Source of the DNA: Sulfolobales archaeon | GTDB taxonomy: Archaea > Thermoproteota > Thermoprotei_A > Sulfolobales > NBVN01 | NCBI GenBank assembly: GCA_038841535.1 | Contig: JAWBTQ010000019.1 | Span: forward strand, 1 to 23,132 | Length of the DNA: 23,132 nucleotides | Reading direction: 5' to 3' | In this document: positions 1 through 23,132 of the stretch, piece by piece | Numbering within the stretch: position 1 is the first letter of the stretch | Layout: each line of letters begins with the position of its first letter | Notes under the pieces: generated by a model | Told to the model about the DNA's origin: nothing | Seen by the model: the letters and a program-made list of their open reading frames with translations, nothing else | Databases searched by the model: none | Translations under genes and position numbers: made by a program

Positions 1-183
1 AAGAGAATAGAGTCTGGGAGACTTGTCCCTACGATAGTGCTGGCAAGAAAGCTCGAGAATGCTCTGTCCATAAAGCTGCTTGAGCCAGTGGTTGAAGCAG
101 CACAAGCAAGGCTACCGAGTCCAGCGAAAATAAAGGAGCTAACTCTAGGCGACGTTGTCTCCTTAAAGAAGCGGGAGAAGTAG
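1..183 (+). CDS. mbf1: Archaeal multiprotein bridging factor 1, C-terminal part (5' end outside window)
   Basis: Frame 1 reads KRIESGRLVPTIVLARKLENALSIKLLEP...ELTLGDVVSLKKREK*. This matches the HTH end and the TLGD tail of aMBF1, and it abuts hflX as in the known crenarchaeal mbf1-hflX cluster. Not in the ORF track. Confidence 0.88.
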   Translation, partial: KRIESGRLVPTIVLARKLENALSIKLLEPVVEAAQARLPSPAKIKELTLGDVVSLKKREK

Positions 184-1284
184 TTGAGCGCTGCTCTTGT
201 TGTAGTGAGAGAGCAGGATGTAGCTGAAGCTTTAGAGCTAGCTAGAGTGCTCTACAATAGAGTTGATGTAGTAAAGCTCCCAAATAGGTATAGGGTTTCT
301 ACATCAACTTACCTCACACCTAAGTGGCTGAGGTTAGTTCAAGACAAGTTAAAAGAAGGCCGTTTTGATAGAGTCTATGTCTACGACGTTCTTAGTCCTA
401 GACACGTAAGCTACCTTATTAAGGAACTGAAGGTCCTAGTTGAAGATAGAGTTATGCTGATACTCAGCGTTCTAGCTGAGCACGCGGGTTCTAAGGAAGC
501 TAAGATACAGATCGAGATGGCTAGACTTAGACACCAAATACCCCTACTTAGGGATTGGATAAACAGAGCTAAACTGGGTGAATTACCCGGCTTTCTAGGT
601 CCAGGTGGGTACGCTGTCGATGCTTACTACACGCACGTGAGAAAAAGAGTGAGTAAGCTGCGCAAAGAGCTTGAGAGACTCCGAAAAATCAAAGACTACG
701 AGAGAGGAAAGAGGGAGGAGAGAGGTTTAGTCCACGTCGCAATAGTGGGATACACGAATGCTGGAAAAACTACGCTGTTTAATGCTCTAACCGGTGAAAA
801 CAAGGCTACAGGTCCGGAGCTGCTAACAACGACTTCGACGAAGGCTAAAATGGTGCCTCTCGGCGAGCTTAAGGTGGTCTTCATAGACACGATAGGCTTC
901 ATAAAGGACATTCCACCTGAAATAGTTGAGGCGTTCTACGCTACTCTAAAGGAGATCTCAACGTCGTCTGCCGTTATACTTGTTATGGACATCTCCGATA
1001 GAGAGGAAGTCTTCAGTACCAAGCTTAAAGAATCGCTAAAGATACTAATAAACATAGGGTACGTCGGTAGACCACTCGTTGTAGCTCTAAACAAGCTAGA
1101 CCTCGTTGATACCCCTAGTGTAGTTAAACTAAGGTCCCTTATTGAGCCAGAATTAAACTGCAGTTTATGGTCTTACAAAGTAGTAGAAGTCTCAGCGCTA
1201 AAGGGAATAAACCTTGGAGGACTTAAAAACACCCTACTCGATGCCTTGAAGAGCTCGGAAACCATTACAGGGGTTCAGCTCTGA
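184..1284 (+). CDS. hflX: GTPase HflX
   Basis: HAGSKEAKIQIEMARL, GPGG, G1 GYTNAGKT, G3 DTIGFI, G4 NKLD, G5 VSA; TTG start directly after the mbf1 stop. Confidence 0.95.
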   Translation: MSAALVVVREQDVAEALELARVLYNRVDVVKLPNRYRVSTSTYLTPKWLRLVQDKLKEGRFDRVYVYDVLSPRHVSYLIKELKVLVEDRVMLILSVLAEHAGSKEAKIQIEMARLRHQIPLLRDWINRAKLGELPGFLGPGGYAVDAYYTHVRKRVSKLRKELERLRKIKDYERGKREERGLVHVAIVGYTNAGKTTLFNALTGENKATGPELLTTTSTKAKMVPLGELKVVFIDTIGFIKDIPPEIVEAFYATLKEISTSSAVILVMDISDREEVFSTKLKESLKILINIGYVGRPLVVALNKLDLVDTPSVVKLRSLIEPELNCSLWSYKVVEVSALKGINLGGLKNTLLDALKSSETITGVQL

Positions 1285-1304
1285 TGTAGGTTTATATCGG
1301 TTGT
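1274..1304 (-). repeat. Element end repeat, downstream of tnpB
   Basis: Minus strand ACAACCGATATAAACCTACATCAGAGCTGAA versus 2721-2751 ACAAGCGAAATAAACCTATATGAAAACCGAA. Confidence 0.7.
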
Positions 1305-1400
1305 CTTCACCGCCTCATCTCTTTCCCCCGCATTGGTCTTGGGTATGCATCACCCTTGGGGGTGTTCAGGGCGACCCCTAGCACCCCACATCTTGTGTAT
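1274..1400 (-). ncRNA. Putative TnpB omegaRNA/reRNA scaffold overlapping the tnpB 3' end
   Basis: Established location for TnpB guide scaffolds. GC-rich stem 1359-1364/1382-1387 (GGGGTG/CACCCC) with an inner AGGG/CCCT stem lies in the tail after the last RuvC Asp. Boundaries are inferred. Confidence 0.55.
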
Positions 1401-2518
1401 CTGTAGAACAGGTTGATACATGCAACCACGTCTCTATCTCCTGTGAATCCACATCTACTGCATCTCAGTACTCTACTACTGTTGTCCTTCAATCTGCTTC
1501 CACACCTGGGGCACGTGGATGACGTCTTTCCTGGGTTAACGTATCTAGCTACAAACCCTCTTTCTAAAGTCTCATAGCTTATGGTGAACTGTATTCTCCT
1601 ATAGAACCACAGGGATAGCTTCTTGTTGAGTGAGCTACCACCGTTGACTCTATCCCTCAGATGGTTCAAGTCTTCCAGCACTACAACAGCTCCATACCTA
1701 CTGGCTATCTCTGCTGCTCTATCGCCCAGCTTGTGAGCATAATCCCAAGCTATGCTCCTTATTCTCTCACCATGTCTTCTAATCGCTCTTCTAACACCCC
1801 CGATGAACCTCCAGGACCTCGAATACCTCTTCTGAATTCTCTCAATCCATATCCTGTGGGTTAGGATTCTCCTGAGAGGTGTTTTGAACTGCTTTAGCTT
1901 CAGCAACTCCCCACTTAGTGCGAAAACAGCTAGTGTAACGTTGTCGAAGTTAACGTCTATGGTCATAACGGTTCTGGTTCTCCTTGGTTCAACTGTTTTC
2001 CTGGAGTATACCGCTACGTAGACCTCGTTCTCAACAACCTTCACAGCTATCTCGTAGTTACTCCAACCCCTGAACTTCTCTACTCTTTCGTTAGATGTTA
2101 GTAGTCTCAGCTTAACCTCTCTACCATTGTGTATCTTTAGGATAAGCGTCCTATCCTTTAGATCAAGCTTGTAGTCGTACTTATCTACTCTAGCTGTTAA
2201 CCTCCTTAGAACTGGCTTCCTACCACCGTTCTGCCTACTAGCTCTAACAACTGCTTTAGCGTACACGTAGATCTGCTTTACGTGGTGTGCTCTAAAACCA
2301 CGATTTCTTAGCTCTGAGTAGAACATTCTGTGTAGAGCTTTAATTGAAGGTACCTCATTTAAACTCCACAACCTGTCTATCGCTAGCTGGACAGCATCAC
2401 GGTAGAGCTTCAGAAACTCAATTAATGCATCACGGTCATCGCTACCCTCGGGGAGAGCCCTCATCTTAAGAGCCTCAACAAGCTCTCCACCCCTCACCGA
2501 GTAACTCACCACATCCAA
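1307..2518 (-). CDS. tnpB: RNA-guided endonuclease TnpB
   Basis: RuvC-I TIDVNFD, RuvC-II VVLEDL, YVNPGKTSSTCPRCG...CSRCG zinc ribbon, RuvC-III DRDVVACINL. All three acidic catalytic residues are present. The true start may be a GTG 2-3 codons downstream. Confidence 0.95.
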   Translation of the reverse strand: MDVVSYSVRGGELVEALKMRALPEGSDDRDALIEFLKLYRDAVQLAIDRLWSLNEVPSIKALHRMFYSELRNRGFRAHHVKQIYVYAKAVVRASRQNGGRKPVLRRLTARVDKYDYKLDLKDRTLILKIHNGREVKLRLLTSNERVEKFRGWSNYEIAVKVVENEVYVAVYSRKTVEPRRTRTVMTIDVNFDNVTLAVFALSGELLKLKQFKTPLRRILTHRIWIERIQKRYSRSWRFIGGVRRAIRRHGERIRSIAWDYAHKLGDRAAEIASRYGAVVVLEDLNHLRDRVNGGSSLNKKLSLWFYRRIQFTISYETLERGFVARYVNPGKTSSTCPRCGSRLKDNSSRVLRCSRCGFTGDRDVVACINLFYRYTRCGVLGVALNTPKGDAYPRPMRGKEMRR

Positions 2519-2532
2519 GATTCTAGAGTTTA

Positions 2533-2547
2533 GTTTATAATCTTTCT
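2533..2547. promoter_or_regulatory. Probable bidirectional TATA box between tnpB and the small ORF
   Basis: TTTATAA on + (2534-2540) reads TTATAAA on the minus strand, where it is preceded by purine-rich BRE-like GAGAAAGA. It lies in the 56-nt gap between two divergent ORFs. Confidence 0.55.
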
Positions 2548-2574
2548 CTCCATTATCTGTATAGGTGGATATAC

Positions 2575-2718
2575 ATGGCTAGAATCGAGCTGGTTAGATG
2601 CAGCGTTATAAAGTACAGAAGAGGGGATCACTTTCTCTACCCGTTGGGAAGAGACAAAGAGAAGATAAAACATCTCCACGGAAAAGAAGTATACGTACTA
2701 ATCGTAGCAGAAGAATAG
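2575..2718 (+). CDS. 47-aa basic protein inside the TnpB element, possibly AbrB/DUF2080-like DNA-binding
   Basis: MARIELVRCSVIKYRRGDHFLYPLGRDKEKIKHLHGKEVYVLIVAEE*. SD AGGTGG 6 nt before the ATG and a TATA box upstream. Below the ORF-track size cutoff. The fold is a guess from the GKEVYVLI tail. Confidence 0.7.
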   Translation: MARIELVRCSVIKYRRGDHFLYPLGRDKEKIKHLHGKEVYVLIVAEE

Positions 2719-2720
2719 CA

Positions 2721-2751
2721 ACAAGCGAAATAAACCTATATGAAAACCGAA
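2721..2751 (+). repeat. Element end repeat, downstream of the small ORF; inverted relative to 1274-1304
   Basis: 24/31 nt identity, shared core ATAAACCTA. Confidence 0.7.
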
Positions 2752-3122
2752 ACAGCTGCGTTAGGCGCACGTATTAAAACGGGACAAGCCGCCTGCTAGT
2801 AAACCTCCGAATTAAATCACGACAAGTCGAATAAGCTGGAGTAGCTACTTAAAGGATCGGGCTACCATACCAGTTTATATTGGTTACCGCATTACCTCGC
2901 TCATTCTCTTTCACTGTTCGTGCTCTACCGGGCTCGGAGTCCTTGAGGACAACCCACCTACGTCTCAAGCTTTTATGACAGCCACTCATCAAGTACAGTC
3001 TGCCGAGCTATCACCTTCAGCAAGCACTGGAGAAATTGTATTAGTTGAGAAACCCCGGTATCGCTAAGGCTTTAAGCTTTGGTATATAAAAAGATATAGA
3101 GGCGATACTGGCGGGAGCGCTA

Positions 3123-3755
3123 GTGTTTGAGATCGGTATTTCTTGCAGGCTTAGAACAGGTGATATGGAGTATCTAGCTATGAAGACACACGAGCTACTT
3201 AGAGAGCTCGGAACGTCGGAGCTTGATACTGTTTACTTCTCTGAGGTGGTCGGGTCCGTCGGTAATGCCTCCGTCGCTCTCTATCTATCGAAGTCTAACA
3301 TAGGTGTTCTAGTAGTTGCTTCTGCTTGTGATGACGAGAGTAAGTGCCTTATTGGGCCAGTTAGAGAGATAGCTAATGTATCGAGGAGGATACTTAAGAG
3401 GTTAGGGGACCTCATAGAATTACTCAAAGTGGATTACGTAGTTAAAGCTAAGTTAACACTATCAACTGCCCACCGCAACATAGTGAAGTACTTAAAGATG
3501 GGTGGTGTAGAGGTGTCAGATGGAGGTAGTTACGATGCTGGCTGGTATAACGTTAAGATGTATAAGGGTAGGTACATTGTCTCTATGAAGAAGCTGGACG
3601 TAGTCATCACTCTAGTCCAGGAGAAGACCGGTGGCTTAGTTAGTGCCCAACTAACAGTCTCTAGATCACAGCAGGGAGCGTGCGAGCCCGCTGAGGAAGA
3701 ATTCGTCGACTGCCTTAAGGCTGTTTCTCAAATAATTGCTCACTTATCTAGCTAA
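3123..3755 (+). CDS. Hypothetical protein
   Basis: 210-aa ORF with a TATATAAA box at ~3083; no motif recognised. Confidence 0.75.
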   Translation: MFEIGISCRLRTGDMEYLAMKTHELLRELGTSELDTVYFSEVVGSVGNASVALYLSKSNIGVLVVASACDDESKCLIGPVREIANVSRRILKRLGDLIELLKVDYVVKAKLTLSTAHRNIVKYLKMGGVEVSDGGSYDAGWYNVKMYKGRYIVSMKKLDVVITLVQEKTGGLVSAQLTVSRSQQGACEPAEEEFVDCLKAVSQIIAHLSS

Positions 3756-4447
3756 AGAAACCCGAGTAACTTACTAGCAACTAAAATGGCTAACGTGGAT
3801 ATCGTTATTAAGACGTTGTCGTCTAGTATGGGAGGTATCTCGTAGTGTTCTACGAGACTAGCAATCAAGGCCGCAATCAGTCCGACGTATCCAGCGTAGT
3901 AGACACCTATAGGTAAAGTAACCATGAACATACCCAGATTACCCAACCACGACTTAGTTCTCCTCTTGTAAACAGCGTTTCTTATTACTCCAGTAGCAGC
4001 GTCCCCGAAGGACATAAAGGCTAGAGGTATGACAGCGTATATGGGGTTACCGAACAAAACCCATAGTACGATTAAGGCTAAACCCCACGCGAAACAAAAG
4101 TTTACTTCATACATATTGTCTCTCACTTGAAACCAGTAGAGGAGCTTACCGGTTCTGTGCGGAACGTAGGTTACTGCCGCTAAAATTAGAGCAAAAACTG
4201 TCGGTACGAGGGGCGAAGTGAATAAGTACGGGACCATGAGGGCAATCACACCACCGGCCATCACGTGAATTATTTTGCGATTGTAGTAAACAACCACACC
4301 ATCACTTAATCCCCTCCTCTTAAGAGCTATGTAGATGTACTTAGTTAAAGCTAAAACTCCGAGAACGTAGAGAAACAGGGGTATCGCGATCAAAACCTCA
4401 ACTAATAGGTTATCTGTTATTAGGACACAGAGTAACCGAGCGTACAT
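3752..4447 (-). CDS. Dolichol/phytol kinase family membrane protein (CTP-dependent prenol kinase-like)
   Basis: RKIIHVMAGG, SFGDAATG...KSWLGN and DDN motifs in a multi-TM protein. ATG at 4447 is preferred over 4582 because a TTATATA box lies about 30 nt upstream. Confidence 0.8.
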   Translation of the reverse strand: MYARLLCVLITDNLLVEVLIAIPLFLYVLGVLALTKYIYIALKRRGLSDGVVVYYNRKIIHVMAGGVIALMVPYLFTSPLVPTVFALILAAVTYVPHRTGKLLYWFQVRDNMYEVNFCFAWGLALIVLWVLFGNPIYAVIPLAFMSFGDAATGVIRNAVYKRRTKSWLGNLGMFMVTLPIGVYYAGYVGLIAALIASLVEHYEIPPILDDNVLITISTLAILVASKLLGFL

Positions 4448-4812
4448 TCTAACTACCAGGCGATTATTTAGGCGAGATATATAAGCATATTTTAATCGCC
4501 CGGTATAAGTGCTAAAGGTTTCTATCGCTATTCCCAAATCCGCGCCTAACGATTGGTATCTAGAACTAAGGAATAGCAGCAAAACTTGCGTACCTTGCGT
4601 TAGGTTTAGACTGGGTTTGGAGGTAACCGCAGTCCACAGCGCTCGAGAAGTCTCCTAGAATCAAGCGTGCTGAGTGCTGAATCCGTGTGTTGGAAGAATG
4701 AGCTATGAAATCAACTTACTAGTGTAGGGGCTAAATTCAGCAACTTCTTTTTAGAGTTGTCTTAGGGTTCTCTAGCGTAGTACTGTTTATGGAACCTTCG
4801 TTAGCCCCCAAG

Positions 4813-5478
4813 TTAAGAGTAACTGGTTGTCTTAGGTCTCACTACTAACGCTATCTGCAGTAACTTGATGATCACGTACAGATAGCACACGCTAGCTAGG
4901 AGTACTACGGAGTACGCCAGAGCTCCCGGCACTACTTGCTCGAGTACACCGCCAACCATTATCAAGAAGATTCTCACATCTCTCGATGCTATACTAAGTG
5001 AGGGTCTTAGTGTTATCGGGTGGATTCCCAAGTCGTATTGACCTCTGAGGTGTAAGTAGCTCACTAGCAGAGCTCCACTTATTGCTAGGTTCGGCACGGC
5101 GGAGCTCAACGGCTCCAAAAAGTATTTACTTGATGATAGAGATGCCGATGCCACTATGAGCACGTCAGCAAACCTGTCTAGCATTGAGTCTAGAAATGAC
5201 CCAAACTTCGACTCCACTTTCTTCGCTCTAGCTAGCTCTCCATCAACTCCGTCTACTATAGAGGAGACTTGAGCTATCACACCACTAATTGCTGGCAGAC
5301 CGATAGCGAATCCAATAGCTGATAGAACCGATATTATAAACGAGGTTATCGATACCTGGTTAGGTGTTATAGGAATATTACTTTTTAGTATAAGCCTCGT
5401 CATTCTAGCTGATATCTTTCTATTTATGTATTTAGCTACCGGGCCATCAGTAGATTTAACAAAAATATCTACACTAAT
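4813..5478 (-). CDS. CDP-alcohol phosphotransferase, probable di-myo-inositol-phosphate phosphate synthase (DIPPS)
   Basis: TPNQVS and the DGVDGELAR...GSFLDSMLDRFAD signature, plus SRDVR. The open frame extends upstream of the track start (5403) to give KSTDGPVAKYINRKIS, typical of DIPPS. Start at 5478 (ATT) is inferred. Confidence 0.82.
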   Translation of the reverse strand: MSVDIFVKSTDGPVAKYINRKISARMTRLILKSNIPITPNQVSITSFIISVLSAIGFAIGLPAISGVIAQVSSIVDGVDGELARAKKVESKFGSFLDSMLDRFADVLIVASASLSSSKYFLEPLSSAVPNLAISGALLVSYLHLRGQYDLGIHPITLRPSLSIASRDVRIFLIMVGGVLEQVVPGALAYSVVLLASVCYLYVIIKLLQIALVVRPKTTSYS

Positions 5479-5705
5479 GGCATACCCCCTATATCAACAC
5501 CGAGTAGAACCGTTAAATAGCTTAAGTACTCGTAGTTGCTTAGCCTTCAGCTAATCTGGAATCTTTTAATATATCTTCAAAGTGGGTTTCTCTATTATGC
5601 CTTTATCGTTAAATTGATTTAAAGCTTTATAAAGCATTTTAAGCTAACTCTCTATTATCTGTCTTGAGTACTTATATACTCAACTTTAAAGAATAGGTGG
5701 TTAAA

Positions 5706-6095
5706 ATGAGTGGAAGTAGAGAGTTACTTACTGATGTTGAGAAAGTAAATAAGCTTCTCGTATGCATTTCTTCACTAATTTACCATGGTCTTGGAAGCAG
5801 CTACCCCGGCCTAAACGCCTTGTTCTTCTTAAGGCTCCGGATGCACGGAGTTGACCACCAGGTTGGGCTAATCAATGATACAGAGACCTACTTAAAAACT
5901 CTAACTATGCTTGTAGGAGGTGAAAAAATGGCTGAACAGCTCCTTCGGTCCATACTGCCCAAAAAGAAAGCTTTCGAAGAAGTACTCAAAGTGCTTTTGT
6001 CATCACAGAGCAGAGTGGAGCTAGAGATGTCTCTCTTAGGAATCATAAGAAAGTACGAAAGAGATATTAAGTCTATATGCAGGGAACTACGCTAG
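5706..6095 (+). CDS. Hypothetical helical protein
   Basis: ORF 5697-6095; SD AGGTGG 5 nt before ATG 5706; no recognised motif. Confidence 0.7.
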   Translation: MSGSRELLTDVEKVNKLLVCISSLIYHGLGSSYPGLNALFFLRLRMHGVDHQVGLINDTETYLKTLTMLVGGEKMAEQLLRSILPKKKAFEEVLKVLLSSQSRVELEMSLLGIIRKYERDIKSICRELR

Positions 6096-6105
6096 ACTAC
6101 TAGCT

Positions 6106-9081
6106 TCACGGCAAACCGGGAGAGGACTTCTTTATCCCGATCTTAACTGTGAATCCCTCAATATCCCAGGTCTTTACGTAGTATCCCTCCATAGGGGCTC
6201 CCTTAGATAGCTTTGTAGCTCTAACTTCTCTCGATACGTAGTCGCTGAGAGAGTTCAGCGTTGCCAGGATGTCTTCAGAGTCCGAATATATAGTAACATC
6301 TATGAATTCCGAGACGTCGAGGTTCATCTCCTTCCTCATGACCTGTATTCTGCGTATAAGTTCTCGAGCTAATGCCTCCATATAGAGATCCCTATCTACG
6401 CTCTTGGATAGACAAACGGTTATTCCTTCCTCATAAATAGACTCAAAGTCTTTCCTAGAGCATGCTGAAGCATCTGCTACTGTCTCAACACTCTTAACGT
6501 TAGACAGCTTTGATATAACGTCTCTCAGATGTGTTACACCGAGCAGAACTTTATCTTCCGATACTATTATAGCCTCCCGCAATGGCCACCTGATCTTTAT
6601 TCCAAGCTTGTTTCTTAGTGAGGCCAATAGCTCTACTACTTTTAGAGCAGTCTTGAAGCTCTCCTCTAAGTCTGGTCTTATTCTAGCTTCGTCTACCTCC
6701 TCGATCTTTGTTAAATGAACGCTTTCAGACTCCTCGGGCTCGAAATATCTTATGAAGCGTATCCAAAGGGCTTCCGATATGTGTGGAACAGCCGGAGACA
6801 GCAACTTCACCAATCTCTTCAGCACGTAATAGAGTGATGCGTATACTACGAACCTGTCGTCACCTTCTTCACTCCAAACCCTCGGTCTGACGAGCTTTAG
6901 GTACGTCCTGCTTAAGTCCTCAACAGTGAAGTCAATTAAGACCTGCACTGCTTTGTGTATCTCGTACTTAGACATCAGTTCGACGAACTCTTTAGTAACA
7001 GTGTTTATCCTGGAGAGCACCCACTCGTCTTCAACGGATAGCTTACTAGAGTACCTCGTGAGGTCGTGTTCTTTGGGAGAGAACTTGTCTAGGTCCATGT
7101 ACATAGCCGCAAACCTAAAGATATTCCACAGTATGTTCAGTATGCTAGTTGAAACCTTTCTAACTTCGTCAGGATCGAACATGAAGGACTCTCCGGGTGG
7201 GTACCTAAAGAGCAAGTAGAGCCTCATAGGGTCTACTCCAAACCTCTTAATCGCCTCTTCAGCATACACGACGTTACCTAAGTGCTTAGACATCTTCCTC
7301 CCGAACTTGTCGAGGACGTGGCCCTGTATGAGGACCTGCTTATATGGGGCAGTACCCCTATCTATAACTGACGTAGCTATGAGTGAGTAGAACCACCCCC
7401 TAGTTTGGTCAACGGCTTCAGTTATGAAGGTATATGGATACAGCTTGTCGAAGAGGTCCCTATTCCTCAAACCATCGACAGACGCTATCCAGGCAACACC
7501 ACTATCTATCCATACATCGACAACGAAAGGCTCTCTGACCCACTTAGAGCAGTCACGCGTTCTGAGCTCGATCGAATCGATCCACGGTCTGTGCACGAGC
7601 TTGTCATCATCTATTTCGGGAAGAGATGAAGCGAGGTTCTTTAGCTCTTCAATACTACCGATTACGAGCACTCTACTTGGGTCTTCAGAGCATCTCCAAA
7701 TAGGTAGGGGAGTTCCCCATATTCGAGACCTAGATATAGTCCAGTCTTTAACGTTCGCCAACCACGACTCGAACCGGCTTCTATGTATCTTTGGGTAGAT
7801 CTCAACCGAGTTAAGTGCCTCTAGGAGGTTTCCTCTGAGGCGGCTCATAGCTATGAACCACTGCCTATCTGCTCTATAAACTAGCGGGGTACTGCACCTC
7901 CAGCAGTGTGGGTACCTATGGACAACACTCCCCGACTTAACTAAGAGGTTCTTCCTTTCGAGAACTTCGATAACGAGCTTAGATGCCTCGTCTACAGTTA
8001 GGCCACTAAACATTCCAGCACGGTCTTCAAATACTCCACTAGTGTTGACTGTACTAGTGATCGGCAGCTCGTGCTTAGCTCCAAGTTCAAAGTCCTCTGG
8101 CCCGTGCCCAGGGGCGATGTGCACTAGCCCCGTACCCTCCTCTAGACTGACGAACTCTGCGCCTAAGACTATGTGACTATTTCTGTGTTCAGTGTGTAGA
8201 GGTACTTCTTCTAGCAGTGGGTGTTCATACTCTATGCCGCGCAGTTCGGCTCCTTTTTTAACGTCGGAACAACTCCAACTATCTAACTCGAGTTCTCTAG
8301 CTACTCTACCTACTAAAGCTTTAGCTACGTATAACTTCTCGCCTCCCACATCCATGAGGCAGTACTCTGCTTCAGGGTGAACAGCAACTGCTTCATTATC
8401 GACTAGAGTCCATGGAGTAGTCGTCCATATGAGGAGGTACTCACCGTCTTTACCTTTGATCCTGAGCTTCACGTATACTGAAGGGGACTCCTTCTCCTCA
8501 TAACCCATATCAACTTCAGCATCGCTTAGGGCTGTCTCACATCTAGGACAGAAGGGGAGTACTCTATATCCTTCGTATAGCAGTCCCCTCTCCCAAGCTC
8601 TCTTTATTATGTACCACACATACTCTAAGTACTTACTCCTTCTAGTTTCGTAAGCGTTGTCTAAGTCTAGCCAAAGCCCGAGGAGCTCAGTCGCATACAA
8701 CTTCCAGTAGGTTAGGTAGTAGTCAACGAGCTTACTACACTCTCCTACAAATCTCTCAAGCCCGACCTTCTCGGATATATCTCGCTTAGTTTTAATACCC
8801 AGCTTCTTCTCTACTTCTACCTCTACTGGCAATCCCTGCTCGTCCCACCCACCTTGAGCCCAGACATCGTAGCCGAGGATCTTGTGATACCTGAGCACGA
8901 AGTCCTTATATACCCTACCCCTCAGGTGACCAACATGTGGGTATCCATTAGCGGTCGGAGGTCCCTCGAGGAAGCTGAACAGCTCTCTCCCAGAACGAGC
9001 ACGCCACTTAATCGGTATGCTCCTATCCTTCCAGTACTTTCTCACTTCCTCTTCTATCTTTCTCACATCCAGTGGAGGCAA
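6106..9081 (-). CDS. ileS: Isoleucine--tRNA ligase (archaeal/type 2)
   Basis: EGPPTANG-HVGH, WTTTPWTL and GTGLVHIAPGHG editing domain, DWTISRSRIWGTP, DQTRGWF, KMSKH. Confidence 0.97.
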   Translation of the reverse strand: MPPLDVRKIEEEVRKYWKDRSIPIKWRARSGRELFSFLEGPPTANGYPHVGHLRGRVYKDFVLRYHKILGYDVWAQGGWDEQGLPVEVEVEKKLGIKTKRDISEKVGLERFVGECSKLVDYYLTYWKLYATELLGLWLDLDNAYETRRSKYLEYVWYIIKRAWERGLLYEGYRVLPFCPRCETALSDAEVDMGYEEKESPSVYVKLRIKGKDGEYLLIWTTTPWTLVDNEAVAVHPEAEYCLMDVGGEKLYVAKALVGRVARELELDSWSCSDVKKGAELRGIEYEHPLLEEVPLHTEHRNSHIVLGAEFVSLEEGTGLVHIAPGHGPEDFELGAKHELPITSTVNTSGVFEDRAGMFSGLTVDEASKLVIEVLERKNLLVKSGSVVHRYPHCWRCSTPLVYRADRQWFIAMSRLRGNLLEALNSVEIYPKIHRSRFESWLANVKDWTISRSRIWGTPLPIWRCSEDPSRVLVIGSIEELKNLASSLPEIDDDKLVHRPWIDSIELRTRDCSKWVREPFVVDVWIDSGVAWIASVDGLRNRDLFDKLYPYTFITEAVDQTRGWFYSLIATSVIDRGTAPYKQVLIQGHVLDKFGRKMSKHLGNVVYAEEAIKRFGVDPMRLYLLFRYPPGESFMFDPDEVRKVSTSILNILWNIFRFAAMYMDLDKFSPKEHDLTRYSSKLSVEDEWVLSRINTVTKEFVELMSKYEIHKAVQVLIDFTVEDLSRTYLKLVRPRVWSEEGDDRFVVYASLYYVLKRLVKLLSPAVPHISEALWIRFIRYFEPEESESVHLTKIEEVDEARIRPDLEESFKTALKVVELLASLRNKLGIKIRWPLREAIIVSEDKVLLGVTHLRDVISKLSNVKSVETVADASACSRKDFESIYEEGITVCLSKSVDRDLYMEALARELIRRIQVMRKEMNLDVSEFIDVTIYSDSEDILATLNSLSDYVSREVRATKLSKGAPMEGYYVKTWDIEGFTVKIGIKKSSPGLP

Positions 9082-9203
9082 ATCAATAGTAGACCCCTAC
9101 AAAGCTAGATAGCTAAACCTAATAAGCTCCTAAAAGGGAGATCAGCTCCGCAGTCCATACTGTATGAGTTAAATTGAGCCCGATATATGTAGTTCGGTGA
9201 TGG

Positions 9204-10394
9204 ATGGTGCTGGATTTAGCTTCCGCCATACTATGTTCGGTTTCTGCCTTAATCATTCTGTCTAACTCTATCCTGATGTTGCTTGCTTCTTTAAGCAGAG
9301 CTAGGCCACTCGAGCTAAACCGTAGTGGAGTTCAACCTAAAGTTGAGGTAGCAATAGTTGTACCAGCCTATAGAGAGGGGCCTTTCATACACTACGTGAT
9401 TCAGTCTCTCAAGGAAGTGAACTACCCAAAGAATTACTTGAAGCTAGCTATAGTTGGGGAAGAAGACGATACAGAAACGTATTGGGAGATAGCGAAGCTG
9501 TGCGACATCAGGAGCGAGCATATAGACTGCGGCGGCATCAGGGGGGTCTACCTAGTTAATACATCAGGAGAGCGCGGCAAGCCAGCTGCTCTTAATTTCG
9601 CTCTGAAGCATGTTGACGCAGATGTTATAGGGTTTTATGATGCCGAGGACTTAATACACCCCGAGCACGTTTCAATAGCTGTTGAGCTACTCGAGGATAG
9701 CTCCGTAGCTGCTGTTCAGTTCGTTCGTAAGATGGCGAGAATTCCAGGAGCGTTAGGGGAAGCTCAAGCCGCTGACTTCTACTTCTACTACATGGTTTTA
9801 CAGCCTTTCTTAATGCGGTATACGGGGTTAACTGAGATATGCGGTTCCGCTTTCTTCATCAAGTCATCACTCTTAAAAGAGGCTGGTGGGTTCAACACTA
9901 ATTCTCCAGCTGAAGACCTAGACCTAACCTACAGATTAGGGGCTTTAGGATTAAAAGTTCTGCTGGCTCTACCTCATTCAACGACTAGACCGATAGCCAG
10001 CACTTCTAGCTTGATAAAACAGAGAGCTCGCTGGATACGGGGTGGGATACTGTCGATACCTACTGGACTCGGTGCCGCACCTAGGTCTATTCCTTTAATG
10101 CTAGTAACAGGGTTTATGCCCATAACCACGATAACTTCCTCACTAACTTTACTGCTAGGTGTAGTAGCACTACTCACAGGCTCTACCCTTACGTTGTCTA
10201 AGTATGCTATAGTTGCTTTAGTATTTGCTTGCGTACTAGGTGCCGCATCGGTGCTTGTGTCCAACTTCGGTAAGACTCGTATGCTTAGATACCTCGCAGT
10301 CATGTCTTTCGTGTACTACTTAGCTAGCTTGAGGGCTCTTGTCGAGCTATTTACTTCCCCAAGAAGTTGGACAAAGTCGCAATCTAAAGCTTGA
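9204..10394 (+). CDS. Membrane glycosyltransferase family 2
   Basis: VPAYRE, GKPAALN, YDAED (DxD-like), AEDLD, QRARW (QxxRW); N- and C-terminal TM segments. Confidence 0.9.
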   Translation: MVLDLASAILCSVSALIILSNSILMLLASLSRARPLELNRSGVQPKVEVAIVVPAYREGPFIHYVIQSLKEVNYPKNYLKLAIVGEEDDTETYWEIAKLCDIRSEHIDCGGIRGVYLVNTSGERGKPAALNFALKHVDADVIGFYDAEDLIHPEHVSIAVELLEDSSVAAVQFVRKMARIPGALGEAQAADFYFYYMVLQPFLMRYTGLTEICGSAFFIKSSLLKEAGGFNTNSPAEDLDLTYRLGALGLKVLLALPHSTTRPIASTSSLIKQRARWIRGGILSIPTGLGAAPRSIPLMLVTGFMPITTITSSLTLLLGVVALLTGSTLTLSKYAIVALVFACVLGAASVLVSNFGKTRMLRYLAVMSFVYYLASLRALVELFTSPRSWTKSQSKA

Positions 10395-10442
10395 AACGGA
10401 TTTTTATCCGGACTTTGCTTAAAAACTTGGTGAGCAAGGTTC

Positions 10443-12005
10443 ATGAGCTCTAGGATAGAGGAACTGAAGAAGCTCTACGAGCAGGCGATGCTGGGGGGAG
10501 GTAAGGAAGCTATCGAGACTCAACACTCTAAGGGCAAGCTCACGGCTCGCGAGAGAGTCGAGCTACTGGTGGACCCTGGTAGCTTTCTCGAAATAGATAT
10601 GTTCGTCCGACACAGGGCAACAGAGTTCGGCATGGATAGGAGGTGGGTTTGGGGAGATGCCGTAGTTACCGGGCTAGCTAAGGTAGATGGAAGGAGGGCG
10701 GTAGTCATAGCTCAAGACTTCACATTCATGGGTGGGTCGCTGGGGGAAATGCATGCTGCGAAGATAGTTAAGGCAATGCAGTTCGCGATCAGCCAGGGTG
10801 TCCCCATAGTCTTCTTAAACGACTCAGGTGGAGCTAGAATACAGGAGGGTGTGGACTCTCTTAAGGGTTATGGGGACATATTCTATATGAACGTTATGGC
10901 GTCTGGTGTAGTACCGCAGATAACGGCGATTATGGGTCCCTGCGCCGGAGGAGCGGTTTACTCACCTGCTCTCATGGACTTCGTGGTGATGGTGAAAAAG
11001 ACGTCTTTCATGTTCATTACTGGCCCTAGAGTGGTTAAAGCAGCTATCGGTGAGGTAGTCGACGAGCAGCAGCTCGGAGGTCCGGAAATCCACGCTTCTA
11101 AGTCTGGGCAGGCAGACTTTGTCGCCAATGACGACAAGGAGGCCATATCGATAATCAAGAGGCTCCTATCCTACTTACCGAGTAACAACATGGAGGATCC
11201 ACCAGTAGTTAAGGTCGGTGACCCTCCCGATAGAGACGTTCCTGAGCTAGATGAGGTAGTTCCCGAAGACCCTAACGCCCCTTACGACATGTATAGAGCT
11301 ATAAACGGAGTGCTGGATGCTGGGTCGTTTCTGGAAGTGAAGGCTCATTGGGCTAAGAACGCTATAACAGGCTTTGGTAGGATAGACGGTAGGTCTGTTT
11401 GCGTTATAGCTAATCAACCCAACTACCTCGCTGGAGTCCTAGATATAGACTCCTCAGACAAGATAGCGGAGCACGTAAGGTTCTGCGACGCCTTCAATAT
11501 ACCTATAATTACTTTCGTGGATGTCCCAGGCTACATGCCGGGCACCAAGCAGGAGCACGGTGGGATAATAAGGCATGGAGCGAAGGTTCTATACGCCTAT
11601 AGTGAAGCAACAGTCCCGAAGTTAACGGTAATAGTCAGAAAAGCTTACGGTGGTGCCTACATAGCTATGGGGTCTAAACACCTCGGGGCTGATTTTGTAG
11701 CTGCCTGGCCAACCGCCGAGATAGCCGTCATGGGACCTGAAGGAGCTGCTGAAATAATCTGGAGGAGAGAGCTTGAAGCAGTTAAAGACCCGCAGGAGAG
11801 AGCTAAGCTACTAACTAAGTTTACAGAAGACTACAGGAGCAAGTTCGCTAACCCATACGTAGCAGCCAGCCGAGGTTATATAGACTCAGTGATTCAGCCA
11901 AGAGATACTAGGCGCGTGATCGCAAGAGCTCTCGACATGCTGTCTACGAAAAGAGAAGTAAGAATATGGGTTCCACCTAAGAAGCACGGGTTAACTCCAG
12001 TTTAG
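10443..12005 (+). CDS. Acyl-CoA carboxyltransferase (methylmalonyl-CoA decarboxylase alpha / propionyl-CoA carboxylase beta type)
   Basis: GKLTARER, DSGGARIQEG, GPCAGGAVYSPA, DVPGYMPG, RKAYGGAY, KKHG tail. Confidence 0.93.
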   Translation: MSSRIEELKKLYEQAMLGGGKEAIETQHSKGKLTARERVELLVDPGSFLEIDMFVRHRATEFGMDRRWVWGDAVVTGLAKVDGRRAVVIAQDFTFMGGSLGEMHAAKIVKAMQFAISQGVPIVFLNDSGGARIQEGVDSLKGYGDIFYMNVMASGVVPQITAIMGPCAGGAVYSPALMDFVVMVKKTSFMFITGPRVVKAAIGEVVDEQQLGGPEIHASKSGQADFVANDDKEAISIIKRLLSYLPSNNMEDPPVVKVGDPPDRDVPELDEVVPEDPNAPYDMYRAINGVLDAGSFLEVKAHWAKNAITGFGRIDGRSVCVIANQPNYLAGVLDIDSSDKIAEHVRFCDAFNIPIITFVDVPGYMPGTKQEHGGIIRHGAKVLYAYSEATVPKLTVIVRKAYGGAYIAMGSKHLGADFVAAWPTAEIAVMGPEGAAEIIWRRELEAVKDPQERAKLLTKFTEDYRSKFANPYVAASRGYIDSVIQPRDTRRVIARALDMLSTKREVRIWVPPKKHGLTPV

Positions 12006-12370
12006 TCAAAGCTCCTCGCTCTTCCGTTAAAATCAGCTAAAGTTAACGAGCGTTTTCGAGTAAACAGGAAGCTAAACCTACCTAGCTCGACCTCTAGAGT
12101 GTTCATGTAGCCCGATTGACCGTGTAGTGTAGCTAGGGCAGGCACTCGCCTCAGGGTGGTTTCCTAAACCAAGTGCCTTACTTATGCGATACTTAGTGCG
12201 AGAAGTCTTATTAGCGTTAGCGCGCAATTACAGTACACGGTTCCGCAGGCAACGAATCACGCTACCGCTCGCCGAGGGGATCTCAGACACTTTTATCGAC
12301 TGTCTTAGCTTTCTATCGGTAGTTCATTAAAGCTTATATTCGCTAAACTGACATTAGGGTAGTTGATTTA

Positions 12371-13606
12371 GTGGTGATATCTATGACAGTACGTGTAGGC
12401 ATCATTGGGCAGGGGTACGTAGCATCAACACTGGCGCTAGGATTAGCTAGAATTAAGGAGGGAGAGATAGGCCTTAACGGAATTCCGTTTCAGAACTTCA
12501 TTAAGAGCTGTAGAGTTGAGGATGTAGAGATAGTGTCGAGTATAGATGTTGATGCTAACAAGATAGGTTTGTCCCTTCTTGACGTCGCTAGAATGTACTT
12601 CCCTAGTTTGAGTAAGAGGTACGAGTCTTTAGAGGGAATTAGGGTGTCTCCAGGTATACACCTTGGGAGTACCAGAAACCTCCCCGTAAAAGCCGTGGGA
12701 ATAGAGAGTGAAGTAGGTCTAGAAAACGCTATTTACGAAATAGTGAATGAGTGGGACAAGAGTGGTGTTGACGTCTTAGTAAACCTTATTACGACTGAGT
12801 ATACGGAGCCTTTAGAGAGCTTTCACCACTTACATAAGCTAGTTAGATCTAATGAGTACGGAGGTCTTCCAGCGACTTACGCGTACGTATATGCTGCAGC
12901 AGTTTACGCTGAGACCGTGAAGCCAGTAGCGTTCATAAACGCTATTCCTGCTACAGTAGCTAGAAGTAAGTCGATAGTTAAAGCATTCGAGGAGAGGAAC
13001 AGCATTGTTCTGGGGGACGATGGAGCTAGTGGTGCTACACCACTAACTAGTGATATCCTGGAGTATCTAGCCGAGAGAAACAGGGTTCCTAGAGGGGTCG
13101 TGCAGTTTAACATAGGTGGAAACCTCGACTTTCTCGCACTACTGGACGAGACAAGAAACAAGGCGAAAGAAAAGACCAAGAGCACTGTAGTATCTGATGT
13201 TCTGGGCTTCGAGATACCAACCTTCATTAAGCCTACCGGCTACGTGGAGTACTTAGGAGATAAAAAGTTCGTGTCTATGCATATCGAGACCATCGGGTTC
13301 AACGAGTCAATCGACGAAATAGTTGTGAGCGCAAGAATAAACGATAGCCCCGCACTAGCTGGTCTTTTAGTAGACCTCGTTAGGCTAGCTAAAATAGCTC
13401 TTAACTCAGGGTTTAGGGGGACTCTATACGAAATCAACTCTTTCTATATGAAGAGCCCGGGACCTGAGGGATCAAAGTCTATATCTAGGATTGTAGCCTA
13501 CCAGATACTCGTGGACTGGCTCCTGAGGATGGGAGAACTAACGAGATTACCTAGGTACAGTGTACACAACTTCATCCCAGAGCTTAAGAAGATATACGAC
13601 CTATAG
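12371..13606 (+). CDS. ino1: myo-Inositol-1-phosphate synthase (Thermotoga/Pyrococcus type)
   Basis: GQGYVAS, GDDGASGATP, QFNIGGNLDF, GDKKF, RINDSPALAG, FYMKSP. The start may be ATG 12383. Confidence 0.94.
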   Translation: MVISMTVRVGIIGQGYVASTLALGLARIKEGEIGLNGIPFQNFIKSCRVEDVEIVSSIDVDANKIGLSLLDVARMYFPSLSKRYESLEGIRVSPGIHLGSTRNLPVKAVGIESEVGLENAIYEIVNEWDKSGVDVLVNLITTEYTEPLESFHHLHKLVRSNEYGGLPATYAYVYAAAVYAETVKPVAFINAIPATVARSKSIVKAFEERNSIVLGDDGASGATPLTSDILEYLAERNRVPRGVVQFNIGGNLDFLALLDETRNKAKEKTKSTVVSDVLGFEIPTFIKPTGYVEYLGDKKFVSMHIETIGFNESIDEIVVSARINDSPALAGLLVDLVRLAKIALNSGFRGTLYEINSFYMKSPGPEGSKSISRIVAYQILVDWLLRMGELTRLPRYSVHNFIPELKKIYDL

Positions 13607-13611
13607 CTGCC

Positions 13612-14355
13612 ATGATTCAAGAAGCAATAGTTCTCGCAGCGGGATGGGGGGAGAGGTTTAAAAGTAGTGAGCACAAGCTACTCGCTAAAATATTTGGGTA
13701 TCACCTGATCGAGTACCCGATGAGAAGTATAGCGTCTGCGGGGTTACGGAGGCTCCTAATAGTAACTAATGGCTTACTGCTCAAGAAGCTAGAGCATATT
13801 GTGAGAGAAGTAGAGAAAGATATGGGTATAGAAGTAGACTTAGTATTAAACAACGAAGTCAGTAGAGGTAATGCTTACTCACTAGCTCTAGGGCTAAGCA
13901 TAGTAAGAGAAGGGCTAGCCCTAGTTACAGTTGCTGACCACGTCTATCCCTCAACTCTAGTAGAAAGGTTGCTGAAAGGATACAGTAGAGTGTCCCTCGG
14001 GGTTGGTGGAGACAGAGAGCCGAAGCACGTTGAAATATCGGAAGCTACACTCGTGGAAGTAGGTGCTGATGGAGCTATAGAGAACATTGGTAAGAACCTG
14101 AAGTCGTGGAGCTATGTCGACACAGGTCTGCACATAGTTTCGACAGATCTACTAAAGTATACAGGATGCTGTAGATACGAAGGTGAGCTAGCGTCACTAT
14201 ATGAGTGCTTTTCGAGAGCTACACGCCGTAGCGCGGTTATAGACGTCACAGGTAGCCCATGGAAAGATATCGACACGTGGGATGACTACATAAGCATAAC
14301 TCAAGGAAAGAACAGAGTAGTTGCCGCATTCACTATTGAGAGCTGGAGGAAGTAG
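13612..14355 (+). CDS. NTP-transferase, probable CTP:inositol-1-phosphate cytidylyltransferase (IPCT)
   Basis: LAAGWGERF, GNAYSL, DHVY, VDTG, WKDIDT; starts 5 nt after ino1. Confidence 0.85.
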   Translation: MIQEAIVLAAGWGERFKSSEHKLLAKIFGYHLIEYPMRSIASAGLRRLLIVTNGLLLKKLEHIVREVEKDMGIEVDLVLNNEVSRGNAYSLALGLSIVREGLALVTVADHVYPSTLVERLLKGYSRVSLGVGGDREPKHVEISEATLVEVGADGAIENIGKNLKSWSYVDTGLHIVSTDLLKYTGCCRYEGELASLYECFSRATRRSAVIDVTGSPWKDIDTWDDYISITQGKNRVVAAFTIESWRK

Positions 14356-14376
14356 GGTAGTAACATCTAGCGGTTT

Positions 14377-15000
14377 TTAGGCTCGGTTCTTACGGCTCCT
14401 CAACTCCCTCCATGGTCTGTAGCACAGTGAATACCAAAGCCTCTCGATTCTGTCTTTGTTGTGCCTGTAACTGAAAGCCTCTATGAGCTTAGCGAAACTT
14501 ATCCTAATGCTCTTGACTAGAGCCACATCGTCTTCGTAGCTACAAGTTAGTTTCGTAAATAGACCACCGTAATTTTCCTCGATAGAGTGAAGTGGCACTT
14601 CTTCGTACCCCAAGCTACTGAACAACCTTCTTGATCTATAGTTATCAGCTCTAGTCGTAGCTACCACAATATCTGAACCCTCGGCTTCGAGAACATGTTC
14701 TGCAGACGATACAAGGATCAAACCTATTCCTCTCCCTCTGTGCTCCCTCTTAACTACGACATAGTATATTACACCCATTTTGTATCGGGGTTCTAAACTT
14801 AGGGAGTAAAAGAGAGAGGCTCCAAGCGGAGCGTCGGATAGCACCACAAGGCCACGGCAGTAACCTTGCTTAAAGCAGGCCATAGCGTAGTGTGTCTGCC
14901 AGCTCCCCATTCCTTCCTCTATGAGCTCGGCTATGCTTGAAGCTACGGAAGGCTCTGACGAATCTACTTCAACTACCAGTAGTGAGCTCTTGCTCACCAC
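14377..15000 (-). CDS. GNAT family N-acetyltransferase
   Basis: Motif A VVVKREHRGRGIG and motif B NYRSRRLFSSLGY. Confidence 0.9.
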   Translation of the reverse strand: MVSKSSLLVVEVDSSEPSVASSIAELIEEGMGSWQTHYAMACFKQGYCRGLVVLSDAPLGASLFYSLSLEPRYKMGVIYYVVVKREHRGRGIGLILVSSAEHVLEAEGSDIVVATTRADNYRSRRLFSSLGYEEVPLHSIEENYGGLFTKLTCSYEDDVALVKSIRISFAKLIEAFSYRHNKDRIERLWYSLCYRPWRELRSRKNRA

Positions 15001-15004
15001 CGGT

Positions 15005-15367
15005 TCAGCCTCTATATGTAAAGCCTACCTTATATGACCTCGGCTTTAAGACAGCTTTAACCCTCTTAAATATTCTAGCTGGATCGTGGTCCCCCGTTAC
15101 GAGGACGTCTAGAGTAGCGTATCTGTACTCTACCCACGTATGTATTACTACGTGAGCTCCTTCAAGAACGGCGATTACTGAGACACCCCCTTTTTTACCA
15201 CCAAAACTCCAGGACTTTACATCGACTACATTTATTCCTTCTTGCTTTAGTGCTTCCAATACAGAGTCGGCTAGGATGCGCTCATCTCCCAGTAGGCTTG
15301 GGTCAGCATCATATAGGTTTGCGTAAAGGTGCTTACCGACGGGTAAGTAAGCTGACGAACCCCCCAT
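15005..15367 (-). CDS. Pyruvoyl-dependent arginine/SAM decarboxylase (SpeD fold) homolog with catalytic residues substituted
   Basis: GKHLYANLYD, WSFGGKKGGVSVIA and HTWVEYRYATLDV match the crenarchaeal ArgDC paralog as I recall it, but ESH is GAH and TCG is VTG. Confidence 0.88.
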   Translation of the reverse strand: MGGSSAYLPVGKHLYANLYDADPSLLGDERILADSVLEALKQEGINVVDVKSWSFGGKKGGVSVIAVLEGAHVVIHTWVEYRYATLDVLVTGDHDPARIFKRVKAVLKPRSYKVGFTYRG

Positions 15368-15382
15368 AACATAGACCTCGAA

Positions 15383-15856
15383 TCAGCTAGTACTAGCTGA
15401 CTTAGCTCCATACATCTTCTTCAGTATGGTATATAAGGTTACTGCTATAGTCGCTTGAGGTGGAGAATCGCTCGGTAGCTCTGGGATGGAAAGTGCCTCC
15501 ACTGGGATTTCGCTTCTCCCATGCTCGTCACCGGTAAAGATGAGCGCGTAATTGGATTCTTCAAGCTCGACGTCCTCTAACCTTCGAAGGTCGTTCTGCC
15601 CTGGAACAACTAAGTATACCTTATCAAAGCTGAAGTATTCGAACACCTCCTTGATACCTGATAGTACTACTAAAGGTTTACCATACCTTAGTGCGACCTT
15701 GTACGCCTCCGGTACTCCAACTTGAGATGCGAGACCAGTGGACCTAACGACTACAAACATACCGACGTTAACTCCCTTAAATCCATATGCTACCCTAACT
15801 GACTCCACTAACCTGTGAGGTGACGTTACTCCAGAGAGCACGATCGTTAGCGGCAG
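15383..15856 (-). CDS. DUF2122/COG4080 family protein (SPOUT-like; often annotated RecB-family nuclease)
   Basis: TSPHRLVE...GLASQVGVPEAYKVALRYGKPLVVL resembles the family's AAQSGVPE motif. Track start is 15841; a CTG at 15856 has a better SD. Confidence 0.72.
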   Translation of the reverse strand: MPLTIVLSGVTSPHRLVESVRVAYGFKGVNVGMFVVVRSTGLASQVGVPEAYKVALRYGKPLVVLSGIKEVFEYFSFDKVYLVVPGQNDLRRLEDVELEESNYALIFTGDEHGRSEIPVEALSIPELPSDSPPQATIAVTLYTILKKMYGAKSASTS

Positions 15857-15866
15857 AGTGCTCCCC

Positions 15867-17036
15867 CTATATGCTTATCCGCTGGTTAAACTGGTCTTTT
15901 CTACTTGTATGCCTCCCGGATAGGTACTTCTCTATAGCCATGAGGAAGTCGCTCATGTTAACAGTCTCAGCCCCGCGTCTAATGGCATTGTAGCCTGCTT
16001 CAGTACAGATAGTCTTTATATCTGCTCCACAAAGTCCCTCAGATAGCTTTGCCAGCCTCCAGAGATCTACGTCACTTGCTAGAGCCATTTTAGACGTGTG
16101 TATCTTGAATATCTCGTACCTCCCTGTTACGTCAGGGGGAGGCACCTCTATTAGCCTATCGAACCTACCCGGCCTAAGGAGAGCTGGGTCTACGATATCA
16201 ACTCTATTAGTAGCCGCCATGATCTTTACTCTATCTAGAGGGTCGAAGCCATCGATCTCTACAAGGAGTTGTGAGAGTGTTCGATGTATTTCCCTCTCAC
16301 CAGACGTTCCTACGTCAACCCTTTTTGCTCCAATAGCGTCTAACTCGTCGATAAACACTATCGCTGGAGCTTTGCGTCTAGCTAGCTTAAACACTTCTCT
16401 CACTACTCTAGCCCCCTCCCCGACGAACTTCTGAGCAAGCTCTGATGCTGCTAACCTAATAAAAGTGGCTCTGACTTCACCAGCTACTGCTTTAGCCAAG
16501 AGGGTCTTACCGCAGCCTGGGGGTCCATAGAGTAACACACCCTTGGGAGGCTCTATACCTAGCCTAGAGAAAAGCTCGGGTGATTTAAGTGGAAGCTCCA
16601 CGACTTCTCTAAGCTCTCTAACCTGGTCATGGAGCCCACCAACATCCTTAAACGTGGTCTTAGGTCTTTCATCTATCTCCATGGCCTTCACATAGTAGTC
16701 TTCAACTATCGGAAGAACCTCGACTATAGCTGACCCTCGCTGGTTTAGTGCTACATGAATGCCCGGCTTAAGCTTTGAAGTATCGACGAAACCACTTACA
16801 TTGACAACTAGGGTAGGCCCAGTACTACTCCTAACAACTGCTCTTCCGTCTTCTAGAAGCTCTAGTAGAACTGCTTCTACGAGAGGAGAAGCCATGAGCT
16901 TATCTATTTCTCCCTTGTAGTAGTTGAGCTCTCTCCTCAGGAACTCGACTTCGGCCTCGAGCTGGTGTACTCTCTCTTCCAAGTACTTAGCGTACTCGAA
17001 GATGTTGCTCTTCCTATCGCTGCTTATGTAGCTCAA
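15867..17036 (-). CDS. pan: Proteasome-activating nucleotidase
   Basis: N-terminal coiled coil, OB domain (VRSSTGP), [14 protein letters not shown] pore loop, [25 protein letters not shown]. Confidence 0.95.
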
Positions 17037-17155
17037 GTACTTTACACCATGTGAGTACTAGCTACAGAACTTATTTATAAAGATGGAGTTACTGAAGACA
17101 TAAAGTTAAGTCCGATATATAGTCCCTGGTGGGAGCGGGGGAGTTAGGTAAGGAG

Positions 17156-17779
17156 CTACCTCCCACCGTAGATTTCGGAGCATAAGTCCCTATCTAATTC
17201 CTTAGACTGAGGCCACCTAGCATATAGCGCATGGTCTATCACTCCCGCAGCGTCCAGTATCTTACCGACTACGAAGTCTATAACGTCACGCACTGTGCTA
17301 GGCTTAGTGTAGAAGCCTACTACTGCTGGAACTATAACTACACCCGCTTTTGCGGCCGTGTAGAGAGACTTGAGCTCTACTGTTCCCAGGGGCGACTCCC
17401 TCACGACGGCTATGACCCTCTTACCAAGCCTTAAGGCGTTTGCTGCCACTCTAGTAACTAAGTTGTCCGTAAAGCCGTAAGCTATAGTCGAAATAGTTCT
17501 AATGGTTGCTGGGACGATAGCTACCCAATCTACGTAAACAGTGTAACTAGAGCTTGACAGAGGTGCGTCGAGTTCGTCCTCCCAGTAAACTTCTCTAGCA
17601 CCTAGTTCATGGACTTTAGAGATAAAGAACTCGGGAGAGACGCACTCGCCTTCAGCAACCTTCATGGAAGCTCTCGACATTACTACATCAACGCGGTAGT
17701 TCATTGAGCTCAGTACCTCAATCAACCTAAGTGACAAGATTAGCCCACTACTGCCGGTAACTCCAACTACTACGTACAT
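17156..17779 (-). CDS. ubiX: Flavin prenyltransferase UbiX
   Basis: VGVTGSSG, DNLVTRVA, RESPL, GFYTKP, DFVVGKILD, RW. Confidence 0.9.
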   Translation of the reverse strand: MYVVVGVTGSSGLILSLRLIEVLSSMNYRVDVVMSRASMKVAEGECVSPEFFISKVHELGAREVYWEDELDAPLSSSSYTVYVDWVAIVPATIRTISTIAYGFTDNLVTRVAANALRLGKRVIAVVRESPLGTVELKSLYTAAKAGVVIVPAVVGFYTKPSTVRDVIDFVVGKILDAAGVIDHALYARWPQSKELDRDLCSEIYGGR

Positions 17780-17878
17780 AAGCGAGCACCCTGAATGCTT
17801 CCTACAACAAGCTTAGAGTACCTTATTAAGTACGGTAGAGCCCGCGTCTTCCAGGTCCTTAAAGAGCCGAGGAGGTAC

Positions 17879-18592
17879 TCAAAGAGATATGACGATATGT
17901 GTGAGTGAGACCAGGATTGCCGGCACTAGCACGACAGGGTCTTTACGGCTTACTAGCCTAGGTCTAGGGGAGGGAGGGAGACCGTGCATGTATAGGGCTT
18001 CAGCCATATGCCTACTATTAATGATAGAGTCTACTATGAGTGGCTTAATTAGCGAAGAAACATTCTTTTTACCTAGCTTGAGCTTTGCGACCACGTAAGC
18101 CTCGGAAAAGCTTATGAAGGTTGTTGGAAGCAGCGCCATAGCTACTGCGAACATTTCAGAGTAGCGCTTCAAACCCATCTTCAATAGTAAGTACCTGATC
18201 TCACCGACTGTAAGAAGCTGGAAGAAAAGTGTGAGAGCTAGCACTATAGTAGCTACTCGAAGAGCTCTAAAAGCCATTGTGACAGGATTCGCAGGGTCTG
18301 ACCCCAACAGTAATGAGATTAGGTTTAATGCGAAGCCTAAAGCTATAATCACGCCCACGAGCCTGAACATGCCTAGAAGCCTCCTATAACCTGCGAGGTA
18401 AGCAACGACAGCGATCTCGTAAGCTAGTGCTAGCAGTGTCTGCACTGCCGAGATCTCAAACCAGGGCGCTACGTAAGGCAACGATAGAGATAAAACGAAT
18501 AAAGCTGGAACAAGCACTTTGGCAGCCAACCCAAGTTCTTCTGCTTTTTCAGACACCGTGAACGCATATGCGAAGTCTCTCAATAGCGACAT
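17879..18592 (-). CDS. ECF transporter T component
   Basis: Multi-TM protein with MAEALYMHG resembling the AxAMxxRG motif; TAATG coupling to the upstream ATPase. Confidence 0.75.
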   Translation of the reverse strand: MSLLRDFAYAFTVSEKAEELGLAAKVLVPALFVLSLSLPYVAPWFEISAVQTLLALAYEIAVVAYLAGYRRLLGMFRLVGVIIALGFALNLISLLLGSDPANPVTMAFRALRVATIVLALTLFFQLLTVGEIRYLLLKMGLKRYSEMFAVAMALLPTTFISFSEAYVVAKLKLGKKNVSSLIKPLIVDSIINSRHMAEALYMHGLPPSPRPRLVSRKDPVVLVPAILVSLTHIVISL

Positions 18593-20088
18593 TAGGGTGC
18601 ACCAGAAATACCGAGTTCTTTACACTTTTCGGCGGCCTCAAATACGTCAGAAATCACCTCCTGTTTAGCTGTCACTAAATATCCGTCTCTCAGCTCGAAA
18701 ACCCGGGCTCTCGGTATTATGGAAACAGTCTCTTTATTACTTAGCGTTATCACTTTTGGAACCTCTATTCTCGCTAGAAGCTTAGCTAGCGCGAGTCGGT
18801 CTGCGTAAGTTAACCCAGTGAATGGTTCGTCTAAGAGGAGAACTTGCTTACCTCCTACGGATAGAGCTATCGAGACGGCCGTCCTCATAGCTTGACCCCA
18901 AGAAAGGTTGAAAGGCGATGTACCGACATCTAGGTTGACCCCCAAGTTCCTCATATTCCTGATCCCTCTCTCTACGCAGTCTTCCCCACTTCTATGCTGA
19001 GAGCAAGCAACCTGAAGCTCTTTGATTAAACTATCTTCCGTAAAGAATAAGTAAATGTTCTGCGGCAGATATACGGCCCTTACTCCGGGAGACCTCTGAA
19101 CCCTCCCTCTCATAGGAGCTAGGTAACCAGCTAAGACCTTGAGCAGAGTAGATTTGCCACTTCCGTTGCGACCATATATGACTATGGCGCCACTTAAGCC
19201 ATCTACGTCGAGGCTTACTCCTTTGAGAACCCAGTTGTTATCTCTCTCATACTTAAACCAAACATTCATAGCTCTAAATGAAGTTTCCTTACGTTCAATT
19301 CTTTCAGCATCTTCTCTATCGCTACCTAAACCCACATTCGAGAGAAAAGCTGAAGGAGCTCTCCTAGGGTATTTCAGTTGTCCGTGGTCTAGTGGAGCCA
19401 GTGTCCCGTTCTTAAGTAAGTATATCCTGCTAGTAAGGTCTAGCAAGCTCAGAAACCTATGTTCGAACACGATGACCGCCTTTCCCAAGGATTTCAACGT
19501 AACAATCACTTCCCGGACTTCCTCAAGACCTTCGTCATCCAGCCACATTAGGGGTTCATCCATCACTACCACCAGTGGGTCCCAGAGCATGGCCTTAGCT
19601 ATTGCTGCTCTCCTTAGTTGGCCTCCGGACAGCTCAAAAAACTTTCTCTTTAGCAGGTCATCCAGCTTAAATATGCTTACGACTTTCTTAAACAACCTCT
19701 CACCCTTGGCAAAGCCGTGTATGGCGATAGAGCTATAGTAGAGGTCTGCCCTCACCGAGTGCTCAATAAAGTGAGTATACGCGTTTTGGTTAACAACCTG
19801 TATTAACCCTCTAAGTTCGTCTATGCTAAGCTCGCTTAGGCTTCTTCCACAGATCATTATGGTGCCTCTTGCTTCGCCTCCGTAGATAAGCTCACCTATA
19901 CCGGTTATTGAGCGAAGGAGGGTTGTCTTACCCGAGCCGCTCGCCCCTATTATGAGGACGACTTCCCCAAGATCTGCGACTAGGTTAACTCCACGTAAAA
20001 CCCAGTCTGGTGAGGATGGATAGCGAAACCAGAGGTCTTTCGCTATTAGAACACTCGTCTTTATAGGCTTAACAGCGGTTTGAGGCAA
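18592..20088 (-). CDS. ECF/ABC ATPase with two fused nucleotide-binding domains
   Basis: GASGSGKT/LSGGQ/MDEP/EH and GRNGSGKS/LSWGQ/LLDEP. TTG at 20088 is preferred over 20139, which overlaps the S gene. Confidence 0.9.
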   Translation of the reverse strand: MPQTAVKPIKTSVLIAKDLWFRYPSSPDWVLRGVNLVADLGEVVLIIGASGSGKTTLLRSITGIGELIYGGEARGTIMICGRSLSELSIDELRGLIQVVNQNAYTHFIEHSVRADLYYSSIAIHGFAKGERLFKKVVSIFKLDDLLKRKFFELSGGQLRRAAIAKAMLWDPLVVVMDEPLMWLDDEGLEEVREVIVTLKSLGKAVIVFEHRFLSLLDLTSRIYLLKNGTLAPLDHGQLKYPRRAPSAFLSNVGLGSDREDAERIERKETSFRAMNVWFKYERDNNWVLKGVSLDVDGLSGAIVIYGRNGSGKSTLLKVLAGYLAPMRGRVQRSPGVRAVYLPQNIYLFFTEDSLIKELQVACSQHRSGEDCVERGIRNMRNLGVNLDVGTSPFNLSWGQAMRTAVSIALSVGGKQVLLLDEPFTGLTYADRLALAKLLARIEVPKVITLSNKETVSIIPRARVFELRDGYLVTAKQEVISDVFEAAEKCKELGISGAP

Positions 20089-20113
20089 TTTAGAGCCCTT
20101 AGTGCTGATACAA

Positions 20114-20728
20114 CTACACTGTCTTCCGCATCTCGGCACCTAATGCTTTAGACACTACTCTAGAGACCTCTAGGGCTAAGACACCCACATAGCTAGCTGC
20201 TACTAGGTTAAAGACGGCGATATGTGGAATTAGGGCTATAGTTGCCGTGTACGCCTTCTCGAAAGTCCAGCCGTATGCCATTACCATCCAGTGTGGTGCT
20301 ATTAAGTAGTTTAATAAAGACATTGTGGTCACTCTTCCCAGTATCCCGAAAGCTATGACTAGCGGGTACATCCTTCTACACTCTCTCCTTAAGCAGAATT
20401 GCCTGTAGCTAAGAGCTATAGGTATTAGTGTCGATAGTTCAGCTGTCACCTTCATTCCAGCACCTATGAAGTCCGCCCCAAGCACCTGAAGTCCAACGTA
20501 GACAACGGGCTGGACAGCTAGTAGAGCCCTCAGCGAATAGAGTGCTAAAACCGCAAGCGGGATCCCCATTCCGTCGAACTTAAGGAATGGTGCTGGCGGA
20601 TATGGAAACTTAAAAAGAAACAGCACGAGCGAGAGAGCCGTTAAAGCAGCACTTGTAGTGAGTCTTAGGAGGCTCCCTAACCCCACCGACGGCCCAGATC
20701 TTTCAGTGCTCATTTCAGGCTCCATCAT
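20114..20728 (-). CDS. ECF transporter S component (RibU/PanT-like)
   Basis: About 6 TM segments; FPYPPAPFLKFD, GR..TMSLLNY and IAVFNL; in an operon with the A and T components. Confidence 0.82.
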   Translation of the reverse strand: MMEPEMSTERSGPSVGLGSLLRLTTSAALTALSLVLFLFKFPYPPAPFLKFDGMGIPLAVLALYSLRALLAVQPVVYVGLQVLGADFIGAGMKVTAELSTLIPIALSYRQFCLRRECRRMYPLVIAFGILGRVTTMSLLNYLIAPHWMVMAYGWTFEKAYTATIALIPHIAVFNLVAASYVGVLALEVSRVVSKALGAEMRKTV

Positions 20729-20829
20729 TTAAGTACCGGGGTCTGAAATTAAGCAAAACGGAAGCTCTTGCTCCCGTATCTGTGGGGGTTTATAAGCAGT
20801 TCTTCATCGAGACTTTGATCTGTGGGGCT

Positions 20830-21588
20830 CTAGTGAGTAACTTGAGAGACTAACCTCCGGAAGCTCTTTGTTACCTGCTCAGAAACCTCTTTGAGTTCCA
20901 TCGATTTAACTTCCGAGATCCTCTTTAGTAGTGCGTCAAGTAGCTCGGGACCCAAGGTTAGGCCCCTATAGCTGTATGGACCGTCTGATTCAGTGAGAAC
21001 GAACTCTATAGGAGTTCTCTCTAGTACAACCTCGTGCTTTTTCTGTATCAAGAGGGCTGGGTTTATCCCGATAAAGTAGCCTTCATCGATTACCTCTTGG
21101 ATTAGCTCAAGCGGGCCCGTGTACCAGTGGAAAACAGCTGCGGGTGCTCTGTACTTCTTCAGCAAGGTTAAAGCGTCTCTCCACGCCCCAGCAGCATGAA
21201 CACTCAAACCAAGACCGTAGTCTCGAGCGGTTTTCAGAAGCCCCTCGAATACTCTGACTTGCAGATCGAGTGTCTCGGGGTGAAAAGTTCTGTCAAGTCC
21301 TACTTCACCTAAAAACAGGAGATTGTTTTCAGTTACTAGCTTTTCGATGGACTCAAGGGCGTAACCCGTATCGAGCTGACTCACGTTCCAAGGGTGAACT
21401 CCTATAGCGGGAATAACGAACTCGCACTTCTTACTTATCTCTATAGTCATCGTACTAGAGGAGATATCATCCGAAACAGCGAGCATTAAGTATTTCCCAT
21501 CGCAATACTTCATCCAGTCCTCACCGTATTCGTGTAGGTGTATGTGGGAGTCTACTAGAGTATCCAGTGCAAGCCACCAAAATATCAA
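20830..21588 (-). CDS. tatD: TatD family nuclease
   Basis: DSHIH, IGVHP, GEVGLD, SVH, FHWY, TESDGP. Confidence 0.93.
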   Translation of the reverse strand: MIFWWLALDTLVDSHIHLHEYGEDWMKYCDGKYLMLAVSDDISSSTMTIEISKKCEFVIPAIGVHPWNVSQLDTGYALESIEKLVTENNLLFLGEVGLDRTFHPETLDLQVRVFEGLLKTARDYGLGLSVHAAGAWRDALTLLKKYRAPAAVFHWYTGPLELIQEVIDEGYFIGINPALLIQKKHEVVLERTPIEFVLTESDGPYSYRGLTLGPELLDALLKRISEVKSMELKEVSEQVTKSFRRLVSQVTH

Positions 21589-21759
21589 GACCCTCGAAAA
21601 ACATAATAGCTAAACCATGGGTGCAGCATTGGTTATGTGAGCAGGGTCCCACCTTTCTATACAATATAGGAATTCTTAACGAGTTTCAGCCTTACATGAG
21701 GTAGCAGTACTTAAATGTTACTTTAATTTGACTCTTTTGTATGCAGTCTAGGAGCTGAA

Positions 21760-22617
21760 ATGCTGGGGTACGTAGCGATCACTATAGCATCGGTGATGTG
21801 GAGTTTAAATCCGGCTGTAGTCTCAAGGTTTAAGGTGTTCATAAGGCCTGTTACCTATACTGCCATGCGAGCAGTAACAGCCTTATTGTTTCTAGCACCT
21901 ATGGTTACTCTAGGTGGCATCGACCTGCGGAATGATTCTACGCACGCTTTGGTAGTAATTGTGTTGTCCGCTATTATAGGACCCGGCTTAGGTGACGCTC
22001 TGTACACTAGGTCTATACAGCTTATCGGCGGCTCTCTTGCCGTTTTAATTAGCTATACGTATATTTTCGTTGCTCAAGCTGTAGCCACTATAACGATCGG
22101 GGAATCACTCAAGTATACTGTATTCATAGGCTCGACCATGGCGTTTACCGGTATAGCTGTAGCCGTACTAAAGAGTGAAGACACCATCAAGCTCGACCTC
22201 AGAGGTCTAGTTTATGCGGTAGCTGCGGCATTACTGTGGGGAATAGCGACAGTTATGATAAAGATGGCTCTCACATATGCGGATACCCTATCTCTAACGT
22301 TCGTCCGGCTTTTAGTGATAGCTACCACCTTTCTCCCAGTAGGGCTCGCAATAGAGGGCCCGCCCCCTAAGGCGCACTTACGCCCTTTACTTATAGCTTC
22401 ATCAATAACCGGCGTCCTTGGGTGGGGGGTCGGAATGTACCTTTTTGTTTACTCAATCCTAGCTATCGGGGTTTCTGCTACAGCAATAGCAACAGCTCTA
22501 ACTCCAGTTCTATCACAAATATCGACTAAACTCCTAGCTGGGGAGCACCCGGGATTAAGGCAAGTATTAGGAGCACTTCTTATCTCTATAGGAATCGTTC
22601 TCTCAATGCTTCAATAG
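21760..22617 (+). CDS. EamA/DMT family transporter
   Basis: 285 aa with about 10 TM segments and an internal two-fold repeat (IGE / AGE near the end of each half). Confidence 0.9.
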   Translation: MLGYVAITIASVMWSLNPAVVSRFKVFIRPVTYTAMRAVTALLFLAPMVTLGGIDLRNDSTHALVVIVLSAIIGPGLGDALYTRSIQLIGGSLAVLISYTYIFVAQAVATITIGESLKYTVFIGSTMAFTGIAVAVLKSEDTIKLDLRGLVYAVAAALLWGIATVMIKMALTYADTLSLTFVRLLVIATTFLPVGLAIEGPPPKAHLRPLLIASSITGVLGWGVGMYLFVYSILAIGVSATAIATALTPVLSQISTKLLAGEHPGLRQVLGALLISIGIVLSMLQ

Positions 22618-22840
22618 CATACAATGTTTCTAGGCCCAGCAGGTTCTCACCTGCGGACATCCCCCTACAGTGGAAATCGAGGACTTTAGTATAAGAGTCT
22701 AGCGCTTCCGAACAACTTGGTTTGTAAGTAATTTTAACTCGTGCTTCAAGCGATTGTGGTTCGTAGATCAGCACATACGCTAAGACTATCGTAGTACACA
22801 GGCGGTATTTTCAGTATAGAAGTTATTCGTATGTAAGCAC

Positions 22841-23132
22841 CATGAAAACAGAGAGGTTAAGCTAAGACTACTGACATCTACTGAGAGAATAGAGAAGTTT
22901 AGGGGTTGGAGTAACTACGAGATAGCTGTGAAGGTAGTTGAAGACAAGGTCTACGTAGCAGTATACTTCAGGAGAGCGGTTAAACCGAGGAGAACTAGAA
23001 CAATCATGACTATCGACGTTAACTTCGACAACGTTACACTAGCTGTTTTCGCACTAAGTGGGGAGTTGCTGAAGCTAAAGCGGTTCAAGACACCACTCAG
23101 AAAGATACTAACCCACAGGATATGGATCGAGA
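22841..23132 (+). pseudogene. tnpB: 5'-truncated second tnpB copy running off the window
   Basis: Frame 2 reads HENREVKLRLLTSTERIEKFRGWSNYE...MTIDVNFDNVTLAVF...HRIWIE and aligns to residue 130 onward of the first TnpB (32 mismatches in 283 nt by hand count, ~89%). In-frame TAG at 22817-22819. Not in the ORF track. Confidence 0.88.

Follow-up and report, generated by a model that had tools for sequence, protein, structure and literature searches.

Cas12 descends from TnpB elements, which are also a source of compact genome editors. Members of the IS607 family (IS607, IS1535, ISC1926, CboIStron) encode a serine TnpA together with TnpB, and their omegaRNA reads out across the right end (RE) of the element. 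The ends of IS607 have no terminal inverted repeats; near them, at different distances, are short motifs and an inverted repeat that is imperfect. An identical core dinucleotide, GG in published elements, is shared by both termini and the target, and there is no target duplication (Chen 2018). CboIStron has a TGGG TAM and an RE terminating in TCGG, with discrimination at position -3. The IS1341 group of the IS200/IS605 family comprises tnpB-only, non-autonomous elements, in which the 3' end of tnpB and the omegaRNA overlap; the ends and this RNA persist in miniature derivatives. Very small genes have also been described beside tnpB. According to a preprint, Arc lies opposite tnpB in bacterial IS605 elements and both shares and represses a bidirectional promoter (Moon et al., bioRxiv 10.64898/2026.09.24.754181), and a further study (Altae-Tran 2023, PNAS) describes an archaeal RHH/MazE-TnpB clade that is not mobile, in which the catalytic site is rearranged and the small gene precedes tnpB in the same direction.

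In the present study we examined a tnpB locus in a 23,132-nt stretch of a Sulfolobales contig (JAWBTQ010000019.1), hereafter the window. The locus is probably, although far from certainly, a non-autonomous insertion sequence in which TnpB, its omegaRNA and a divergent 47-aa gene lie between IS607-type ends, with a TnpA acting in trans and the micro-protein serving as a regulator.

Boundaries and copies of the element

The whole mobile element spans positions 1270-2766 (1,497 bp) on the minus strand, which is the tnpB sense strand, based on blastn and MAFFT comparison with 20 full-length relatives from other archaeal genomes. Conservation sets in at 2766 and stops at 1270; the same two terminal bases bound all 20 relatives, with unrelated flanks at every locus. 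The element is therefore slightly wider than the extent of 1274-2751 proposed in a preliminary description made from the sequence of the window. That description had named copies ending before 2575, or lacking the repeat at 2721-2751, as grounds for abandoning the proposed unit; the other copies run past 2575 and retain the repeat, so neither was encountered. The 21 full-length copies measure 1,474-1,521 bp. An additional 5'-truncated tnpB copy, without a left end (LE) or micro-gene, is located on the plus strand at 22841-23132, where it runs off the end of the window; 283 nt of it are 89% identical to 1840-2122, and homology begins at approximately 22841-22850. Searched by tblastn with TnpB, phage, archaeal-virus and plasmid records contained only partial matches of 26-37% identity and did not include an annotated copy of the element.

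The LE comprises 48 non-coding nucleotides (2719-2766, minus strand), beginning with GCC on the minus strand and including GTTT/GGTT motifs. Its pattern across the family is GCC, 7-8 nt, CTGTTT..., and that of the RE is ...CAGAGCTGAACCCC. The LE begins with GCC in 20 of the 21 full copies and the RE finishes with AACCCC in the same proportion (20/21), while among 31 pattern matches GCC occupies the aligned first position in 25 and is shifted by one base in three more. The same dinucleotide, CC (GG on the other strand), is present at both termini, and no target duplication was detected, none of the 21 full copies having a flank repeat of more than 2 nt. Miniature derivatives of approximately 280 nt have the same ends and retain only these, the promoter and the omegaRNA. 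The many copies at different sites, together with the miniature derivatives, demonstrate that the element is mobile. We read the segment at 1270-2766 as a copy of an insertion sequence that is non-autonomous and belongs to a family from hot-spring, thermophilic Thermoproteota. At its own site the insertion replaced the last codons of hflX, judging from the uninterrupted orthologue P0158; the tails of the two genes are too diverged there to assign GCC to the target or to the element, and no empty target site was recovered.

Subterminal inverted repeats

Inside the termini are two 31-nt repeat arms, complementary at 24 of 31 positions (77%), the left at 2721-2751 (15 nt inside the LE terminus) and the right at 1274-1304 (4 nt inside the RE terminus). 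The preliminary description had recognised these inverted copies and called them inverted ends. The repeat is real and inverted, but subterminal: across copies, 4 nt separate one arm from its terminus and 15-16 nt the other. On the scale of the whole 23-kb window it is unexceptional, with unrelated pairs of 32 nt (75%) and 29 nt (72%) occurring among 119 pairs; within the two terminal 70-nt stretches only, however, its score of 27 compares with a shuffle mean of 13.7 and maximum of 25 (300 shuffles). An inverted match at the same place (p<=0.02) is present in 17 of the 21 full-length copies, the exceptions being L014, L015, L017 and L021, and scores for LE versus RE in direct orientation are low. 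In a clade with TnpB 47% identical, both arms have switched to another, nearly identical sequence, with no change in the GCC/AACCCC termini or in the distances of 4 and 16 nt. This concerted change of the arms between clades points to a single double-strand-binding factor.

A second feature of the preliminary description was a symmetric module, in which a stop codon precedes each repeat by 2 nt. This spacing holds for the window copy (gaps at 1305-1306 and 2719-2720), but on the tnpB side it is not conserved in relatives. The distance from the tnpB stop to the right end in 15 intact relatives is 5 nt in eight, 45 nt in three and 37 nt, the window's own value, in one, with 12, 22 and 50 nt observed once each. 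The stop of the small ORF, in contrast, is located 48-50 nt from the left end in 20/20 copies. Given that the tnpB stop position varies, the symmetry is partly an accident of the window copy.

These ends bear on whether the locus could be an ordinary tnpB-only element of the IS1341 group, transposed in single-stranded form by a Y1 TnpA and carrying a repeat with no role in transposition, a possibility that we consider unlikely but worth weighing. Several features resemble that group: the element is tnpB-only and non-autonomous, it has an omegaRNA overlapping the tnpB 3' end, as in ISDra2-type elements, its short forms keep the ends and the RNA, the lack of target duplication is typical of such elements, and the first three conserved bases, GCC, might lie outside the element and belong to the target or to an adjacent motif. 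IS200/IS605 ends, however, have subterminal hairpins on the same strand, and when both strands of both ends were folded as single-stranded DNA no stable hairpin emerged (z +1.41 to -1.17), the LE folding worse than its shuffles (MFE -2.1 kcal/mol, z +1.41) and the RE having a z of -1.17. In addition, the similarity between LE and RE is inverted rather than direct, the arms co-change between clades and the same CC is found at both termini, all of which argue against this assignment.

Conserved inverted repeats would also be expected of a terminal-inverted-repeat element mobilised by a DDE transposase, and inverted terminal repeats are reported for DDE-linked TnpBs, which have symmetric ends, in Altae-Tran 2023. 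We regard this origin as extremely improbable for the present family, in which the repeats lie 4 and 15-16 nt inside ends that differ from each other, and in which a flank repeat of at least 3 nt, normally left by DDE transposition, is found in 0/21 copies.

TnpB and its guide RNA

The tnpB gene (1307-2518, minus strand, 403 aa) is intact and divergent from the small ORF on the plus strand, as first described. Its product matches Pfam PF07282 above cut-off, and both the RuvC triad (D188, E282, D363) and the zinc finger (C336/C339/C353/C356) are invariant in 20/20 aligned TnpB proteins, giving it the appearance of an active RNA-guided nuclease. Among NCBIfam models, TIGR01766, an IS200/IS605 accessory TnpB-related domain and as such a point in favour of the IS1341 group, is above cut-off, and guided_TnpB scores 89 bits. 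The subfamily models IS607_TnpB (45.8 bits) and IS200_TnpB (30.5 bits) score far below their cut-offs of 350 and 425 bits, respectively, so that the leaning of the protein towards IS607 is weak. Near the tnpB start, within its first 75 nt, a possible hairpin has almost invariant arms (2452-2458 and 2482-2488), and covariation is therefore silent on it in either direction.

The omegaRNA scaffold is located at 1270-1394 on the minus strand, covering the last tnpB codons and the RE. In an alignment of 42 sequences, 89.9% of its cells are paired compared to 78.6% in shuffles, with 57 cells showing double changes against 21.2 in shuffles; neither value was matched in any of 500 shuffles (0/500), and slid controls reached <=55%. 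The block is held at 86-94% identity in the miniature derivatives. Covariation supports a structured RNA, the putative guide RNA, at the tnpB 3' end and right end. The predicted guide segment (1250-1269, minus strand) is the host flank just past the RE, within the 3' end of hflX. Rfam searches found no family at gathering thresholds in the whole window and only noise at E<=10 in 1150-3150. A transcript reading outward from the LE was considered as a second guide RNA and rejected, the LE side having no scaffold helix.

A conserved 47-residue gene opposite tnpB

The micro-gene (2575-2718, plus strand, 47 aa) is transcribed away from tnpB towards the LE and is preceded by a Shine-Dalgarno-like GGTGG at 2564-2568. 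The two genes are separated by a 56-nt divergent promoter gap (2519-2574) with a single palindromic TATA box, TTATAA, at 2535-2540. No other TATA-like box is suitably spaced from the two starts, and this one is exact in 16/21 aligned copies; one box would serve both directions, in agreement with the preliminary description. The start of the micro-gene (approximately 2559-2574) was considered as a third occurrence of the repeat motif and discarded, only its GGTG ribosome-binding core being kept in diverged copies.

The ORF is intact in 20/21 aligned copies and, in the tblastn survey that had been suggested for its co-occurrence with tnpB, was found divergent from it in 27 of the 32 loci holding the tnpB 5' end. 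Its dN/dS is ~0.10 (median pS 0.46, pN 0.069; 19 sequences, 67 of 171 pairs usable), and the ORF frame is the only one that is stop-free in all 19 sequences. Sequence comparison identifies the 47-aa ORF as a genuine, conserved gene, evidently under strong purifying selection, consistent with the preliminary proposal that a small gene holds the position normally taken by TnpA. Database relatives of the protein number 216 (43-75 aa, all unnamed), with 41 representatives among 1.84 billion proteins and no convincing fused form.

Profile searches returned nothing relevant from Pfam in 178 of the 179 family members scanned, the remaining member, P0149, having a sub-threshold MazE_antitoxin match (E=0.022, 15.1 bits versus a cut-off of 24.7). 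NCBIfam gave no name for the micro-protein, PDB profile searches were empty or noise, and the ESM Atlas contained only unnamed clusters. AF2 models (pLDDT 83.6 and 88.0) show a strand at each terminus and a single short helix, the predicted topology being beta-beta-alpha-beta or beta-alpha-beta. Foldseek searches of the PDB with two models found nothing at E<1; the best TM-scores (0.52-0.56) were to designed homodimeric barrel proteins of ~45 aa with non-significant E values of 8.7-10. We rejected a ribbon-helix-helix (RHH; beta-alpha-alpha) identity based on the beta-rich predicted topology and the lack of an RHH Pfam match in any of the 179 members. Membership of AbrB/MazE (SpoVT-AbrB, PF04014), a family of swapped-hairpin dimers, was not supported either, with one sub-threshold match in 179; an AbrB/MazE-like character is treated as a lead. 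Co-folding of TnpB with the micro-protein (score 0.00, mark 0.32) counts neither for nor against binding.

The micro-protein is most likely a small regulator, and its closest functional analogue would be the Arc repressor of bacterial IS605 elements. Both are encoded by a very small accessory gene of a TnpB transposon, opposite tnpB across a short intergenic region. Compared with Arc, the present protein differs in its archaeal host, in having no adjoining tnpA and in a predicted beta-rich rather than RHH topology; it has no sequence relation to any Pfam family, and repression is here only proposed.

The micro-protein and TnpB could instead form a toxin-antitoxin-like or inhibitor pair, in which the small protein would target TnpB or its RNA and not a promoter, which we judge to be distinctly improbable. 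The two genes are tightly co-inherited (27/32 loci, down to 47% TnpB identity), one family member has the weak MazE_antitoxin match, and such pairing is proposed for small AbrB/MazE or RHH genes beside archaeal tnpB in Altae-Tran 2023. The clade in question is similar in placing a very small putative DNA-binding gene next to an archaeal tnpB. By its description there, however, it differs from the present family, which is plainly mobile, has a canonical rather than rearranged catalytic triad and has divergent genes that form no operon; MazE or RHH signals are moreover lacking in 178/179 members.

Transposase absence and proposed mobilisation

No transposase ORF is present inside the element, as originally noted, and its standing as a distinct TnpB element is supported. 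A crude search with a catalytic-motif pattern for serine TnpA gave no TnpA match in the window or in 51 loci. As no transposase was found, we infer mobilisation in trans. The suggestion that the element derives from IS607 is in keeping with its ends. An imperfect inverted repeat, unequal distances and GGTT/GTTT motifs near otherwise unrelated termini, the same dinucleotide at both ends, the absence of target duplication and an omegaRNA reading out across the RE all fit the IS607 family. Departing from that family, the element has no tnpA in the window or the 51 loci, its slot being occupied by the 47-aa gene, which is divergent and belongs to no known family. Read along the tnpB sense strand, the dinucleotide common to both ends is CC and not the published GG, and TnpB scores far below the IS607_TnpB cut-off. 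A link to IS607 is also seen in L036, a distant relative with a 64-aa HTH_17 protein in the position upstream of tnpB; the best NCBIfam match of this protein is the N-terminus of the IS607 transposase.

Under the trans-mobilisation reading that we favour, a serine-type TnpA encoded elsewhere would bind the subterminal repeats and exchange strands at CC. The omegaRNA would be transcribed with and past the tnpB 3' end across the RE, and since the transcript crosses the right end, flanking host DNA would become the guide. TnpB with this omegaRNA may then re-cut emptied donor sites beside a GCC-type adjacent motif; the element itself would be spared because its RE reads CCCC at that position. The TAM/RE discrimination of CboIStron is paralleled by GCC versus CCC here. 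The micro-protein would be a small regulator, probably a dimer, that binds nucleic acid and keeps the divergent promoter repressed, cf. Arc, or alternatively may bind the repeats at the element ends. Miniature derivatives have spread without the micro-gene in cis, an observation that speaks against this reading.

A more radical scheme would require no classical transposase, the 47-aa protein binding the co-evolving repeats at the two ends and pairing them, and TnpB with its guide RNA breaking the DNA. It draws on the lack of TnpA near the 51 loci, a micro-gene as conserved as tnpB and the concerted arms. We consider it highly improbable; if true, the two genes would suffice for RNA-guided mobility, and the unit would represent a mechanistically new kind of mobile element.

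Significance of the family

The study of how cells control TnpB elements is only beginning, and the micro-protein may have arrived independently, without an RHH fold, at a solution to the task performed by Arc in IS605 elements of bacteria. The family defines an orphan group of 47-residue proteins tied to a transposon, without a Pfam family or a relative of solved structure, and offers a TnpB from thermophilic archaea for which the guide-RNA scaffold is defined and an adjacent motif of G/C type is predicted. It also provides a natural case of TnpA slot replacement in an IS607-like element, and the slot of L036, with only the DNA-binding domain of the transposase, hints at how such elements become helper-dependent and self-limiting.

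Structure, boundaries and mobility of the element

The TnpB transposon is mobile and transposase-less. Its nuclease is intact, its 3' end encodes a structured RNA, its micro-gene is under selection and its subterminal repeats evolve in concert. In the window, tnpB (1307-2518, minus strand), a 403-aa ORF with a Cas12f1-like TNB domain, and a 47-aa ORF (the micro-gene; 2575-2718, plus strand) diverge from a 56-nt gap containing one TATA box (TTATAA, 2535-2540), and are accompanied by two inverted 31-nt arms (1274-1304 and 2721-2751) complementary at 24/31 positions; the arrangement given in the preliminary description is correct. A search with the TnpB protein against one genome per species returned 51 loci in Ignisphaera, Desulfurococcaceae, Sulfolobales and further lineages, all of them uncultured Thermoproteota; TnpB identity reached 82% at most, and the window's own genome is therefore not represented among them. 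Full-length relatives align by blastn from 2766 down to 1266-1270, and when 20 full-length copies are aligned with the window (MAFFT), conservation begins at 2766 and ends at 1270, with unrelated flanks at every full-length locus. The element thus spans 1270-2766 (1,497 bp), which upholds the unit proposed earlier with limits wider than its original 1274-2751. Read on the tnpB sense strand (the window's minus strand), it opens with GCC at the left end (LE) and closes with AACCCC at the right end (RE), each in 20 of the 21 copies. The base preceding LE is A in 13 of these (C in 5, T in 2, G in 1), that following RE is T in 13/21, and no flank repeats longer than 2 nt were found among the 21 copies. 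Both stop codons of the window copy do lie 2 nt before an arm, as first reported, but among relatives this spacing is restricted to the micro-gene side, because frameshifts in the RNA-coding stretch shift the tnpB stop (5 to 50 nt from RE). A second tnpB copy at 22841-23132 (plus strand; 89% identical over 283 nt) is 5'-truncated, missing approximately the first 130 codons, has neither LE nor micro-gene, and is interrupted by the window end.

Blastn matches to RE only proved to be miniature elements of about 275-283 nt. Each retains the outermost ~50 nt of LE, the TATA region, ~75 nt from the tnpB start and the scaffold of 125 nt together with RE, but neither gene. They are present in several genomes, at loci L046 (2861-3142), L047 (2868-3142), L048 (2864-3142) and, twice, L049 (2842-3124 and 4537-4818; locus coordinates), as well as L005, L037, L050 and L051. 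Scaffold identity to the window is 86-94% in the miniatures, above the 76-83% of full copies. Since miniatures have spread without either gene, the ends and the putative guide RNA suffice in cis, and the micro-gene would act in trans, if at all.

The micro-gene and its product

The 47-aa ORF is a genuine gene. Of the 21 aligned copies, 20 have it intact, and it lies upstream of tnpB on the opposite strand in 27 of the 32 loci holding the tnpB 5' end (tblastn). The copy at locus L038 has decayed and contains a stop; at L027, L028 and L030 tnpB is a frameshifted relic and the micro-gene is absent; and L036, a distant relative (TnpB 39% identical), carries a different gene in the slot. The clade L031-L033, with TnpB only 47% identical, has kept it at 43-47% identity. 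Indels are multiples of three, and a GGTG-type ribosome-binding motif is conserved 6-7 nt ahead of the start. Selection was estimated from 19 sequences of equal length, 5 of 24 being left out due to indels or N-terminal extensions; the ORF frame is the only one stop-free in all 19, and the 67 of 171 pairs usable (pS 0.05-0.6) gave medians of 0.46 for pS, 0.069 for pN and 0.10 for dN/dS.

A profile search among proteins of 25-91 aa recovered 216 clusters (E<=1e-3), the best 120 of which are all 43-75 aa, annotated as 'hypothetical protein' or nameless, and without a precomputed Pfam domain. When 1.84 billion representatives were searched exhaustively with a profile, only 41 matched, all small except P0139 (1,554 aa), regarded as spurious on account of its nine short repetitive matches. 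Pfam returned nothing relevant for 178 of the 179 family members scanned, the single exception being a sub-threshold MazE_antitoxin match (P0149; E 0.022), and nothing in NCBIfam, PDB profile searches or the ESM Atlas identified the micro-protein. In two AlphaFold models (pLDDT 83.6 and 88.0) both termini form long strands and a short helix lies around residue 27, a predicted topology other than ribbon-helix-helix. Foldseek found no PDB match at E<1; the highest TM-scores (0.52-0.56, non-significant E 8.7-10) were to designed homodimeric small beta-barrel proteins of ~45 residues, and a dimerising half-barrel is a lead from modelling, nothing more.

TnpB, its guide RNA and the insertion site

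All 20 aligned TnpB proteins have D188, E282 and D363 as well as four cysteines of the zinc finger. The most conserved portion of the element is its final 125 nt (1394-1270, minus strand), where five helices are supported across 42 sequences, with 89.9% paired cells versus 78.6% in shuffles and 57 cells changed on both sides versus 21.2. Neither value was reached in any of 500 shuffles, and slid controls gave <=55%; one proposed pair (columns 50-66) breaks down in 27 sequences. Rfam contains no matching family. The block 1394-1270 is the expected omegaRNA (TnpB guide RNA) scaffold, and the predicted guide is therefore the hflX DNA just past 1270, 16-20 nt long. The TnpB C-terminal tail varies in length among copies via frameshifts within the RNA-coding stretch (1307-1394 and relatives), where selection appears to act on RNA rather than protein. 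Inside the first 25 tnpB codons, a 7-bp inverted pair (GGAGAGC/GCTCTCC; 2452-2458 and 2482-2488) is near-invariant in 20 copies, with no covariation across them, and is kept in the miniatures.

An hflX-type GTPase gene (184-1284, plus strand) harbours the element in its 3' end and takes its last five codons and stop (1270-1284) from it, so the predicted guide would match hflX itself. In an 87%-identical orthologue without the insertion (P0158, 371 aa) the tail is longer; in-silico readthrough of hflX across the element yields 372-373 aa, and a 99%-identical database protein (P0157) has the identical truncated end. The 356 nt (2767-3122) that separate the element from the following gene (3123-3755, without a Pfam family) contain no convincing ORF, match nothing in Rfam and resemble none of the retrieved loci.

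Comparison with the IS607 family

In 17/21 copies the terminal stretches of 70 nt resemble each other significantly in inverted orientation (p<=0.02); the direct orientation scores low, and neither end folds into a hairpin. The arms lie 4 nt inside RE and 15-16 nt inside LE. In L031-L033 both are replaced by another, nearly identical sequence at the same unequal distances, with GCC/AACCCC termini retained; the arms therefore evolve in concert, a sequence pattern consistent with recognition of both ends by a single factor. IS607-family elements have unrelated termini, short repeated motifs and, close to the two ends but differently spaced from them, an imperfect inverted repeat; termini and target carry GG, and no duplication arises (Chen et al. 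2018). In a clostridial IS607 element, the adjacent motif (TGGG) differs from the RE end (TCGG) at position -3 (Zedaveinyte et al.), as GCC does from CCC here. TnpB scores 45.8 bits against IS607_TnpB and 30.5 bits against IS200_TnpB (NCBIfam), both far below cut-offs, a weak lean towards IS607.

A crude search found no TnpA in the window or any of the 51 loci. The L036 slot encodes a 64-aa HTH_17 protein (2767-2961, plus strand), co-directional and just before tnpB at 2968, whose similarity is confined to the N-terminal DNA-binding part of IS607 transposases (best NCBIfam match, 29.6 bits; cut-off 110) and which may be a truncated transposase serving as a regulator.

Proposed mechanism

Full-text literature searches found no description of the micro-protein family or of such a layout in archaea. 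The archaeal RHH/MazE-TnpB pairing (Altae-Tran 2023) is immobile, catalytically rearranged and co-directional, unlike this element. In bacterial IS605 elements, the arc gene frequently diverges from tnpB, and its product binds the promoter between the two genes and represses it (Moon et al., bioRxiv 10.64898/2026.09.24.754181). We propose that a serine TnpA acting in trans would exchange strands at CC and that TnpB/omegaRNA would re-cut emptied sites adjoining GCC. By analogy with Arc, the micro-protein would repress the shared promoter; alternatively, it may bind the end repeats.

Follow-up and report, generated by a model that had tools for sequence, protein, structure and literature searches.

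A conserved 47-residue protein encoded divergently from tnpB in TnpB-only insertion sequences of Thermoproteota

A small gene, divergent from tnpB, was found to be a conserved component of a TnpB-only insertion sequence in a Sulfolobales archaeon (GenBank assembly GCA_038841535.1, contig JAWBTQ010000019.1). It occupies positions 2575–2718, on the plus strand, of the stretch of DNA that was analysed (23,132 nucleotides, hereafter the window) and encodes a protein of 47 amino acids. The frame is maintained by selection in many related genomes, and the gene is inherited together with the nuclease gene that it accompanies. As to the role of the product, the reading that we prefer, at a probability of roughly 0.45, is that of a dimeric AbrB-like DNA binder that would control the dyad-symmetric promoter shared by the two genes.

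TnpB-only (IS1341-type) elements are among the most abundant mobile elements of archaea and are ancestors of Cas12. Of particular interest are the regulation of these elements and the means by which they move when no transposase gene is linked to them. The clade of elements described here carries a strongly conserved second gene that is unrecognised by family libraries and, in genome annotations, is either called 'hypothetical' or missed; with it, a minimal RNA-guided transposon gains a conserved third component in genomes devoid of TnpA. Should the protein be a repressor, it would offer a straightforward means of controlling how much TnpB and guide RNA are made, useful for expressing thermostable TnpBs as editors; should it bind TnpB or the element ends, it would be a new component of the TnpB life cycle. 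The gene extends two known kinds, namely the small AbrB-like gene tied to tnpB and the small transposon-associated protein.

Coding status of the small frame

The gene opens with an ATG at 2575 and closes with a TAG at 2716–2718. Its product (MARIELVRCSVIKYRRGDHFLYPLGRDKEKIKHLHGKEVYVLIVAEE) is basic, with a pI of 9.30 (median across the family, 9.4), and carries a hydrophobic C-terminal stretch, GKEVYVLIV, followed by AEE. On the same strand, a Shine-Dalgarno-like sequence, AGGTGGAT (2563–2570), places GGTG 9–11 nt ahead of the start codon; AGGTGG (2563–2568) stands exactly 6 nt 5' of the ATG, and TTTATAA is located at 2534–2540. The initial annotation, made from the sequence without database searches, had pointed to an ATG with AGGTGG at 6-nt spacing, an upstream TATA, and a basic product with a hydrophobic end, and each of these features is present as described. 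In 23 of 24 loci, a GGTG or GATG is found no more than 14 nt from the start codon of the small gene.

Frame, start, and stop are kept in all three copies in the source genome. When 201 genomes belonging to the same order were searched at the translated level, 67 gave matches at E ≤ 1, including 37 with a best E ≤ 1e-3 (counted from the table of matches). Thirty-three loci were retrieved, 32 of which gave a tblastn match. A start codon and an intact open reading frame (ORF) of at least 40 aa were found in 26 of these 32, among them one locus (L039) with a frameshifted C-terminal half; in the other six, the ORF is truncated, interrupted, or without a start codon.

Substitutions were assessed from Nei-Gojobori counts summed over 19 gap-free copies of 47 codons, which had been selected as intact, a choice that biases the openness of the frame and not the kind of substitution. 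In frame, pN/pS was 0.094 among 10 close copies and 0.119 among nine copies of a second subgroup, as against 1.34–3.80 in the other two sense frames of the same DNA. Variable sites numbered 11/4/35 at codon positions 1/2/3 in the 10 copies and 14/9/38 in the nine, and none of the remaining five frames was open in more than six of 21 copies. The 47-aa frame is under purifying selection and lies far beyond chance expectation. Because pN/pS is about 0.1 in frame, the GGTG motif is conserved, and the other frames are rarely open, the ORF is almost certainly a real, element-encoded protein.

A comparison of dN/dS among copies was one of the checks suggested in the initial annotation, and the contrast between about 0.1 in frame and the high values in the other sense frames is its result. 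The outcomes that the annotation had named as fatal to its proposal, namely a disrupted frame in sister copies, a lack of homologues, and identity as a decayed TnpA fragment, did not materialise: the source-genome copies are intact, 57 clusters of relatives exist at E ≤ 1e-3, and no Y1_Tnp match was obtained for 38 family members at E ≤ 10. It is scarcely credible that the frame arose by chance within the element's left end, or is a remnant of TnpA, and is conserved only as DNA. Such a reading could draw on the fact that the region doubles as cis-acting element DNA and on the six of 32 loci with a broken or truncated frame; it is opposed by the low pN/pS, with changes concentrated at third codon positions, by the conserved start codon and GGTG motif, and by the existence of the relative clusters. 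A fragment of the Y1 transposase TnpA (PF01797) was likewise rejected, on the absence of Y1_Tnp matches and on the purifying selection acting on the frame.

The host element and the pairing with tnpB

The adjoining tnpB gene lies at 1307–2518 on the minus strand and is listed at 403 aa; its relatives begin at the equivalent of GTG 2512. The initial annotation had called the small protein TnpB-associated, and the neighbour indeed matches Pfam PF07282 (Cas12f1-like_TNB, E 1.3e-15) and TIGR01766 (57.6 bits, cut-off 32), as well as NCBIfam NF040570 (guided_TnpB, E 3.7e-25) at 89 bits, below the cut-off of 100. In an alignment of 14 TnpB relatives, D188, E282, and D363, which we take to be the RuvC triad, are invariant, as are four Cys residues that presumably form the zinc finger. 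Judged from these positions, the TnpB nuclease looks intact.

Both genes belong to an insertion sequence at 1266–2766, assigned to the minus strand, with the left end (LE) at the 2766 side and the right end (RE) at the 1266 side as oriented by tnpB. The source genome assembly (40 contigs, 83.8% complete) was searched at the DNA level, yielding two more ORF-covering copies that are 88% and 86% identical over 1840/2100–2766. In a three-way alignment of the copies, homology runs through the ORF and ends at 2766, beyond which the flanking sequences are dissimilar. In four hot-spring runs, metagenome contigs match from 1266 and up to 2766 before continuing into differing flanks; depth in these contigs is several-fold higher inside the element than in the flanks and peaks at 1269–1402. 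An empty-site joint of 1266 to 2767 was not found among the metagenome contigs. From the extent of copy homology, the points at which the metagenome contigs diverge, and the end repeats, the element was delimited as 1266–2766. Within these limits are tnpB, the small gene, and repeats, with no other sizeable ORF. The small gene fills the left end, bounded by the tnpB promoter on one side and by the inverted repeat of the left terminus on the other. The two arms of the sub-terminal inverted repeat lie at 1274–1304 (RE, 31 nt, 77% complementary to the other arm) and 2721–2751 (LE), the latter starting 3 nt after the small gene's stop codon, and the LE block is conserved among copies as far as 2766.

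By definition, IS1341-type elements of the IS200/IS605 family carry a sub-terminal hairpin at each end and lack terminal inverted repeats. By its gene content, the element in the window is a TnpB-only insertion sequence of this type, 1.5 kb in length: it has a TnpB-family ORF and contains no transposase gene. Its left end is without excess hairpin (fold z 0.04 and 0.31), unlike classic IS200/IS605 ends; the right end gave a z of −1.98 on the tnpB strand. One-ORF elements from Staphylothermus marinus, accompanied by MITEs of ~260 nt that resemble the region upstream of the transposase gene, offer a parallel (PMC2678158). As in that system, TnpB is the sole large ORF, copies are diverged, and inverted-repeat-flanked MITEs (here ~270 nt) that share the region upstream of the transposase gene occur; the Staphylothermus elements, however, are described as one-ORF, and the part of that account drawn on here mentions no small second gene (PMC2678158).

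The 3' end of tnpB and the DNA downstream of it form an RE module of 134 nt (1269–1402, minus strand) that is repeated ~40 times in the genome. The DNA search of the source genome gave 45 matches, mostly covering this 134-nt part; the module copies are 74–91% identical. By analogy with other TnpB elements, the module is presumed to be the omega-RNA scaffold; an Rfam scan of the whole window matched no family. MITE-like elements of ~270 nt fuse the 1269–1402 module to the last 33 nt before 2770. Each copy of the RE module (e.g., L007–L020) would carry a different flanking 'guide'.

Several further features of the window and its surroundings were recorded. The element is inserted at the extreme 3' end of a gene for an HflX-type GTPase (184–1284; Pfam matches to MMR_HSR1, GTP-bdg_M, and GTP-bdg_N), and the last 19 nt of this ORF, including its stop codon, fall within the element. 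Just past the element's left end, a 210-aa ORF at 3123–3755 matched no Pfam family. A partial inverted copy of tnpB, 89% identical to 1840–2122, occupies 22850–23132 and runs to the contig end, where the assembly probably broke on this repeat. When the small protein was searched by tblastn against plasmid and phage collections, no match was obtained.

The small gene is divergent from tnpB at a distance of 56 nt, and this arrangement recurs widely. TnpB homology was detected directly upstream and on the opposite strand in 28 of the 32 loci, always divergent; 16 of the 28 align over at least 340 query residues, and several others are cut by contig ends or internally deleted. The pairing extends to remote pairs, in which the small protein is 34–39% and TnpB 34–43% identical to the proteins of the window, and four of five loci from other orders of the phylum show the same divergent arrangement. 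In five carrier genomes, the small gene stands beside 14 of 18 near-full TnpBs of the clade, as against none of nine TnpBs of a distant clade (open frames of ~440 aa); five of those nine adjoin a serine recombinase, marking them as IS607-like. Pairwise identities of the two proteins correlate across 11 loci (Mantel r 0.84, a value that none of 5000 permutations attained), and within the close subgroup the small protein is 89–91% conserved and TnpB 73–79%. The small gene is an integral, co-inherited part of the TnpB element.

The pairing is not without exceptions in either direction. Intact tnpB genes with a decayed or undetected small gene include L039, L044, and the other four of the 18 near-full clade TnpBs; given such loci, the small gene is dispensable for keeping tnpB open. 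Conversely, the small gene is intact next to a deleted tnpB at L030, L031, and L042. Together with G181:C4:121554-122035 and G172:C4:105695-106065, these loci constitute mini-elements in which tnpB is largely or partly deleted and the small gene intact, and which may be non-autonomous derivatives still making the small protein. Solo copies without detectable tnpB were also seen (L032, L033, G181:C14, and several in G032). A fourth, more distant match to the family profile in the source genome (G000:C4:20740-20898, E 1.8e-8) has no TnpB match nearby.

Family, predicted fold, and distant relatives

A protein search retrieved 19 close relatives of 44–75 aa, none with a Pfam domain. NCBI names 14 of the 19 'hypothetical protein', and the other five are unnamed; the 14 come from metagenome-assembled genomes labelled Desulfurococcaceae, Sulfolobales, Ignisphaera, Zestosphaera, and Nezhaarchaeales. 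When the profile was run against 1.84 billion cluster representatives, 23 of the 57 clusters scored E ≤ 1e-10. Across the phylum, 401 genomes were sampled; 27 contain a match to the family profile, and 13 of these 27 belong to other orders. The protein of the window had no Pfam match at E ≤ 1 and only a chance match in NCBIfam, and scans of the protein and 38 relatives against Pfam, NCBIfam, and PHROG produced no family that claims them. The ESM Atlas returned only unnamed clusters of the small-protein family itself. Full-text searches of the literature brought up no description of the family, although the supplementary tables of PMC10691335, a source considered here in part, may list the association. 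Among proteins of 183–2000 aa no fused form was found, which is weak evidence. A 300-aa representative (P0059), partially matched at three places by the N-terminal half of the family profile (E 5.7e-6), has the look of a translated repeat array and not of a fusion.

An AlphaFold2 monomer model built with 29 sequences (pLDDT 79, pTM 0.49) predicts a strand at residues 2–10, a low-confidence loop, a helix at 27–34, and a strand at 38–46. Foldseek returned no PDB entry at E ≤ 0.001, the best rows being unrelated Cas7-type chains with E ~4. Lower in the same ranking were designed double-zeta barrel dimers (8jvp, TM 0.48, E 8.3), which were set aside as engineered proteins; the corresponding study concerns engineered double-zeta barrels and, in the part considered here, bears on the small protein only through the general 'half-barrel' idea (PMC11258233). 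PDB profile searches yielded rows at chance level only, among them a staphylococcal exotoxin-like chain (E 0.95) and, at E ≥ 0.12, the proteins uL24 and FtsH. In view of these last two weak rows, the protein may have a different small beta fold.

The initial annotation had proposed a strand-strand-helix-strand pattern reminiscent of AbrB-like and DUF2080 transposon-associated proteins. Against an alignment of 31 AbrB/MazE domains from the same order, hhalign gave a probability of 43.6% and a P-value of 2.4e-4, with a score of 24.5 over 33 columns; none of 250 column shuffles reached this score, the highest being 17.1. The near-invariant Gly36 of the family aligns with the invariant Gly of the AbrB set. 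At the level of single sequences, Pfam MazE_antitoxin matched one of 38 members (E 0.022) and left the other 37 without a match even at E ≤ 10, TIGR01439 AbrB matched one of 38 (E 0.03), and no member of the 38 reached an AbrB/MazE/SpoVT cut-off (PF04014 or NCBIfam). Like AbrB/MazE/SpoVT proteins, the family is small and basic and proceeds from strand-turn-strand through a short helix and a Gly to a strand, all aligned in register. Unlike AbrB, the protein stops after the third strand, lacking the canonical fourth, and has an extra N-terminal strand instead. These comparisons lend weak support to an AbrB-like protein, and we infer a distant relative of the AbrB/MazE-type swapped-hairpin DNA binders; on our reading, the sequences would represent an unnamed family at the edge of AbrB/MazE-like small beta proteins.

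Membership in DUF2080 was rejected. PF09853, whose gathering score is 21.5 bits, matched neither the protein (E ≤ 1) nor any of 38 members (E ≤ 10); it was found in none of 101 genomes of the order, with a control genome matching, and in three of 401 genomes of the phylum. Profile alignment with DUF2080 gave a probability of 11.8%, a score of 21.7, and a P-value of 0.0025 over 37 columns with an 8-residue gap, although the DUF2080 alignment, assembled from the genes of those three genomes and their close relatives, is shallow (eight rows, three distinct); again, none of 250 column shuffles reached the score. The two families are alike in being archaeal, ~50 aa long, and located on mobile elements, and their N-terminal strand and C-terminal Gly-Lys-x-hydrophobic strand align. 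They differ in that the 8-residue helix segment of the small protein, corresponding to the alignment gap, is missing from DUF2080, and in that DUF2080 was seen in one context to be co-directional with and upstream of an IS66-family DDE transposase, whereas the small gene is divergent from tnpB. A distant kinship to DUF2080 is possible from these alignments. Of the likeness originally proposed, then, the imagined register survived profile-profile comparison, with both alignments above their shuffles and below family thresholds, and membership in DUF2080 did not.

The probably shared promoter and candidate roles

The 56-nt intergenic region (2519–2574) holds the divergent promoter and a candidate operator. 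Within it, and judged by the rules for archaeal promoters, the palindromic TATA box TTATAA (2535–2540) is probably common to both genes; it is its own reverse complement, and in 22 of 24 loci it begins 39–41 nt ahead of the start codon of the small gene. Archaeal promoters have ~26 nt between the TATA centre and the start site. From this spacing, tnpB would be leaderless from GTG 2512, whereas transcripts of the small gene would start near 2564, with ~11 nt of leader beginning at GGTGG, and one symmetric core promoter could serve both genes. The 14-nt arms flanking the TATA box show a mean dyad complementarity of 6.82/14, as against 3.81 ± 0.33 when shuffled (maximum of 4.86 in 2000 shuffles); some copies reach 11/14, and the window's own copy has only 2/14 dyad matches in an ungapped register. 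As operator evidence, this symmetry is suggestive only, the 24 loci being kin, so that the statistic overstates their independence. A symmetric BRE-TATA-BRE promoter would also give dyad symmetry without a repressor. The idea that the 5' leader pairs with the repeat of the left end was dropped, since the changes, judged by eye, are not consistently compensatory. The core of the terminal inverted repeat (1287–1297 and 2730–2740) contains a TATA-like GGTTTAT(A) that resembles the promoter TATA region at 2531–2540; at L037 and L038 the same 8-mer occurs in the promoter TATA region and the inverted repeat, and by eye no consistent pattern holds across copies.

Three functions had been suggested in the initial annotation, namely repression of the shared divergent promoter, modulation of TnpB, and binding of the end repeats, and among these the promoter dyad favours promoter repression. 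In the mechanism that we consider best, the small protein would dimerise, and the dimer would bind the dyad overlapping the shared TATA box and thereby repress both its own gene and tnpB. Repression of tnpB would also lower the amount of omega-RNA made from its 3' end, and nuclease dosage and element activity would thus be held at a level tolerated by the host. Fold, dimerisation, DNA binding, and repression are all inferred steps in this scheme.

Small genes of AbrB/MazE or RHH type have been described upstream of tnpB in Crenarchaeota and Euryarchaeota (PMC10691335). In these pairs, tnpB does not move and its catalytic site is rearranged; they were read as toxin-antitoxin modules, with the small protein proposed to block guide-target binding (PMC10691335). 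The present pairing is similar in that a small AbrB/MazE-like gene is linked to tnpB, but it differs in orientation, being divergent in all 28 loci, and in that the element is present in several copies, each in its own flanking DNA, has given rise to MITE-like derivatives, and keeps the usual acidic positions and zinc finger invariant. These published pairs lend some appeal to the idea that the small protein binds TnpB or its RNP, for instance as an antitoxin-like inhibitor or an assembly factor, as do the tight and ancient linkage to one TnpB clade and the co-divergence of the two proteins. We nonetheless regard this role as rather unlikely. Type II antitoxins are co-transcribed with an adjacent toxin, which they neutralise; the small gene is divergent from tnpB, which is at odds with the co-transcription usual for antitoxins and speaks against that class. 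MazE-type antitoxins grip their toxin with a tail, and the 47-aa protein has none beyond its predicted strand-helix-strand core. Moreover, small genes persist where tnpB is deleted and tnpB persists where the small gene is lacking, and the absence of fused forms points, weakly, in the same direction.

Were the protein instead an accessory that recognises the 31-nt sub-terminal inverted repeats and helps to pair or protect the ends for excision and integration by another enzyme, the imperfect repeats at both ends and the retention of both ends in the MITE-like derivatives would fit, as would the left end devoid of excess hairpin; with no Y1 transposase found in the carriers, a factor other than TnpA must handle the ends. 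This role is nevertheless improbable in our estimation. The MITE-like copies spread without encoding the protein, strong matches to which number only three in the genome, and this is compatible only with action in trans; promoter and ends share no consistent motif by eye; and a protein of 47 aa is too small to be the recombinase itself. We assign a still lower chance to the gene being a passenger with a host-directed or unrelated role, such as a small regulator or nucleoid protein of indirect benefit to the element. Solo copies without detectable tnpB would fit a passenger, and no function is known for the family, but the position, orientation, and spacing of the gene relative to tnpB have stayed fixed over the deep divergence of both proteins, with identities down to 33–39% for the small protein and 31–43% for TnpB. 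Control of the shared promoter by a dimeric AbrB-like protein stays our preferred reading.

The Y1 transposase domain (PF01797) was found neither in the source genome at its 83.8% completeness, with controls matching, nor in any of five other carriers, including three whose genomes are single contigs and 99% complete. A bolder combination of roles, to which we attach very little credence, would make the protein the missing end-recognition factor of TnpB-only elements in TnpA-less hyperthermophilic archaea: it would bind both the inverted repeats and the dyad promoter and, with TnpB or a host enzyme, mobilise the element and its ~40 MITE-like offspring. If true, this would constitute a minimal, two-protein, TnpA-independent transposition system.

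Serine recombinases are present in these genomes but adjoin the other TnpB clade. Mobilisation in trans by the IS607-like element of contig 18 was unsupported, as only chance end matches of 8–11 nt were found. That element (G000:C18:2245-3799, L098) comprises a serine recombinase gene and, behind it, a tnpB whose product shares 32% identity with the TnpB of the window, with no small gene of the present family adjacent, and the pairing of serine recombinase and TnpB also occurs in G181, G032, and G102.

Follow-up and report, generated by a model that had tools for sequence, protein, structure and literature searches.

A SpeD-fold paralog without its catalytic residues in a Sulfolobales archaeon, and its possible place in a heterodimeric arginine decarboxylase

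The window analyzed here is a 23,132 nt stretch of DNA from a member of the Sulfolobales, a hot-spring archaeon. On its minus strand, at 15005-15367, is a gene for a SpeD-fold protein of 120 aa, which the ORF list, a match to PF02675, a structural model and a tree assign to the crenarchaeal branch of pyruvoyl-dependent arginine decarboxylases (ArgDC). Enzymes of this superfamily make their pyruvoyl group from a serine within a Glu-Ser pair and use a cysteine in catalysis, and neither the serine nor the cysteine is present in this protein. The locus therefore raises the question of what such a dead paralog is kept for and, if it acts with a partner, which protein that partner would be.

Lost and retained residues

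The open reading frame starts with ATG and ends at a stop codon at 15005-15007, and the translation contains no Cys. PF02675 spans the whole domain (profile positions 1-107 of 107; 88.3 bits, cut-off 25), which places the protein in the class 1b SpeD/AdoMetDC superfamily, and the TIGR03330 score is 88.1 bits (cut-off 75.65). The AdoMetDC of T. maritima, as the wild type (1tlu) and the S63A variant (1tmi), served as the reference for a HMMER alignment, in which Gly-Ala-His of the window protein stands opposite Glu62-Ser63-His, and Thr-Gly opposite Cys83-Gly. The self-cleavage position is occupied by Gly70 and Ala71 (15155-15160, minus strand; GGA at 15160-15158 and GCT at 15157-15155), followed by His72 (CAC, 15154-15152). 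Tyr-Thr-Cys of the catalytic TCG motif is replaced by Leu89-Val90-Thr91 (15095-15103, minus strand), with Thr91 (ACG, 15097-15095) at the position of Cys83. A preliminary description of the locus had reported a full-length, Cys-less frame with an Ala codon at 15155-15157 and a Thr codon at 15095-15097, and both placements are exact on the codon ruler. In T. maritima, Glu62 is described as the general base (PMC3975893) and Cys83 as the catalytic cysteine (PMC10407285).

Column conservation reveals two motifs that have been kept. One is His76-Thr77-Trp78-Val79-Glu80 (15128-15142, minus strand), which corresponds to T. maritima His68 onward; the other is the loop Gly56-Gly-Lys-Lys-Gly-Gly-Val-Ser63 (15179-15202, minus strand), in which Ser63 is the equivalent of T. 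maritima Ser55. Ser55 and Ser63 of the T. maritima enzyme are equated with human Ser229 and Ser68, respectively, in PMC3975893. The proline of the HTWPE motif, described in PMC10407285 as separating bona fide AdoMetDC from SpeD-type arginine decarboxylases, is absent, its place being taken by Val79. The predicted structure is an alpha-beta half-sandwich (pLDDT 92.1) that superimposes on 1tmi_A and 1tlu_A with TM scores of 0.88-0.90 and an rmsd of 1.1-1.2 Å. In this model, Gly70-Ala71 lie at a hairpin turn and, some five residues further along the strands, Ser63 faces His76, a register in which neither residue can reach the cleavage site of its own chain.

The replacements exceed chance and are not a quirk of one assembly. 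Gly-Ala-His occurs in all 27 full-length cluster representatives (62-98% identity; drawn from 120 listed proteins) and in the ten genomes of the genus. Columns were compared across 37 dead-clade, 115 ArgDC-like, 25 third-paralog and 24 AdoMetDC distinct sequences, the third paralog being a further SpeD homolog described below. Gly70 and Ala71 are found in 37/37 dead-clade sequences, and Glu and Ser in 100% of the three active clades; at columns 89-91, the dead clade has Leu (1.00), Val (0.97) and Thr (0.95), and the active clades have Tyr, Thr/Ser and Cys (1.00 each). Within HTWxE, His76, Thr77 and Trp78 are invariant in the dead clade (1.00) and Glu80 stands at 0.97. Gly57, Lys59, Gly60, Gly61 and Ser63 are at 1.00 in both the dead and the ArgDC-like clades, and the Pro of HTWPE, at 1.00 in the 24 AdoMetDC-type sequences, is missing from both.

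An alanine gives no pyruvoyl group, and because Glu-Ser, Tyr-Thr-Cys and the C-terminal Ala-Asp-Arg-Ser have all been replaced, the dead protein should be unable to process itself. The earlier proposal that it is incapable of canonical decarboxylation is supported, with the self-cleavage Ser and the catalytic Cys lost in 27/27 relatives alike. Selection on the gene is purifying (dN/dS 0.07-0.32 in the six unsaturated pairs, those with dS below 1), the frame is open with zero internal stops in 10/10 genomes, and 33 columns are invariant over the 37 dead-clade sequences, even though the most distant representatives are 62% identical to the window protein. It is hardly credible, then, that the gene is decaying or that its product is still a decarboxylase by some unorthodox route. 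The non-synonymous rate of the dead clade is about twice that of its two paralogs, and a 12-residue tail of the closest relatives is removed by the stop codon in the window, both of which would suit decay, but the tail itself is not conserved, and the open frames, the low dN/dS and the invariant columns speak against it, as the chemistry of alanine does against residual activity. Judged from its residues, the protein is unable to form a pyruvoyl group or to use the canonical Cys, and is a maintained pseudoenzyme. In metatranscriptome run X20, two contigs jointly cover 14300-15900 at about 95% identity; they belong to a relative present in the RNA library and are no proof of transcription.

Ancestry and the other SpeD genes of the genus

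The best matches outside the dead clade are 43-55% identical, and some of them are named 'arginine decarboxylase proenzyme' (Metallosphaera, S. acidocaldarius). In the tree, the window protein and nine orthologs form one clade (SH-aLRT 100). The third paralog falls on the ArgDC-like side of the tree, as this clade does, and each of the two has a long stem (dead clade 1.73, third clade 1.76; both with SH-aLRT 100). An AU test does not reject that both go back to one origin (p 0.573), and the tree gives the third clade no settled sister group. The dead protein evidently descends from the crenarchaeal ArgDC branch and not from AdoMetDC. Its nearest relatives are the SpeD-derived enzymes of the S. 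solfataricus type (Giles and Graham 2008, as cited in PMC10407285), with which it shares an HTWxEY motif lacking the AdoMetDC Pro and the GGKKGGVS loop, and from which it differs by the losses given above and by the deletion of one residue past the TCG motif.

In each of the ten genomes of the genus there are three SpeD homologs, no more and no fewer: besides the dead copy, these are the third paralog and a normal AdoMetDC. A canonical ArgDC-like copy is absent from all ten, including G005, which is 97% complete. In the genome of the window (G000), two of the three PF02675 genes have Glu-Ser and Cys, so that an active paralog is indeed present elsewhere in the genome, and active and dead forms coexist in 10/10 genomes. 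All three paralogs exceed the NCBIfam equivalog cut-off for AdoMetDC and go by the database name 'adenosylmethionine decarboxylase', and for this reason the dead protein, at least, is very probably misnamed.

Agmatine is required for tRNA-Ile agmatidine. Agmatinase was found in 41/41 genomes searched and TiaS in G000, and a search of G000 (83.8% complete) returned no PdaD. There is hence a need for ArgDC activity, for which no other source suggests itself; OKR_DC_1 was matched only at a score under the family cut-off. LysA-like PLP decarboxylases, present in G000 (two genes) and in eight more genomes of the genus, might conceivably be a source of a diamine or of agmatine itself. As a clean substitute for ArgDC a LysA-like enzyme was set aside, since 7/31 relatives from outside the genus have the family alongside a normal ArgDC-like gene.

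Purifying selection and an intact predicted fold would also be expected of a homodimeric non-enzyme with a new role unrelated to the paralogs, such as sensing a small molecule or serving as a scaffold. A parallel would be the AdoMetDC-like N-domain of human spermine synthase, which serves dimerization, and the structure search also matched this domain (3c6k; TMq 0.53-0.55), a non-catalytic SpeD-like fold, although it is fused to an aminopropyltransferase and the likeness is one of fold only, with no sequence relationship. The cleavage Ser is also missing from other standalone SpeD homologs in unrelated lineages, with six such cases among 149 representatives screened. What such a role leaves unaccounted for is the strict co-occurrence of the dead protein with an oppositely degenerated third paralog (10/10) and a genus left without a canonical ArgDC, and we consider it quite improbable.

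The presence of dead and active paralogs together in every genome of the genus is also what would be expected if the dead protein were a prozyme-like or dominant-negative regulator, forming a heterodimer with AdoMetDC or with the third paralog and allosterically raising or lowering its activity, while giving it no active-site residues. Precedents are the trypanosomatid AdoMetDC prozyme (PMC5201418) and a dead DHS paralog (PMC3663545), and the location of the dead gene in its own operon would make separate control of expression possible. The trypanosomatid prozyme is likewise a selected, dead paralog of a polyamine pyruvoyl decarboxylase that occurs beside an active enzyme, but it is a eukaryotic protein that arose independently and has the full class 2 architecture, and is described as relieving the autoinhibition of its partner through edge-to-edge dimerization while completing no active site (PMC5201418). 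In the genus studied here, however, AdoMetDC is unremarkable: its branch is short and every cis and trans motif is intact, and so nothing about it suggests that it has adapted to a partner. Nor would a purely allosteric subunit explain the invariance of S63, H72, H76, T77 and W78, and regulation of this kind appears distinctly unlikely.

The GNAT neighbor

Immediately downstream of the dead gene is a gene for a GNAT acetyltransferase (14377-15000, minus strand; 207 aa, GTG start; PF00583 44.4 bits, PF08445 43.3 bits), a protein with four conserved Cys. The preliminary description had it starting 4 nt downstream, which agrees with the spacing of +4 nt measured after the stop codon at 15005-15007. 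In 9/10 genomes of the genus, the gene next downstream of the dead one is a GNAT ortholog (51-98% identity); the pair overlaps in five of the genomes other than G000, and otherwise the gap is at most about 30 nt. The pair is intact in G003 and G004 despite rearranged upstream genes, and a GNAT neighbor is found in 0/20 loci of active ArgDC-like genes from other genera. The link between the two genes is real as conserved gene order, and they are probably co-transcribed. Two genes on the upstream side are given as context only: a DUF2122 gene (RecB-family nuclease-like; 15383-15841, minus strand; PF09895, 60 bits), which adjoins the dead gene on the same strand in 7/10 loci of the genus, and one for a proteasome-activating, PAN-like AAA ATPase (15867-17036, minus strand; PF00004 143 bits, PF16450 55.5 bits).

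This close and persistent association would be explained if the dead protein were a ligand-binding module working with the co-transcribed GNAT. In one version, its vestigial pocket would bind arginine, agmatine or a polyamine and either present it to the acetyltransferase or regulate that enzyme. In the converse version, the GNAT would be an acetyl-CoA-dependent maturation or regulatory factor of the pyruvoyl enzyme, as PanZ/PanM is for the pyruvoyl enzyme PanD. Several observations run counter to both. The dead gene of G005 (97% complete) stands in a different context with no adjoining GNAT, the best GNAT match in that genome being 35% identical and on a separate contig, and the GNAT family is also present, at unrelated loci, in 12/31 relatives from outside the genus, which lack a dead paralog. 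The contexts of GNAT homologs of 34-39% identity at five other loci revealed no link to polyamines, the six Pfam families matched by the GNAT (E up to 0.01) do not include the PanZ family, and no PDB relative was found by sequence at E up to 0.01. A complex prediction for the GNAT and the dead protein, run without controls, returned scores of 0.03 and 0.00 (mark 0.32), which speak neither for nor against binding. The complementary losses seen in the third paralog would also be left unexplained, and a partnership with the GNAT is, in either version, possible though unlikely.

Complementary losses and a possible heterodimer

The third SpeD paralog is specific to the genus and sits on a long branch; in G000, it is the PF02675 gene with Glu-Ser and Cys at contig C1:198839-199144 (minus strand). 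Along with these residues it keeps the equivalents of His72 and His76. None of the 25 third-paralog sequences has Gly61-Val62-Ser63, which is deleted, and in the HTWxE columns Thr, Trp and Glu have given way to Val (0.88), Tyr (0.76) and Gly (0.88). The columns that have changed fall into two sets. E70, S71, Y89, T90, C91, D118 and S120 are altered in the dead clade alone, and W53, G57, K59, G61-V62-S63 (deleted), T77, W78 and E80 in the third clade alone, the dead clade retaining the latter columns at 0.97-1.00. The third paralog has thus kept Ser and Cys and lost the HTWxE face, and the dead clade shows the reverse.

A complementary split is also found in four of six two-domain SpeD fusions (P0206, P0163, P0261 and P0177), and these are informative on pairing because the two domains of one protein must pair. 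One half of each has Ser and Cys with a degenerate HTWxE; the other keeps HTWxE and has lost the cleavage-site Glu and/or Ser, together with the Cys in three of them. In G041 (found via L093), the Ser-less copy P0173, which also lacks the Glu, occurs with a second SpeD homolog that has Ser, Cys and a degenerate HTMTK motif, a case that is suggestive only as an independent replicate of the split.

This evidence points to the third paralog, rather than the GNAT, as the partner of the dead protein. The explanation that we favor, at about even confidence, is that a heterodimeric pyruvoyl ArgDC has the dead protein as its non-catalytic subunit, in an unfused counterpart of the eukaryotic class 2 layout. 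The two proteins would pair face to face, as class 1b SpeD protomers usually do. The third paralog would give the cis elements, namely Glu-Ser as the source of the pyruvoyl group and the Tyr-Thr-Cys-Gly motif, and the dead protein the trans elements that the third lacks, namely the loop with Gly-Val-Ser and, from the His-Thr-Trp-x-Glu strand, Thr, Trp and Glu; the histidine equivalent to His68 is retained by both. In such a heterodimer one ArgDC site would be complete and the other a vestige, and the product would be agmatine for agmatinase and TiaS. Toms and colleagues are said to have found in 2004 that Ser55 and His68 of the T. maritima enzyme act across the dimer interface, and the geometry, together with the human equivalences, suggests the same. 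The hairpin register in the model and PMC3975893 lead us to propose that HTWxE would likewise act in trans, on the site of the partner.

Weighed against a heterodimer are the unlinked positions of the two genes in G000 (contigs C19 and C1; in G003 they are 10 kb apart), the histidines kept by the third paralog, the LysA-like enzymes and the faster dN of the dead clade. Since it retains His72 and His76, the third paralog might mature and act as a homodimer, perhaps on another substrate.

Class 2 AdoMetDC is described as two fused class 1b halves, the C-terminal one without a cleavage site, and a fusion from V. vadensis, dead in its second domain, as an active AdoMetDC (PMC10407285; PMC5201418). 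The likeness to the proposed heterodimer is that one half has the pyruvoyl Ser and the Cys and the other has no cleavage site; in the fusions, the half without the site stays part of the sandwich, with complementary retention of HTWxE in 4/6 of the two-domain proteins compared here. The genes described here differ in being separate and unlinked, on two contigs of G000 instead of encoding one polypeptide, in having about 115-120 codons each, and in belonging to the ArgDC rather than the AdoMetDC lineage. In the parts of PMC10407285 consulted, SpeD fusions are stated not to have been detected in extant archaea, and dead SpeD domains are described as fused only; a search of the open-access literature turned up no description of a dead SpeD homolog that stands alone, whether archaeal or bacterial. 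A more elaborate proposal, in which the pair would be a two-gene version of the intermediate postulated on the way to eukaryotic class 2 AdoMetDC, with an allosteric pocket at the vestigial site and a GNAT that would tie the maturation or activity of the enzyme to acetyl-CoA or polyamine status, in the manner of PanD-PanZ but with an independent archaeal origin, is speculative and has little probability.

In eukaryotes, control of polyamine enzymes by dead paralogs is known from the AdoMetDC prozyme, the dead DHS paralog and antizyme inhibitor, and the dead SpeD paralog would be an archaeal, standalone form of such a pseudoenzyme partner in polyamine synthesis. If the heterodimer is real, it would offer an unfused view of one active site divided between the copies of a homodimeric enzyme, a step assumed to have come before the class 2 enzyme of eukaryotes, and a source of agmatine, for tRNA-Ile agmatidine and for putrescine, would have been found for a lineage without a canonical ArgDC.

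A conserved SpeD homolog without the processing residues

The gene at 15005..15367 (-) codes for a protein of 120 residues without a single cysteine, referred to here as the dead protein. It matches the whole Pfam AdoMet_dc profile (88.3 bits against a cut-off of 25) and the NCBIfam equivalog for S-adenosylmethionine decarboxylase (AdoMetDC; 88.1 bits, cut-off 75.65), and its top sequence matches among solved structures are T. maritima AdoMetDC, both as wild type (1tlu, E 4e-13) and as the S63A mutant (1tmi, E 2e-13). By these matches it is assigned to the SpeD fold family. The preliminary description had claimed that the self-cleavage Ser and the catalytic Cys of a pyruvoyl decarboxylase are absent, and the alignment to the T. 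maritima enzyme agrees: Gly-Ala-His lies opposite Glu62-Ser63-His and Thr-Gly opposite Cys83-Gly, so that three defining features of the active enzymes, the Glu and Ser of the Glu-Ser pair and the Cys, are missing. On the codon ruler, Gly70 is GGA at 15160-15158, Ala71 is GCT at 15157-15155 and Thr91 is ACG at 15097-15095; the Ala and Thr positions and the lack of Cys in the translation are exactly as first described. The stop codon at 15005-15007 cuts off a 12-residue tail found in the closest relatives (P0001 and P0002, 132 aa), a tail that overlaps the start of the downstream GNAT gene by 32 nt. Since the tail varies between relatives, its loss is probably harmless.

The substitutions are not private to this assembly. 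Among the best 120 relatives listed from 5.8 billion clustered proteins, Gly-Ala-His is present in all 27 of the full-length cluster representatives P0001-P0027 (62–98% identity), the Cys position is Thr in 26 and Ala in one, and 25 are wholly Cys-free. P0028 is a 69-residue fragment that stops short of the motif, and 91 of the remaining 92 relatives carry Glu-Ser-His and Thr-Cys-Gly. The exception, P0063, comes from a Thermoprotei MAG; it reads Gly-Ser-His and is Cys-free. A search of 41 related genomes, which are metagenome bins of 79–97% completeness (83.8% for the source genome, G000), found an ortholog at 65–98% identity, free of internal stops and with Gly-Ala-His, in all ten genomes of the genus. 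The window stretch is also present in hot-spring metagenome runs from several studies, and a 744-nt contig of run X11, which was not flagged as a possible source, spans 14795-15538 with zero differences. In a sediment metatranscriptome (run X20), two contigs of 2137 and 1841 nt from a relative about 95% identical jointly span window positions 14300-15900, with the GNAT, dead and DUF2122 genes; this observation concerns contigs only.

Pairwise Nei-Gojobori dN/dS was calculated for all 45 genome pairs, most of which are saturated. In the six pairs with dS < 1, values for the dead gene are well under 1 (0.067, 0.080, 0.086, 0.145, 0.223 and 0.319), and for the same pairs they are 0.025–0.150 in the third SpeD paralog described below and 0.025–0.172 in AdoMetDC, two of these comparison values having dS > 1. 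Between the main lineages dN is about 0.25–0.30 for the dead gene, versus about 0.10–0.15 for AdoMetDC. Taken together, these sequence comparisons indicate that the dead gene is under purifying selection, somewhat relaxed.

The GNAT neighbor

Directly downstream is the GNAT gene, placed by the ORF list at 14377..15000 (-), and thus 4 nt past the stop codon of the dead gene, as noted earlier. Orthologs (51–98% identity) directly follow the dead gene in 9/10 genomes of the genus, and the pair is intact in G003 and G004 despite rearrangement of the upstream DUF2122 and PAN genes. The spacing of +4 nt in the window gives way in five genomes to an overlap (4, 14 or 32 nt); for another three, the aligned part of the GNAT starts no more than about 30 nt from the dead-gene stop. 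In G005, the dead gene is flanked by hydrogenase-like and carboxylase genes, and the top GNAT match sits on a different contig and shares just 35% identity. No GNAT was found nearby at any of 20 active ArgDC-like loci (those of the SpeD-type arginine decarboxylase) in other genera. The conserved gene order argues for a functional link between the dead gene and the GNAT.

A sequence search of the PDB found no relative of the GNAT. Its family (22 sequences) has four conserved cysteines outside the usual GNAT motifs, Cys42 and Cys48 being nearly invariant and Cys153 and Cys193 invariant, along with a conserved C-terminal tail, W-x-x-x-C-Y-x-P-W; these features may form a metal or redox site. Also in the window, at 12371-14355 (+), an NTP-transferase gene comes right after one for myo-inositol-1-phosphate synthase, a pairing that would suit thermophile synthesis of an inositol-phosphate compatible solute.

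SpeD paralogs and the supply of agmatine

There are three PF02675 genes in G000, and the two elsewhere in the genome both carry Glu-Ser and Cys, so that active-type paralogs, whose existence had been left as a question, are indeed predicted. The copy on contig C3 (L001, 559-960 (-)) is, by its Leu-Glu-Ser-His, HTWPEY and Ser-Cys-Gly motifs, of the AdoMetDC type, and adjoins a divergent IF-5A gene (1414-1830 (+)). Hypusination of IF-5A requires spermidine. The third paralog, which is the contig C1 copy, combines Glu-Glu-Ser-His and Thr-Cys-Gly with HVYKGY in place of HTWxEY. The Pro of HTWPE is described as a feature distinguishing AdoMetDC from the SpeD-type ArgDC (PMC10407285). The window gene has Val at this position, like ArgDC-like proteins, and its best non-dead relatives among the matches listed (43–55% identity) include proteins of Metallosphaera and S. 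acidocaldarius named 'arginine decarboxylase proenzyme' in their source.

A maximum-likelihood tree was built from 70 SpeD homologs found in the 41 genomes (three copies from each of the 10 genus genomes, the top match from each of 20 other genomes and 20 further copies). AdoMetDC-type sequences split from the remainder with an SH-aLRT of 98, and the 10 dead and 10 third sequences each form one clade (SH-aLRT 100) on the ArgDC-like side, with stems of 1.73 and 1.76 substitutions per site, respectively. Forcing the two into a single clade is not rejected (AU p 0.573), and this constrained tree is 5.09 log-likelihood units better than that of a quick free search. Neither type occurs among the fetched copies of the 31 genomes outside the genus, and a canonical ArgDC-like copy was found in 0/10 genomes within it. 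Four other genera of the family (G010, G017, G018 and G020) have two intact ArgDC-like copies beside AdoMetDC (L014/L052, L020/L054, L019/L056 and L058/L059), so the ArgDC branch also underwent an earlier duplication.

Agmatinase-family genes are present in all 41 genomes searched, including the ten of the genus, and G000 carries an aminopropyltransferase and TiaS, which consumes agmatine in the modification of tRNA-Ile. No match to PdaD was found in G000 (83.8% complete). It does have two LysA-like PLP decarboxylases of the alanine-racemase fold (413 aa each; L089 at C27:2086-2778 and L090 at C2:88697-89416; TIGR01048, 414 and 372 bits), a family present in 9/10 genomes of the genus versus 7/31 of the other relatives searched, and those seven also keep a normal ArgDC-like gene. 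Judged from sequence, the two may act on ornithine, lysine or another substrate instead of diaminopimelate, and the case that agmatine has to come from the third paralog is weakened chiefly by their presence.

Complementary losses and a possible heterodimer

Column consensus was compared over distinct sequences (37 dead, 115 ArgDC-like, 25 third and 24 AdoMetDC-type). Columns that do not vary in any of the three active groups and are altered in the dead clade alone give E70G, S71A, Y89L, T90V, C91T, a single residue deleted after residue 94, D118Y and S120G (dead-protein numbering). Those invariant in the ArgDC-like and dead groups, and mostly in AdoMetDC, and altered in the third clade alone give N17E, W53Y, G57T, K59Y, deletion of G61-V62-S63, V64A, T77V, W78Y and E80G. 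Thus, the dead and third proteins have each lost what the other retains, and H72, H76, D87, G92, P96 and R119 are kept in all four groups.

Two-domain fusions offer a natural control, since with both SpeD domains on one chain the two halves must pair within it. Among 149 representatives (P0156-P0304, from the 150 best of the 50%-identity clusters) there are 154 SpeD domains, counting the query's own, of which 126 have Glu-Ser, His and Cys, and six proteins have two aligned domains. Four of the six display a complementary split. In P0206, the half with Ser and Cys has HAFxL for HTWxE, and the other half has Gly-Ala and Leu-Val-Phe-Gly and retains Gly-Val-Ser and HTWxE. The Ser- and Cys-containing half is altered within HTWxE in P0163 (W to T, E to S), P0261 (E to Q) and P0177 (T to L, E to G), and their other halves, all retaining HTWxE, lack Glu and Cys, have Arg-Ala and no Cys, and have Gly-Ser, respectively. 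P0179 is partial and P0214 uninformative. A V. vadensis fusion with a dead second domain is described as an active AdoMetDC (PMC10407285).

Standalone homologs without the cleavage Ser make up 6/149 representatives (P0162, P0173, P0175, P0299, P0190 and P0231), and most retain an HTW-type motif. Two of the clusters bear the names Ca. Marsarchaeota and Inquilinus limosus, respectively; by sequence such homologs also exist outside this genus, and dead copies may have arisen several times. The genome holding P0173 (G041, reached through L093) has just two SpeD homologs, L094 and L095, one Ser-less and the other with Ser and Cys but HTMTK for HTWxE, which may represent another complementary pair that arose independently.

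In class 1b enzymes, the sheets of two protomers pack face to face, forming the sandwich that eukaryotes make as one chain (PMC5201418, PMC10407285). T. maritima Ser63 and Ser55 correspond to human Ser68 and Ser229, and human His243 is required in the second step of processing (PMC3975893). In the human chain, going by residue numbers, Ser68 belongs to the first half and Ser229 and His243 belong to the second, so the equivalents of Ser55 and His68 should act on the partner protomer's cleavage site in the prokaryotic dimer. Toms et al. 2004 are said to state this explicitly for T. maritima. An AlphaFold model of the dead protein built on a 54-row alignment (mean pLDDT 92.1, pTM 0.84) superposes on 1tmi_A and 1tlu_A with TM 0.88–0.90 and rmsd 1.1–1.2 Å. 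It predicts a hairpin of residues 61-68 and 71-78 with Gly70-Ala71 at the turn, so that Ser63 sits opposite His76, some five residues (~17 Å) from the turn of their own chain, a geometry that agrees with their serving the other protomer.

What is said here of the roles of the dead protein, the third paralog and the GNAT is read from sequence. Like the dead protein, the trypanosomatid prozyme is a maintained dead paralog, but its architecture differs, and probably its mechanism as well. The division of residues between the dead and third proteins resembles that between the halves of class 2 AdoMetDC and of the bacterial fusions, except that the dead and third proteins are unfused. Literature searches and the available text of PMC10407285 mention dead SpeD domains solely within fusions, and that text reports that archaea yielded no SpeD fusions. 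The complementary losses suggest that the dead and third proteins form a heterodimer, in which one site would be complete, the third paralog contributing its cis residues and the dead protein its trans residues, and the second site would be vestigial.
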